Source: an uncultured delta proteobacterium | GTDB taxonomy: Bacteria > Myxococcota_A > Polyangia > Polyangiales > B10-G4 | Assembly (NCBI GenBank): GCA_963727445.1 | Contig: CAVSGI010000002.1 | Location: 32,001 to 96,000, forward strand | Direction: 5' to 3' | DNA: 64,000 nucleotides | Shown here: positions 1 to 64,000 of the stretch, piece after piece | How the letters are laid out: every line of letters begins with the position of its first letter | How positions within the stretch are numbered: position 1 is the first letter of the stretch | Notes under the pieces: model-generated | Told to the model about the DNA's origin: nothing | Database searches by the model: none | What the model saw: only the letters and a program-made list of their open reading frames with translations | Translations under genes and position numbers: made by a program

Positions 1-321
1 GAGGCGAAGGTCGCGGCCCTCGGCCTGTCGGCCTGGCTCGACCCCATCGTTCTCACGGGCCGATTCGCGGAGGGCCAGGGCAAGCCCCACCCGAGAGCTT
101 TTCGCGCGGTCGAGAACGCCACCTCCTGCGATGGTGCGCAGCTCCTCTACGTCGCCGACAACCCGACCAAGGACTTCCGGGCCCCGCGGAACCTCGGGTG
201 GCGTACCGTCCGGGTGCGACGCGACCGGGGCCTGTACCGCGCGCTTCCGCACGAGCCGAACGAGGTCGATGCCGTCGTCGAGGACCTCGACGCGCTGGTT
301 GCCCTCCTCGTACGGCGATAG
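1..321 (+). CDS. HAD-superfamily hydrolase, 5'-truncated by window edge
   Basis: Frame 1 is open from base 1 to TAG at 319-321. Translation has the HAD motifs GKPHP and YVADNPTKDF...GWRTVRV. Not in the ORF track. Confidence 0.8.
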   Translation, partial: EAKVAALGLSAWLDPIVLTGRFAEGQGKPHPRAFRAVENATSCDGAQLLYVADNPTKDFRAPRNLGWRTVRVRRDRGLYRALPHEPNEVDAVVEDLDALVALLVRR

Positions 322-411
322 CCCGAGGCCGAGCCGGGCGGGTCTTCGAGCCTGCCCGCGATCTTGTGCTCCTCTTCGCGGGCCGATTCTGGCAATGTCC
401 CGACTGCCAAG

Positions 412-903
412 ATGCACCTCTACCTCATCCGCCATGCCATCGCCGTTCCGCGCGCAGACGAGTCTCTCGACCACGCGCGGCCGCTCACCGCGAAGGGCCG
501 CGACCGCTTCTCGCGATCGGTCCAAACGCTCGAGACGCTCGGCGTGAAGCTGGATCGCGTCTATCACAGCCCCTGGGTGCGGGCGCGGCAGACGGCGGAG
601 CTCCTCGGACCCATCGCCTCGGGGGAGCTCGTCGAGACCGAAGGGCTCGCACGCTCGCCGGACGAGACGCTCCTCGAAGAGATCCGCGGCGAGCACGTCG
701 CGCTCGTCGGTCACGAGCCGTGGATGGGCGAGCTCCTGGCGCTTCTGCTCGTCGGCGAACGCGACAAGGGGCTCCTCTTCCACTTCAAGAAGGGCAGCAT
801 CGGCCACCTCGAAGGGATCGCGAGCCCCGGCGGCTGCGAGCTTCACACTCTGTGGGATCCCAAGGTTTTGCGGATGGCATCGGCCATGAACGCCGCCACC
901 TGA
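412..903 (+). CDS. sixA: Phosphohistidine phosphatase SixA family
   Basis: MHLYLIRHAIA...RPLT..G...SPWVRARQTAE...LVGHEP...FKKG motifs; ATG at 412. Confidence 0.88.
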   Translation: MHLYLIRHAIAVPRADESLDHARPLTAKGRDRFSRSVQTLETLGVKLDRVYHSPWVRARQTAELLGPIASGELVETEGLARSPDETLLEEIRGEHVALVGHEPWMGELLALLLVGERDKGLLFHFKKGSIGHLEGIASPGGCELHTLWDPKVLRMASAMNAAT

Positions 904-929
904 CACCACGCTGTCAGCAGCCGAACGCA

Positions 930-946
930 CTGAACCTTCGTCCAGG
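930..946 (+). promoter_or_regulatory. Putative LexA (SOS) box, Myxococcus type
   Basis: CTGAACCTTCGTCCAGG matches 15 of 17 positions of the M. xanthus consensus CTRHAMRYBYGTTCAGS and lies 30 bp upstream of uvrA. Confidence 0.55.
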
Positions 947-976
947 CCGCCTTCTCGTGGTAGGGGATCGGTCCCC

Positions 977-3949
<2,973 letters not shown>

Positions 3950-3978
<29 letters not shown>

Positions 3979-5590
3979 GGTGCGGCTCACCGCCGGGCGC
4001 CGGCGGGTAGTCGGCTGGTGGCGGAAAGAGACTCACGCGGCCGCGCCGTCCGTCCGCGCGCAGCGCCGCCCGGAGGTAGCGCTCGAACTTCGGCTGGGTG
4101 AGGCGCCGATCGTTGCTGGTGCAGAGCACGCGACCCCCACGGCCGGTCACCGCGAGCGCCCGGGTCGCCAGATCCACCCAGGACTTGCCGCTCGTCCAGC
4201 GGCTGCCGCGCGTCTTCGAATAGGTGGGTGGGTCGACGATCACCAGGTCGAATCGCTCGTCCCCGCGGGCCATGTCGTCGAGCACGTCGAAGACATCGGC
4301 CTTGAGGAAGAGATGCTCTCCACCTCCGCCGGCGTTGTCGACGTTCGCACGACCCATCTCGAGCGCGGGCCCGGACACGTCGACGCTCACGGTCTTCTCC
4401 GCGCCCGCGGCCGAAGCCGCCACCGTGAAGGGGCACGAGTAGGCGAAGAGATTCAGCACGCTCTTTCCCGGCGCCCAGCCGCGCACCCGCCCGCGGTTGT
4501 CGCGCTGGTCGAGGAATATGCCGGTGCTGAGGCCGTCGCCGAGCCGCGCCAGGTAGGGGACGCCTTCCTCGAGGATGACCATCTCGAAGGGCGCGTCTTC
4601 GCCGCGCACCGCGTTCGCAGGAGCGATTTCGTCGCGGCGGGTGTCGACGAGCTCGTTCGCCTGCACCGTCCGGCGCTTGAGGTAGACGCCGGCGGCGCCG
4701 AGGCCGGCGAGGGCATCGAGGACTCGCTCCTCTGGAACGGGGAGCAGATCTGGATAGACGTGCGCGACGAGGTGGTCGCCGTAGACGTCCACCGCCAGAC
4801 CGCTGATCCCGTCACCGACTCCGTCGACGATGCGAAAGGCGTTGGTCTGCGCGCGCCCGTCGACGCTCGCCGCCAACCCCCATCGGAGCGCCGCCGCCGC
4901 GCGTAGCCGCGCGACGAGCGCCTCGGTCGTATGCGGCCAGGGATTGGCCCCCTCCGCGAGAAAGCCGAGAAGCTCCTCTGGCATGTCGGAGCGAACCTCC
5001 GACGCGCCATCGAGCCGCACCGCCGCCGAGTGAAGCATGAGACGCCGCGCGGCGGGCCCATTGCGCTGGCGATCCCCAGCGATGGGCGCGCCCACGGCGG
5101 CGAGCTGCGCGCGGAGCTGCGCCGGACGCCCGGCCTCGATCACCAACTCCACCAGCGACACGCCCGGGCCTCGCTCCCGCACCCGGAGGGAGGTGACCGC
5201 TGTCGCTGCGTCGCCCTTCGCGGGCTCGGCGGCGAGGCCGCGGCGCGTCTTGCGAATCCGATGCTCGAGCAATCCATCGCGGATCCGGTCGCCTCGGACC
5301 ACCGCGAGCCAGGCGGTGGTCGAGGGCCCCTTCTCCGCCGCCCGCGCGAGGCGTCGCCGAGCCTCCTTGGTCTCGCCGAAGAGCACCAGGCCCGACGCCG
5401 ACACGTCGAGGGGCGATGGACAAGAGGGCTCGGAGCTGCGCGCGCGGCCCAGACGCGTCGCCAGGTCCCCCGTGGTGGTCCCGCGGGCGCCCAGACAGGG
5501 GATGCCGGCCGGCTTGTCGACGACGACCACCCCGTCCTCGACGCCCGCGACCCACCCCTCGGGCACCGCTGGAAAGAGTGCGCCCTGCAT
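3950..5590 (-). CDS. Fusion of RluA-like pseudouridine synthase domain and RlmI/RlmK-type SAM-dependent rRNA methyltransferase
   Basis: N-term [40 protein letters not shown]-term [31 protein letters not shown] at 5590 overlaps the upstream stop (TGATG). Confidence 0.8.
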
Positions 5591-7447
5591 CAGCACGACG
5601 ACGGGTTACGGCAGGTGTGGTCGCGCGCACAGCACACGTCCATCATCTTGCACGCGTCCTTGTTCGGGTCGGTCGCCATCTCGTCGTCGTAGCAGCGACA
5701 GAGGCCTCCGTCGCACTGCTCGCCCGTGCCGCACTGAGACCCACACCGACTGCAGTTGTTGGGATCGGTCGACAGAATCCACGCAGCGGCCACCGCAACA
5801 GCTCAGCGACCCTCCGCAGGGCAGGCCCGTACCGCAAACGCAGTTCCCGTCCACGCAGGCGTCGGCGCGCTCGCGCTCGCACGCGTTGCCGCACGCCCCG
5901 CAGTTGTCGAAGTCCGCCGAGAAGTCGCGACACCCGCTCGCGCTCCCCCCGCCGTTGCAGCAGACCAGGCCCCCATCACAGGGCAATTCGTCGCGACCGT
6001 TGGTGCTGCATTTGCAGACGCCGTCGACGCATTGGTCCGTGCGGAGGGAGGGGCAAGCCATCCCACAGCCGCCGCAGTGGCGCATGTCGGTGGAGAAGTC
6101 GACCACCTCCGTGCCGCCGGCGAGCGTTCGGATGCAGGCGCTGCCATCCAAGGCGGCATCCTCGTCGACCACGCCGTCGCAGTCCTCGTCGGTGCCGTCG
6201 CAGGTCTCCATCACACCGGGATTTCGCGCGGGATCGCCTTCGCAGACGATGTAGCCGCCGATCTCCACCCAACCGTCACGGTCCGGGTCCGGGCACCCCT
6301 CGTCGACGCTGCCATCGCAGTCTTCGTCGACGCTGCCGTCGCAGTACTCGGGAGCGTCGGGGTAGATGTCGGCGCGCGTGTCGTCGCAGTCTCGCCCGCC
6401 ACTCGCCAGGGCCCGCACGCCGTCGTGATCCGCGTCTCCGTCCTGGCACATCAGGTCCATCATGTTGCAGTCCTGATCGACGCCATCCATGCACCGCTCC
6501 GGCGCGCCCGGATAGGACGCCGGATCGCAGTCGTTGCAGTCGCCATCAGCCGGAAGGAAGCCGTCGGCATCCAGGTCGTCCGGCGAGCAGCCTTCATTGA
6601 TCGCCCCGTCACAGTTGTCGTCGGCGGGAGTGTCGCAATCCTCCATGGCGTCGGGATTGATGTCGGGGTTCGTGTCGTCGCAATCCGGAACGCCACCGGT
6701 CTCCACGCTCGCGACGAACCCGTCGTCGTCTCGATCGCAGAGCGCGCCCTCGCGACCGTCGCAGTTGAAGTCCGCGGTGGAGGGGCACCCCTCGTCGATG
6801 CCGGGGTTGAAGCTCGGATCGTTGTCGTTGCAGTCACAGGTGCCGTCGACGGTTCCGGGCGGACACGCGCGGTAGCCGTCCATGTCGACGTCGGGGCACT
6901 CTTCGGTCATCCCATCGCAGTTGAAGTCTGCGCCGCAGGTCTCGTTGGCCCCGGGGTTGATCGACGAGTCGGTGTCGTTGCAATCGGCGAAGGCCGCCGG
7001 GCACGCGAGCGAGGGACAACCTTCGCCACAGCCCGCGGCGAGATCCGACGGCCATCCGTCCCCATCGTTGTCGGCGACCGAGATCGGCACCAGCGAGAAG
7101 GTGTCCCGAACCACGGCGTCGACCTGGTAGCAGCGAAAGGCGCTATGGGTCGCGCGGCCGCCGACCTCGCGCGACACCAGGCGCACCGCCACCGGCATCG
7201 GTCCCGGCAGGGTGATCGCCACCTGCAGCGGCTCCTCCGCGATCATGTCCGCGTCCCGCGCGATCATCCGCCGCTCGATCTCCGAGCCACCCGCCCGGTC
7301 TAGGGAGCGCACCTGGACCTCGAGCTCGTCCACGTATGCGTCGACCGTCACCTTCAACAGGAGGGAGTACTCCTCGCGCTCGCAGCCCTGCGTCATCGGG
7401 CCAGCCAAGAAGAGGAAGAAGAAGACCGCGGGGCCGAGACGCCGCAT
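5590..7447 (-). CDS. Secreted Cys/Asp-rich repeat lipoprotein (DCxD...NP.A.E.C putative metal-binding repeats plus C-terminal Stig1-like repeats); probable frameshift near 5775
   Basis: Signal peptide ending TQGC, about 6 DC[ND]D repeats. The TDPNNCSRCG repeat continues in the 5590..5793 frame. Confidence 0.75.
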
Positions 7448-7476
7448 GGCGTGATCCTAGCAGGCCGAGCCGCGAG

Positions 7477-9882
7477 TCAGTAACCGCGCTCGCGAAGCTC
7501 TTCAGGGACGAGCTCCGACGGCTCGCCGGTGGTCGTCACCCAGAGCTGGTGGGCGGCTCGGGTCGCGGCGATGTGGAGCAGATGACGGGCCTCGTCCTGG
7601 TCCGGATAGGACGCAGTGCTCACTTCGAGGAGAACCACGTAGTCGAACTCGAGCCCCTTGACCTGACGCACGTCGGTGACGTCGACCCCCGGCTTGAAGG
7701 GGAAGTCCTAATCCGCAATCCGCCGGAGGTTCGGGACCTCGGCGTTCTCGAGGCCGCGGAAGTAGATGTCCGCCTGCTCGGGGTAGCGCGCGATCACCGC
7801 TACCGAGGCCTGGGGCTCGGAGGCGACGAGGTCGCGGAGCGCCTCACCGAGGAAGCCCACCGCATCGCCGGAGTGGGCGAATCGGAAGAGCTCCACCGGC
7901 ACGCCGCGGCGGGTGGCGCGGCCGGGCTCCTCGTTCTGCAGTGGCCCCAGGACCGCGTTGGCGAACTCGATGATCTCGTGGGTGGAGCGATAGCTCAGCT
8001 TGAGCGGCTCCACCTTCACGTGGTCGAGGCCGAGATCGGCGAGCACGCCCCGCCAGTCGCTGAAGCCGTTGTAGAGGTGAAGCCGCTGCGCGAGGTCGCC
8101 GGCGAGGGTGACGCTCTGCTGCTCGGAGACGGTGTCGAGAACCACGCTCATCTCCACCGGGCTCAGATCCTGTGCCTCGTCGATGAAGACGTGCTCGTAA
8201 CGCAGCACGTCTCGCTTTCTACCGAGCCCGCCGCGCATCTGCTGAACCAAGCGGAGCAGGAGGGTGTCGTCCTCGCGATCGAGGGCCACCGGCTCGGTCT
8301 CCATGGCGCCGTCGATCCCCCGGTTCCGATCGTCGTCGTCGTCGTCGCGCTCTTCTCCCTTGGACCCGGCCCGCTCTCGATGGAGCATCTCCTCCTGGAA
8401 GACCACCACGCGGGGGCACTTGCGGCGGCACCATGCGAGGGCGTCGCGGAGCTCGTCCTCCTCGAAGGTTCCTGGTGCGTGACGGGCGAAGCCCCCGCGG
8501 ATGAGCTCTTCGTCGGTGAGGATCTCCGCCCACGCGCCGACCACGTCGCGGCTCGTCTTGCGAAGCGCCGACGCGGCGCGTTCGAGCGAGTGACGCGTGC
8601 TCAGCGGGATCTTCCGCCCCTCCCCCTTTTCGTTGCGCAGGAACCGCTTCAACAGATCGAGGCGGTGGGCGGGCGAGTAAGAGCGGGTGCGGCGCCACTC
8701 GGCGAGCGCGGGCGCGACCCCCTCGAGGCCGGCTGCCTCCCGCTCCATGCGCACGTCGACGTCCGCCGCGAGCTTCTTCACCCAGTCGTCGAGGATGCGG
8801 AGCATGGCGGGGCTCTTCTTGAGCCGCACCACCACCGGCGGAGTGTCCTCGTCATATGCCCGCGGAAGGCCGGCGAGATGCTTGGTGCGGAGGCGATGCG
8901 CCCAGCGCTCGTAGGTGGTGACCAGCACCCCTGGCACGCCCAGCGCCGGAAGGACGCGCGAGATGTAGCGCGCGAGCGCGTCGTTGAAGACGATCACGAG
9001 CATCCGGTCGGCGCGGAAGCGCCGATGATCCTGGAAAGCGAGGTACGCGAGGCGGTGCAGGCCTATGGTCGTCTTACCGCTGCCCGCTCCACCCTGGATC
9101 ACCACCAGCCCGGACTCGGGCGCGGTGATCAGCTCGAACTGACGCGGGTCGATGAGCGCGGCGATCTCCGACAGATGCTTGTCGTCGCCACCGGTGAGGT
9201 GCTCGACGCCGAGCTTGCCGGGCTTGTGGTGGGCCTCGGCGCGCATCGCCACGCCCTGCCCGCCCGAGAGCCGGGCGGCGCTCTCGCCCGCGCGACGCCA
9301 GACACCTTTGGCGTCGCGCACGAAGGTTCCCTGCGGCGCTCCGATCCGGCGCAGCTCGCCGCTGATGATGGCGAGGCTGCGCCGCGTGAGCACATCGCCC
9401 TCGACTTCGCGGCCGCCGAAGAACTCCTCGTAGTCGTCGCCCTCTTCGTAGCGGTAGTAGATCCGGCTCACCGGCGCGTCGCGCCAGTCGACGATGCGGA
9501 TGCCGGTCTTGTTGTCGATGAACGTCGAGCGCCCGATCAGCACCTCGCGCTTGCGCTCGCCCTCCTCGAGGACGAGTCGGCCGAAGTACGGCGAGGCGGC
9601 GTCGACCAGACCCTCCTGCACCTCGGCGCGCCGCGCCGCCACCTGCTGCAAACGCTCCATCTCCTCGATGAGGGGCGGGACGTCTTCGAGGCGCGCCTCG
9701 TTGATCTGATCACGAAGCGCGATGAGCTCCGCGTCGTAGTCGATCTGCCGGCTGCGAGGACGCGGCTTGCGCTCGGTCACGGTGCGCAGAACGCGCCTGA
9801 GGACCTTCTCCTCCTCGGAGGTGATCCGGTCGAGCTCCGTGTCGGCGTCGCTCACGCCCTCGTGGTTGGTGGTGGTGGTCAC
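7477..9882 (-). CDS. HelD-like UvrD-family ATPase with one in-frame TAG at 7708-7710
   Basis: SPYFGRL, IVDWRDAPVS, QGGAGSGKTTIGLHRLAYL, DEAQD, GDLAQ, SYRST. After the TAG the same frame continues DFPFKPGVDVTDVRQVKGLEFD...ATRA. Confidence 0.8.
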
Positions 9883-10080
9883 GACTGATCGTCCACACGC
9901 TTCACGGAGCGCCCTCTTCGAGTGCCACCACCCTCAGCCCGAGCTCCCGATCGAAGGGGATCTCGGCGCCGATGAAGTGCCGAGCCCTGTCCAGATGGGC
10001 GGCGTTTTCGGGGGGGGCGAGCATTTTCGAATCGTCCGGCGTAGCACGGAACCTGGCCCCCGGCAGCTCTCGGGGCCGAG

Positions 10081-10956
10081 GTGTTGTATCCTGTGGAGGT
10101 GCGCCGCCATCGGCCCCTCCTTTGCCTCGCCTTTCTCTTCGTGATCCCGCTCGGTTGCGGTGACGACGAAGGCCCTCCCGCGCTCGTCGATACGGGGGTG
10201 GTGGACAGCGGCGGCACGACCGGGGACGCCGCCCCCGACGCCACCGCTGACGCGGCCACCGACGCGACCCCTTCGGACGGCGCGCCTCCTGGCGATTCGG
10301 CCGTCGCGGACAGTGGAGCGATGGACACCGGGCCCATGGACACCGGCCCCGTCTCCATGCCCTGTACCGCCATGGGGCCCTGCGATCCCTTCGATCCGAC
10401 CAGCTGCCCCGACGGCCAGAGCTGTCAGCCTGGCGTCGGCATGACCGAGTGCGTCGACATCGACGCCACGCCCCTCGGCCTCGGTGAGACGTGCACGAGC
10501 AATGCACAGTGCGCCCCCGGGCTCCTCTGCCTGAACTTCGGCGACGGCCTGGTCTGCGAGCGCCTCTGTCCCGACGGCTCCATCGGCTTCTGCGGCGATG
10601 GCCAAGCCTGCATCGGGGCCATCGGTGGCGACATGTGCATCCGCGTCTGCCGCCCCATCCCCGAGCCCTGCAACATCTTTACCCAGGATTGCTCCGATCC
10701 CATGGACGTCTGCACCCTCTCGCGCAATCCGGAGACGGGCGAGCCCTACACCGGCTGCCGCCCCGAGGGTCCACAGGGTCTGGGCAACCCCTGTGGTGGC
10801 GATGATGGATTCTGCATGCGGGGGCTGATCTGCATCAGCGAGATGGGCATCGCCACCTGCCGTCAGGTCTGCGGCCCCGACGGGTCGGCGCCCACTTGCG
10901 ACATCGGTGATTGCACCGGCTTTGCCCGCACTTGGATGGTCCCCTACTGCCGCTGA
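10081..10956 (+). CDS. Cys-rich lipoprotein with DxG/DAT linker (start may be GTG at 10099)
   Basis: Lipobox PLGC, low-complexity D/A/T/G linker, then CDPF..C and LGETC..C..GL.C repeats. Confidence 0.75.
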   Translation: MLYPVEVRRHRPLLCLAFLFVIPLGCGDDEGPPALVDTGVVDSGGTTGDAAPDATADAATDATPSDGAPPGDSAVADSGAMDTGPMDTGPVSMPCTAMGPCDPFDPTSCPDGQSCQPGVGMTECVDIDATPLGLGETCTSNAQCAPGLLCLNFGDGLVCERLCPDGSIGFCGDGQACIGAIGGDMCIRVCRPIPEPCNIFTQDCSDPMDVCTLSRNPETGEPYTGCRPEGPQGLGNPCGGDDGFCMRGLICISEMGIATCRQVCGPDGSAPTCDIGDCTGFARTWMVPYCR

Positions 10957-11013
10957 TCGAGGGCCCGCGAGGAGCGTTGCCTCCCCTCGCCAATCCGCTA
11001 TGGTCCGCGCGCC

Positions 11014-12699
11014 GTGGCGCCCCGCCTCCCCGCTGCCTTCCTCTCCCTGCTCGTCTTCGCCCTGTTTGCGAGCGAGGTGCACGCGCAAGAGGACGACGCG
11101 GGAACCGGTTCGGGCGACGACACCACGGGCGACCAAGAAGCGCCGTGGTGGGGCGGGGGCGACGCCGGCGACTCCGCGTCTGACGCCGACTCCGACACAG
11201 ACTCCGCGTCTGACGCCGACTCCGACACAGACTCCGCGTCCGATTCCGCTTCCGACTCCGCTTCCGACTCCGAGGGCGCCGACACCGATGCCGACGTCGA
11301 CGCCGATGCCGCCTCCGACGCCGACCCGGACTCCGGCCCCGAGGAGTTCTCTCTTCCGGGCTCCGAGGAGGAGCAGGAGGAGGACGACGAGGAGGATGAC
11401 TTCTGGTCGGGCTTCGCCTTCGGTTCCTACGGGCGCGTGGTGGCTGCGAGCGACCTGCGCGGGGGAACCGGGCGCGATTCGGACATGGTCGCCTTCGGGC
11501 CACGCATCGACGAGTCCACCTACCTCGAGGTGGAGCTCCGCCGCGAGGACAAGTGGCGCTACATGCAGTCCAAGATCGTCGTCGACTTCGCCATCAACGG
11601 CGACCTGTTCCACTTCGACGGCAACTTCGACGAGAACCTCGCCATCCGGAACCTCTACCTCGAGCTGATCGACGTGGGGACCGAAGGGCTGCGAGTCTGG
11701 GCCGGCTCGCGGATGTGGCGCGGCGACGACATGTACCTGCTCAACACCTGGCCCCTCGACAACATCAACGCCCTCGGCGGGGGGCTCGATTACCACAACG
11801 ACAACTTCGAGCTCCGCACCGTCGCCGCCCTCGCGCGGCCGAACAATCCCTTCCAGACCCAGGTCATCGACGTCGCGCCCGAGGGCGGGCGCTTCACGCC
11901 GGACGAGGTCTTCATCCTCGACCGCCCGCGCCTGGTGCTCGCGGCGAAGGGAACCTACTTCCCCTTCGGGACCACCAACCCATTCGGCGCAAAGGCCGTG
12001 CTCTACGGCGAGTACCACTCGATGGCGAGCGGGTCGCGTCAGCTGACCGACGGCACCATCGAACAGCTCCCGGCGGACGACGGACTTCGCGCTCGGCGGG
12101 CAGCTCGGCGGCTGGCTCGTGGAAGGCACGCTTTCTTGAATCTCTTCTTCCGCTACGCGCGCGGGCTGGCGCATACGACCCTCTCGGCATGCCCTTCTCC
12201 ACCACCACGGTGATCACGACCGAGCGCGCCGAGGAGGCCATGCTCGCGCTCTCGGTGAACTACGAGTACGACTTGTTCGGCGTGCAGGGCGCGGCGTACT
12301 ACCGCCGCTTCCGCGATGCCGACCCCAGCCTCTTCGAGCGCAACCTGCTCGACCGAAGGCGCGATCGACATCGCGCCCGATGGTCTGGTTCACCGACTGG
12401 CTCGGGCGTCGCGGTCGACGGGAGCTAGCAGGGCATTCAGCAGCACGGCGCTGGACGAGACGACTGGCACCCCGGTGGGCGGCACCATCTTGAAGCTGGG
12501 CATCATCCCCTTCATCTCGCCCTTCGGGCCGCGGCACCTACACCCGCCCCCATATCCGCATCATCTATGCCGCCGACCTTTCGCGACGACGGCGCACGGC
12601 GCTATGTACAACTCAGCCGACCCGCGCGCGCGCACAGGTCGAACATTTCCTCGGAGTCGGAGCCGAATGGTGGATCGCAGTAGCAGCTACGGGAGCTAG
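11014..12699 (+). CDS. LamB/maltoporin-like carbohydrate porin with Ser-Asp-rich N-terminal extension (several frameshifts after ~12090)
   Basis: Signal peptide; FGSYGR, RIDESTYLE, VWAGSRMWRGDDMYLLNTWPLDN; C-terminal TRPHIR-like segment; lies directly upstream of an amylase. Confidence 0.7.
11170..11290 (+). repeat. Tandem 30-bp and 12-bp repeats encoding a DSASDADSDT/SDSA linker
   Basis: gactccgcgtctgacgccgactccgacaca twice (11170-11229), then ga(t/c)tccgcttcc units. Confidence 0.85.
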
Positions 12700-14556
12700 A
12701 TCTCGCGACCGCGAGTCTGCGCTGACCCTCGCGCTCGCGCGGCTGCGTCAGCGGCGAGCTGCGACGAGCGGCGAGACGTCGAGATCCGGATCGACCCACG
12801 TCGACGACTGGCGCGACGAAGTCATCTATCAGCTCATCGTCGACCGCTTCGCCAACGGCGAGCCGCGCAACGACTAGCGCGTCGATTACACCGGCTCGCT
12901 CGCCCGCTACCAGGGCGGCGACTGGCAGGGTGTCATCGACCACCTCGACTACCTCGAGGAGCTCGGGCGTCACCACGCTCTGGATCAGCCCCATCGTCCT
13001 CAACGTCGACACCGACGCGGGCATCGACGGCTACCACGGCTACTGGGCAGATCGACTTCGAGCGGCTCAACCCGCACTTCGGCGACCTGGCCACGCTGCG
13101 CGCGCATGATCAACGCAGGCCCACGCGCGCGGCATGAAGGTGGTGCTCGACATCGTCACCAACCACATGGGCCAGGTCTTCTACTACGACATCAACAGAA
13201 CGGGCAGCCGGACGAAGGCGTCGTCGGGCGGCTACCGGCGATGCGACCGGCAACCCGTCCTCCGATCGGCGATGCGAGAGCCCCGCTACTCCAGCGTCAC
13301 CGAGTTCGACCCGGACTACGACCCGCGCGGCATCCAGGCCGTATCACCTCGCTCGGCGAGGCGGGCCGGCGCCGATCCGCTTCTTCGACATGCCGGCGAT
13401 CTTCCGGACGCCGCCACGGCCCGCCGATCTTCGCAGGACCGAGCAGGCCTACAGCCGGCGCGGGCGGGTCGTCGAACTAGACGACCCGCGAGCAGGTCCT
13501 CTGCGGCGACTTCCCGGGCGGCCTCAAGGACATCAACACCGAGCGACCTGCGGGTGCGCGAGGAGTTGGTGCGGCGTCTACGCCGACTGGGTGATGAAGC
13601 TCGACCTCGACGGCTTGCGCATCGACACCCTCAAGCACGTCGACTACGGGTTCTGGGAGTTCTTCGCGCCGCGAGGTCCGGCGAGCGACTTGGCCGACGC
13701 GGGCAAGGACGAACTTCTTCATGTTCGGCGAGGCCTTCGACGGGCGACGACGATCCTCGTCGGCAGCTACACGCAGGCCCGGCCGGCTCGACTCGGTCTT
13801 CTACTTCTCGCAGAAGTTCCAGGTCTTCGACGACGTCTTCACGAACGGCGGCCCGACCACCAAGCATCCAGAGCTCTCTCGACGAGCGCGCCGCCAACTA
13901 CGGGCACCATGCCGCAGCACCGGCGGCGTCGAGCGTTCCGCTCCGACGGCAGGTGCTGGTGAACTTCATCGACAACCACGACGTCTCGCGCTTTCTCTTC
14001 GAGCGCATGGAGCGAGGGCCCGCGCCTGCGCGCCGCGCTCGGCCTATCTCCTCACCGAGGATGGCATCCCCTGCATCTACTACGGCACCGAGCAGGAGTA
14101 CGACGGCGGCAACGACCCCAGCAACCGCGAGCCGCTTTGGCGGAGCAACTACGACACCAGGGCGAGACCTTCCAGCAGATCGCGCGCCTCACCCGCATCC
14201 GCAGGCAGTACGACGCCGCTGCGCCGCGGCGAGCTTCGACATCCGCTGGGCTGACCGACCGCGTCGGGCGACGAACAGGACGACGCCGGGATCATCGCGT
14301 TCGAGCGGACGCACCCCGGACGGCGCGCTACGCGCTGGTGGTGATCAACACCCAGAGCCGCCACGCCTCGGAGACCAGCGCGACCACCATGATGGGCGAG
14401 TCGATGACCGTCGGCGCCTCACCCAACGCCACTTTGGTCGACGTCATCAACGGCGAGCGGGTCACGGTCAGCGGTGCCGCGCAGATGAGCGTGCCGGTCG
14501 ACCCGCTTCAGGTGCGGATCTTCGTCCCCGAAGCCGACTACGTCGAAGGGCTCTGA
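12700..14556 (+). CDS. GH13 alpha-amylase family glycoside hydrolase, heavily frameshifted in this assembly
   Basis: Fragments across frames: [86 protein letters not shown]. Start not resolvable. Confidence 0.85.
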
Positions 14557-14558
14557 CG

Positions 14559-15476
14559 ATGCGCCGCGTCCTCGTGCCGCTGTTCGCCCTCGCCAGCCTC
14601 GTCGCCGCGTGTGGCGACGACGGCACGGGCACCACGGACAGCGCGATGCCCCCGGATGGCGCCACCGACACCGGGACGACCCCGGACGCGTCTCCCGACG
14701 CGTCTGCCGACGCGACCCCCGACGCCACGCCCGACGCGGCGCCGATGATGCTCACCGAGATGGAGCCGAATGACGGCACGACCACCGACGAGGTGAACGA
14801 CCTGCCGATCGGCGCGACGATGAGCGGCGCGATCGACGCCGCTGGTGACTCCGACATCTTCCGCATCCCCACAGTGGGCGGCCACGCCTACGTGATCCAG
14901 CTGACGACTCCCGGCGCGCTGATGGGTCACCTCACGGTGATCGACTCCGGTCGGGACGGCGCCGCCGCCGGCGAGGACTACGTGCATCTGAGCCGGACGG
15001 GTACCGAAGCCGATGTCGAGCTCGATCTACTCGCGATGGGCGACGGTCATCTGGTCGCGGTGCGCGACGTGCGGAGCCTCGATGGCGGGGCGGGCTCAGG
15101 CGGGGCCGACCACGACTACGTCCTTTCGGTCACCGAGGTCCCGGCTGCGTCAATCGCGACGCCGCTCACCTTCCCCAGCACCGTCACCGGCGCGCTCGAC
15201 CATCCGGGCGCGATGGGCGTCCACTCCTTCGACGGTACGGAGGGAACCTGGGTGACCCTGGACCTCGCGCCCACCGGGATGATGGACGGCCGGCTCTTCA
15301 TCGTCTCCGAGGCGACGGGCAGCTGGATCGCGCGCAACGACGATCGCTCGGCCGGCGACACCTCGCCGCTCATCGACGCGCCGCTGACGGCCTCCGGCAC
15401 GATGTACCTCGTCGTCGAGAACATCGACGAGATGGCCACCGGCCTCGGCTATTCGATCGCCGCGTCGACCGAGTAG
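14559..15476 (+). CDS. Lipoprotein with two pre-peptidase C-terminal (PPC)-like domains
   Basis: Lipobox VAAC, PDAT linker, EMEPND, GAIDAAGDSDIF, ARNDD. Confidence 0.7.
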   Translation: MRRVLVPLFALASLVAACGDDGTGTTDSAMPPDGATDTGTTPDASPDASADATPDATPDAAPMMLTEMEPNDGTTTDEVNDLPIGATMSGAIDAAGDSDIFRIPTVGGHAYVIQLTTPGALMGHLTVIDSGRDGAAAGEDYVHLSRTGTEADVELDLLAMGDGHLVAVRDVRSLDGGAGSGGADHDYVLSVTEVPAASIATPLTFPSTVTGALDHPGAMGVHSFDGTEGTWVTLDLAPTGMMDGRLFIVSEATGSWIARNDDRSAGDTSPLIDAPLTASGTMYLVVENIDEMATGLGYSIAASTE

Positions 15477-15480
15477 CGCA

Positions 15481-17243
15481 CTACTGCGAGCGACGTCCGA
15501 AGATGCGCAGCCTGAGGTGCGCGAGCTGTGATCTCGACGACGCGAGCGGCGACCTTGGCGGCGCCTTCGTCCTCCCGCTTTTCGAGGGCGTCGCTCTCGT
15601 AGAGCTCGGCGGCCTTGCGGCGCTGCACCTTGCCGCTCGAGGTCTTCGGGAATGGTACCGGCGGGCACGACCTTCACCTCGTCCACCATCAGGCCGGTCG
15701 CGTCGTAGACCGCCTTCTTCACGCGCGAGGCGATGTCGTCGAAGCCGCCCTTCTCCTTGGTCTCGGCGACCACGACCACCGCCTCTCGGCCGAGCCCCTC
15801 GCGATAGCCGGCGAAGGCGATGGCGTTGCCGGTCCGCACCCCATCCACCGCACCCGCCGCCCACTCGAGGTCCTGCGGGTAGTAGTTCTTGCCATTGACG
15901 ATGATCACGTCCTTGGCGCGGCCGCAGATGAAGATCTGCTCGTCGGCGAGGTAGCCGAGGTCGCCGGTGTTGATAGCCATCCGTCTTCGATGGTCTCGGC
16001 CGTCTTGTCCGGATTCTCGAAGTACTCCTTCATCACGCTCGGGCCGCTGATCTGGATCTCGCCGACACGGCGCTCCGGCAGGACGGCCCGGCTCTCGGTG
16101 TCGACGATGCGGATGCCGTGGTCGGGGAAGGCTTTGCCGCAGCCCACGATCTCGAGCGACTCGGAGTCCTCGCTCTCGGGCGCCTTCGCCTCGCCTCGGG
16201 CCCACAGCGTGTCGCTGTCCACCACGTCGGTGGGGATGCCGGTCGAGAACGCGATCGCCAGGGTGTTCTCCGCCATGCCGTAGCTCGGGACGAACGCGCT
16301 CTCGCGGAAGCCCTGGGCCGAAAAGCGCTGAGCGAAGGCACGTAGCGTGTCCGCCTGGATGGGCTCGGCGCCGCAACCGGCGATGCGCACCGACGACAGG
16401 TCGATGCCTTCGAGATCCTTGTCGCGGATGCGCTTGGTCGCGATCGCGTAGGAGAAGTTCGGGCCGTAGGTGATGGTGCCGCGGTGCTTCGACAGATACT
16501 CGAGCCAGGTCACGGGTCGCTTCAGGAACGACAGCGGTGACATGAAGGTCACGGGCACCCGATGATGGATCGGCGCGAGGACGAAGCCGATGAGCCCCAT
16601 GTCGTGGAAGAGCGGAAGCCAGCTCACGCCGCGGTCCTCGCCATCGGTGGACAGGCCGTCGCGCATGATGGCGGCGCAGTTGTGCGTGGAGGTTGTCGTG
16701 GGTGACCACCACGCCCTTGGGCGTCGAGGTCGAGCCAGAGGTGAACTGGATGAAGCACGTGTCATCGCCCGTGAGGCCGGGGTCGACGAAGAGCGACGCG
16801 TCACCCTCGAGGTCGGCCACGGTGAGCATCGCCTGAAGCGAGGGCGCGGCGTCGTGGAGCTTTCCGAGCACCGCCTTGATCTGACTGTTGGTGACGAGGT
16901 GACTCGCGCGCGAGGCGCTCACGATGTGCTTGGCGTGGTCGAGATAGCCGCCGAGCTGACCCATGCCCATCGGGGGATAGAGGGGCACCGGCACGCCGCC
17001 GCCCTGCACCACCCCGAGGAAGGCCGGGATGAACTCGTTCGACGCGGGGAGCACCAGGGCGATGCGATCCCCCTTCTTCATCCCGCGCTCGCGGAGGGCG
17101 ACCGCGATCTGCTTTGCCTGCTCGAGCAGGCTCGCCCAGGTGTGCTCATCCTCCGACCCGTCGTCGGCGACGAAGGTGAATCCGTAGCCTTCGCGCTCGG
17201 CCGCGCGGGCCAGGGCCTGGGGGATGGTGCGGATGTCGGTCAT
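15481..17243 (-). CDS. Fatty acyl-AMP ligase (FAAL)-like adenylating enzyme (about 3 frameshifts)
   Basis: VPVPLYPP, IQFTSGSTSTPKGVVVTH, SWLPLFHDMGLIG, SYGMAE, TGDLGY, GRAKDVIIVNGKNYYPQDLE. Confidence 0.85.
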
Positions 17244-17374
17244 GGCGCGGCGGTATTACAAGAAGCCGCCATGGGTGCAAATCGAGGGCCCCGCGGATGG
17301 CGGATCCGCCCGTTCGCCGTGAATGAGCGTCCACGATCGCGAGCTCGGCGCACGGCATCCTTCGACAATTCGCA

Positions 17375-17390
17375 CGGCATCCATCTTGCT
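17375..17390 (+). promoter_or_regulatory. Putative sigma54 -24/-12 promoter
   Basis: CGGCATCCATCTTGCT has GG-N10-GC spacing and TTGC, 17 bp before ATG 17408. Confidence 0.55.
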
Positions 17391-17407
17391 GACGCGCGAA
17401 GGTGACC

Positions 17408-17980
17408 ATGTACACCCTCCTTCGGGCATCCCTCCTCCTCGCCCTCTTCGCGTCCGCCGCTTGCGGCACCGCCCCCGGGTACACCCGCGACCAGACGGTT
17501 CAGGATCGAACCGCCACCGTCGCTTCCTCGCCCACGACTGTTGCCGTCCACCACGACGGCGACGTGACGACCCGCGAGCTCGCCCAGGGCGAGACCGCCG
17601 TGATCGTCGTGCCGACGCCGGCCCCCGCGCAGCCCCAGGTCGTGCTCCAACAGGCCCCGACTCCCCAAGAGGTCGCGGCCCCTGCGACGCCGGCCCCGGC
17701 CGGGCCCGCCGCGGCCTTCACCTGCAGCGGCAATCAGGAGCTGCGCCTGCACAACCGCCACGTCAACGGCGACGGCGGAGTCGCGGTCTTCGCCACCGAC
17801 GACTGCCACGTCGTGATCTCGGAGGTCATCCTCCGCGGCGAGCCGGCGGTGGTCGCGATGGGCAACGCGCGGGTCGACGTGGTGGAGACGCGGATCTACG
17901 GCGACCTGGTGTCGAGCGGCAACGCGACCGTGAACGTGCGCGGCTCCCGCCATCACACCGGCACCGTCGTCCGCAACTGA
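17408..17980 (+). CDS. Hypothetical lipoprotein (Pro/Ala linker, short beta-rich C-terminus)
   Basis: Lipobox ASAAC; codon usage typical of this window. Confidence 0.7.
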   Translation: MYTLLRASLLLALFASAACGTAPGYTRDQTVQDRTATVASSPTTVAVHHDGDVTTRELAQGETAVIVVPTPAPAQPQVVLQQAPTPQEVAAPATPAPAGPAAAFTCSGNQELRLHNRHVNGDGGVAVFATDDCHVVISEVILRGEPAVVAMGNARVDVVETRIYGDLVSSGNATVNVRGSRHHTGTVVRN

Positions 17981-18069
17981 AGCGCCTCCACGGCTCACAA
18001 GAGACGGCCGTCTTCCGGTATACTGGACTTCGGTCGCGGCGCGCGCGCCGGGCCGAAGGAGGACTTCTC

Positions 18070-19227
18070 ATGCGTGCTTTCTCTGCTTCTTCATTCGTCA
18101 TCATCCTGACTTTCGCCGGCCTCGGCTGCGGCGACGACGGTGGCGCCGCGGGCGACACCGGAACGGCGATGGACGGTGGCGATACCGGCACCTCGATGGA
18201 CTCGGGGGGTGGAGGAGACGGTGGAGGCGGCGACGGCAGCGCGGGCGACGGCGGCGGCGGTGACGGCAGCGCGGGCGACGGCGGCGGGGGCGACGGTGGC
18301 GGTGGCGACGCCGGCATCAGCTGCGCGGCGGGCGAAACGGCTTGCGGCACGACCTGCGTGACCCTCGGCTCCGACCCTGCGAACTGTGGTGACTGCGGCA
18401 TGGCCTGCGCGAGCGGCGAGGTCTGCTCGGGCGGCACCTGCGCCGCGATGTGTTCGGGGGGGCTGACCGATTGTAGCGGCGCTTGCGTGGACACCCAGAC
18501 CGACACCGCCAACTGCGGCGACTGCGGCATGGCTTGCGCCAGCGGCGAGACCTGCGCCTTCGGCACCTGCGGCTGCGCCTTCGGCGAGGTCGACTGTAGC
18601 GGCACCTGCGCGAACCTGCGCAACGACCCCGCCAATTGCGGCGGCTGCGGAATGGCGTGCGCGTCCGGGGAGGTGTGCTCGCGCGGCGTCTGCGCCGCGA
18701 TGTGCGGCACGGGGCTCACGGATTGCAGTGGCACCTGCACCAACACCGACTTCGACCCCGCCAACTGCGGCGGCTGCGGAATGGCGTGCGCCAGCGGAGA
18801 GGTCTGCAACGCAGGCACCTGCACCGTGATGTGTGGCTTCGGCGAACGTTACTGCGACGGCGCATGCGTCACGACCTTCAACGATCCGGCGAACTGCGGC
18901 GACTGCGGCAACGCGTGCGCTTCCGGCGAAGCCTGCTCTCGTGGCGTGTGCACCGGCATGTGCCCCGCGGGCACCACCGATTGCAGCGGCTCGTGCGTGC
19001 GCACCGACTTCGACCCGGCTAACTGTGGCGGGTGCGGCACCGCGTGCGCTGCGGACGAGTACTGCGCCGCCGGCACCTGCACCGGCTGCCCAGGCGGTAG
19101 CACGTCGTGCGGCGGAGTCTGCACCAACACCGACACCGATCCACGCAACTGCGGCTCGTGCGGCACGACCTGCGGCCGCCGCCAGGTCTGCCGGAGCGGC
19201 AGCTGCGTCGGCTTCGGCACACCCTGA
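18070..19227 (+). CDS. Cys-rich repeat lipoprotein with 7 D-[PT]-x-N-C-G-x-C-G (Stig1/MXAN_6577-like) repeats
   Basis: Lipobox GLGC, GGGDG linker, seven repeats of about 42 aa. Confidence 0.8.
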   Translation: MRAFSASSFVIILTFAGLGCGDDGGAAGDTGTAMDGGDTGTSMDSGGGGDGGGGDGSAGDGGGGDGSAGDGGGGDGGGGDAGISCAAGETACGTTCVTLGSDPANCGDCGMACASGEVCSGGTCAAMCSGGLTDCSGACVDTQTDTANCGDCGMACASGETCAFGTCGCAFGEVDCSGTCANLRNDPANCGGCGMACASGEVCSRGVCAAMCGTGLTDCSGTCTNTDFDPANCGGCGMACASGEVCNAGTCTVMCGFGERYCDGACVTTFNDPANCGDCGNACASGEACSRGVCTGMCPAGTTDCSGSCVRTDFDPANCGGCGTACAADEYCAAGTCTGCPGGSTSCGGVCTNTDTDPRNCGSCGTTCGRRQVCRSGSCVGFGTP

Positions 19228-19237
19228 GCCGAGCCTC

Positions 19238-19295
19238 GTGGCCTCCCGTCGGGGAGGCCACCCGGCTTCGCCGCCTCCCATCTGGGAGGCCACCC
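19238..19295. terminator. Two tandem GC-rich hairpins between convergent genes (bidirectional terminator or REP-like pair)
   Basis: GTGGCCTCCC-GTCG-GGGAGGCCAC and GCCTCCCA-TC-TGGGAGGC; both end in GGGAGGCCACCC. Confidence 0.55.
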
Positions 19296-19305
19296 AGCTC
19301 TGCCC

Positions 19306-20028
19306 TCAGTCGACCGACACCACCACGGCGGTGATGTTGTCGCGAGCGTCGTTGCGCCAGGCTTCGCTGATGAGCGCGGGGATCACCAGCTCGTTTGGGG
19401 CGCTCGAGAGGATCGACCACAGGCGCCGGTGACTCACGGAGCCCGACAGCCCGTCGCTGCAGATGAGGTAGCGATCACTGGGCTCGAGGGTGACGCTCAC
19501 CACCTCGTGCCCTGGCTCACCCACCCCGAGCGCGCGGGTGAGGATGTGGCCGTTCGCCGCCCGATAGGCCTCTGGCACGCCGGCGGCGCGGAGCTCTTCG
19601 AGGAGGGAGTGGTCCCGGGTGAGCGCCTCGAGGCGCGACGATCGATAGCGGTAGATGCGGCTGTCTCCCACGTGGGCGATCACCGCTGCGCCGTCGGATT
19701 CGACGCGAAGCGCAGCGAGGGTCGTCCCCATCTGCGCCAGCGCTCCTGTACGCGCCCGCGCGACCTCCTGGTGGGCCATGCGGAAGGCGAGATCCATCCG
19801 GGCTTCCCGGATCGACGCATCGTCGTTGCTCGCGTCGCCGGCGCGCTCGAAGAAGCGCGTGAGGGTCTGGATGGCGAGGCGGCTCGCGATCTCGCCACCA
19901 TCGTAACCTCCGACGCCATCGGCGACGGCGTACACACCGGCGAAGTGATCGACGGTGAAGAGGTCTTGGTTCTGGGACCGGCGGCCGATGTCGGTACCAC
20001 CGAACGCCGACAAGCGGATGGGAGTCAT
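19306..20028 (-). CDS. PP2C-family Ser/Thr protein phosphatase
   Basis: TDIGRR..NQD, VADGVGG, MGTT, HVGDSRIY, LTRDHS, LTRALG, CSDGL, DNIT. Confidence 0.92.
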   Translation of the reverse strand: MTPIRLSAFGGTDIGRRSQNQDLFTVDHFAGVYAVADGVGGYDGGEIASRLAIQTLTRFFERAGDASNDDASIREARMDLAFRMAHQEVARARTGALAQMGTTLAALRVESDGAAVIAHVGDSRIYRYRSSRLEALTRDHSLLEELRAAGVPEAYRAANGHILTRALGVGEPGHEVVSVTLEPSDRYLICSDGLSGSVSHRRLWSILSSAPNELVIPALISEAWRNDARDNITAVVVSVD

Positions 20029-20041
20029 CGGCCCGAAGCAT

Positions 20042-20057
20042 TGCGATCCCCGTGCCA
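20042..20057 (-). promoter_or_regulatory. Putative sigma54 -24/-12 promoter of the PP2C gene
   Basis: Minus strand TGGCACGGGGATCGCA versus consensus TGGCACG-N4-TTGCW. Confidence 0.65.
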
Positions 20058-20100
20058 CGCAAAAAGTCCATGAATCACGGCTTGCTGCTCGGACGAAGGC

Positions 20101-20133
20101 TCACGTCTCTGAAACATGCGTTTCAGATGTGAA
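20101..20133. promoter_or_regulatory. Palindromic enhancer-like site TCTGAAAC-N4-GTTTCAGA(TGTGAA)
   Basis: Inverted repeat about 45-75 bp upstream of the sigma54 motif; shares TTTCAGAT[CG]TGAA with the sites at 60589-60675. Confidence 0.55.
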
Positions 20134-20149
20134 CGACGGGGACGCCGCC

Positions 20150-21316
20150 CTAGGGACCGTCTGGGGACTGGACGCAGTAGCGATCGATGAGCTGCCGCAG
20201 AAGCGTCACGGTCCGCGGGATGTCCGCGAGTGGGAGGTACTCGTCGGGGCGATGTGCCACACCGATCGAGCCAGGCCCCATGACCACGGTCTCGATCCCC
20301 AGGGTCGTCAAGAACGGTGCCTCGGTGCCGAAGGCCACCACCCCGGCGGCTGCGCCCGTGAGCTCTTCGGACACCTTCACCAGATCCGCCTCTGGGTCGG
20401 TGGCGAAGGCTGGAACGCCGTCGAAGATCGACGACAGCTCGAGGCGCAGCTCGCTGTCCGCGAGGGCGCTCCGCACCTCGTCACGGAGCCGAGTGCGCGT
20501 CTCTTCGAGGTCCATCCCGGGCACCGGCCGCAGGTCGATGTCGAGTCGTGCGCTGGCGCAGATGCGGTTGGGGGCGTCGCCGCCGGCGATGCGCCCCAGG
20601 TTGAGCGTGGGCACAGGCACGTCGAAGGATTCGTCGCGGTGCTCGCGCCCGAGCTGCTCGCGGAAACGGACGAGGCGCTCGAGCACCTGCTGCATTCCAT
20701 CGAGGGCGCTGACCCCGAGGCGGGGATCGCTCGAGTGGCCCGAACGGCCGAGGAGCTCGATGGTCTCGATGAGGATGCCCTTGTGCGAGCGGATGCATCG
20801 CAGGCCCGTGGGCTCGCCGATGACCGCGCGCCGAGCGAGCTTCACCCCACCCTCGGCGAGCGCCCGGGCCCCGCTCATCGTGGACTCTTCGTCGGCTGTG
20901 CCGAGGATGATCAGCGGCTCCGTGAGATCCGACGCCCGGTAGGCGCTCGCCGCCTGCAGGGCCAGCGCGAGGAACGACTTCATGTCGGCCGTTCCCAGAC
21001 CGTGCAGGCGGTCCTCGCGCTCCGTGACCACGAAGGGATCGCTCTGCCAGGCCCCCTCGTCCCAGGGAACGGTGTCGGTGTGGCCCGAGAGCAGCAGTCC
21101 CCCCGGCCCGGATCCACCGAGACGCACGCAGACGTTCACCTTCCCCTCGCGACCGGGCACGGGCCAGAGCTCCACCTGGCCTCCGATCGCCTCTCCCCAC
21201 TCCGCCACCAGCTCCGCCACCCCACGGTTGCTCTGGTCCCGCGCGGCATCGGTGCTGGACACCGAGGGCTGGGCGATTAGCTCTGCGATCATCTCGCGGG
21301 TCTCGGGAAGGCTCAC
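20150..21316 (-). CDS. argE: Acetylornithine deacetylase (M20 family)
   Basis: LSGHTDTVP, GLGTADMKSF, ADEE, IGEPT, HKG, GHSSDP, GGDAPNRI, FGTEAPF, GPGSIGVAHRPDEY; GTG start inferred at 21316. Confidence 0.9.
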   Translation of the reverse strand: MSLPETREMIAELIAQPSVSSTDAARDQSNRGVAELVAEWGEAIGGQVELWPVPGREGKVNVCVRLGGSGPGGLLLSGHTDTVPWDEGAWQSDPFVVTEREDRLHGLGTADMKSFLALALQAASAYRASDLTEPLIILGTADEESTMSGARALAEGGVKLARRAVIGEPTGLRCIRSHKGILIETIELLGRSGHSSDPRLGVSALDGMQQVLERLVRFREQLGREHRDESFDVPVPTLNLGRIAGGDAPNRICASARLDIDLRPVPGMDLEETRTRLRDEVRSALADSELRLELSSIFDGVPAFATDPEADLVKVSEELTGAAAGVVAFGTEAPFLTTLGIETVVMGPGSIGVAHRPDEYLPLADIPRTVTLLRQLIDRYCVQSPDGP

Positions 21317-21364
21317 CCGCGCACGATAACACCCGTTTGTCGCGTATGCTCCGCCCCCGCCGCC

Positions 21365-23806
21365 GTGCGTTTCCTGGACCGAATCGCCACTTTCATCGTG
21401 CACCACCGCGCGCTGGTGCAGCTCGGCATCGCCCTTCTTTGCATCGGGGGCGTGTTCGCGATGAGAGACTTGCGCTTCGAGCTCACACCCGAGGCACTGG
21501 TCGCGGGCGTGGTCGAAGAGGACCCGCGGGCGGCCGAGCTCGGCGAAGCCTTCGGGCGCTACGACCGCCGCCTGATGGTGGTGATCACCGCGAACGACGT
21601 CCTCACGCCCGAGGTCCTCTCCTACGAGCACGACCTCGCCCACTGGCTCGAGAGTCGTCGCTGGGTCCGTGAGGTCGACTCGATCACCGTCACCGCCATC
21701 CCCCACCCCGACGACTCCACGGCCGGCGCGACCCTCGAAGATCTCGAAGCGCATCCGGAAGCGCTCGACGTTCCGCTCCCCACCGGCCCCATCCCCGACG
21801 CCCTGGCCGCCGTGGCGCGCACCGCCCCCGGGCGTTTCCCGCGGGGGCTCCGTTCCATCCTCGAACAGCGGGGTGACTCTCTGGTGGTGTCCCCCCTGGT
21901 CACCGGCGCGGTGGAGCCCGCGGACGTGGAGCGGATCCAGAGGATGGTCGAGCGGGGTCGGCTCTTCACCCGCTCTCTCGTCTCGGAGGATCACCATGCG
22001 CTGGCCATCTCCGTCACGCTGTCCGTCGACAGCGACGCCGCCGCTGAGCACGCCGCGCGCTCCCTGGCAGCGCACCTCGACAGTGCGCCACCGCCGCCGG
22101 GCATCACGGCCGAGATGGCCGGGCTGCCCTACGTCCGCGCACGGCTGGTGGATGCGCTCTCCGCAGACTGGGTGCTCCTGATCACGCTGGCGTCTCTGGG
22201 GTCGATCGCGATGCTGGCCATGGGCTTCCGCTCGGTCGCGGGTGTGGTGCTGCCCATGGCTGCGGTGGGGATCACCCTGGCGATGGTCGTCGGAGCGATG
22301 GCGCTCCTCGACATCCCCATCGATCTGCTGACGAACATCGTGCCGCCGCTCTTGATCACCATCGGCCTCGGCGACGGGGTCCATCTGATCGCGCGGTACC
22401 GAGACGAGCGACAGGAAGGGGAGCCGCCGCTGCCCGCCGCCAGACGGACGCTCTCCACCATGGCGGTCGCCTGTTTCATGACCTCGGCCACCACCGCTGT
22501 CGGCTTCGGCTCGTTGGCGATCAGCGACAACGAGATGCTGCGCCGCTTCGGGCTGCTCGCGGCGGGCGCGGTCATGCTCGCCTACCTGGTCACGGTCGTC
22601 TTCCTGCCCGCGGCCCTCCCCGCCTTTCCCGGCGAGCGGCAGCTGCGACAATCGCAGCTCAAGTACCGCGTCCTCGACACCACCGTGGAGTCCCTCCTCA
22701 GGGCGACCCTCAAACGACCGCGGGCCGTAGTGGTGGTCTCCGGCGCGCTCCTGGTCGTCTGCCTCGTGGCCGCCGCCGACGTTCACGTCGATGGTGCGCT
22801 CCTCGATCAATTCGAAGGCTCTTCCGACGTGATCCGCACGACCCGCATCGTCGAGCGCCACCTCGGCGGGGTGCGCAGCCTCTCCGTCGGCGTCGAGGCG
22901 CGCGAGGGCACGACGCTTCTCACACCGGAATCGATGCAGGCGCTCGATCGGATCGCCCGCCGCCTGTCGGAGGAAGCCGGTGTGCTGCGTGTCGTCGGCC
23001 CCCCCGACGTACTTCGCGAGACGTGGACCACCGCCACCGACGACCCCGCAGCCGCCGACGAATCCCTGAGCGTCCCGGCGCGCATCGAAGCCCTGGCTGT
23101 CCTGAACCGGGCGACCGCGGAGCACGACGCCCCCCTCGACCACTACCTGAGCCGGGACGGGCGGCTCGCGCGCATCGAAGTGCGCCTCGCGGACCTGGGC
23201 GTACGGCACATGTCCCGCATCCTCGACGGCCTCGACCAACACCTCGCCGGCGAAGACGTCTTTCACGCCTTCGTCACCGGCGAAGCACATCGGGCATCGC
23301 GCGGGCTCGACCGCGTCGTCACCGACCTGCGAAACAGCCTGGCCCTGGCGGTGATCATCATCTTCGCGCTGATCGGAATCATGTTCCGCAGCGTGAGATT
23401 CGCGCTCTTGAGCATCCCTCCGAACATCCTGCCGCTGGCGGCGGTGCTGGCGTGGATGAGCCTGCGCGGCATCCACCTGGACGCGGCCACGGTGATCGTC
23501 TTCGGCGTGTGCATCGGGCTGGCCGTCGACGGGACGATCCACGTCCTGTCGCGCTATCGGGAGAAGCTAGGCGCAGGCGTCACCGAGGCCATTCGCGGCG
23601 CGATGCGAGAGAGCGGGCGCGCCATCGTCTTGAGCTCGACCGCGTTGCTCCTGGGCTTCGCGGCGCTTCAGGTGAGCGACTTCATCCCGATCCGCCGCTT
23701 CGGTGAGCTGTCGATGGTGGCGATCCTCTCCGCCCTCGTCGCAGAGCTGACGCTTCTGCCGGCGATGCTGACGCTGTTCAGGGGGCCGCGTGAAAAGAAG
23801 CGATGA
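21365..23806 (+). CDS. MMPL/RND family membrane exporter
   Basis: Two TM bundles with periplasmic loops; IGLGDGVH, TSATTAVGF, GLAVDGTIH. Confidence 0.88.
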   Translation: MRFLDRIATFIVHHRALVQLGIALLCIGGVFAMRDLRFELTPEALVAGVVEEDPRAAELGEAFGRYDRRLMVVITANDVLTPEVLSYEHDLAHWLESRRWVREVDSITVTAIPHPDDSTAGATLEDLEAHPEALDVPLPTGPIPDALAAVARTAPGRFPRGLRSILEQRGDSLVVSPLVTGAVEPADVERIQRMVERGRLFTRSLVSEDHHALAISVTLSVDSDAAAEHAARSLAAHLDSAPPPPGITAEMAGLPYVRARLVDALSADWVLLITLASLGSIAMLAMGFRSVAGVVLPMAAVGITLAMVVGAMALLDIPIDLLTNIVPPLLITIGLGDGVHLIARYRDERQEGEPPLPAARRTLSTMAVACFMTSATTAVGFGSLAISDNEMLRRFGLLAAGAVMLAYLVTVVFLPAALPAFPGERQLRQSQLKYRVLDTTVESLLRATLKRPRAVVVVSGALLVVCLVAAADVHVDGALLDQFEGSSDVIRTTRIVERHLGGVRSLSVGVEAREGTTLLTPESMQALDRIARRLSEEAGVLRVVGPPDVLRETWTTATDDPAAADESLSVPARIEALAVLNRATAEHDAPLDHYLSRDGRLARIEVRLADLGVRHMSRILDGLDQHLAGEDVFHAFVTGEAHRASRGLDRVVTDLRNSLALAVIIIFALIGIMFRSVRFALLSIPPNILPLAAVLAWMSLRGIHLDAATVIVFGVCIGLAVDGTIHVLSRYREKLGAGVTEAIRGAMRESGRAIVLSSTALLLGFAALQVSDFIPIRRFGELSMVAILSALVAELTLLPAMLTLFRGPREKKR

Positions 23807-24491
23807 GGCCGTCGAAGGCCTCGGCAGCGAGGTCCACCGTCTGCGCGGGACCCACCAGCTTGAAGAAGACCGGCCCCTGGGGACCTTCCACGATGGCGCC
23901 GAGCATCCGATAGCCCGCGCCGCCGCCGCCACCACCCGCGCCCGGCATCTGCATGCCGCCGTAGCCGCCGTGCACGTCGATCTTGGTGACCGGCAGCCCG
24001 TTCACGGTGGTGCGTGAGATCTCGGGGGGCCGCTCCTCGGTGGTCTGCATCTGCCCCACCCAACGATTGACGTTGGCCTGGACCCCACCGCCTCCGCCGG
24101 CGAAGAAGAAGACGGTCATCACCGTGTCCTCGTCCCCACCATCGATGACGTACTCCGCGGCGCGCATCGACGAGGTGGGCTGGCGGTAGTGGAAGGGCGC
24201 GGGCGCTTCCCAGCGGACGCCCGCGACCGCCGCTCGGGCACCATCGACCGGGGCCGCGGCGGTCGGCTCTCCGCCCTGCCCCTCTTGCCCCTCTTGGAAG
24301 TCGTCGAGCGGCGGATGACCGGGCGGGAGCTGATCCGACGGCTCGGGCGCCTCGGCGACCGGCTCGGGCGCCAGCTCCGGCGCGGGCCGGGGGTGCTCAC
24401 GGCGCCGTTCGGCGCCCTCGGGATTCCGCGTGCAGGCCGCGATGAGGAGGACGGCCAACGAGCCGACGCTGATCCGGACGATCCTTCGCAT
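23778..24491 (-). CDS. Conserved-looking hypothetical lipoprotein
   Basis: Lipobox LIAAC; LPPGHPP, SSMRAAEY, GGGVQANVNRW..Q, FFKLVGP. Confidence 0.7.
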   Translation of the reverse strand: MRRIVRISVGSLAVLLIAACTRNPEGAERRREHPRPAPELAPEPVAEAPEPSDQLPPGHPPLDDFQEGQEGQGGEPTAAAPVDGARAAVAGVRWEAPAPFHYRQPTSSMRAAEYVIDGGDEDTVMTVFFFAGGGGGVQANVNRWVGQMQTTEERPPEISRTTVNGLPVTKIDVHGGYGGMQMPGAGGGGGGAGYRMLGAIVEGPQGPVFFKLVGPAQTVDLAAEAFDGLIASFHAAP

Positions 24492-24530
24492 GGTCGCGGT
24501 ATAACGCCGGCTGAGCCGACAGGAAAGCCC

Positions 24531-24767
24531 ATGCGCCTCGATCCCGAGACCCACGCCCTGATCTTCGACAGCAGAGACGAGCTCGAGGCGTTTCACGCCG
24601 AGCTCTCGGAGCTGCTCCGCGACGTGACCATCCGTACCTCGAGCAGCGCGTCCGACGCAGAGGTCGCCACCGAGCGCGTGAAGCAGCTCCTCGAGCGCTT
24701 CGCGACGATCACCACGGCGCTCAACGCCGTGCGTGCATCGGGCGCGGTGAAGCCGACGCCGGGGTGA
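24531..24767 (+). CDS. Small hypothetical protein (78 aa)
   Basis: ATG 24531 after AGGAAAG; helical sequence; GC3-rich codons. Confidence 0.6.
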   Translation: MRLDPETHALIFDSRDELEAFHAELSELLRDVTIRTSSSASDAEVATERVKQLLERFATITTALNAVRASGAVKPTPG

Positions 24768-24785
24768 AGCGCCCGGCGAAAGGCA

Positions 24786-24977
24786 TCAGACGGAGCAGGT
24801 CATGTCCTGGCCACAGCAGAGCGGGGACTTCACCTTGCCGTCGCCGTCGGGGCACTTCGCGATCGCGACCTTGCTGCCGTCGTCCTTGCTGATCGAGTCG
24901 TGCACCATTTCCTTGCCGCACTTGCCGCAGGTCATGTTCACGCTCATTCCACACTTGTCGCAGGTGTACGTAGCCAT
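24786..24977 (-). CDS. Small Cys-rich metal-binding protein, desulforedoxin/zinc-ribbon-like (63 aa)
   Basis: YTCDKCG...CGKCG...KCPDG...LCCGQDMTC. Confidence 0.75.
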   Translation of the reverse strand: MATYTCDKCGMSVNMTCGKCGKEMVHDSISKDDGSKVAIAKCPDGDGKVKSPLCCGQDMTCSV

Positions 24978-25016
24978 GCGCGGGAGCATACGAGAGAACG
25001 CCCTCGCTTCGAAGCG

Positions 25017-26618
25017 CTATTCGACGTCGATCATGGACGACTGAAGCGCTGGGCTCGCCATGGGGCTGGTGGCCGAAAGGCCGCTGGGGAGCGTGCCATC
25101 GGAGTTGCGGATGAGGATACAGCCCGCGCCGCCGCCGCCGCCGCCACCGTTGGTGCCGGAGCTGGTGCGGCTCGTGCCCGCTTCACCGTCGATGGGATCG
25201 CCACCGCCGTCGCCTCCGGGGGCCCCGTAGTTGGAGCCGTCGAAGCAGCTGTTCCCACGCCTGCCGCCCGGAGGTCGCGTCGCGTCGTCCCGCCCGTCGG
25301 TCCCCCACCCGCCATAACCCCGACCGGCGCACCCGGCGCCGCCGCCACCGCCACCGCCATTGGCCCGCAAGAACCCACTCATTTCGATGGTGACCGTCTC
25401 TGCCTCGAGGAGCACGGCGCCGCCGCTACCGCCGCCGCCGCCCGAGCCGATGTTGCCCGAGTCGTCGCCGCCCCGACCGCCGCCACCGCCCGCATAGATG
25501 GCCCCGCGCACGCGGAGCTGGCCTCGCACCGAGATTTGGAGCGCACCGCCGCCGGCGCCGCCGCCGCCGCCGCCACCTTGTCCGCGACCACCAGCCCAGC
25601 CGCCGCCGAGAGGCACGAGATCCCAGGAAGCGCCGACCGCGCTCCCCCCGGCACCGCCCGCGGCACCACCGCCACTGCCGCCCGTACCGCCATCGCCTCC
25701 GGCGCCACAGAGCCCGCCACCGCCACCGCCGCCGTCGTCATAGGTGTTCGCGTGCGAACCGTTGGTACCGAAGCCCGAGGCCGAAACGGTGGTGGGCGCG
25801 CCAGGTGCGTACCCGCCCGGCCCCGGTGTATTGCGCACCGCCGACACGTCGATGTCGCCGTCGATGTGAACGCGGTCCGAGGCGAGGATCACCAGGGGTC
25901 GCGGGCCCCGCACCGTCAGCGTCCGGCCCGATTGCACTGTCAGACGACGCACGCTCACGATGCAGAGCTCGGGGAAGCCCATGCCCTGAGTCGCCGTCGA
26001 CGGCGTGCCCGGCAGGGAGGTGCACATCCCGGTGTCCCACGTCGTGTCGGCGTCGATGGTGACGTCACCCGACGAGACGAAGAGCGAGCTGCTCACGTTG
26101 CTCGGCGCGAGGGCGAGGCAGTGCGCGCCGCCCACGTCGGAGCACCCGAGGGCGCAGCCGCTGGAAACCCACGTCCCGGCGCTGCAGGTCTCGAGCATCA
26201 TGCCGCTCGCGCAGCGCGTCATACCGTCGGTGCACGCGGGAGCGTCGGGCATCGCATCGATGGCGGCGTCCATCATGGCGTCCATCGTGGCGTCCATCGT
26301 GGCGTCCATGGAGCCGTCGCCCGCCATGGCGTCCATCGCGCCATCCCCCATCGCACCGTCGCCAGCCGACGAGTCCATCGTCGACGAATCGCCCGCGTCG
26401 CCCGTCGTCCCGTCGCTGCCGCCATCGAGGATGCCCGTGTCGCTCGGGGACGAATCCGGGGACACGGCGGTGTCCCCATCCATGGCCGCGTCCGGCATCA
26501 CGGCGTCTGCGCCCGAGTCGGCGGCGCTGGTGTCTCCCCCGGGGCTGATCGACGAGGAATCGAGGGAACAGGCCGCGAGGCCCAAGGCGAAGAGGGGGAG
26601 GAAAAGCCGAAGGGTCAC
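25017..26618 (-). CDS. Gly-rich surface lipoprotein with MDAT-repeat linker
   Basis: Lipobox LAAC; MDAT 12-bp repeats near 26270-26310; GGGGGG-rich C-terminal domain with GGGSGGAVLLEA. Confidence 0.75.
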   Translation of the reverse strand: MTLRLFLPLFALGLAACSLDSSSISPGGDTSAADSGADAVMPDAAMDGDTAVSPDSSPSDTGILDGGSDGTTGDAGDSSTMDSSAGDGAMGDGAMDAMAGDGSMDATMDATMDAMMDAAIDAMPDAPACTDGMTRCASGMMLETCSAGTWVSSGCALGCSDVGGAHCLALAPSNVSSSLFVSSGDVTIDADTTWDTGMCTSLPGTPSTATQGMGFPELCIVSVRRLTVQSGRTLTVRGPRPLVILASDRVHIDGDIDVSAVRNTPGPGGYAPGAPTTVSASGFGTNGSHANTYDDGGGGGGGLCGAGGDGGTGGSGGGAAGGAGGSAVGASWDLVPLGGGWAGGRGQGGGGGGGAGGGALQISVRGQLRVRGAIYAGGGGGRGGDDSGNIGSGGGGGSGGAVLLEAETVTIEMSGFLRANGGGGGGGAGCAGRGYGGWGTDGRDDATRPPGGRRGNSCFDGSNYGAPGGDGGGDPIDGEAGTSRTSSGTNGGGGGGGAGCILIRNSDGTLPSGLSATSPMASPALQSSMIDVE

Positions 26619-26636
26619 AGACTCACAGGATAGCGC

Positions 26637-27869
26637 TCAGCGCGTGAAACGGGAAACCGGACGAAAGTCGGCCCTGCCCGTACCCAACTGTCGGTCCAGC
26701 CACCGTTTCCGCGCGGCGCGGGCGCGTCGGTCGGCCACCTCGTCGAGCTGCGGGAAGCGGCGCCGCAGCGTCTCGGCGGTGAAGATGAAGGGCGACTGCG
26801 CGAGCGGGTGCAGGGCGAAGAGCCCTGCCGGCGGCAACCCGAAGCTCTGGTAGAGGGGCGGCGGCAGGAAGAAGCGCGTGTAGCCCAGATGGAGGCGATG
26901 CTCGAGCTCCTGTCGCACCCGGTCGAAGGTCGTCCCCCGGGCGCTCGGCCGGAACGCGTCCACGTAGGACTGGCAGAGGCGGCGGCCATCCTCGCCGGCC
27001 TGCTCGGCGCGCTTGAGGTGCGTGACGAACGCGAGCTGAATCGCTTCGCGCACGCTCTCGGGGTAGACGCGCGGTCGCACGCCCATCACGTGACCGACGT
27101 ATCGCCAGAAATGCATCATGGCGTGGATCTCGTCGACCGTGGGCCGGTAGCCCATGGTCTGCATGGCCAGGCCGGGAGCGACGCTTCCGCCCATGAGTGT
27201 GAGGAGCGCGTCCGCCTGGCTGATGGGCACACCCCACGCGTCGAGATCCCACTCCGGATGCGCGAGCAACCGCTGCCGCACGAAGACGTGCATGATGCGC
27301 ACCCGCAGGGCGGCGGCGCGACCGGGTGCGCCGGGCGCCATCCCGCCCGGCTCGGAGACGTCGATCCAGAAGGACGCCGTCTCGAGGAAGCGGTGGCGCG
27401 TGCTCGCCCCGGCGTAGGCGCCGGTCAACGCCAGCGGCTTGGCGACCGAGCTCTCGGTGTATGCCGCGAGGGTGATGGCACCGGCGAAATGAAAGACGGC
27501 GGTGCCGTAGCGCCGAAAGGCGCGGGCCCCGCGCTCGACGAGCGCGTGATCGACCCAGCCCGGATCCTCTTCGATGTCTGCGAAGAGGCGCCGCAGTGAT
27601 ACGGGCGCGTCGGGAATCGAGGACACACCCTCACAGAGCGCGCGATCGAGCATGCGACGTCCTTCGTCGGCGCCGCGCTTTTCGTAGACCTCCTCGACGA
27701 ACGCCTCCGCGAGCGGATCGGCGTCGTAGTACATTTCGGCGAAGGTCCGGACGAAGTCGTCGGAGGGCGCCGGATCGAACCCGAGGATGGCGCGGGCGAG
27801 CTTGCGCAGGCGCCGGACGCTCGGTGCCTCGATTCGATCCCAGTAACGGAACTCGCTTGGAATTGTCAC
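26637..27869 (-). CDS. Oxygenase MpaB/Lcp-like (DUF2236) family protein
   Basis: DPLA, RFLETA.F, LRVRIMH.FVR, WGVPISQAD, HFWRYVGHVMGV; GTG start inferred. Confidence 0.82.
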   Translation of the reverse strand: MTIPSEFRYWDRIEAPSVRRLRKLARAILGFDPAPSDDFVRTFAEMYYDADPLAEAFVEEVYEKRGADEGRRMLDRALCEGVSSIPDAPVSLRRLFADIEEDPGWVDHALVERGARAFRRYGTAVFHFAGAITLAAYTESSVAKPLALTGAYAGASTRHRFLETASFWIDVSEPGGMAPGAPGRAAALRVRIMHVFVRQRLLAHPEWDLDAWGVPISQADALLTLMGGSVAPGLAMQTMGYRPTVDEIHAMMHFWRYVGHVMGVRPRVYPESVREAIQLAFVTHLKRAEQAGEDGRRLCQSYVDAFRPSARGTTFDRVRQELEHRLHLGYTRFFLPPPLYQSFGLPPAGLFALHPLAQSPFIFTAETLRRRFPQLDEVADRRARAARKRWLDRQLGTGRADFRPVSRFTR

Positions 27870-27923
27870 CGCGTGCGAATGATAGCGCCTCCGATCGCGG
27901 GTGAGGTGTAGGCTCACCATGCG

Positions 27924-28973
27924 GTGACCCGTTCCGCCCCGGTACAGCGCATCGGCCATCTCCTCGACGATCCCGAGGTGACGGAGATCATGATCAACGG
28001 GCCCGAGCAGGTCTTCGTGGAGAAGCGGGGCCTTCTGCAATCGGTCGAGTCGCCGTTTCGCAACAAAGGCGAGCTCCAGGCGCTGGTCGACGCGCTGGTC
28101 CTGCCATCCGGCCGGTCGGTGACCGCCATGCAGCCCTTCGTCGATCTTCGGATGGCGGACGGCTCGCGGGTCAACATCGTGATCGCGCCCGTCGCCCTCG
28201 ACGGGCCGGTGGTCACCATTCGCCGCGCCACACCGAAGCTGTCGCAGATGGCGGACCTGGTACGCCTCGGCACCATCACCGAGGACCTCGCCTATTTCTG
28301 CTACCTGGCCATCCGAGCGCGGCTGAACATCGTCTTCAGCGGCGCGTCGGGCAGCGGGAAGACCACGCTGCTCGCGCTCATGAGCAGCTACATCCCGGAG
28401 GGCGAGCGGATCGTGGTTATCGAGGACACGGCCGAGCTGACGCTGGCCCAGTCCCACGTGGTGCGCCTCGAATGCCGGCCGCCGAACATCGAAGGCGCCG
28501 GCGCCATCCCCCTCGCACATCTGTTGCGCAACACCTTCCGCATGCGCCCGAACCGCATCATCGTCGGTGAGGTGCGCGGGCCCGAAGCGGTCGAGATGCT
28601 CCAGGCCATGACCAGCGGTCACGACGGCTGCCTGGCGGTGCTGCACGCAGGCACGCCCAGGGACGCCATCGCCCGGCTGGAGATGATGGTGCTCTCGCGC
28701 GGCCTCTCGCTTCCTGTCTGGGCGATTCAGCGACAGATCGGCGAAGCGGTGGACGTCGTGATCCAGCTCGCGCTGATGAACGACGGAAGCCGGCGCGTGA
28801 CCCACGTGACCGAGGTCGGCTTCGATCCAAAGGGCCCCGCCGTCACGCTACGCGACCTCTTCACGTTCGATCACGCAGCGAAGGCGATCGGATCGACTGG
28901 AACGGTCCCCGCCTTCATCGATCGGTTGCGCCGCGCGGATCCCGCCACGACAGCGCGCCTCTATCCGCCTTGA
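27924..28973 (+). CDS. cpaF: CpaF/TadA-family secretion ATPase (orphan)
   Basis: DPEVTEIMING, DGSRVN, SGASGSGKTT, IEDTAEL, RMRPNRIIVGEVRG.E, AMTSGHDG. Confidence 0.88.
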   Translation: MTRSAPVQRIGHLLDDPEVTEIMINGPEQVFVEKRGLLQSVESPFRNKGELQALVDALVLPSGRSVTAMQPFVDLRMADGSRVNIVIAPVALDGPVVTIRRATPKLSQMADLVRLGTITEDLAYFCYLAIRARLNIVFSGASGSGKTTLLALMSSYIPEGERIVVIEDTAELTLAQSHVVRLECRPPNIEGAGAIPLAHLLRNTFRMRPNRIIVGEVRGPEAVEMLQAMTSGHDGCLAVLHAGTPRDAIARLEMMVLSRGLSLPVWAIQRQIGEAVDVVIQLALMNDGSRRVTHVTEVGFDPKGPAVTLRDLFTFDHAAKAIGSTGTVPAFIDRLRRADPATTARLYPP

Positions 28974-28979
28974 TGGACC

Positions 28980-29396
28980 TCAGTCGAGGTTGTCGCGGAG
29001 GACGCGCAGCACGTCGACGTAGCTGACGAGGCCGACGAGGTCGCCGTTGTCGCTCTCGATCACCGGCACCGCACCGACCTTCTCGTCCACCATCAGGTCG
29101 ATGATCTCCTTGACGTCGGCGCCGCGATCCACGGTGAGGACGCCGCCCGTCATGAGCTCCGAGACCGGGCTCGACAGTCGCGCGCTGAGCTTGTCCATCC
29201 GCTCCAGGTCGGCGACGGTGTCGATACCCAGGCTACGAAAGTCGCGGTCGCTGAGCATGCCCGTCACCTCGCCTTCGTCCACCACCGGCAGGTGCCGAAT
29301 GGTGAGATCGGAGAGCAGCTTCAGCGCCTCGCCGATGCTGGTGGTGCTCTTCACGGTGACGACGTCGGTGGTCATGATCTCGTCTGCGTTCATCAT
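28980..29396 (-). CDS. CBS domain pair protein
   Basis: IMT..V, IRHLPVV, GMLSDRD, GAVPV, GLVSYVD. Confidence 0.88.
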   Translation of the reverse strand: MMNADEIMTTDVVTVKSTTSIGEALKLLSDLTIRHLPVVDEGEVTGMLSDRDFRSLGIDTVADLERMDKLSARLSSPVSELMTGGVLTVDRGADVKEIIDLMVDEKVGAVPVIESDNGDLVGLVSYVDVLRVLRDNLD

Positions 29397-29479
29397 TATC
29401 TCCGGATGAGGAGGATGTAGCCACATGGCCCCTCCCGTCCATAGTGGACAGGACGAGCGATGTGACTAAGTACGGGGTG

Positions 29480-30268
29480 ATGCTACGCACCCCCGTATCG
29501 GTTTTCATGACCCGCGAGCCCGCCACCATCCGGTCGGGCACCACCCTGGAAAAGGCGGCGGACGAGCTCGACCGACGGCGCGTCTCGGCGATGCCCGTTG
29601 TCGACGAAGGAGCGCGCGCCATCGGCGTCATCAGCCGGCGAGACCTGCTCGAGGCCGGCAAGCTCGTCCGACCCCAGGGGCGCGGGGTGGCTGAATGGAA
29701 GCTGCCCGACCAGACGGTCGACGCGATCATGAGCAAGGAGCTCCTCACCGTCCCTCCGAGCACGGCCATCGGCGAGGCGGCATCGATCATGCTCGATCGC
29801 CACGTCCATCGGGTCTTCGTGGAGGTGGACCGCTCCCTCAGGGGCGTGCTCACCACCCGTGACGTGATGCAGGCGATCGTCGACCACAAGCTCGACCCTC
29901 CCGTGGAGCGATACATGCACGTGGGTGTGCACTCGATCGCGCACATCGGGCCGCTGGGCTTCGCGCGAAAGCAGCTCGCCGATCTCGACATCCGCGGCCT
30001 GATCGTCGCCTGGGAAGGCCGACCGGTGGGCATCTTCGCCGAAGAGGAGGCCCTCGCCTCCCGCGACCTCGATCCGGACACGCCCGTAGAGGTCGTCATG
30101 GGGCGCGAGGTGGTGATCGAGACGCCCAAAGTCCCGCTCCACCTCGCGGCCGGGCGCATGGCGAGCATGCACGCACGGCGCGTCGTCGTCGTCGACGACC
30201 TGGGCGAGTTGGTCGGCGTCCTCACGGGCTTCGACATGGCCGGCGCCGCCGCCCTCGACGGGCAGTGA
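29480..30268 (+). CDS. Four-CBS-domain protein
   Basis: VSAMPVVD..GVISRRD, HRVFV..GVLTTRD, RRVVVVD..GVLTGFD. Confidence 0.85.
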   Translation: MLRTPVSVFMTREPATIRSGTTLEKAADELDRRRVSAMPVVDEGARAIGVISRRDLLEAGKLVRPQGRGVAEWKLPDQTVDAIMSKELLTVPPSTAIGEAASIMLDRHVHRVFVEVDRSLRGVLTTRDVMQAIVDHKLDPPVERYMHVGVHSIAHIGPLGFARKQLADLDIRGLIVAWEGRPVGIFAEEEALASRDLDPDTPVEVVMGREVVIETPKVPLHLAAGRMASMHARRVVVVDDLGELVGVLTGFDMAGAAALDGQ

Positions 30269-32011
30269 TCAGGACGACTCGTCGTCCCAGGTGCCGGTCG
30301 GGGGCGTCTGAGATTCCGTTTCCGTCTCGCTCTGGGCCTCGCTCCCCGTCGTCGCGCCCGATTCCGCCCTGGTCTCTGAACCCGTCCCCACCTCCCTCCC
30401 CACTTCCGTCGCCGCCTCCAGGTGCTTTCCGAGTGCGTACAGCTCCTCCGCTGCGCGCGTGAGGTGCTTCGCCGCGCGGCGGGCTTCGCTCGCGACCTGC
30501 TGCCGGTAGAGCGCCTGCTCCGTGCCGCGGGCGCCGATGGCTGCGGTCTTGGCGTAAGTGCTGACGGCCTGCTGGTAGCGCGCGCCGAAGGTCTTGAAGT
30601 GCTCCTTCAGCGTCGCGAGGCTCGGGCGCGCCTTCGTCGCCAGGTCGGCGATCTCGCGCACGGCGCCGAGCAGCCAGGGGACGTCGACCAATCCGCTCTC
30701 GTCCGCCTGGGGGCGCTGCCGGAGCTCCGCGAGCTGGGCCGCCTGCTCGAGGACGATGTTCACGTGATGGGCGCTCCGCACCAGGTGACGCAGGCCCTCG
30801 GCGACCTCGCTGCTCATGGAGCTGCGGTCGAGGCGGGTGGAGAAGTCGCTGATCTTCTCGCTCAGCTGCCGGGTCACCTCGGTGTTGCGGGCGAGGGCCG
30901 CTGCGTCCGGGCGCGGGTCGGCGCAGGCCGCCTTCACCGCCCGAGCGGCGAAGGTCAGCACGCGCTGGCTCTCCAGCCGCAGCGCATCGACCGCGACGGC
31001 GGGAACGGCGAGCACGTTCGCGTCGAGGTGCAGCGCGCGGCTCTCCTCTTCCGTCTCGGTGACGAAGCGGTGTTCGAGGAAACGGGTGAGCGCGCCCGAC
31101 AGGGGCCAGATCAGCGCGACGCCCAGGAGGTTGAAAGCGGTGTGGAAGGCCGCGAGCTCCGTCGCCGGCCCGAGGTCGACATCCACCACGCGCAGGAGCG
31201 CGTCGATGCCGCGAAAGGCCACCGGCAACAGGAGGAACGCCACCAACGCTGCGAGCACGTTGAAGGCGACGTGGGCCATCGCCGTGCGCCGCGCGTTGGG
31301 CGTGGCGCCGATCACGCTGATGAGGGCGGTAGAGGTGGTGCCCAGATTGGCCCCGATCACCCACGCTCCCGCCTCGGTGATGGGGATCAAGCCAGAGGCC
31401 GCAGCGGACAGAGCCAGGGCGAGCGAAGCGCTCGATGACTGCGTGGCAGCGGTGAGCACCAGACCGAAGACCGCGAAGAGCAGGACGCCAGCGACGCCGC
31501 CCGGCGCGAGGGATGCCGGATCGACGCCGGCGGCGACGTCGCCGAACGCCGTCTTCATGAAGGCGAGCCCCAAGAAGAAGAGGCCGAAGCCCGCCACCGC
31601 CTGACCGATGGCGCCGATGCGCCGCGCGCCCCCGAAAGTCGACACGAGGGTCCCGATGCCGATCCCCGGCAGGGCGAAGGAAGCCAGGTCGATCTCGAGC
31701 CCGGTCAGCGCGACGAGCCAGCCGGTGACCGTGGTGCCGACGTTGGCGCCGAACACCACCCAGATGGCCTGGCCGAGGTGGAGCAAGCCCGCGTTGACGA
31801 AGCCGATGGCCGCGATGGTGACGGCGCTCGAGGACTGCACCAGCCCGGTGATCAACGCACCCGACAACAGCGCCCTAAAGCGCGTATCGGTGGCGCGCGC
31901 CAGGATGTTGCGGAGCGCGTCCCCGGCCGCGACCTTCAGCCCCTCGGTCATCAAGTGCATCCCGAGGAGGAAGAGGCCGATCCCGCCGGCGAAGGTTCCG
32001 AGCGTCACCAC
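30269..32011 (-). CDS. Na/Pi cotransporter family protein
   Basis: GIGLFLLGM, VQSSSA, GANVGTT, TQSSSA, GANLGTT, FHTAFN. Confidence 0.9.
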   Translation of the reverse strand: MVTLGTFAGGIGLFLLGMHLMTEGLKVAAGDALRNILARATDTRFRALLSGALITGLVQSSSAVTIAAIGFVNAGLLHLGQAIWVVFGANVGTTVTGWLVALTGLEIDLASFALPGIGIGTLVSTFGGARRIGAIGQAVAGFGLFFLGLAFMKTAFGDVAAGVDPASLAPGGVAGVLLFAVFGLVLTAATQSSSASLALALSAAASGLIPITEAGAWVIGANLGTTSTALISVIGATPNARRTAMAHVAFNVLAALVAFLLLPVAFRGIDALLRVVDVDLGPATELAAFHTAFNLLGVALIWPLSGALTRFLEHRFVTETEEESRALHLDANVLAVPAVAVDALRLESQRVLTFAARAVKAACADPRPDAAALARNTEVTRQLSEKISDFSTRLDRSSMSSEVAEGLRHLVRSAHHVNIVLEQAAQLAELRQRPQADESGLVDVPWLLGAVREIADLATKARPSLATLKEHFKTFGARYQQAVSTYAKTAAIGARGTEQALYRQQVASEARRAAKHLTRAAEELYALGKHLEAATEVGREVGTGSETRAESGATTGSEAQSETETESQTPPTGTWDDESS

Positions 32012-32063
32012 GATCGAAAGGCGGCCATGTCATGTCACCCGCGGCACACGGGCGAGCTGCGGC

Positions 32064-32801
32064 TCAACGACGACCGTCGAGACCGGAGTGGCAGATGGCG
32101 CACTTGGCGATGAGCTGGGCGTAGACACGCGCCTTGTCAGCGGGCTGACCCGCGTCGTGCGCCTCCTGGCCGAGCGCTCGGAGCTCCTCGAGGTGCGGGG
32201 TGAGGGCCTCGGCATCCTCCTCCTCGCGGAGGGCCTCCGCCTGCTCCGGCGTCATGGGGTCCTCCATGATCGCTTCGGCACCGCGCTCCCACGCCTCGTG
32301 CGAGGGGGCGGTGAGGCCGAGCCAGAGCTGATCGACGCCCCAGGCGTGGCGGTCCATCTCACCGCGGACGTTGTGCTCGTGAGGCGGCTGCTGCTCCGGA
32401 GGAATGGCCGGGCCGCCCAGCGTGGTGCGGTGGCAGTCCGCGCAGCTCTCGGTGAGCGCGGCGACGGCGTTGGCAGCCGCCTGGATGTCCGCGACCTCGG
32501 CGTAGCTCCCGGCCGAGTTCTGCATCTCGCCGACCCACTGCCGCCAGTCCCACGGCATGTCGTCACCATATTCGGTGGCGGCGATGCGCGCGAGCGGTGC
32601 TCGGACGCCCTCGAGGTCACCGTTGATCACGGCGTCACGGGCCGCGGCGACGTCGGCGAAATGCTCCCGCATGTGCTCCGGCGCGGTTTCGGTGTCCGCC
32701 GCTTGCTCGTCTTCAGCCGGCGGCGGCTCACTCGACTCGGTCTCCGTCGGAGTCTGCGTCCCGCCGCAACCGAGGAAAACGAGCAGGGCTGTCCATGTCA
32801 T
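32064..32801 (-). CDS. Diheme c-type cytochrome lipoprotein (two cytochrome c'-like helical domains)
   Basis: Lipobox FLGC; CADCH and CAICH, each at the end of a helical unit beginning HM/EM..H. Start could be GTG at 32810. Confidence 0.75.
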   Translation of the reverse strand: MTWTALLVFLGCGGTQTPTETESSEPPPAEDEQAADTETAPEHMREHFADVAAARDAVINGDLEGVRAPLARIAATEYGDDMPWDWRQWVGEMQNSAGSYAEVADIQAAANAVAALTESCADCHRTTLGGPAIPPEQQPPHEHNVRGEMDRHAWGVDQLWLGLTAPSHEAWERGAEAIMEDPMTPEQAEALREEEDAEALTPHLEELRALGQEAHDAGQPADKARVYAQLIAKCAICHSGLDGRR

Positions 32802-32863
32802 GAATCGCACGGCACCTAGGTACACGCTGCACCGACAGACGCAACCCCGAAAATCCGTGGCCT

Positions 32864-34819
32864 TCAGCGGGCGAAGGGGTGGCAGCTCTGGCAGGTGCTC
32901 GCGTCGGGGAAATGGCCCGTCGCCTTGTCCCGATGGCAGCTCACGCAAACGGAGCGTCGGGGTGGAGCGACCGAGTGACCGCGGTGACAGTCGGGGCAGC
33001 GCTGGTGCTGGGGCACCTGATGCTGAAGCGTCTCGGTGATGTGTTGATGACAGCTGGTGCAGGCGGGCGGGCTCTGGCCCACCGGCTGATGGCAGTTCTC
33101 GCAGGACGCGTGCGCGCCGGGCGCACCGGCGCCCGCGCGCGCTTGCTCCGCATGACACGACGCACAGGTGCCCCACCAGCCGCCCGCGGGGAAGGCGTGG
33201 TGAACCTGATGACACCCGGTGCAATCCCGATGGCGGCCGGTGTGCTCTCGCGACGTCTCTGCCTGATGACATCCGCGGCACGCGGGAACGTGACCCACGT
33301 CGTGCGCCGCGTGGCATCCGGAGCACGGTCCCGCGTGGATGCTGCCGGAAGGCCACGTCGCGTTGGCGTGCGCCACCTCGCCGTGGCAGCTGGCGCAGGC
33401 CGGCGTCTCGTCGAAATGGTGCGGCGTGTGGCAGGACGCGCAGACGCGGTGGGGCGGGGGGCTCTGACGGCTGGTCACCGTCCGCGCTTCCGTGCCGTGG
33501 CACCCGGCGCAGGCGGTGGTGCTCCGGCGCGTCGGATCGCCATGAGGATCGTGGCATGTCTCGCAGTCCTGATGCGGCGCCGGCTGATCCTCGAGCTCGG
33601 TATGGACGCCGGCGTGGCAGCCGTTGCACGCCGTTCGCGGGTTGGGGGCGCCGGCGTGCGCGTCGTGGCAGGCCAGGCACGAGCGATGCGCGTTGGGCGC
33701 GCCAGCGTGATGGATGTTCGAGTGGCACTCGACGCAGACCTCGGGGCCCGGAGGCAGCGAGTGTGGCTCGTGACACTGAAGGCACGCGTCGTGTCCGTTC
33801 ACCCGGGCGATGCCTGCCTCCTGATCCGTGTGGCAGGCGGCACATCCATTGGGATCGGCCCGGAAGACGTGCGGCGTGTGGCAGGTGCCGCAGCGTCCGT
33901 CGTGGGTGAGGCTCTGCGCGTCCACCGCGAGGCCAGCGTCGGAAGGTGACGTGGTGGCCGACGCCCAGAGGCTCTCGCCGCTGCGCCGCCGCTCTCCCGG
34001 CCTGGGCGGACGGTGACACCGGAGACAGCTCACCGCCGGCGCGTCGCGCGGGGGGTGGGCGGTATGACAGGAGGGGCACCCGCGATGTCCCTCGGTGCCG
34101 GCGGCGATGTCAGCGGACAGCACCCCACGGTGGCAATGAACGCAATCCGCCTGCCCCACTGCGCTCTCATGGGGGTTGTGGCAGGTGCGGCAGTCGCCCG
34201 AGTCGTGAACGCTGTCGGCCGGGAGCTCGGCGGTCCAGGGCGCGATCTCGAGGAGCGCACCCGACGGGTGCACCGGCTGCTCGGGGTGCTCCTCGGCGCG
34301 GAACCCGTGGCAGGTCACGCAGTCACCATCGCCGAGCTCGACGTGGGTGGTGAGGTCGCGGTGGCAATTCTGGCAGGCTGGGGTGATGGGGCCGCCGTGA
34401 ATCGCGTTGGCGTGGCAGGAGGTACAGGGGACGTTCGCGTCGACGTGCGCTCGGTGGCCGCGGGTCTGCATCTGCCGGCGCCATCCACGCGCGTCGCCCT
34501 CGTGACACTGGCGACAGGTGTCCGGGTCGACGTCACCGTGTTCCGGCGGGCTCTCGTCGCCGCGCAGCGCCGCAAATGCGAGGGAAAAGCGCTGATTTTT
34601 CGGAACGGGATGACAGCTCTGGCAGGCGAGCTCCTCGTGGTCTCCGAGATGGGCGCCGCCGTCGGCGTGACACCCGGTGCACGCGGCGCGATCGGAGGCC
34701 ATGCGCTCCTCGGCGCCGGGCGCCCAGCCGAAGGCGAGGATCGCCGCCGCGCCCAGGGCGACGATCGCCGTGCCCACGACGACGCGCCGCCGCGTCGACC
34801 AGTTGCCCTTCGCGCTCAT
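32864..34819 (-). CDS. 29-heme multiheme cytochrome c with N-terminal signal or membrane anchor
   Basis: 29 CxxCH motifs counted in 651 aa; N-terminal hydrophobic helix after RRR. Confidence 0.92.
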   Translation of the reverse strand: MSAKGNWSTRRRVVVGTAIVALGAAAILAFGWAPGAEERMASDRAACTGCHADGGAHLGDHEELACQSCHPVPKNQRFSLAFAALRGDESPPEHGDVDPDTCRQCHEGDARGWRRQMQTRGHRAHVDANVPCTSCHANAIHGGPITPACQNCHRDLTTHVELGDGDCVTCHGFRAEEHPEQPVHPSGALLEIAPWTAELPADSVHDSGDCRTCHNPHESAVGQADCVHCHRGVLSADIAAGTEGHRGCPSCHTAHPPRDAPAVSCLRCHRPPRPGERRRSGESLWASATTSPSDAGLAVDAQSLTHDGRCGTCHTPHVFRADPNGCAACHTDQEAGIARVNGHDACLQCHEPHSLPPGPEVCVECHSNIHHAGAPNAHRSCLACHDAHAGAPNPRTACNGCHAGVHTELEDQPAPHQDCETCHDPHGDPTRRSTTACAGCHGTEARTVTSRQSPPPHRVCASCHTPHHFDETPACASCHGEVAHANATWPSGSIHAGPCSGCHAAHDVGHVPACRGCHQAETSREHTGRHRDCTGCHQVHHAFPAGGWWGTCASCHAEQARAGAGAPGAHASCENCHQPVGQSPPACTSCHQHITETLQHQVPQHQRCPDCHRGHSVAPPRRSVCVSCHRDKATGHFPDASTCQSCHPFAR

Positions 34820-36119
34820 CGCTTCCTCCGTCGGGTCCGGAGGGTGAAGGCAACGCCGATCGCCAGCGCCACGATCGACAGCACGAGGTAGCGCGGTGGG
34901 ATCCCCTCCGCCGCGGGCGGTGCCTCGGCCGCCGGCGGTGCCTCGGGCGCCTGAGCCGCGAGGGCCGAGAGCGCGTCGGCCTTCTGCTTCACCTCGTCCA
35001 CGTCGAGGCGATGCACCGCGTCGCCGAGGGCGGCGCTGAGCGCGGAGGCCCGCTGGCGGAGAGCATCGTCGCCGCGGGCGATGCGCTCGCGCGCAGCATC
35101 GGCCTGCTCGAGGGCCTCACCGAGCGCGCCGATGCGCCCGTACACGTCGTCCGCCGGGCCGTGGCAGCGACGGCAGGCGGCCTCGCGCCCCGCGGTCACC
35201 AGGCTCGCATCGGCGCGGAGGATCTGGTGATTGCCGTGACACTCGACGCAATCGAGAAAACCGCGCGCGGCGAAGGCTTCGCGATGGGGTCCGGCATCGA
35301 AGGCCGCCGCCACTTCCTCGTGACAGCGCCCGCACGCGATCACCGCTTCTTCGGCCGAGACCCCACCATGCGGATCGTGACAGTCGGCACACGCCGGGCC
35401 GCCCCCCTCCCCGTCCGTGCGCTCGGCCCAGGCGGAGGCGTGCACGCTCCGGGACCAGTGCCCGAGCGGATCGGACGCGCTGCCGCTGCCATGACATCGC
35501 CCGCAGGTCGTCGGCACCCGCGTCCAGTGCACCGAAGAATCCGGATCGTCCGCCGCCGCCGGCCCATGCGGGTGGTGGCAGTCCCCGCAGATCGCCCCCG
35601 CGCCGCCCGACAGATACGACGCCGCGTGCGCCGACTCGGGAAAGTCGGCGAGCGTCTCCGGAGCGGCTCCCGTTCCCGCGTCCGTGCCCGTTCCCGTTCC
35701 CGCGTCCGTCGTCCCGTTCCCGTTCCCGCGTCCGTTCCCGTTCCCGTTCCCGCGTCCGTTCCCGTTCCCGTTCCCGTTCCCGTTCCCGTTCCCGCATCCG
35801 CCCCCAGTGCCGCCACCAACCCCTCCCACCTCTGAGCCACCCCCTCGTTCACGTGACAGGCGAGGCACGGCGCGACGGGGCGGGCGTGGAAGGGCGCGGC
35901 GTGGGCCGCGACGGTCGAGACGGGGGTGCCCGCGTGACAGCCGGTGCAATCCACGCCCTGTCCCCGATGGGGATCGGCGTCGAGGTCGAGCGCAGGAGCG
36001 CGCAGCGCCACTTTGCGGCGAACGCGGTGACAGTCGATGCAGGCGTCCTCAGCCTGCGCGACCGGCACGACGAGGAGGAGGCCCACGAGAGCCAGACACG
36101 CTTTGCTCGCGACGCTCAC
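34816..36119 (-). CDS. 9-heme cytochrome c with GT-repeat linker and C-terminal TM anchor (frameshift near 35711)
   Basis: Signal peptide ...AQA; 3 CxxCH before and 6 after the GTGTGT/DAG linker; C-terminal hydrophobic helix followed by RRKR. Confidence 0.85.
35668..35800. repeat. (CCCGTT)n hexamer repeat with interspersed GCGTCC, encoding a Gly-Thr linker
   Basis: Directly visible. Confidence 0.9.
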
Positions 36120-37174
36120 GGGACGTGACACACCCGGCAAACCGCGTGGCGTTGGGGATCCATCGTCGCGCCGAAGCCCGGGGGATGCGGGTTCGAGGCG
36201 ACGCCGCCGACGCGGTGACAGGGGACGCAGGTCTGCGCGGCGTCCGCTTCGTGACAAGAGGCGCAGGCCATGATGTTGCGCCGCGCTTCGGCCGCGTGCC
36301 CGCGGGGGGAGAGCGGGTCGAGCCAGCCGGGCGGATGAGGGCTCGCCCCGGAGACGCTGCCGCCGATGCCGGCGGCGCTGTGACAGTCGTCGCAGAACGG
36401 CACACCGTGGCAGCGGAGACAGGTGCCCTGCTCCATGCGCGCCTCGAGCGCGTGGCGGGCGCGGAAGTCGCCGCGGTGGACGAAGTGGCGCGTGACGTTG
36501 GTCGGCTCGACGAGCTCGAGGGCGATGGGCGCCACCGAGGTCATGTGGCAATCCTCGCAGAAGGAGGGCTCGTGACACGAGGTGCAGAGCGCCTGTTCGG
36601 CGCGCGCCGCCGCCGCGTGGCCGCGAAGAAAGTCCGGCGGGTGTTGGTAGATCGCGATCTCCGCGATCGAGTACTCGTGGAGATCCACGTGACAGGGAAC
36701 GCAGCGGAGCTCGCGCAGCTCGGCCGAGTGACAGGAGTCGGTGCAGTCGGCCATCTCGGGCAGGTGCACGTCGAAGTCGGCGAGGCTCTGCTCGTCTCCC
36801 CGGCGGCCGTGACACGCCACGCACTCTCCGCGCATCGGCTCCGCGTGCTCCGCGTGATCGAAGCGCACCCGCCGATGGCGCCGCGGATAGGTCGCGGGCT
36901 CGCGTGGAACGGTGTGGCAGAACCTGCAGCGATCTTCGCCGCGCTCGCGATGACAATCCCGGCAGAGCTCCTCTGGCGGCACCAACGCGGCCAGCGGCCC
37001 GGCGTCCTCGGTGGCGCCGGGATGACAGGTCACGCAGGAGAGGTCGTCGCCGAGATGCGCGGCATGCGAAAAAATGATCCGGTCGCGCTCCGGCCGACTG
37101 TTGCGCGTGCAGCCGCTCGACAGAGCGAACAGCCCCAGGAGCACGAACGCCGCGCCGCTTCGAAGCGAGCTCAT
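36116..37174 (-). CDS. 13-heme cytochrome c lipoprotein (cytochrome c3/c7-like repeats)
   Basis: Lipobox SSGC; 12 CxxCH plus CTDSCH; FSHAAH and FDHAEH motifs. Confidence 0.9.
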   Translation of the reverse strand: MSSLRSGAAFVLLGLFALSSGCTRNSRPERDRIIFSHAAHLGDDLSCVTCHPGATEDAGPLAALVPPEELCRDCHRERGEDRCRFCHTVPREPATYPRRHRRVRFDHAEHAEPMRGECVACHGRRGDEQSLADFDVHLPEMADCTDSCHSAELRELRCVPCHVDLHEYSIAEIAIYQHPPDFLRGHAAAARAEQALCTSCHEPSFCEDCHMTSVAPIALELVEPTNVTRHFVHRGDFRARHALEARMEQGTCLRCHGVPFCDDCHSAAGIGGSVSGASPHPPGWLDPLSPRGHAAEARRNIMACASCHEADAAQTCVPCHRVGGVASNPHPPGFGATMDPQRHAVCRVCHVP

Positions 37175-38548
37175 CGGACGTCCTTTGGCCGATAGGAGAA
37201 GCTGAGCTGACCGCGGAGCTCCGAGGCCACGATGGGCGATCGCGCCCAGTCGATGGACGCCCCCACGTTGAATCCGCCCTCGACCGGCCAATCGGCGCTG
37301 AAGCGAGTGAGTATCGACTCGCGTTCCACCGCGTCGTCGAGCCCCACCGCGGCCTGGAAGGCCACGATCACCCGCTCCCAGAGCGGCGGCAACGCCACCG
37401 ATCCCTGCAAGACGTTGAGCCCGACCACACTGTCGTCGCGGCGGGACAGACTGATGAAAGCGCGCAAGCCTGTGAGCACGTCGGCGTATCGCGCCACCGT
37501 TTCGAGGCGGTAGCCGACGTAGGCGCCGTTCATCGAATAGACGCGGAGCCCGGCGAGGCCGCGGAGCGACCAGTGGTCGGAGACGCGCAGGGTGGCCCCG
37601 CCGGCGACCTCGTCGAAGATGCTCGAGGCGAAGGCCGCGAGGATCGACCACGTCGGCAGAAGGCGCGTCGGATCGACGTGCTGCCATCCAGAGATCCGTC
37701 GTGAGCGACTGGCTGACCAGGAAGGTGGCGAGGAGGCTCGCCTGCTCGATCCCCAGCGAGCCCAGATCGAAGGCGACGTTGCCGCTGAGGTCGACCTCCG
37801 GGACGATGCGCCAGAGCGCGTCGGCCGCGAGGGTGCGGTCGGCGCTGATCCCCTCGGCGAAGCGATCGAGGTAGGACAGAGACGCGTTGAGGTGACCGGG
37901 GCTCGAGTAGCCCAGGCGGGCGCCGTAAGCGAACGTGGGCATCGAGTAATCGGGATGCTGGCCGAGGAGCCCACTGCGGCGCGGGGTGACGGGCCGGCCG
38001 ACGGCGGCCTCCGCGACCCATCCATCCGCGAGGCGCACCGCGGCGCCGCCGCCATCGAGGTGCACACCGCCCGGGATGCCCCAGGCGAGAAAGCGTCGCC
38101 CCGCCCACGCGCTCCCGACCCCGTAGCGACCCTCGACGTAGCCGATGGCGAAGTCCCCCGCCACGATCCCATCGTCCGAGGGGAAGGTGAGATCGAGCGA
38201 CCCCCAACCGGAGAAGTGCACGTCCACCGCGCCGTTCGCCAGATCGCGGGCGTCGAGGCTGACGCGCTCGTAGAGAGGCAGCTGGGCAATCCGTTGCCAA
38301 TAGCGCGTATTCGCATCGACCGAAAATGATTCGTCGACGGTGAAGACGTAGGCCGACTGGAAGCGCATCACGGTGTCCGAGCGAACGCGGATCCGCGCGG
38401 GGATCGCGTCGCTCTCCGCTGGCGGCGGCTGCTCCGGTCGCGTCGGTCCGTCCTCGCTCTCCCGGTCGGCCGTGTCCTGCGCACGCGAGAGCGTGGGGAC
38501 GAGCGCCGAAAGGACGGCGAAGCACGCGAGCAAGAGGCGCCCCCTCAC
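37171..38548 (-). CDS. Putative outer-membrane beta-barrel (porin of a porin-cytochrome complex); frameshift near 37690
   Basis: Signal peptide, alternating amphipathic strands, no heme motifs, terminal strand GQLSFSY; sits between multiheme genes. Confidence 0.65.
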
Positions 38549-40062
38549 GTGCCGTCTCCCGCGTCGATCACGCCGTCGACGTGCATCGCCCGGCCCGAGG
38601 CGCTGATGCGCGGCCCCGCGGGTGTTTCGCTGATCTCGCCCCCGTGGCAGAGCACCGAGGCGCACAGCCCGGGCACCGGATGGGTGTCCGCTGGAGGCAG
38701 ACCGTGGCAGGCATCACAGCGATCTGCGACCGCCTCGGGCTGCGCCCATCGCGGAGAGGGCACAGCACCTCCTTCGATACCCGCGCCATGGCAGGCGACG
38801 AAGCAGCTGGTGTCTACGGCTTCGAAGGTCGGCTCGGTGCCGCGCGCCATGGCGAGGCCGGAGAGCTCCACCTCCACCACGCCATTCAGATGTCCCGGCG
38901 CGTCGAGGCTCGACGGTACGCGGTGACACGAGCCGCAGGCGACCGGCAGCGCGATGGTGGGGTCTCGGTGCCCATCGTGGGCATCCCCGCGCGGCCACGC
39001 GTCGTCACCGCCTGCACCATGGCAGGCGCCGCAGCCGCCGCTTCCGTCGCCGACGTCGACCACGCCGTTGGCGTGAAGAGGCCCGGGCAAGAGCGCCGTG
39101 CCGTCGGCGTTCGCCTCGGCGTGACAGCAATCGCAGGTGCCCGGATAGTGGTCCGGAGGCGGGCTCGCATGACAGCTCTGGCAGTCGAGCGCCTCGGTGT
39201 CGGACCAGGCCGGCATGGGCCGGGTGCCGCCCTGGCCGTGGCAGTAGACGGCGCAGGTGCCGGTCTCCGGGTCGTAGCGCGCGTCCTCGCCGCCTGCGAG
39301 CGCGCTGAACGCGATCTCCACCACGCCGTCGCCGTGCAGCCCTCCCTGGCCGACGGTCGTGTCCCGCTCACCGTGACAGTCGGCACAATCGATCCCGGCC
39401 TCCGCGTGGGGCGCGTGGGCGCCAGCTACGCCCGCGGCGTCGCCGAAGAAGCAGGGATCGCGCGGTGGATAGGCCGCGTCGCCGTGACCGTGGCAGGTCG
39501 CACAGTCGAGGACGCCTTCCGGCGAGTCGTGGCAGCGTGTGCAGGGTGGTGCACCCGGCGCGACGCCGACGCCTTCGGGCCGAAAAGGAGCTCCGTCGTG
39601 ACATCGCCCGCACGCCCCCGGGCTCTCGGCGTCGTACATCGGATCCCAAGAGGCCGCGCGGAGCGCCGCACCGTGAAATGCGTCGGAGCGCGGGTCGGTG
39701 AAGCCCGGCGGGTGGGCAGCGCCGTAGCGATCGATGGCGCCCGCCTCGACCCACCTGCGCACATAGTCCGCGCTCAGGTCGCCGAGGAGGTCCGCGTGAT
39801 CGGGCTGGGAGAGCACGGCGATGATCGGAGCCGTCGCGTCCGCCGGTCGAACCGCGACGCGCCCGTCGGGCACGCAGTAGATGGTGTCGAGGTAGGTCTC
39901 GACCGAGTACCCGGCCGCCGGAGCGTCGCCGCCGTGACATTCGGCGCACGCTTCACGAAGCAGCTCACCCGCACTCGCCGCATAGGTCGGCGGCGGGTCC
40001 ATCGGGTCTTTCGTCTCGCAGCCGCCGACGACGATGATGGCGGCGAAGACGAGGGGCCTCAC
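38545..40062 (-). CDS. Multiheme cytochrome c lipoprotein with CX3-4CH...CxxCH repeats (Geobacter C4xC_C2xCH-like)
   Basis: Lipobox VGGC; 10 CxxCH plus CAVYCH, CFVACH and CASVLCH; H.[DN]GVV[ED] repeats. Confidence 0.88.
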   Translation of the reverse strand: MRPLVFAAIIVVGGCETKDPMDPPPTYAASAGELLREACAECHGGDAPAAGYSVETYLDTIYCVPDGRVAVRPADATAPIIAVLSQPDHADLLGDLSADYVRRWVEAGAIDRYGAAHPPGFTDPRSDAFHGAALRAASWDPMYDAESPGACGRCHDGAPFRPEGVGVAPGAPPCTRCHDSPEGVLDCATCHGHGDAAYPPRDPCFFGDAAGVAGAHAPHAEAGIDCADCHGERDTTVGQGGLHGDGVVEIAFSALAGGEDARYDPETGTCAVYCHGQGGTRPMPAWSDTEALDCQSCHASPPPDHYPGTCDCCHAEANADGTALLPGPLHANGVVDVGDGSGGCGACHGAGGDDAWPRGDAHDGHRDPTIALPVACGSCHRVPSSLDAPGHLNGVVEVELSGLAMARGTEPTFEAVDTSCFVACHGAGIEGGAVPSPRWAQPEAVADRCDACHGLPPADTHPVPGLCASVLCHGGEISETPAGPRISASGRAMHVDGVIDAGDGT

Positions 40063-40655
40063 GGCGCGACCTCCTCCGCCGTGGGCGGATCGGCCACGCC
40101 GGTGCCCTCGCGCGGCAGGTAACCGTCGAGGCGACTCTCGCAACGCCGCGCGGAGAAGCGACCGGCGACGCAGCTGTCCCGACCGTCGTCGAAGCACGCC
40201 CGGATCCGCCCCTGCGCACCCGAGGCTTCGACCTCGTCGAGGGCGAGCCGCAGGACGCCTTCACCCACGCCCACCCACCGGCCCTCCACGGGCTGCTCGT
40301 AATGGATCGAGACCGGCGACGCGTCGCCGTGGTCGACGGTGGTCTCCCCCGACGCAAGCGCCTCTGCGCCACTGAAGCGCACGAAGACCCGCCGCCCCTG
40401 ACGCACCACGGGCAATCCGCAGTCGTCGACGGTCTCTTCGGCGAAGAAGAGGTCGACGCGCGGGGCGCCGTTCATCCGAAAGATCCGGTAATAGACGTCC
40501 TTCGCTTCGAAGGGCGCGCCTGCGATGTTCCCTTCCACTCCGTCGCCGAGATCATCGAGGGAGAGGTCGGCGAGATTCTGGTCAGACCGTCCACTGCCAG
40601 CCGTGGGCTGCTCGCACGCCGAGAGGAGGAGCGCCGCGATCACGAAGCGCCTCAC
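40059..40655 (-). CDS. Hypothetical lipoprotein within the cytochrome operon
   Basis: GTG start overlapping the nrfD stop; lipobox LSAC; 4-bp overlap with the next gene. Confidence 0.7.
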   Translation of the reverse strand: MRRFVIAALLLSACEQPTAGSGRSDQNLADLSLDDLGDGVEGNIAGAPFEAKDVYYRIFRMNGAPRVDLFFAEETVDDCGLPVVRQGRRVFVRFSGAEALASGETTVDHGDASPVSIHYEQPVEGRWVGVGEGVLRLALDEVEASGAQGRIRACFDDGRDSCVAGRFSARRCESRLDGYLPREGTGVADPPTAEEVAP

Positions 40656-41893
40656 GACGACGCCTCCCTCACCTGGCGAGAGACGAGTTGGCCCTCGGCC
40701 AGAGGAACGCCGACCTTGATCAGCACGGTGTAGAACGCGAGGCCCGTAGCCCAGACACCGGCGCAGACGGCGATCTCCGTGAGCGAGGGTGTGTACTCGT
40801 AGATCTGGCCGAGCGGCCCCGGGATGAAACCCGGGATCACCATTCCCATCCCTTTTTCGATCCACACGCCGACCACCGCCATCGCACAAGCGATGAGCAA
40901 GAGGGGCATCCGCCGACCGAGACCGGGAACGATGAAGATGGTGCACGCAGTGAGGTTGAGCGCGAGCGCCGTCCACACGTAAGGCACCAACTTGTGATGC
41001 CCTTCGAGCCCGAAGAAGAGGTAGCGCATCGACAGGCCGTGGATCGACGTGGAGAAGAGCTCGGTGAAGACCTCGGCGGCGAGGAGGAAGAGGTCCACCA
41101 CCATCGCGAGGGCGAGGATGCGCCTCAGCGTCTCGATCGCCTCCTGCCTGACCTCGACGCCGGCGTAGCGACGGATCGCCCACAGAGACAAGACGAAGAA
41201 GCTCGGCCCGGCGACGAAGGCCGACGAGAGGAAACGCGGCGCGTGCGCCGCGGAGTGCCAGAAGGGTCGCGCGCTCAGCCAGACGTAGAGGAAGGCGGTG
41301 ACGATGTGGAGCGCCACCGCCCAGACCGTTGCGCTGAGGAGCACGTTGCGCCAGCGAAGGCGGTCGATCTCCTTTCCACGGAAGCGCACCCAGAAGAACG
41401 TCGCGATCAGGGTCAGGTTGATCACGCCCCAACCGGAGAGCGCGACCACGTCCCAGGCCAGCATGGAGTGGGGGATGGACAGCCACCCACCGAGGAAAGA
41501 CGGCAACATGTGCCAGGCGCGCTCGGGATGGCCGATGTCCACCATCACGAAGAGCAGCGCCATGACCACCGCGGTGAGGGCGAGGTACATGCCCAGATAG
41601 ATCAATCGTGTGAGCTCCACGCGATCGAAGAGCAGCGCCGGGACGACGAGGATCACCGCCGCGTCGATGAGCCCGACGATGTAGGTGAAGTTCGCGATGT
41701 ACGCGCCCCAGGGCACGTGATCGCTCATGTTGGTGACGCCGAAGCCCTCGGTGATCTGATGGGAGTATGCCCAGCCGCCGATGGCCATCACCACGAAGAG
41801 CGCCGACAGCCACGCGTAGTAGAGCGGCGGCCCTTTGACCGCGCACTTCGCGAGAGCGGCGATCAGCTCGCCGGCTGTCTTCAGGCTCTTCAT
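40652..41893 (-). CDS. nrfD: NrfD/PsrC-family quinol-interacting membrane subunit (DsrP/CbcU-like)
   Basis: TNMSDHVPWGAYIANF, DIGHPERAWHM, APRFLSSAF, WIEKG, YTPSLTE; about 10 TM helices. Confidence 0.88.
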   Translation of the reverse strand: MKSLKTAGELIAALAKCAVKGPPLYYAWLSALFVVMAIGGWAYSHQITEGFGVTNMSDHVPWGAYIANFTYIVGLIDAAVILVVPALLFDRVELTRLIYLGMYLALTAVVMALLFVMVDIGHPERAWHMLPSFLGGWLSIPHSMLAWDVVALSGWGVINLTLIATFFWVRFRGKEIDRLRWRNVLLSATVWAVALHIVTAFLYVWLSARPFWHSAAHAPRFLSSAFVAGPSFFVLSLWAIRRYAGVEVRQEAIETLRRILALAMVVDLFLLAAEVFTELFSTSIHGLSMRYLFFGLEGHHKLVPYVWTALALNLTACTIFIVPGLGRRMPLLLIACAMAVVGVWIEKGMGMVIPGFIPGPLGQIYEYTPSLTEIAVCAGVWATGLAFYTVLIKVGVPLAEGQLVSRQVREASS

Positions 41894-42873
41894 TCTTCGA
41901 AGTAGTAGAAGAAGCGGGGCAGCGTCCCCTGCTCCTCTTTGAAGACGTAGATGCGCTTCTCTTCGAGGATCGAGCGGATCTCCGACTCGGGATCGAGGAG
42001 GTTGCCGAACTTGCGCGCACCCACCGGGCACGCTTCGAGGCACGCGGGGTTCAGCCCCTCACGCACGCGGTGAAGGCAGAAGTGGCACTTCTCCACCACG
42101 CCGGCCATGCGAAGTCGATTCGAGAGGTAGCCCTGATTCGGATTGATGTCGGCGGGTGGGACGTTCGGCTCGCGGAAGTTGAAATGCCTGGCGTCGTAGG
42201 GGCAGGCGGTCTCGCAGTACCGACAGCCGATGCACCAGTCGTAGTCGACGACCACGATCCCGTCCCGCTCGCGCCAGGTGGCGTTCACCGGGCAGGCCTT
42301 GACGCAGGGAGGGTTCTCGCACTGATGACACTGCACCGGCATGTAGAACCGGCCCGGCCGCGGCACCTCGCCCCGATAGTCGTGCACCGCGTTTTCGACG
42401 TCGAAGGTGCGGTCGAGCTCCATGACCCGGATGTAGTGGATCTCCTGATCGCGCGAGGTGTTGTTCTCCTGCGCACAGGCGTACTCGCATTGCCGGCAGC
42501 CGGTGCAGACCGACACGTTCAGCGCGTATCCGAACTCGACACCCTCGAGCGGCTGCGGGTCCGAGATCTTGGCATCGACGCCGTATCGCTCCTTCACCCC
42601 CCTTTCGAGACGCGCGAAGAGCGCCTCTTTGTCCTCGTCGCTGAGGCGTTTGTAGTGCTGCTGGAAGAACTCCTCCCACACGCCGCCGCCACAGCCTGTC
42701 GCCGTCGCCGCCGCGGTCGCGCTGGCGGTGGTGCCCACCCGGGAGAGGAAGGATCGGCGCGTCAACTGAACGCGCTCGAGCGCCTCGGCGAGGCCGGGAT
42801 CTTCCGGCTCCGCCGGCTCTTCGGGCGCGCTCTGGCCCCATACCTTCAGGCGCCGCTTCATCGCGTCGAGCAT
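41890..42873 (-). CDS. 4Fe-4S dicluster electron-transfer subunit (NrfC/DsrO-like) with Tat-like motif
   Basis: LTRRSFL; CTGCRQC..AC, CHQCENPPCVKACP, CIGCRYCETACP, KCHFC..CLEACP. Confidence 0.9.
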   Translation of the reverse strand: MLDAMKRRLKVWGQSAPEEPAEPEDPGLAEALERVQLTRRSFLSRVGTTASATAAATATGCGGGVWEEFFQQHYKRLSDEDKEALFARLERGVKERYGVDAKISDPQPLEGVEFGYALNVSVCTGCRQCEYACAQENNTSRDQEIHYIRVMELDRTFDVENAVHDYRGEVPRPGRFYMPVQCHQCENPPCVKACPVNATWRERDGIVVVDYDWCIGCRYCETACPYDARHFNFREPNVPPADINPNQGYLSNRLRMAGVVEKCHFCLHRVREGLNPACLEACPVGARKFGNLLDPESEIRSILEEKRIYVFKEEQGTLPRFFYYFEE

Positions 42874-42874
42874 C

Positions 42875-43426
42875 TCAGGGTTCCTCCAGTGCATCCCGAG
42901 GCACCGGAAGCGCCGTCAGATGGATCCCCTGCACGGGGGCGTGGGGGTCGTGACACGCAGTACACGTGCGCCGGTCGGCGACGCGCTGCCACGAGCCGGT
43001 CTGGATCCCGTGCATGCCACGCGACCAGTCTTCGTGCTTCACGCCGTGACACTGGCCGCAGAGCCGCGCCGATTCGTCGAAGCTCACCGCGGTCCCGTCG
43101 ATGAGACGAAACTGATCCAGGTCGTCGAGGTCGTGGCAGCGGTCGCAGAAGTGCATCACCGCGGCGTGCTCGATGTGGATGTCGGTGTGAAACTCTCGGA
43201 GCCTTCGCGGCGTGGGGTCGGGCGTGCGGTCCCGGTGGCACTGCTCCATGCACGGATAGGTGGGGATCTGATCGGTGCGTGAGACCACCACCACGTCGTG
43301 CTCCTGAGGCGTCAACACCTGTGGGCGATCCTCGGGGAACAGAGGGTTGTTCAGATGCTCGCAACCCACCGCGCCGAGGGTCAGCAGCGACAGGAACAAC
43401 ACCGCGTGTGGAGGAGCGTGGGCCAC
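42875..43426 (-). CDS. Small tetraheme cytochrome c lipoprotein
   Basis: Lipobox AVGC; CMEQCH, CDRCH, CGQCH, CTACH. Confidence 0.88.
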   Translation of the reverse strand: MAHAPPHAVLFLSLLTLGAVGCEHLNNPLFPEDRPQVLTPQEHDVVVVSRTDQIPTYPCMEQCHRDRTPDPTPRRLREFHTDIHIEHAAVMHFCDRCHDLDDLDQFRLIDGTAVSFDESARLCGQCHGVKHEDWSRGMHGIQTGSWQRVADRRTCTACHDPHAPVQGIHLTALPVPRDALEEP

Positions 43427-43431
43427 GGTCT

Positions 43432-45483
43432 TCAGATCGGCGGATTGGGCAGGACGAGGCGATGACAGATGCCGCAGCTCTGGGTCACGGTGGCGGGCTG
43501 CTCGCTGGCGTACTCGAAGCCGCTGGTGCGATAGCGATGCGTGGCGAGATCGCCCTGGTAGTACTGGACGGGGGCGGCGGTGGCCGGGTCGGCGTCCAAG
43601 AGGCCCTCGACGTGTGAGCCACCGGTCGCCGTCCGCGTCATGTGGCAGAGCGTGCAGAGGAGCATGTCGTCCTCGAGGCCGGCGTGGTCGTCGCCGGTCC
43701 TCATGGCGATGTGCATGCGGATCTCGTCCGCGTAGCGGCGGTCGGAGTGACAGCTGGTGCAGCCCGCGTCGTCGCGAATGCCGAAGTAGAGATCGTGAGG
43801 CTCGGCGTCGCGGCCGTGCGGGTCGTGACAGTCGTCGCAGGTGACGATCACGCTCTCGTTTCGATACTTCGCGCTCCGGATGTGGTCCGTGTACTGCTGC
43901 CGGTGGACCCGCGCATCACCCGAGGGGAAGATGTTCGCAGGGTCGACCTCGCTCCCCGCGAAGTGGCTCTCGAGGAGCTCGCTCCGCCGGATCCCCGCCC
44001 GGGGCATGTGACCGTCGGCGTCGAGAGGCAGGGGGGTGTTCGCGGGCGCCGAGTGGCAGCCGCCGCAGATGGCGAGCGCCCGGCCGGGGGTCAAGAGCTG
44101 CGGAGAGACGATCGCCGTCCCGCGCACGTCCGCCTCGAGGTGCTCGGAGCCAGGCCCGTGGCAGCTCTCGCACCCCACGTTGATCTGCTCGCGCCGCCCG
44201 TCCCCGTCGTAGTCGTACGCCCCCTCCGGGCTGGCCACCGCAGAAGCAAACGCGCCCGCCCCACCCCCATCGTGGGCGGAGTAGCCCGTGAAGTGGCAGC
44301 CAGCGCAGTTGGCGTCGAAGGAAGCGTCTGGCGCAGGTGTGCGAAGCGTCCCCGCCGCGTGATCGTAGAAGACGCTCGAGCCCGTATCACGCCAGGTCCA
44401 GTCCGCCGGGTCAGGCCGACCGTCGTCCCCCTGGTTCTGGAACTGGAACGGCAGCGGGAAACGCATGGGCCTCCCGCTAGGCCCCGACATCCGCGCGAGC
44501 AACTGACTTCGCTGAAGCACGCCGCCGTAGACTAGGTCGACGTCGTAGCTGGCCGTTTCGGCCGCGCGCTGGTTACGAAAGACCACCCGATATCGCCCCT
44601 GCCCGCCTGGCGGCACTGAGGGGTCGAGGCGCAGATCGGCGATGAAGCTCACGACCGCGGGCGCGGCGGGCGCCGTCTCGCTCACCTTGCAGAGCCCAGC
44701 TCCCGGCGACGCGCCGTCGCAGTCGTAGAAGTAGAGCGAGGTGTCGAAGCGCGCGAGGATGGCATCGAAGTCGGGGTAGCGGGACGTGTCCTGGTGGGCG
44801 CCGCGCTGGCCGGGGACGGTGAGCCCGACCGAGTGGGCGGTATCGAAGGAGCGGTGGCGCCCATGACAGAAGAGGCACGCCGTCGAGCCGATGAAGCGTG
44901 CCTCCGCGCTCGGCACGCAGCTCACCTCGAGGTCGAGTCGTGTTCCGAGAAGGGACGCCGGATCCTGGGCGGTGCGCGCGTAGGTGCCGCCCGGCAAGCG
45001 CGCGGCATCGGTCGCGGCCGGGACGAAGACCACGAAGACGGATTGCTCGGGCAGGGTGGTGAAGCGATAGACGCCATCGGCGTCGGTCACGGCCTCCGCG
45101 TACCCGCGCTCCGCGTCGAGAAGGTCTTCGATGGGCTCGTCGATGGTCGAGAGCGCCGCTTCGGCGGGCGCCAACGAGACGTCGATCGGCGTCTCCGCGA
45201 GAGCCATCACGTCGGCGGCGAGCACCAGCACGACCCGACCCCCGGCCACGACGCGGTCCGCCGTGTCCGTGACGCGGCCCACGAGACCATTTGCTTCGAG
45301 GGGGATGTCCGAAGCGTCGGCGCTGACGCTGTCGATGGCGGCGTCCATGGCGACGCCGGTGTCGGGCGTCGGCCCGGGCGGGCCTGCCTCGCCGGGGTCG
45401 CCCTTGGGGCCCACCGGACCCTCACAGGCGACCACGAAGAGCAGCAGGACGACGGCCGCGAGAGTGCGGCGCGCCGCGCTCAC
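43432..45483 (-). CDS. Octaheme cytochrome c lipoprotein with collagen-like segment and N-terminal beta-sandwich
   Basis: Lipobox VVAC; GPVGPKGDPGEAGPPG; 8 CxxCH, including the c554-like INVGCESCHGPGSEH. Confidence 0.88.
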   Translation of the reverse strand: MSAARRTLAAVVLLLFVVACEGPVGPKGDPGEAGPPGPTPDTGVAMDAAIDSVSADASDIPLEANGLVGRVTDTADRVVAGGRVVLVLAADVMALAETPIDVSLAPAEAALSTIDEPIEDLLDAERGYAEAVTDADGVYRFTTLPEQSVFVVFVPAATDAARLPGGTYARTAQDPASLLGTRLDLEVSCVPSAEARFIGSTACLFCHGRHRSFDTAHSVGLTVPGQRGAHQDTSRYPDFDAILARFDTSLYFYDCDGASPGAGLCKVSETAPAAPAVVSFIADLRLDPSVPPGGQGRYRVVFRNQRAAETASYDVDLVYGGVLQRSQLLARMSGPSGRPMRFPLPFQFQNQGDDGRPDPADWTWRDTGSSVFYDHAAGTLRTPAPDASFDANCAGCHFTGYSAHDGGGAGAFASAVASPEGAYDYDGDGRREQINVGCESCHGPGSEHLEADVRGTAIVSPQLLTPGRALAICGGCHSAPANTPLPLDADGHMPRAGIRRSELLESHFAGSEVDPANIFPSGDARVHRQQYTDHIRSAKYRNESVIVTCDDCHDPHGRDAEPHDLYFGIRDDAGCTSCHSDRRYADEIRMHIAMRTGDDHAGLEDDMLLCTLCHMTRTATGGSHVEGLLDADPATAAPVQYYQGDLATHRYRTSGFEYASEQPATVTQSCGICHRLVLPNPPI

Positions 45484-47696
45484 CGGAACTGATACTCCGG
45501 TCGGGCGTGCACCGCGTCGACGGCGAACTCGTCCTCGTCACCGTGGCAGGTGCCGCAGGCTTCGCCCCCGCTCGGGGTGGTGTTGGTCGCGAAGTGCGCC
45601 GCTGCCTCCGCGGAGCTGTGGCAGCCGCCGCAGGCCGCAGCCGCCGAGCCGATGGTCATCGTCGTCACCGTCCCCGCGGAGTCGACCTCGGCGATGGCGA
45701 CAGGCGCATTCGAGCCGGCCAGGGGCAGGGTCCAGGTGCCGTCGAGGTGGCACTGCGAGCACACCCGGAGATCCGCCGGATAGGCGAGGTCCGGGCTCGA
45801 GTGGACGCGATGGATCAGCGCCGCGAGATCGAGAGAGGGTGCGATCTCCGTCCCCGAGGTGGGCGGCGTGATGGGCTCGACGAAGGTCGGGTTGTGGCAG
45901 AACGCGCAGTAGTCCGGATTCTTGCGGTTGCCGCCGTGGAACTCGAGGGGCAGGTGGCAGGTGTTGCAGTTCGCGGTGCTCACGATCGCCCGCCGCGGAA
46001 CGGCGGTGGGGTCCGTGATCGCGACGACCGCGACGGGGTTGTCGCTCGGGAAGCGCGTCCCCATCGAATCCACGTCGCGGGACTCCACGCTGACCGACCA
46101 GGTGCCCTCCGCCGGAACCGAGTTCGCGGTGGCGATGGCGTCCACCGTGTCCGGAACGAGGTAGCGGAACTGACCCATCGAGGCGTCGATGGCGGTGAGG
46201 GTGCCTTCCGAGGGGGCGTTGTAGTCCTCTTGGAAGCGGTAGTCGGTGGTGGGCCCGGCCACGCGGAAGCGCAGGCGGTCGAGCGGCGTCGTGAGGACGT
46301 CGTAGGGCGTGCCGCCGACCGTGATCGTGAAGTCCACCTGGATCCGTCGCCCGCTGGTCAGGGTGACGGCGTCGAAGGTGACCTCGGGATAAGCGCTCGC
46401 CGGGTTGGTGAAGGGGTAGTAGTGGCGATCGATGATCGGCGAGACCCCCACGCCCGTGGGGATGTGACAGTCGGTGCAGCGGTCGTCGTCGGGACGGTCG
46501 CCGCCCGGGTGAAGCCGCTGCCAGGCCGCCGGCGGGTCGCCCATTTCGAACCAGATGTCGTCGTGACAGGAGCCGCAGGCCGCGCGGCTCGGGACCGTGT
46601 TCCAGCGGTCGCCGTCCGGTCCGGCGTGGCAGGTGGTGCAGTTGCGGATGTCCTGGGGAAACTCGACGTCCGAGTAGTCGTGCACGCTGCCGCGATAGCC
46701 GACGATCTCATAGGGGTTGCCAGCGACGACGCTCGGCAGATGCGCGCCCCGGTGGATCTTGTGAACCATCGTCTCGAAGTTGATGGTGTTGCCAGTGTCG
46801 GGATCGGCGTATCCCGCCGCGTGACAGGTCGCGCAGAGACGCACGTTCTCGCGCGAGCCGCCGTGCGCCTCGAGCGGCGTGTGACAGTTGTTGCACGCGT
46901 CGTTGGTGACGATGTCGCGGGTCTCGGTCACCGGCATGCCGTCGGGCCGGAAGTTGGGCGCGTCGTTCGCGACGTAGCGGACGCCGTCGTAGGTGCGCGT
47001 GGCGTAGTAGCCGATGGTGTGCGTGCGCGTCGCGTCGTAGTCCGTGGGCAGGACCACGCCGAAGTCGTAGCGGTAGATGCCGTCCGCGTCGTCGACCACG
47101 GTCCACGTGCCGCCGGAGTCGGTCGCGGGTTGGGTGGCGGAGCTCATCCCGTCCTCGCTCATCACCGTGCGTGTGACGTAGTTGACGTAGGGCAGGACGA
47201 CCGGGCCATCGAGCCGCATCTCGGTGGGCAGATAGGCGACCGTGAAGCTCACCGCTACTTCGCCTTCGGTCTGGATCCCCTCTCGGTCGAGGGGCGTTCC
47301 CTCCGCGTCGGTGAATCGGAGCACGGCGTAGGGGATGCGCGTGGTCGCGTCGATCCCGTACTCCATGGTCTCGACTTCGAGCCCCGGACCGGTGACGTAG
47401 GCGTTGGTGCCGTTCGACCCGTCGACGCCATCGACGCCGTTGGTGCCGTCGGTGACCGTGACCATGGTGCCGTCGTCACAGGCGATGGTCTTGGTCCCCA
47501 TCCCATCATCGGTGACGGTGCAGCTGGTCCCATCCATGCCGTCGCGCACGATGGCTTCGGTGCCGTCGCTGCACGAGATGGTGGCGGAGCCGTCCGGGTT
47601 GTTGACCACGGTGCACTCGGTGCCCCCACAGCCGGCGGTGGTGCCGACAGCCATGGCTGCAGCGAAAAGCATCGTGATTCGTGTCGGTGCTCGCAT
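45480..47696 (-). CDS. OmcA/MtrC-family decaheme outer-surface cytochrome
   Basis: Lipobox TAGC; 5+5 CxxCH arrangement; RDIV...CNNCH..L..HGGSR, MVHKIHRG, FPQDIRNCTTCH, RRAIVS..NC..CH, LIHRVH. Confidence 0.9.
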   Translation of the reverse strand: MRAPTRITMLFAAAMAVGTTAGCGGTECTVVNNPDGSATISCSDGTEAIVRDGMDGTSCTVTDDGMGTKTIACDDGTMVTVTDGTNGVDGVDGSNGTNAYVTGPGLEVETMEYGIDATTRIPYAVLRFTDAEGTPLDREGIQTEGEVAVSFTVAYLPTEMRLDGPVVLPYVNYVTRTVMSEDGMSSATQPATDSGGTWTVVDDADGIYRYDFGVVLPTDYDATRTHTIGYYATRTYDGVRYVANDAPNFRPDGMPVTETRDIVTNDACNNCHTPLEAHGGSRENVRLCATCHAAGYADPDTGNTINFETMVHKIHRGAHLPSVVAGNPYEIVGYRGSVHDYSDVEFPQDIRNCTTCHAGPDGDRWNTVPSRAACGSCHDDIWFEMGDPPAAWQRLHPGGDRPDDDRCTDCHIPTGVGVSPIIDRHYYPFTNPASAYPEVTFDAVTLTSGRRIQVDFTITVGGTPYDVLTTPLDRLRFRVAGPTTDYRFQEDYNAPSEGTLTAIDASMGQFRYLVPDTVDAIATANSVPAEGTWSVSVESRDVDSMGTRFPSDNPVAVVAITDPTAVPRRAIVSTANCNTCHLPLEFHGGNRKNPDYCAFCHNPTFVEPITPPTSGTEIAPSLDLAALIHRVHSSPDLAYPADLRVCSQCHLDGTWTLPLAGSNAPVAIAEVDSAGTVTTMTIGSAAAACGGCHSSAEAAAHFATNTTPSGGEACGTCHGDEDEFAVDAVHARPEYQFR

Positions 47697-47749
47697 TCCT
47701 CTCCCCTCGGGCAAACGCCCGGCGACAGAGAAAAGCACCGATCCGTGTT

Positions 47750-47781
47750 CGTCAATGGGCTACGTGCGACCCATCACGTAG
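47750..47781 (-). promoter_or_regulatory. Crp/Fnr-type palindrome beside a TTGACG -35 element upstream of the cytochrome operon
   Basis: CTACGTGCGACCCATCACGTAG (47760-47781), i.e. CGTGA-N6-GCACG on the minus strand; TTGACG at 47755-47750. Confidence 0.6.
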
Positions 47782-47789
47782 TTTCGTCC

Positions 47790-49196
47790 TCAATACCCCA
47801 TGTCGCTCATGGCCTCGTCGTTCGCCTCGAGCGAAAGAGAGCGGGCGGCAGGAGCGCTCATCGGCTGGCGCGCGGCGCCGGAATGCCCGCGCAATTGTTG
47901 CACTCGCTGCTGCATGCGCTGCCGTTCCGCCCGTGGCGCCCGCTCCATCGCGCCTTCCACGACGTCGGCGGCGAAGTCGAATTGGCGCGCTGCCTCTTCG
48001 GCCCGTCCCTGGTCCAGGGCCACCGCCGCGGCGAGCTGGGCCTCGGCGGCGCGCTGATTGGCGACGAGGGAGGCCACGCGCGGCGCCTCGCTGCCGGCCG
48101 CCGTTCGCGCGTCCGCCACGATCTGATAGTCGAGGTGCGCGGTCTGGACCTGGCGGCCCCGCCCTGGCGCATCGAAGGTCAGGCGCGCGGTGCCGGCGCT
48201 GTGCCGCCCGAGACGCTCGGTGTCGATCTCGGCCCGGAGCAGCACCTCGCGGCGCTGGCCCGCGTGGAGCGCCCCCACGTTGACCCGCACCCGACCGTTT
48301 TCGACGCTGGCGCCGCTCGACTCGACCCCGAGGATGCGCACGCCGGCAGCGGGGACGACCTCGATGATGGTGTTGGTGGCCACGGTGTGGCTCAGGAGCT
48401 CCAGCTCCTGTTCGAGGATGGTCGCCATCTGCGCCGGATGCTCGAGGTGGTACATGCGGCCGGCGCTCCGGACCGCGAGGGCGGCCAGGGTGCGTTCGTC
48501 GTAGTCGAGCCCGACGCCGATCGCCGACACCTGCGCGCCGCTCTCCGTGCCCGCTGCCGCGATGGCGCCGAGGCTCTGGGGATCCGCGGGACCGATGTTC
48601 GCGCGGCCGTCGGAGACGATCACGAGGCGGCGGATCGGATGCGTCGCGGGCGCGGCGGCCAGCCTGTCTTCACCCACGCGCAGACCGTCGAACATGTTGG
48701 TGCCGCCCATGGCGCCCAGCGTCTGCACCTGTTGGATCAGCATGCCGCGGTTCTGCTCGCTCACGGTCGTGGGGGGGCTGATCTCGGACACGCCGTTGTT
48801 GAACGCGTAGATGGAGACGATGTCGCCGGAGCGCAGGCTCTCCACCAGGCTCGCCGCCGCCATCCGGGCGTTCGCGATCTTCTGGCCCTCCATCGAGCCC
48901 GAGGTGTCGATCACGAGCGAGAGGTCCATCGGGGCCCGCCGGGATTCGGTGACGACCTCCGGGGCGTCCACCCAGACGCCGATGTAGGTCTGACCGTCCG
49001 CCCCGATCACGATACGGGTGTTCGCCGGAGCCCCGCCGATCCACGTCCCGTCGGCGCCCACGACCTGCGCGGTCGATCCGTCCTCCACCACCACCCGCAT
49101 CTGCCCCTGATTCGGCTGTGCCTGCGCCGCACCACCCCCACAGCCGGCGATCGCCGCCGCAAAAAGAGCCGAAACCCCAACGAATCGTGCGCGCAT
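47790..49196 (-). CDS. vWA-domain (YfbK-like) lipoprotein
   Basis: Lipobox [12 protein letters not shown] (MIDAS), [19 protein letters not shown]. Confidence 0.85.
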
Positions 49197-49311
49197 GGCC
49201 TTCTCCCTCTCGGTCATGGAGGGGCTAGACGGCTCAGATGCAGAAGGGATCTGCGCGACGTGTCTCGATTCGGTCGCGGCGAGTGGGTCCGGGCGCTATG
49301 CTCCGGGCGCC

Positions 49312-49968
49312 ATGGCCGAAAACGACCGCATCCAGGGCGCCATCCCCTTCCCCCACGTCGTGGAGTCCACCCACCGCGGGGAGCGCAGCTGGGACATCTA
49401 CAGCCGCTTGCTCAAGGACCGCATCGTCTTTTTGGGCACGCCGATCGACGACGACGTCGCCAACATCATCATCGCCCAGCTCCTCTATCTGGAGAGCGAA
49501 GACCCGGACAAAGAGGTCACCCTCTACATCAACAGCCCCGGCGGCGTAGTCACCGCGGCCCTCGGCATCTACGACACCATGCAGTACATCCGCTGCCCGG
49601 TGGCGACGGTGTGCCTCGGTCAGGCGGCTTCGATGGGCGCCATCCTCCTCGCGGCCGGCAACCAGGGCATGCGCAAGGCGCTGCCGCACAGCCGCGTCAT
49701 GGTCCACCAGCCCCTCGGCGGCTTTCGCGGACAGGCGTCGGACATCGAGATCCACGCCAACGAGATCCTCTTCCTGCGCAAGCGGCTCAACTCGATCCTC
49801 AGCTATCACACCGGTCAGCCCGAAGAGCGAATCCAGGAAGACACCGAACGCGACCGCTTCATGAGCGCGACCGAGGCCAAAGAGTACGGGATCATCGACG
49901 ACGTGATCGCCCCTCGGAAAGACGTGGCATCGGTGCCTCCCGATCAGGAAAAGAAGAAGAAGAAGTAG
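49312..49968 (+). CDS. clpP: ATP-dependent Clp protease proteolytic subunit
   Basis: [39 protein letters not shown]. Confidence 0.97.
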
Positions 49969-49995
49969 CCTCCCAGCGCGGGCGGCCTTTTCACC

Positions 49996-51075
49996 ATGCG
50001 CATCACCTTCGTCCGTCACGGCGAGTCGGAATCCAACGTCACCGGGCGGTGGCAGGGTCAGGGCGACTCGCCCCTCTCCCAGGTCGGCAAAAAGCAGGCC
50101 GAGACGCTCGCCCAGCGACTTCGCGACACCTCCATCGATCTGGTCTTCAGCTCGGACCTCTCGCGCGCCGCGGACACCGCGCGCGCTCTCGGTCGCGACG
50201 TCACCTTCGAGCCCGCGTTTCGCGAGGTCGACGTGGGGGACTGGGAAGGCCTCGACCGTCGCGAGGTCGCGCTGAAGTTTCCCGAGCAGGTGCACGCCCT
50301 CGCCAGCGGCGCTCACGACGTGAAGATCGGTGGCGGCGAGAGTTGGGACGATCTCTACCAGCGCGTCGACGCAGCCTTCACCGGCCTCGTGAATCGCGCG
50401 TCGTGGGCAGAGCACATCGTCGTCTTCACCCACGGCGGAGTGATCGCATCGCTCTTCGCGGGGCTCCTCGGCATCCGCAACCGCCACCCCCGACCTCTCG
50501 GAAGGATGGTGAACACCGGCATCAGCACCGTTTCGATCGAGCGGGGAGGCTCGACCCTCGAGCGCTGGAACGACGCGACCCACCTCGGCCCGCTGGGCGC
50601 GTGGGGCTCCGAGCGGCTGGAGCGCGGAGACGCGGTCATCGGACTCGTGAGCCACGTGCCTCCGGCAGAGGACGAGCCGGCGGCCGAGGGTGGACGACTC
50701 CGCGGCGGTCCGTCCCTGTTGGCCGTGGAGCATCTGGCGGAGTGGTACCGCGGCGTGTCGCACGTCTACGCACCACGGGCTGCGCACGCCCGCAATGCGG
50801 CCGCCATGCTCGCCGAGCGGAGTCAGGCGCGGGTCTCCGACGAGCCGATCGACGAGAGCGCGCTCGCGGACTCGGTGATCACCGTGGGCGAGCGACATTC
50901 GGGAGAGCGCGTGGGGGCGCTCGCCTCCGGCGTGGGGATCGCCGAATGGGCGCAGGCGGTGGTGGCGCCAAAAGGCGCGCTCTTCCGGCCACCCCCCCAC
51001 GCCACGGTCAGCCACGCGGTCCTCACCGAGCATGGCGTGACCCTGGCGGACTACGCGGTTTCTCCGCGGTATTGA
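49996..51075 (+). CDS. Histidine phosphatase (phosphoglycerate mutase family) with degenerate second domain
   Basis: VRHGES, SSDLSRA, E.D.G.WEG, FTHGG, WND..HL. Confidence 0.85.
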   Translation: MRITFVRHGESESNVTGRWQGQGDSPLSQVGKKQAETLAQRLRDTSIDLVFSSDLSRAADTARALGRDVTFEPAFREVDVGDWEGLDRREVALKFPEQVHALASGAHDVKIGGGESWDDLYQRVDAAFTGLVNRASWAEHIVVFTHGGVIASLFAGLLGIRNRHPRPLGRMVNTGISTVSIERGGSTLERWNDATHLGPLGAWGSERLERGDAVIGLVSHVPPAEDEPAAEGGRLRGGPSLLAVEHLAEWYRGVSHVYAPRAAHARNAAAMLAERSQARVSDEPIDESALADSVITVGERHSGERVGALASGVGIAEWAQAVVAPKGALFRPPPHATVSHAVLTEHGVTLADYAVSPRY

Positions 51076-51105
51076 GCCTGCCCGAACCCGGAGGCGCATT
51101 TCTGC

Positions 51106-51141
51106 TTGACATGTAAACGAATTGGTCGAACCATTCGACCA
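51106..51141 (+). promoter_or_regulatory. sigma70-type promoter overlapped by a FadR-type operator
   Basis: TTGACA (51106-51111)-17 bp-AACCAT; TGGT-CGA-ACCA (51123-51133) nested in TGGTCGAA-CCA-TTCGACCA. Confidence 0.7.
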
Positions 51142-51144
51142 GTC

Positions 51145-51894
51145 ATGTTTCAGGCCGTCCCTCAAAAAGAGTCCGCGGTGGACGCCTGCGTCGCCCAAAT
51201 CCGAGGGGCCATCCTTCGCGGTGATCTCTATCCCTCGGAGCGGCTGCCCTCCGAACGCAAGCTCGCCGAGACCTTCGGGGTGAACCGCATGACGATCCGC
51301 GCGGCGCTCACTCAGCTCGCTGCCGCGGGGCTGTTGTCGGTGCGCCAGGGGAGCGGGTACCGGGTCGAGGACTTTCGGCGGGCTGGCGGGCCGGATCTGC
51401 TGCCGGGTCTGGCCGGTCTCGCGCGCGAGAGCGGCGACCTCGCGAGCGTCGCGGCGGACCTCTTGTTGATGCGCCGGCACATGGCGCGTGCGGTCTTCGA
51501 GCGCATCGCCGGACGGCGCGGCACCCACCTGCTCCCGCGCATCCGCGAGGCGGTCGCCGACTTCAAGGCCGCGGTGGCGGAGGGCGCCCCCCTCGAGGTC
51601 ATCGCCGATCGCGATCTCGCGGTGCTCGCGGCCATCCTCGACGCGACCGGAAGTCCCGTGCTCGGTCTCTGTCTCAACCCGGTGCTCTCGGTGCTCGCCG
51701 AGCTGCCGGAGCTCCGCCACGCGATCTATGCAAGGCCCGAGACCAACGCCCTCGCCTACGACCTGCTTCTGTCGTGGCTCGACGACCCGCGACCCGACGT
51801 TCTCGCGCCGCTCTTCGCTGAGCTCGAGGCGCGCGACCGCGCGACCGTCGCGCGCATCCGCGACGAAGCGCCGAGCGAAAGGAGCCCCTCATGA
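51145..51894 (+). CDS. GntR/FadR-family transcriptional regulator
   Basis: RLPSERKLAETFGVNR.TIRAAL..L...GL..RQGSG. Confidence 0.9.
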   Translation: MFQAVPQKESAVDACVAQIRGAILRGDLYPSERLPSERKLAETFGVNRMTIRAALTQLAAAGLLSVRQGSGYRVEDFRRAGGPDLLPGLAGLARESGDLASVAADLLLMRRHMARAVFERIAGRRGTHLLPRIREAVADFKAAVAEGAPLEVIADRDLAVLAAILDATGSPVLGLCLNPVLSVLAELPELRHAIYARPETNALAYDLLLSWLDDPRPDVLAPLFAELEARDRATVARIRDEAPSERSPS

Positions 51895-52562
51895 AGCTGG
51901 CCCATCTCCTTGTCCCCCGCGCCCGCGCCGTGGAGGAGGGCCTCGCGCGCCTGCGGGCAGCGGGCGTCGAGCCCGTGCCCAACCTGTGGCAGATCACCCT
52001 CGGCGTCTATCGCATGTGGTGGCGTCTGCTGACGCGGAGCGAGACCATCGGCACGAGCAGCGATCCCGTGCGCCCCACCCTTCGCGCACGCGTGCTGCAT
52101 TTCCGGCCCTTCCGCTTCCCCTTCCTCTTGCGCGAACAGGCCGTGAACCCGGCGGATTTCTCCGGTCTCGCCAGCCCGCCCGAGCGCATCGTGCGCCATC
52201 TCCTCGGCGCGCATCACGATCAGAATCAGTTCGTCTACGACCTGCAGCTGCTGTCGTGCTTTCCGGGCGTGCTCGAGGATCTGCAGGCGCGCACCGAACG
52301 CGTCCTCAGCGGTGAAGACCCCCGCGGTGAGTGGCTGCGCGACCTGGTGGTGCACGAGGGCTATCACGAACGGCTCGCCGACACCGTGGCGCGCTTCCTC
52401 GAAGGCGAAGACGGGCTGTCGCCCGCCGAAGCCGAAGATCCGGACATCTCCTTCTCCGCCTATCTGCGTTGGTGCAAAGAACAGCCCGAGACGCCGCTTC
52501 AGACCTGGAGCGCGATCCGCGAAGGCCGCATCTCCTTCTCCGCACACGAGGCCTCCGCATGA
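51891..52562 (+). CDS. Hypothetical protein
   Basis: ATGA overlaps at both ends; typical codon usage. Confidence 0.75.
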   Translation: MKLAHLLVPRARAVEEGLARLRAAGVEPVPNLWQITLGVYRMWWRLLTRSETIGTSSDPVRPTLRARVLHFRPFRFPFLLREQAVNPADFSGLASPPERIVRHLLGAHHDQNQFVYDLQLLSCFPGVLEDLQARTERVLSGEDPRGEWLRDLVVHEGYHERLADTVARFLEGEDGLSPAEAEDPDISFSAYLRWCKEQPETPLQTWSAIREGRISFSAHEASA

Positions 52563-53101
52563 CGACGATCGACGCACTCATGCAGATGGACGGGACCGAC
52601 TTGATGCGCGCCCTCGAGTCCGGCCACCCCATCGACCCCAGCGCCCTCGACGACATGGAGTATCGCGGCGTGAGCCTGGGCCTGCCGTCGTTCGTCGAGC
52701 GGCTCAGCTGGAAGACCTTCAAGAAGGTGTTCCATCGCGACCCCCAGACCAGCGCGCTTCGCGGCTGGAACGTCCGCATCGAGCAGACCGGAGACGTCCA
52801 CGGCGACTACGTGCCCATGGAGCGTCGGGGTGTGCCGCACACCTTCGGCCACTTCGAGGTCGTCGACGCCCGCGGCCACCAGATGCCCTGCGCCATCGAC
52901 GGCCTCTTGATCCATTACGGCCTCGGGCGAAACGGCGCGCTCAATCCGATCCGCCGGCTCCGCGACCCGCTGGTCGCCCTCGAGCCCGGCAGCGCCGATC
53001 TGCTCCTCGGCTGGAGCTACGTCGACCTCGGCATGAAGCGCGTGGGGACGCCGAGCTTCTTCGTGCTCAGCCGCGACCGCACCCTCACACACGTCGCCTG
53101 A
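52559..53101 (+). CDS. Hypothetical protein
   Basis: ATGA overlap with the upstream gene; W.TF.K.F, GWN, LRD.LV segments. Confidence 0.72.
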   Translation: MTTIDALMQMDGTDLMRALESGHPIDPSALDDMEYRGVSLGLPSFVERLSWKTFKKVFHRDPQTSALRGWNVRIEQTGDVHGDYVPMERRGVPHTFGHFEVVDARGHQMPCAIDGLLIHYGLGRNGALNPIRRLRDPLVALEPGSADLLLGWSYVDLGMKRVGTPSFFVLSRDRTLTHVA

Positions 53102-53183
53102 AGGTGGCGGGACCGGGGGAATTGTCCTCCAACCCCTTCGGACGATGGCCCTATCCGCCCATCTGGGCTAAGAGCGGGGCGAC

Positions 53184-54246
53184 ATGGCCGCGCTCACGCT
53201 CGAGGGGATCCGGAAGAAGCTGGGAGAAAACCAGATTCTTGAAGGGCATCGACCTCGCGGTTGCCGACGGTCAACTGGTCGTGCTCGTGGGTCCCAGCGG
53301 CTGCGGCAAGAGCACGCTGCTGCGCACCATCGCTGGCCTCGAGCTCCCCGACGATGGGCAGGTGCGGATCGGCGAGCGCGACGTCACCCGCCTCGCGCCG
53401 CGGGAGCGCGACATCGCCATGGTGTTCCAGAGCTACGCGCTCTACCCACACCTCACGGTGCGCGACAACCTCGCCTTCGGGTTGAAGCTCCGCGGCGAAA
53501 AGCCGGAGGTGATCTCCGCGCGCATCAAAGAGGTCAGCGCGATGCTCGGCCTGGGGGAGCTTCTGCAGCGCCTGCCGCGCGAGCTCAGCGGCGGACAGCG
53601 CCAGCGCGTGGCGATGGGGCGCGCCGTCGCCCGCCGCGCCGACCTCTATCTCCTCGACGAGCCGCTGTCGAACCTGGACGCGGCGCTGCGGGCGGAGGTG
53701 CGCGTCGAGATCAAGAAGCTCCACGCGGAGCTCGGCGCGACCATGGTCTACGTGACCCACGATCAGGTGGAGGCGATGACCCTCGCCGACGTGCTGGTCG
53801 TGCTGAATGCGGGGCAGGTGGAGCAATCCGGGCCGCCGCTCGAAGTCTACGAGCAGCCGGCGTCGCGCTTCGTCGCTTCCTTCATGGGCAGCCCGTCGAT
53901 GAACTTTTTGGGCGCGCGAATCGAGGCAGGCAAAGTGACGGCCGAGGGCGTCGAGCTGGCCCTCGAGCGCGAGACCGACGACGGCGAGGTGCTCCTGGGG
54001 GTGCGCCCGCACGACGTGATCCACGCGGGCGACGCGGAGTCGGCGGCGCTGCACTTCGACGTCGAAGTGGTGGAGGCGATGGGCTTCGAAGCCTACGCCC
54101 ACGGCAAGGTCGGGCCGGCGCCCTTCATCGCGCGGATCGAAGGAGACGTCGCCCGGAAGACCTCGCCCGGCGATCGCCTCCCGCTCTCGGTCGCCCCCGA
54201 CCGAGTCCATCTCTTCGACCCGAAGAGCGAACGCGCAATCCGATGA
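53184..54246 (+). CDS. malK: Sugar ABC transporter ATP-binding protein, MalK/UgpC-like (frameshift near 53238)
   Basis: GPSGCGKST, VFQSYALYPH, LSGGQRQRVAMGR, DEPLSNLD, YVTHDQVEAMT. Confidence 0.88.
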
Positions 54247-56423
54247 GGCGCGCGCTCCACGCACTGCTCGTCGGCTGGTCTCTGCTCGCCTTCGCGGGCG
54301 GCGCTTCTGCGCAAGAACACCTCGTCCTGTGGCACGCGTACGGCGAGGCGGAGAGCCGCGGCCTCGACGCAGCGATCGAGGACTTCGTGGCCGAGAGCGG
54401 GATCGACGTCGAGGTCGTGGTGAACGCCTTCGGGGCCTACGAGTCCAAGCTCGAAAACGCGATCCCCACCGGACACGGCCCGGACCTCTTCATCGATGCC
54501 CACGAGCGATTGCGCGATTACGCGGAGGGGGGCCTGGTTCGGCCGATGGGAGAGCCCGGGCTGGTCGCCCGCCTCGACCTCGACCCGCGCCACGTCGGCG
54601 CGCTCTCCCTCGACGGTGACCTCTACGGGTTGCCTCTCGCGCTCAAGTGCGCCGCGCTCTACGCCAACACCCGCCTGGTGGATGTCGTCCCGACGGACAT
54701 GGTCGACATCGCCGCCATGCGGACCACGCTTCCCGAAGGCGTCTTCCCCCTCGCGGTCGAAGCCGACAACCCCTACTACGCCGCCGCCTTCCTCCACGCC
54801 TACGGTGGTCGACTCCTCGACGACGAAGGGAACTACGCCTTCGAGGGGGACGCGGCCATCCAGACCCTCGATGTCCTTTCGGAGCTGACCCACCAGGGCG
54901 TCATCCCCGAGGAGCCCAACGGCGATCTCGTCCGCCAGCTCTTCACCTCGGGCCGCGCGGCTTTCGCCATCGACGGGCCGTGGCTCGCGCCCGGTCTCGA
55001 CGAAGCCGACGTGGAGTACACGGTGACGCCCCTGCCCTACCTCGGCGATCCGGGCCGCCCGATGGTGCCCTTCGTGACGGTGGAAGGGATCTTCCTCTCC
55101 GCCGAGAGCCGCGTGCCCCAGCTCGCCGCTCGACTCGCCCGCTACTTGGCGAGCAAGGAAGGATCACTGCCGCGAGCGACCCTCGGCGGACAGATCGTGG
55201 CGTCGCGGACCGCCTGGCAGGACCCGGCGCTCGAGTCCGACGAGACCCTCCTCGCCTTCCGCACCGCAGCGGCGCACGGCATGGTCATGCCCACCCATCC
55301 TGACCAGCAGCTGGTGTGGGAGCCCGCGCGCCGCGCCATTCGCAAGGTGATCCGCGGCGACATGAGCCCAGAGGAGGCGCTCGAAGAGGCGCGGCATCGC
55401 TTCGAAGACGTGACGCGGCCGCAGCCCGAAGCGCGCGATCCCACCTTCGTCCTGGCGGGCATCGGCTTCGCCCTCTTCCTTCTTTGCATCTACGCCATAC
55501 GGCGCGCTCGGGATGACGCCTTCCGCGCCTCGATCCGCAGCTCCATACCCGCCTATCGATGGGTCGCCCACGCGGCCATCGCCGTCGGGCTCCTGGTCAT
55601 CGCACCGCTCGCCGTCGGCGCCATCGCCTCGTTCTTCGCCGGGCGCGGAACCGACATGCACTACGTCGGCCTGGCGAACTACGTCGACATCCTCACCGCG
55701 CGCGGGGGCGACCTCCTGGGACACGGCTCCTTCTGGCTGGTGCTCCTCGTCACGGTCCTTTGGACCGGGCTGAACATCGGCCTGCACGTCGCCATCGGCG
55801 TCGCCCTGGCGCTGCTGCTCAACCGCCCGACGCTCAAGCTGCGCGCGCCTTACCGCGTCCTTCTGATCCTCCCCTGGGCGGTCCCCAACTACGTGACGGC
55901 CCTGTCCTGGAAGGGGATGTTCCACCGCCAGTTCGGCGCCATCAACGCCATCCTCGAAGCGCTCGGCGCCGAGCCCGTGAGCTTCTTCGGCAGCTTCGCC
56001 ACCGCCTTCGGCGCCAACGTCGCGACGAACGTCTGGCTGGGCTTTCCATTCATGATGGTGGTCACCCTCGGCGCCCTCGCCGCCATCCCCAAGGACCTCT
56101 ACGAGGCGGCCGAGGTCGACGGCGCCAGCCGCTGGCAGCGCTTCAAGCTGATCACGCTGCCGATGCTCACACCCATGCTCGCTCCCGCGGTGGCGATGGG
56201 TGCGGTGTGGACCTTCAACATGTTCAACGTCGTCTTCCTGGTGAGCGGCGGCGAGCCCGACGGCTCCACCGAGATCCTGGTCTCGGAGGCGTACCGCTGG
56301 GCCTTCACCCGCGGTCGCCTCTACGGCTACGCCGCCGCCTACGCGGTGCTGATCTTCGGCGTGCTCTTCCTCGGCACCCGAACCATCTCGTCACGCCTCG
56401 ACGGCGCGGGGAGCACGCGATGA
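54243..56423 (+). CDS. Fused maltodextrin-binding protein (MalE-like) and permease (MalF-like)
   Basis: Signal peptide and SBP motifs (LWH, GPDLFI..H, IDGPW), then TM helices with NVWLGFPFMM and the EAA loop LYEAAEVDGA. Confidence 0.88.
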   Translation: MRRALHALLVGWSLLAFAGGASAQEHLVLWHAYGEAESRGLDAAIEDFVAESGIDVEVVVNAFGAYESKLENAIPTGHGPDLFIDAHERLRDYAEGGLVRPMGEPGLVARLDLDPRHVGALSLDGDLYGLPLALKCAALYANTRLVDVVPTDMVDIAAMRTTLPEGVFPLAVEADNPYYAAAFLHAYGGRLLDDEGNYAFEGDAAIQTLDVLSELTHQGVIPEEPNGDLVRQLFTSGRAAFAIDGPWLAPGLDEADVEYTVTPLPYLGDPGRPMVPFVTVEGIFLSAESRVPQLAARLARYLASKEGSLPRATLGGQIVASRTAWQDPALESDETLLAFRTAAAHGMVMPTHPDQQLVWEPARRAIRKVIRGDMSPEEALEEARHRFEDVTRPQPEARDPTFVLAGIGFALFLLCIYAIRRARDDAFRASIRSSIPAYRWVAHAAIAVGLLVIAPLAVGAIASFFAGRGTDMHYVGLANYVDILTARGGDLLGHGSFWLVLLVTVLWTGLNIGLHVAIGVALALLLNRPTLKLRAPYRVLLILPWAVPNYVTALSWKGMFHRQFGAINAILEALGAEPVSFFGSFATAFGANVATNVWLGFPFMMVVTLGALAAIPKDLYEAAEVDGASRWQRFKLITLPMLTPMLAPAVAMGAVWTFNMFNVVFLVSGGEPDGSTEILVSEAYRWAFTRGRLYGYAAAYAVLIFGVLFLGTRTISSRLDGAGSTR

Positions 56424-57271
56424 CCGAGCGGCGCCCTTCTCTGCTCGTGGAGGTGCTGACCCACGCGGCGCTGCTGGCCGCGGTGGTCTTCGCCATCTAT
56501 CCCGTGCTCTGGGTCATCTCCCTCGCGCTCACCGCCGGCGACGCCCCCGAGCCTTCGGTCATCCCCTTCCCGAGCCACCCCAGCCTCGACAACTTCCGCG
56601 AGGTGGTGACGCGCGGCGACGAGGACACCTGGTTCTTCGGCCGCCAGCTCGCGAACTCCCTCTTCGTCTCCCTGGTGACGGCCCTCACCGCCATCGCCAT
56701 CGCCACCCCCGCGGCCTACGGTCTGAGCCGCTTCTCCTTCGTCGGAAAGCAAGCGGGCACGCGCGCGCTCCTCGCCACCCAGATGTTCCCCGGCGTCGCC
56801 GCCGCCATCCCCCTCTACCTGATGCTCGACGCCCTCGGGCTCATCGACACGCTCACCGGCCTGATCCTGGTCTACGCCACCAGCGCCGTGCCCTTCGCCA
56901 TCTTCCAGCTGCGCGGCGCCTTCGACGGCATCCCCAAGGACCTCGAGGAAGCCGCGATGGTGGACGGCGCCACCCGCTTCGGCGCCTTCGTCCGCGTCGT
57001 CCTCCCGGCGGCGCGGCCGGCCCTCGCCATCACCATGCTCTTCGCCTTCATGACCGCGTGGAACGAGTTCATCCTCGCCGCCACCTTCATGACGCGCGAG
57101 GAGACCTACACGCTCCCCGTCGTGCTCCAACGTTACGTGGGCGAATACGAAGCGCGCTGGGGGCTCTTCGCCGCTGGCGCGATCATCGTCTCGATCCCGG
57201 TGATGGCGCTCTTCTACGTCCTTCAGCGCCACCTGGTCGGCGGGCTGACCGCGGGGGGCGTGAAGGGCTGA
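56420..57271 (+). CDS. malG: Sugar ABC transporter permease, MalG-like
   Basis: QMFP, IPKDLEEAAMVDG, WNEF, GGLTAGGVKG. Confidence 0.88.
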   Translation: MTERRPSLLVEVLTHAALLAAVVFAIYPVLWVISLALTAGDAPEPSVIPFPSHPSLDNFREVVTRGDEDTWFFGRQLANSLFVSLVTALTAIAIATPAAYGLSRFSFVGKQAGTRALLATQMFPGVAAAIPLYLMLDALGLIDTLTGLILVYATSAVPFAIFQLRGAFDGIPKDLEEAAMVDGATRFGAFVRVVLPAARPALAITMLFAFMTAWNEFILAATFMTREETYTLPVVLQRYVGEYEARWGLFAAGAIIVSIPVMALFYVLQRHLVGGLTAGGVKG

Positions 57272-57272
57272 C

Positions 57273-57996
57273 TCAGCCCTTGCTCGACCCCTTCTTCGAT
57301 CCGAAGGCGATCGCTTCGAGGCGGTCCACGTCCACAACTTCGATGAGGTCGGGGCTCACTTTCAGCGCGCCCTCGCGCTCGAGATAGGCCAGGCCGCGCG
57401 AGATCTCCTCGCGGACGGTGCCGAGCCTTCCGGCCACCGTCTCGGTCGTGAGGTCGCGCACCAGGTTGCGGGCGTCCTCGCCGCGCGCCGTGCGCCGCGC
57501 CACCAGCGTGCTGATGAACGAGGCCAGACGGGCGGGGACGGTACGGAGGCTGAGGTCGCTCACCAGCGCCAGGTTTCGGTCGGCGCGGCGCGCGCGCAGG
57601 TCCAGGAGCGACTTGAGCACCACCGGGCGCTTGTCGCCGAGCGAGCCCAGCACCTCGTTCGAAACGAGGATGGCGCTGGCGCTGCGCATGGCGATGGCGC
57701 TGGCGGGGTAGCCGCGGCCATCGAATCGAACCCCCTCGACGATGGGGCGACCGGGTCGCGCCAGGTAGAGGATTCTGTTCCCGGCCGTCCTTGCCGCTCT
57801 TGGTGAGCTTCACTTCACCGGTACGAACGATGAAAAGGCCCTCGGCCGGCTGGCCTTCGCTGAAAAGGGGTGAGCCGCGCGCAGCCTTCCGGACCTCCGA
57901 GGCGTCCGCGAGCTGTTTCAGATCGGCCGCCGGGAGTTCATTGATCACCGAGACGTCTTTGAGTAGCTCCTCGGCCGAGCGTGGCGTGATGGCCAT
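57273..57996 (-). CDS. Crp/Fnr-family transcriptional regulator (frameshift near 57772)
   Basis: LFSEGQPA, GEVKL, DGREQ, YPASA, RLA, HTH LGTVREEISR. Confidence 0.85.
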
Positions 57997-58062
57997 CGCT
58001 CGGCAGACTACCACGATCGGGATGGAGATCGACGGCCGAGCTGGGGCATACTCCATCCACCG

Positions 58063-59661
58063 ATGGGGAGCGATGGAGACAACGACTCCGGCCCCCGCGC
58101 CTTCGTTGCAGTAAAGCTGGGGGAGCGGAGCTGGGTGGTGGACCTGCCCAGGGGCAAACACTCCGTGGGCAGCTCCGAAGACGCCGACATGACGCTCCCC
58201 GCGGGCGACGTCGCCGGACGGCATTTCGAGCTCCAGTGGGACGGTCAGATCCTGATGCTGCGGCCGGACAAGTCGCGCCATCCCCTCTTTCTGAACGGCA
58301 AGCGCTTCGAGGACGCCTCGGAGCTGAAGCCCGGCGACGAGATCGCGGTCGGCAGCGCGCAGCTCGTGGTGGGCGTGGCTGTCCCCCCGTCGGCGGGCGG
58401 GCGGCGTGCGCTCACCCATCACGAGTTTCGCGAGCGCCTCTACGAAGAAGTTGCGCGGGCGTCCCGCGGCGGACGGCCCACCACGCTGGTGATGCTCGGC
58501 ACGCCGCCCGGCGAAGGCAAGCGCGTCGCCACCCACGCGCTCAAGCGATTCCGTGCGGGCGACGTCCTCGGGACGTACGCGCACGACGAGCTCGAGATCC
58601 TCCTGCCCGACACGCCCGCCGACACCGCGCAGATGGTGATCGAACGGCTGCTGGGCGAGGTGGGCTCTCTGGGATCGCGCGCCGGTCTGGCGGTCGCTCC
58701 CGAGCATGGGGAGCATCCCGAGCGACTGCTCCGCGCCGCCCGGCGCGCGCTGGCGGCAGCGCAGGCGGGCGAAGCGACGAGCGCGATGCCTCCGCCCCGC
58801 GTGCACAAAGAAGCCGAGCCCGAGGCCCGGGATGGCGCGAGCCAGGCGGTGATCGAGGACCTCGCGAAGATCGCGGATGACGCTGGCTCGGTGCTCCTCA
58901 CCGGCGAGGTCTCGAGCGGCAAAGCGCTCTTCGCGCGTCAGATGCACGACCTCAGCGGCCGCAAGGACGGGCCCTTCGTCGTGATCGCCTGCGCCTCCCT
59001 CCAGGACGACGAGCAGAGCGACGCCTTCGCCCATGCGGTGAAGGAGGCTTCGGGTGGAACCCTTCTCCTCGACGAGGTGGGCGACCTCTCCGAAACGACC
59101 CAGACACAGCTCACGCGGCTGCTCGCGGAAGCTCAGGACGTCCGCATCGTGGCCACCACCCATCGTGCCCTCGCGGGGCTCGTCGAGCGCGAGGCCTTCG
59201 ACCACAGCCTCTACGCGCGCCTCACGGATCACGTCGTCGAGTTGCCGCCGCTGCGCAACCGACCCGAGGACATCATCCCCCTCGCCGAGCACTTCGCCCT
59301 CGAGAGCGGAGCCAAGGCGCCAGTGCGCATGGCCCCCGGCGCCCTCGCTCGCCTCCGCAGCCACCCCTGGCCCGGCAACGTCCTCGAGCTGCGCAACGCG
59401 ATGGAGCGCGCCGTCCACCTCGCGGGGGACGGCGAGATCCTCGCCGAGCACCTCCCCAGTGACGCTCTGCCCGCCGCAGGCGAAGGACGCCTCAGAGAGC
59501 ACGTGGACTCGGTCGAGCGGGACGCCATCGTCAAAGCGCTCGCCGACGCCAACCACAACCAGACCCACGCCGCCAAACGCCTCGGCATCAGCCGCCGCGC
59601 CCTCATCTACAAGATGGAGAAGTACGGGCTGAAGGCGCCACCGGGGCAGGCGAGAAGGTAG
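58063..59661 (+). CDS. FHA + degenerate GGDEF + AAA + Fis-HTH regulator lacking the GAFTGA loop
   Basis: FHA-like N-terminus, GEVSSGK, LLLDEVG, PPLRNR.EDI, WPGNV.EL.N, AAKRLGISRRAL. Confidence 0.85.
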   Translation: MGSDGDNDSGPRAFVAVKLGERSWVVDLPRGKHSVGSSEDADMTLPAGDVAGRHFELQWDGQILMLRPDKSRHPLFLNGKRFEDASELKPGDEIAVGSAQLVVGVAVPPSAGGRRALTHHEFRERLYEEVARASRGGRPTTLVMLGTPPGEGKRVATHALKRFRAGDVLGTYAHDELEILLPDTPADTAQMVIERLLGEVGSLGSRAGLAVAPEHGEHPERLLRAARRALAAAQAGEATSAMPPPRVHKEAEPEARDGASQAVIEDLAKIADDAGSVLLTGEVSSGKALFARQMHDLSGRKDGPFVVIACASLQDDEQSDAFAHAVKEASGGTLLLDEVGDLSETTQTQLTRLLAEAQDVRIVATTHRALAGLVEREAFDHSLYARLTDHVVELPPLRNRPEDIIPLAEHFALESGAKAPVRMAPGALARLRSHPWPGNVLELRNAMERAVHLAGDGEILAEHLPSDALPAAGEGRLREHVDSVERDAIVKALADANHNQTHAAKRLGISRRALIYKMEKYGLKAPPGQARR

Positions 59662-59663
59662 GC

Positions 59664-60412
59664 AGGGGCCGCTCCAACGGAGCGGCCCCCCACGAAAAGG
59701 CTCGGCATCGCGAAGCGTAGGGCCCGCAAAAGGCCGCGCAGCGGCCTGACGCGGGACCGCAGCGTAGCGAGGCCGAGCCGGGATTGCGCCCCCCCCACGA
59801 AAAGGCTCGGCATCGCGAAGCGTAGGGCCCGCAAAAGGCCGCGCAGCGGCCTGACGCGGGACCGCAGCGTAGCGAGGCCGAGCCGGGATTGCGCCCCCCC
59901 CACGAAAAGGCTCGGCATCGCGAAGCGTAGGGCCCGCAAAAGGCCGCGCAGCGGCCTGACGCGGGACCGCAGCGTAGCGAGGCCGAGCCGGGATTGCGCC
60001 CCCCCCACGAAAAGGCTCGGCATCGCGAAGCGTAGGGCCCGCAAAAGGCCGCGCAGCGGCCTGACGCGGGACCGCAGCGTAGCGAGGCCGAGCCGGGATT
60101 GCGCCCCCCCACGAAAAGGCTCGGCATCGCGAAGCGTAGGGCCCGCAAAAGGCCGCGCAGCGGCCTGACGCGGGACCGCAGCGTAGCGAGGCCGAGCCGG
60201 GATTGCGCCCCCCCCACGAAAAGGCTCGGCATCGCGAAGCGTAGGGCCCGCAAAAGGCCGCGCAGCGGCCTGACGCGGGACCGCAGCGTAGCGAGGCCGA
60301 GCCGGGATTGCGCCCCCCCCACGAAAAGGCTCGGCATCGCGAAGCGTAGGGCCCGCAAGAGGCCGCGCAGCGGTTGAGCCTTCTCGTGGGGCCGCTCCGT
60401 TGGAGCGGCCCT
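59664..60412. repeat. Array of six near-identical 105-bp units plus a partial seventh, bracketed by ~38-bp inverted repeats (REP/BIME- or MITE-like)
   Basis: ACGAAAAGG recurs at 59692, 59797, 59902, 60007, 60111, 60216 and 60321. Left end GGGCCGCTCCAACGGAGCGGCCCC..ACGAAAAGGCTC is inverted at 60376-60412. Confidence 0.92.
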
Positions 60413-60413
60413 T

Positions 60414-60452
60414 AAAAGCCGCGACCCGCAGCGAAAACTCGCTACGGGTCGC
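60414..60452 (-). terminator. Intrinsic terminator-like hairpin
   Basis: Minus strand GCGACCCGTAGCGA-GTTT-TCGCTGCGGGTCGC followed by GGCTTTT. Confidence 0.7.
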
Positions 60453-60520
60453 TCGAACTCGCGAGAGAAGACAGAGGGCGAAGGGGGGGGTACGCCAAGC
60501 TCCGTCTCTCTCGCGCTTCG
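60414..60520 (-). ncRNA. Putative sigma54-dependent small RNA (~105 nt) with C8 loop
   Basis: Starts about 12 nt after the -12 GC; long stem with loop UACCCCCCCCUU, then a terminator hairpin; no credible ORF. Confidence 0.6.
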
Positions 60521-60527
60521 ATGCCTA

Positions 60528-60543
60528 AGCGAGGTTCGTGCCA
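60528..60543 (-). promoter_or_regulatory. Putative sigma54 -24/-12 promoter
   Basis: Minus strand TGGCACGAACCTCGCT. Confidence 0.68.
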
Positions 60544-60588
60544 ATCAATTAGCGCTGCAATTTCCGTTGGGGCCGGCCGCGGATCCCC

Positions 60589-60675
60589 CACATCTGAAAG
60601 AGGCTGCCTTTCCTTACGTGAGGATCGTAGACAGGTGTCATTCAGATCTGAAACACCGAAATTTCAGATCTGAAA
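60589..60675. promoter_or_regulatory. Three copies of the palindromic TTCAGAT[CG]TG(AA) enhancer-like site
   Basis: CACATCTGAAA at 60589-60599, TTCAGATCTGAA at 60641-60652, TTTCAGATCTGAAA at 60662-60675. Confidence 0.62.
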
Positions 60676-60685
60676 CGGCCGAATT

Positions 60686-61198
60686 CTACTTGATGACGCG
60701 CAGATACGGCGGCAGAGGCGTTGATCCTCGGCGTTTCTTGTCGCCGGAGCCGGGTCCGGAAGTTTTCCTTCGTTTGCCGGGATCGAGGGGCGTCAGGGGC
60801 GTCACCTCGGCCAGCTCCTCGGTGGGAGGCTGTGGCGCGCGCCGTCCCGCCTCTCGATCGACCTCCGCGGCGATCTCCGCGGGCAGGTCTTCGGGCCACA
60901 CCATCCCCCGGCCATCCTCACCCACCAGGGCGAAGACCGCCTTCCAGGGCACGACGCACGCATAAGGGGTGCGCGAAAAGCTCAGGGTCGCGAAGACCCC
61001 CTCCTCGTCGACCCGCAGATCCGGGATGGGGATCGGCAGATCCAGCCCGATCTGCAGCACGAGCTGGGGCTGTCGCGAGAGCCAGGCCGGCACCTGCACG
61101 CCCTCGAGACGCGGATCGAGGTGGACGAAAACGCTGCCACGAAGGAGCAGCCCTCGGGCTACGTCACGTTTGTCCGGAAGCTCCTCGAGATCCGCCAC
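60686..61198 (-). CDS. sspB: Stringent starvation protein B / ClpXP adaptor-like protein
   Basis: VHLDPR..GV.VP, LVLQIG..PIPIPDL, ATLSF, VPW.AVFA, C-terminal PYLRVIK (ClpX-binding-like tail). Confidence 0.8.
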   Translation of the reverse strand: MADLEELPDKRDVARGLLLRGSVFVHLDPRLEGVQVPAWLSRQPQLVLQIGLDLPIPIPDLRVDEEGVFATLSFSRTPYACVVPWKAVFALVGEDGRGMVWPEDLPAEIAAEVDREAGRRAPQPPTEELAEVTPLTPLDPGKRRKTSGPGSGDKKRRGSTPLPPYLRVIK

Positions 61199-61314
61199 TG
61201 CCAGGTGTTAGCCCATCGGCGGGGGCCTCGCCAATTGCGCTGGGCGCACGCCGCCTCCCCGAGCAACTCACCCTGAACAAGCGTTTTCCCCGTGCGACGG
61301 GTAAGATCTGCCGA

Positions 61315-63252
61315 ATGCGCTGGCTCGCCGCTCTGATGGGGCTGCTCTTCGGCCTCTCCATCGCGGAGCCGGGCGAGGCCCAGTTCACGGACGTCTCGAG
61401 TGCCTCGCGCGTCGACATCAACGCGGCCAAAGATGGCGGCGCCACCTTCGGCGACCTGAATCACGACGGCTGGCTCGACCTCCTGGTGCACACCGACGGC
61501 CGGAGCTACTTGCTCATCAACGACGGTGGAAGCCCGCCGATCTTCACCGATCGCACCCCCGCCCTCGCGCCGCGACTCACGATGGTCCGCGCCGAGCGCT
61601 CGGCGATCATCGCGGACTTGACCAACGACGGCTACAACGACATCGCGCGCGACGATTACGACACCATCGAGATCTACGTGAACAGCGGCCCGCCGGACTT
61701 CACCTTCGGCGATCCCGCCTACCTCGCCGACGACACCACCGACCCGGACATCAACGGAGAGGGCATCGCGGTCATCGACTACGACCGCGATGGGTGGCTC
61801 GACCTCTTCGTCGAGGACAACGGACCGCAGATCTTCGACAACCCGAGGGACGGTACGGTGGAGATCACCCGCCTGGACCCGACGATGCTCGGACTCCCCG
61901 ACGGGCGCGCGCTCGGGACGAACGGAGACTACGTCGCGGCGGTCGATTTCGACGTCGATGGCTGGGTCGATCTCGCCTATCGCGACGTCGACCTGCCCAC
62001 CCTCTTCACGAACGGCGGCGATGGGACCTTCGCCGCCGTCGAGAGCCCCGTCCTCAGCGCCGATCGAAAAGGCGGCATCATCCTCTGCGACTTCGATCAG
62101 AACGGCCTCTTCGATCTCTTCTTCACGGGCGGCGCCGGCGAGGGCCGCAATCGCATTTTCCTGCAGACCACCGCCCGAACGTTCGTCGCGAGCACCGACC
62201 CGGCCCCCGACGGCGATGTGCGGAGCGCGGCCTGCGGTGACGTCGACAACGACGGCGACCTCGACCTCTACCTCGCCGTCGACGGCGACAACCCCCTCTA
62301 CATCAACCAACTGGTGGAGACCGGCAGCTTCTCCTTCTCGGAGCAGGACCTCGGCGCAGGCGCCGGCAACAACAGCGAGTGTCCCCTCTTCGCCGACTAC
62401 GACAACGACGGCGACCTCGACCTCTACGTCAACCAGACGGGCGACGTCTATCAAGACACCTCGGTGACCCCGTCTCGCACCATTCGCGACCCCGCGCCGA
62501 ACGTGCTGTTGCGCAACGACACCGACGGGCAGAGCTATTTGATGGTGGAGGTGCTGACGGCGCTCGAGGGGACGTGCCCGCCGGCGCTCCGGAGTGACAT
62601 CGGCGCGGTCGCCCACCTGGCCGGCCCGATGGGATACGAGAGCGGCGTGCGCGACGTCAACGGCGGCCAGAGCCATGGGAGCCAGGGCTCGCCGCGCATG
62701 CACTTCGGTCTCGCAAGCGTGGGCCCCGACAACGACTACGACCTCACGGTGCGCTTCACCGACGACGCCTACCCGGAGGTCACCCTCTCCGTACACCCGT
62801 CGGAGCTCGGCCCCTACCAGCTCCTCCGCGTCGACGCGACCGACATCGACGGAGACGGCATCCTCACGACCACCGAGATCGCCCAAGCGGGCGCGACGCC
62901 CGATCTGGACGGCGACGGCGTCCCCAACTGGAACGACACCGATGCCGACGGCGACGGGATCCTGGATGCCGACGAGGCGGGCGACGCGGACCTGTGCACC
63001 GATCCCGTCGATGCCGACGGCTCCGGCACGCCGGATTACCTCGAAGCTTCGGTGGCGCCGGGCGATGCGGGCGTGGATGGCGGCGACGCCGCTGTGGGCG
63101 CCGACGCCGCTGTGGGCAACGCGTTTCAGGCACACGGCAGCGGCTGCCTGCGATGCGCCGCCGGCGGCGACGGCGACGACGACGCCCGCTCGCTGGTGTT
63201 CGTCGCCGTGCTCCTGACCTCGCTCGCCGCCCGCCGCCGACGCGCGCGATGA
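61315..63252 (+). CDS. FG-GAP/VCBS-repeat CRTAC1 (ASPIC/UnbV)-like surface protein with DxDxDG repeats and MYXO-CTERM-like tail
   Basis: GDLNHDGWLDL, DYDRDGWLDL, DYDNDGDLDL, HFGL; C-terminal GSGC..C, TM helix, RRRR. Confidence 0.85.
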   Translation: MRWLAALMGLLFGLSIAEPGEAQFTDVSSASRVDINAAKDGGATFGDLNHDGWLDLLVHTDGRSYLLINDGGSPPIFTDRTPALAPRLTMVRAERSAIIADLTNDGYNDIARDDYDTIEIYVNSGPPDFTFGDPAYLADDTTDPDINGEGIAVIDYDRDGWLDLFVEDNGPQIFDNPRDGTVEITRLDPTMLGLPDGRALGTNGDYVAAVDFDVDGWVDLAYRDVDLPTLFTNGGDGTFAAVESPVLSADRKGGIILCDFDQNGLFDLFFTGGAGEGRNRIFLQTTARTFVASTDPAPDGDVRSAACGDVDNDGDLDLYLAVDGDNPLYINQLVETGSFSFSEQDLGAGAGNNSECPLFADYDNDGDLDLYVNQTGDVYQDTSVTPSRTIRDPAPNVLLRNDTDGQSYLMVEVLTALEGTCPPALRSDIGAVAHLAGPMGYESGVRDVNGGQSHGSQGSPRMHFGLASVGPDNDYDLTVRFTDDAYPEVTLSVHPSELGPYQLLRVDATDIDGDGILTTTEIAQAGATPDLDGDGVPNWNDTDADGDGILDADEAGDADLCTDPVDADGSGTPDYLEASVAPGDAGVDGGDAAVGADAAVGNAFQAHGSGCLRCAAGGDGDDDARSLVFVAVLLTSLAARRRRAR

Positions 63253-63267
63253 TAGCCTGACGCTCCG

Positions 63268-64000
63268 ATGGCCAAGCGAGAGCGGCGCGCCCTACCGATC
63301 CTGGTGGTCGGAGCCGTGGTCCTGATCATCGGCCTTCTGTCGCTATCGCCCTGCCAGACGCCGTCCACACGGCCGTCCGACGCGATCGGCAGGGCCCCGT
63401 CGCCGTCAACCCCTCGGACCTTCACCGGGGCTTCGCCGCACGAAGGCCTCGCCGTCGAGACGATGCTCGAAGACCCGACGGGTCACGCCCTCGATCGTTT
63501 CCACCAGGCGCTGCGCCGCGCCGAGCGGGGTGAAGGCAAGGCGCGGGTGCTCTTCTACGGTGCGTCCCACACGGCGGCGGATCATCTGCCTGGGCACGTG
63601 CGCGAGAGGCTTCAAGCGCGCTTCGGTGACGGCGGGCGCGGGTTCACCCTGCCGGCGCCGCCGAGCGCCGAGTACGATTACTGGCAGTGGGGCGCGACCA
63701 TCGACGACGGCGAAGGCTGGACGCGGGTGCGCCTCGGCCTCGAACGAGGGGAGCCCGACTACTACGGCATCGCCGGGATCTACTTCGACTCCGAAGGTCG
63801 CGACGCCGTCGCCCACGTGTCCACCGCGGAGTCAGGCGTCGGTTCGGTGGCGGACGTGATCGAGGTTCTCTACATGGGCTTTGCCGGCGGCGGCGAGTTG
63901 GTGATCTCCATCGACGGAGTTGAGAGGGCACGGATCGACACCGACGCACCCGAGGTCGTCGCCGGTCGTTCCATCTTCCACGTCGAAGAGGGCGGCCACA
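63268..64000 (+). CDS. SGNH/GDSL hydrolase-like protein (3'-truncated by window edge)
   Basis: Open from ATG 63268 to the window end; N-terminal TM; ALDRFHQAL...RVLFYGASHTAAD...LQARFGDGGRGF. Confidence 0.72.
   Translation, partial: MAKRERRALPILVVGAVVLIIGLLSLSPCQTPSTRPSDAIGRAPSPSTPRTFTGASPHEGLAVETMLEDPTGHALDRFHQALRRAERGEGKARVLFYGASHTAADHLPGHVRERLQARFGDGGRGFTLPAPPSAEYDYWQWGATIDDGEGWTRVRLGLERGEPDYYGIAGIYFDSEGRDAVAHVSTAESGVGSVADVIEVLYMGFAGGGELVISIDGVERARIDTDAPEVVAGRSIFHVEEGGH

Follow-up and report, generated by a model that had tools for sequence, protein, structure and literature searches.

Organization of the sspB–EBP intergenic region

The window, that is, the whole 64,000-nt stretch of DNA analyzed here, derives from a genome of 9.47 Mb. 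It carries an sspB-like gene of the ClpXP adaptor family on the minus strand (60686–61198; Pfam SspB, 33.8 bits) and a gene for a sigma-54 enhancer-binding protein (EBP) with the Pfam domains FHA, AAA+ and HTH_8 on the plus strand (58063–59661). Directly downstream of sspB and convergent with the EBP gene lies a predicted sRNA of ~104 nt (60414–60517, minus strand, counted from +1 to the end of the U-tract), supported by its fold and by a match to the covariance model R2 described below. The original prediction had placed here three TTCAGAT[CG]TG sites, a sigma-54 promoter, a C-loop hairpin, a 14-bp hairpin and a U-tract; all of these are present, in numbers far beyond chance, and their coordinates stand apart from small corrections.

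The perfect palindrome TTCAGATCTGAA occurs twice as a putative enhancer (UAS) site, at 60663–60674 (−131 from the promoter start) and, 22 bp from the first copy, at 60641–60652. A promoter-proximal variant site, TTCAGATGTGGG (60587–60598, minus strand), has its core TTCAGATGTG at 60598–60589. These sites are followed by the −24/−12 promoter TGGCACGAACCTCGCT (60528–60543, minus strand), identified by the sigma-54 motif TGGCAC-N7-GC and its count in the window. The predicted start near 60517 follows from the position of the promoter (12 nt past the −12 GC), and the start first proposed agrees with this spacing. The first hairpin (60454–60520, minus strand) measures 67 nt, not the ~68 nt first given, and presents a 12-nt loop UACCCCCCCCUU (60492–60481) with C8 at 60490–60483. 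The predicted terminator (60414–60452, minus strand) consists of a 14-bp hairpin (60452–60421) followed by GGCUUUU, in which the U4 occupies 60417–60414. A simple terminator scan did not call it, since the U-tract has just four U; read-through is therefore possible. Past the terminator is a second GC hairpin, GGGCCGCUCC-AAC-GGAGCGGCCC (60389–60411, minus strand), and an inverted copy of this hairpin is found at 59665–59689, immediately past the stop codon of the EBP gene.

The motif TTCAGATSTG gives six strand-matches (four sites) in the 64-kb window where 0.09 are expected, and the promoter pattern TGGCACGNNNNTYGCW gives two where 0.06 are expected. The exact 12-mer palindrome TTCAGATCTGAA has two copies in the 9.47-Mb genome, both at this locus (0.05 expected). 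The 132-nt stretch of promoter and RNA is single-copy in the genome, with other matches of at most 18 nt, at chance level; the hairpins are thus not dispersed, a point on which the original prediction could have failed. Folding of the 107-nt RNA gave −65.7 kcal/mol, versus −39.7 ± 3.2 kcal/mol for 200 shuffled sequences (z = −8.18; none as good), and the minimum-energy structure has two hairpins. The region had been described as devoid of ORFs; mechanical ORFs of 49 aa and of 313 aa, the latter extending through the adjacent repeat, do overlap it, and we found no convincing protein-coding ORF among them. There is no co-directional gene downstream, so the unit is not a leader. The genome contains rpoN, while a search of it did not find Hfq, in agreement with the account of a host phylum without Hfq in PMC5568312. 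For 60300–61200 of the window, a search of sequencing runs listed no RNA run; one DNA run from a soil metagenome matched, with a word share of 0.08.

In the adjacent array (59686–60373) an imperfect palindrome of 105 nt is repeated 6.6 times in tandem, with G8 on the strand of the sRNA and C8 on the opposite one. As a protein gene the array was rejected, because its frames are open owing to the repeat only and one unit of 104 nt shifts the frame. A match to T2SSM_b in a 145-aa ORF (27.0 bits against a cut-off of 21.7) was likewise discarded as an artefact of summed repeats, as no single stretch passes. In one frame the GC3 of the array is gene-like, and a coding reading is not strictly removed.

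Another explanation of the locus would be that transcription from the promoter mainly continues past the weak terminator, through the array and into the 3′ end of the EBP gene. The unit would then act on the EBP, in cis or as an antisense RNA, or the G8 of the array RNA would pair with the C8 loop. The short U-tract of the terminator would permit this, each of six array units carries G8 on the same strand 100–700 nt downstream, and C or G runs of at least eight number only 142 in 9.47 Mb. However, the array is absent from all other family members examined, its complementarity to the loop stops at the homopolymer, and R2 has no match in it. The array unit is moreover a dispersed palindromic element, of which single copies occur elsewhere without a C8 or G8 run. 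We consider this explanation quite improbable.

Distribution and conservation of the predicted RNA family

Two covariance models were used: R1, built from a three-hairpin subtype alone, and R2, an iterated model of the promoter and first hairpin from whose training the window was left out. R2 matches the window at 60462–60543 (minus strand) with 35.7 bits (E = 6e-6 in 94 kb; next-best match in the window, 14.1 bits), and elsewhere in the 9.47-Mb genome it matches nothing. With R1 the window obtains 10.7 bits, a score that does not exceed background, and the probable membership of the window RNA in the family rests on the iterated R2, whose score takes in the promoter.

When 151 genomes of the order were searched with R2, 56 gave a match, in most cases a single one; this count includes one match in an unpublished genome. 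At 80 sspB loci it gave 48 matches in 46, a lower bound (at least 46/80) on the loci with a member, and a module scan was positive in 43 of 80. The strict pattern was found in 18/401 genomes of the order (reversed-pattern control, 0). With a C6 run required in addition, the pattern was present in 20 of the 401 genomes sampled from the phylum (control, 0) and confined to the order of the window (19/64; other genomes, 0/336). The conservation of promoter and loop, proposed as a check at the outset, was borne out: enhancer motif, promoter and C-run hairpin recur in at least eight families of the order. The relatives carrying family members are assigned to Polyangiales, Polyangiaceae or Sandaracinaceae; one of the genomes matched by R2 is complete, and the module is also present at a locus labeled "uncultured Sandaracinus sp."

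The window and its relatives have a common layout, with palindrome-type sites 55–130 nt upstream of a TGGCAC-N7-GC promoter, and in other genomes, too, the TTCAGATCTGAA-type motif precedes the family members. As in the family, the window has a loop of at least six C in a hairpin 30–40 nt past the promoter and then a terminator, its U-tract being weak. Behind 49 distinct module promoters, 113 of 121 such C-runs lie in hairpin loops, compared to 77 of 400 random genomic C-runs. Members hold one to four C-loop hairpins, with near-identical loops in the multi-hairpin members, and the loops of some read CCUCC, which is anti-Shine-Dalgarno. The conserved neighbor across relatives is sspB, and the window agrees with them in this respect.

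The three-hairpin subtype (~147 nt, from marine myxobacteria) was compared among 31 close relatives. Over its three C-loop hairpins, compensatory changes were seen at 14 of the 50 pairs predicted, and the conserved stretch runs from the promoter to the U-tract, setting the boundaries of the gene in these relatives. The subtype agrees with the window RNA, to which it is joined by the iterated R2, in its enhancer motif, its promoter and spacing, and the loop motif CGUACCCCCC. It differs in having three hairpins instead of one, in being convergent to sspB, whereas the window RNA is co-directional with it, and in having no adjacent FHA-EBP gene, whereas the window RNA has one.

The genus is represented by one further genome, 86% complete, in which neither an R2 match nor sspB was found. 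The one module of motif and promoter in that genome follows the gene of another EBP, of the NtrC type, and runs off the contig; in the genome of the window, the orthologue of that EBP gene has no module behind it.

The hairpins might also represent nothing other than the 3′ UTR and terminator of sspB, with promoter and palindromes present by chance or as a relic, and indeed no terminator for sspB precedes the module. This is very improbable, as the RNA of the three-hairpin subtype is convergent to sspB and other members lie on either strand relative to it with promoter, spacing and loops retained, and as motif and promoter both occur far more often than expected by chance. The comparisons point instead to an uncatalogued family of predicted sRNAs that is conserved in many Polyangiales, usually next to sspB. 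We found no literature pairing "Polyangiales" and "sRNA", and, among the papers listed, nothing relevant on small RNAs or sigma-54 in Sorangium, Sandaracinus or Chondromyces, or on sigma-54-dependent C-rich small RNAs of myxobacteria; a survey of sigma-54 regulons (PMC12316311) makes no mention of sRNA.

Comparison with Pxr and other C-loop RNAs

An Rfam search including Pxr had been suggested with the original prediction. Among 4227 families scanned against 60400–60530 of the window (131 nt), Pxr (RF01812), a developmental regulator of Myxococcus xanthus, was the best match, over its full length (1–109), with 24.1 bits (E = 0.011), far under the gathering threshold of 80 bits; true pxr loci, three confirmed by Rfam, score 125–129 bits. 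Sequence homology to Pxr had not been asserted, in keeping with this score. What had been asserted is a Pxr-like architecture, and nine pxr genes, fetched via a published primer motif, display it: a sigma-54 promoter 45 nt upstream, a C7 loop in the first hairpin (UUCCCCCCCA) and a terminator hairpin. The window RNA likewise combines a sigma-54 promoter, a C-run loop in the first stem-loop and a 3′ terminator hairpin whose GC core resembles that of pxr, and the two have in common a size of ~105–110 nt and an EBP gene next door. The distance from the promoter start to the beginning of the C-run is 53 nt in the window RNA and 59 nt in pxr. The Rfam alignment to the three stem-loops of Pxr (SL1–SL3) places a 4-bp SL2 in the window RNA; the minimum-energy fold has two hairpins. 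The stems show no sequence likeness and the enhancer motifs differ. The window RNA lies between sspB and a convergent FHA-type EBP gene, whereas pxr is accompanied by the NtrC-type regulator pxrR/nla19 and NADH dehydrogenase, being placed by PMC5568312 downstream of pxrR/nla19 and beside the NADH dehydrogenase gene. Furthermore, PMC5568312 and PMC8538405 describe Pxr from Cystobacterineae only, and the window RNA is found in Polyangiales. The SL1 loop is described as essential to Pxr function in PMC5684412. On these comparisons of sequence and predicted fold, the window RNA shares the Pxr architecture and does not qualify as a member of the Pxr family.

It is possible, though in our view unlikely, that the window RNA is a diverged true homologue of Pxr, which would imply one old myxobacterial sigma-54/C-loop lineage and is compatible with our preferred explanation of the locus. 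Besides being the best of the 4227 families, Pxr aligns with the window RNA at the C-runs and at the terminator cores (GCGACCCG/CGGGUCGC and GCGGCCCG/CGGGCCGC). R2 matches nine of nine pxr loci at the promoter and SL1 with 16.2–23.8 bits (best background, 10.4), but much of this score comes from promoter and C-run, features for which the pxr loci had been pre-selected, and R1 gives them at most 13.1 bits. At one locus of the family the RNA gene is repeated in tandem and every copy has a separate sigma-54 promoter, as described for pxr of Cystobacter in PMC5568312. An Rfam scan of 20 other family members yielded no Pxr match at E ≤ 10; as the window RNA also loses its match at this search size, the result reflects a filter effect and is not evidence. 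The scan was replaced by a Pxr covariance model of our own (R3), run with filters off, which ranked the window first (19.1 bits) and gave at least 10 bits for 6 of 20 family loci and for none of 19 controls with C or G runs of at least eight (best, 9.5).

Against homology stand the score far below the Rfam threshold, the stems without common sequence, the other enhancer motifs and the other synteny. In addition, the unrelated C-loop sRNAs 6C and ar7 score equally on other family members, which indicates that the design converges easily. No intermediates were found outside the order, which says little on this matter, as the phylum samples held no Pxr host: a search for Pxr hosts found none among five large genomes, and 400 phylum-sample genomes gave 1-mismatch hits only, at the level of the reversed-pattern control. 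Pxr as one branch of an old phylum-wide sigma-54 C-loop lineage, and so no recent innovation of Cystobacterineae, with the Polyangiales family (at this locus connected to an FHA-domain activator, a PP2C phosphatase and sspB) as the other, is a tentative proposal of low probability. If it holds, the window RNA would be the family member that has stayed most like Pxr, with the top Rfam match and the same terminator core, in which one pair is compensatory.

Hairpins tipped by a C-run are also a feature of the sRNAs 6C (RF01066), ar7 (RF02342), CcsR1 (RF02791) and sX13 (RF02232) of other phyla, whose C-loops pair with G-rich mRNA sites. To our knowledge, none of these is sigma-54-dependent. All four appear among the sub-threshold Rfam matches of the relatives, none reaching its gathering score (6C and ar7, 27–33 bits versus thresholds of 47 and 60; among these, 31 and 27 bits for 6C and 30 and 27.8 bits for ar7), and the window RNA itself matched none of the four. 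The Qrr1–5 sRNAs of Vibrio, controlled by sigma-54 and LuxO, resemble the predicted RNA in another way, as they are short, sigma-54/EBP-dependent and base-pairing, at times multi-copy, with an EBP gene adjoining one copy (PMC3730234). Unlike the window RNA they are Hfq-dependent and have no C-run loop, and there is neither sequence likeness nor an Rfam match between the two.

Proposed activation and mode of action

We propose, with a probability of about 70%, that the locus holds a real, independently transcribed sRNA gene of ~104 nt that is controlled by sigma-54 and an EBP, acts by base-pairing through its C-loop and belongs to the family described above. An EBP bound at the upstream TTCAGATCTGAA palindromes would activate sigma-54 RNA polymerase, with transcription starting near 60517 from the TGGCAC-N7-GC promoter. 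The RNA would form one long hairpin showing UACCCCCCCCUU in its loop, followed by the intrinsic terminator.

The candidate activator of the promoter is the convergent FHA-domain EBP, which would tie the RNA to Ser/Thr-phosphorylation signaling. The pair of motif and sigma-54 promoter recurs in the window 40 kb away, in front of a PP2C phosphatase ORF (20028–19306, minus strand). This second module (20042–20133, minus strand) comprises TTCACATCTGAA (20133–20122) and a promoter at 20057–20042, and the form of the variant site TTCAGATGTGGG precedes this promoter also. Of 80 loci, 18 have an orthologue of the FHA-EBP gene that converges on sspB; 11 of these 18 failed the strict module scan, several having only a short spacer between sspB and the EBP gene, and at least two of the 11 were later matched by R2. 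The linkage of the FHA-EBP to the family is not universal: the genus with three-hairpin RNAs has no close FHA-EBP orthologue or similar HTH. A search for a cognate EBP in that genus gave best matches of 38% (whole protein) and 43–46% (HTH), which were set aside as generic.

The C-run loop may pair, independently of Hfq, with G-rich stretches in mRNAs, for example in ribosome-binding regions, and this pairing would change translation or stability. Just upstream of the likely starts of long high-GC3 ORFs, runs of at least seven G were found in 37 of 670 cases and C-runs in 32 of 670, so no G-run enrichment near start codons indicates a target; nor is there a G-run upstream of the EBP gene or of sspB.

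Instead of pairing with mRNAs, the C-run loops could bind an RNA-binding protein and titrate it, in the manner of the sigma-54-dependent CrcZ or of CsrB/RsmZ. The repeated, near-identical loops of the multi-hairpin members would suit this, as would the missing enrichment of complementary G-runs at start codons and the failure to find Hfq. With its single loop, however, the window RNA is poorly suited to titration, and no poly-C-binding regulator is known or was found here; the CCUCC loops of some members and the base-pairing nature of the nearest Rfam families also speak against titration. We regard it as improbable and prefer base-pairing as the likely mode of action.

Among the sRNAs of myxobacteria only Pxr is well studied, and it is thought to be limited to one suborder. 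The predicted RNA would be another C-loop sRNA dependent on sigma-54, in most cases single-copy and retained beside sspB in roughly one-third or more of the sampled Polyangiales genomes, and it would provide the large, mostly uncultured Polyangiales with a first candidate riboregulator. The family is a clean candidate for inclusion in Rfam as a new entry, and with it the origin of Pxr becomes directly testable. Through the FHA-EBP and PP2C, it would link Ser/Thr-phosphorylation signaling to post-transcriptional control.

A predicted sigma-54-dependent sRNA gene next to sspB

On the minus strand of the window, an sspB-like ORF (61198–60686, Pfam SspB) is followed by all the elements of a predicted small RNA gene. 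The three TTCAGAT[CG]TG-type sites of the original prediction were read as two perfect copies of the palindrome TTCAGATCTGAA (60674–60663 and 60652–60641, with a spacing of 22 bp) and one variant, TTCAGATGTG (60598–60589). The predicted -24/-12 element was identified as the sigma-54 promoter TGGCACGAACCTCGCT (60543–60528), and the GC of its -12 element (60530–60529) places the predicted +1 at approximately 60517, as anticipated. The expected stem-loop of about 68 nt with a C8 loop, followed by a 14-bp hairpin and U-tract, corresponds to a hairpin of 67 nt (60520–60454) with the 12-nt loop UACCCCCCCCUU and a 14-bp terminator hairpin (60452–60421) that continues into GGCUUUU, giving a predicted RNA of approximately 104 nt. 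The terminator was not called by a simple terminator scan of the window, because its U-tract comprises only four U. As no co-directional gene is located downstream, the unit is not a 5' leader.

The motif counts at this locus greatly exceed chance. Within the window, TTCAGATSTG gives 6 strand-matches (0.09 expected), the sigma-54 promoter pattern has 2 (0.06 expected), and the exact palindrome TTCAGATCTGAA occurs twice in the 9.47 Mb genome, both times at the sRNA locus (0.05 expected). The fold energy is -65.7 kcal/mol, compared to -39.7 ± 3.2 for shuffled sequences (z = -8.18). The genome holds no second copy of the stretch of promoter and RNA. It does encode rpoN, and a search for Hfq in this assembly (85.6% complete) found none, which agrees with the description of myxobacteria as lacking Hfq in PMC5568312.

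Beyond the terminator lies a second GC hairpin (60411–60389), then a tandem array (59686–60373) of 6.6 copies of a 105-nt unit with 99% identity, one unit being 104 nt, and past this the 3' end of a convergent gene for an enhancer-binding protein (EBP) with FHA, sigma-54 AAA+ and HTH_8 Pfam domains (58063–59661). The second hairpin is one of two inverted copies of a 24-nt element, GGGGCCGCTCC-AAC-GGAGCGGCCCC, that flank the array (59665–59689 and 60389–60411), one directly after the EBP stop codon and the other directly after the sRNA terminator; it is found nowhere else in the genome. The array unit is a long imperfect palindrome, and each junction presents a C8 run on the plus strand, which reads as G8 on the strand of the sRNA, with complementarity to the sRNA loop confined to the run. 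Runs of at least eight C or G number only 142 in the genome. Diverged single copies of the unit, without the C8/G8 run, are intergenic on two other contigs (C18:34394–34488 and C14:69892–69928). No such array was found in other members of the sRNA family described below. Just behind the sRNA gene, three of their loci contain short tandem repeats or a partly duplicated terminator end (approximately +160 to +250 after the promoter in L003, +100 to +190 in L038 and +150 to +260 in L025), and repeats seem to expand readily in such regions. Elsewhere in the window, an ORF on the plus strand (17323–19227) contains 129-nt tandem repeats (18371–18834) that encode cysteine-rich repeats of the CG-x-CG-x-AC type.

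Extent and structure of the family in the Polyangiales

A DNA search of 60 relatives returned no alignable RNA and recovered the palindrome pair. The relatives' loci share one order, in which one or more palindromes are followed by TGGCAC-N7-GC, approximately 35 nt, a hairpin with a C6–C8 loop and a terminator. Promoter and palindromes are conserved together across the family, the number of C-loop hairpins ranges from one to four, and one locus (L045, 2236–2640) holds tandem C-loop sRNA genes, each with its own sigma-54 promoter and palindromes. The strict pattern for this module was found in 18 of 401 genomes of the order (reversed-pattern control, 0). With C6 included, it was found in 20 of 401 phylum-sample genomes, all in the window's order (19/64 there; 0/336 others; controls, 0).

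Among 80 sspB loci drawn from a genome collection, with record titles naming Polyangiales, Polyangiaceae, Sandaracinaceae or Myxococcota, 43 carry the module by regular-expression scan and 46 match the covariance model R2 (48 matches; some of these loci are R2 training members). The sRNA either follows sspB co-directionally, or converges on it, or is found beside the EBP gene on the opposite strand.

Downstream of 49 distinct module promoters, 113 of 121 C-runs of at least six are located in the loop of a hairpin with 5 or more closing base pairs, compared to 77 of 400 random genomic C-runs, a comparison to which no probability is attached since the instances are mutually related. In an alignment of the three-hairpin subtype (31 distinct sequences), conservation sets in at the promoter, weakens around +1 and ends directly after the U-tract. 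RNAalifold placed all three C-runs of this subtype in loops. Of the 50 pairs that it predicted, 14 show compensatory changes, and four are spurious pairs within the promoter.

A covariance model of the promoter and first hairpin of this subtype (R1) finds diverged family members and gives only 10.7 bits on the window, not above background. R2, built from 26 R1 matches with the window excluded, matches the window at 60462–60543 on the minus strand with 35.7 bits (E 6e-6 in 94 kb, filters off; next match in the window 14.1 bits), a score partly due to the promoter included in the model. Over the whole source genome, the window's sRNA is its one match. R2 matched 11 of 151 genomes in a phylum sample, all in the order (10/24 there; 0/4 in the class; 0/122 elsewhere), and 56 of 151 in an order sample, mostly once per genome (55/150 without the unpublished genome G122, which has one of these matches). 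By family, the latter are distributed as f9 20/23, f22 17/23, f3 6/15, f17 5/23, f7 3/10, f16 2/23, f5 1/1 and f23 1/1. These genome counts are lower bounds, as a member recognized by eye in genome G024 (29.9 bits) was missed under stricter filters.

No Rfam family reached its threshold for the window's RNA or for family members, and a literature search, run mostly outside subscription journals, found no paper on this sRNA family. The family appears undescribed, as do its association with sspB and its wide occurrence in the Polyangiales; as a kind of element, sigma-54-dependent regulatory sRNAs whose seed loop is C-rich are already known.

Putative enhancer sites and a candidate activator

The palindromes are putative enhancer sites. 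A second module in the window (20133–20042, minus strand), in which TTCACATCTGAA is joined by a further half-site and a sigma-54 promoter (20057–20042), directly precedes an ORF for a PP2C Ser/Thr phosphatase (module and ORF, 19306–20133). It is the only other site in the source genome with a palindrome variant before a TGGCACG-N4-TYGCW promoter; in a looser scan a third, weak site appeared on contig C9, where the palindrome has two mismatches and lies 191 nt upstream. The PP2C module is likely a second member of the sRNA's regulon.

The adjacent FHA-EBP is a candidate activator of the sRNA promoter, with the odds about even. FHA domains recognize phospho-threonine, which would fit a regulon that includes a PP2C phosphatase. 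An orthologue (at least 50% identity) is convergent to sspB at 18 of the 80 loci, and the strict scan found the module at 7 of these 18. Against this role, at many loci the sspB and EBP genes lie back to back and no RNA separates them, and the three-hairpin genus keeps the palindrome, yet has neither a close orthologue nor a similar HTH. Furthermore, the window's genus has one other genome (G001), and the single module found in it sits behind an NtrC-type regulator. There (L021, G001:C425, 1–300), TTCAGATCTGAA, a sigma-54 promoter and a C7 stretch lie just 3' of an NtrC-type response-regulator EBP gene, and the contig ends 86 nt past the promoter start. This layout is that of pxrR-pxr. In the source genome, the orthologue of this EBP (L174, G000:C6:744136–745408; 85–90% identity) is matched in two adjacent segments, as though a frameshift divided it, and has no module behind it.

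Likeness to Pxr and mode of action

The pxr gene, as described in PMC5568312 and PMC5684412, follows the NtrC-like gene pxrR/nla19, has its own sigma-54 promoter and encodes an RNA with three stem-loops (SL1–SL3); a C-to-A change of the fifth base in the SL1 loop abolishes function, Cystobacter has tandem paralogues, and these papers report the gene from Cystobacterineae only. The primer table of PMC5568312 places GGTTCCCCCCCACC in the 5' part of pxr, and with a pattern derived from it we retrieved 10 metagenome loci. Nine of these proved to be pxr genes, in which TGGCAC-N7-TGCT is located 45 nt upstream, the loop of SL1 reads UUCCCCCCCA, SL2 is short and a terminator hairpin is present, and three of them were named Pxr (RF01812) by Rfam (125–129 bits, threshold 80). 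The window's RNA, predicted to have a Pxr-like architecture, is indeed alike in design, as its sigma-54 promoter, C-run in the first loop and terminator hairpin are also present in these loci.

Whether this likeness reflects common ancestry is a separate matter, and we consider such descent rather unlikely, with odds well short of even. In a focused scan of 60400–60530, Pxr ranked first of 4227 Rfam families (24.1 bits, E 0.011, full model), with the C-runs and the terminator cores GCGACCCG/CGGGUCGC and GCGGCCCG/CGGGCCGC matching up, and R2 matched all nine pxr loci at promoter and SL1 (16.2–23.8 bits; best background 10.4). A model of Pxr (R3), applied to 40 short loci with filters off, ranked the window first (19.1 bits) and gave at least 10 bits for 6 of 20 family loci, compared to 0 of 19 control regions around C/G runs of at least eight (best 9.5). 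However, all cross-family scores are far below threshold, including that of the window's RNA for RF01812 (24.1 bits against 80), which places it outside that family, and R1 reaches at most 13.1 bits on pxr. As the pxr loci were picked via the C-run and R2 includes the promoter, much of the score reflects common design. Enhancer motif, neighbors and taxon are all unlike. A multi-locus Rfam scan of other family members was uninformative, as the window's own Pxr match vanishes at that search size, and the phylum samples contained no Pxr host.

The exposed C-run is the sole element kept family-wide, while stems vary freely, and the loops of some members read CCCCCCUCC or CCUCCU, an anti-Shine-Dalgarno sequence. 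Below threshold, members approach 6C (31 and 27 bits), ar7 (27.8–33 bits) and, more weakly, CcsR1 and sX13, all C-loop base-pairing sRNAs. Titration of a protein by the sRNA is the main functional rival to pairing with mRNA, and a crude search showed no enrichment of G-runs at start codons. Because the C-run is kept, anti-Shine-Dalgarno loops occur and the nearest Rfam families are base-pairing sRNAs, the favored reading is that the C-run loop would pair with G-rich mRNA sites, independently of Hfq.
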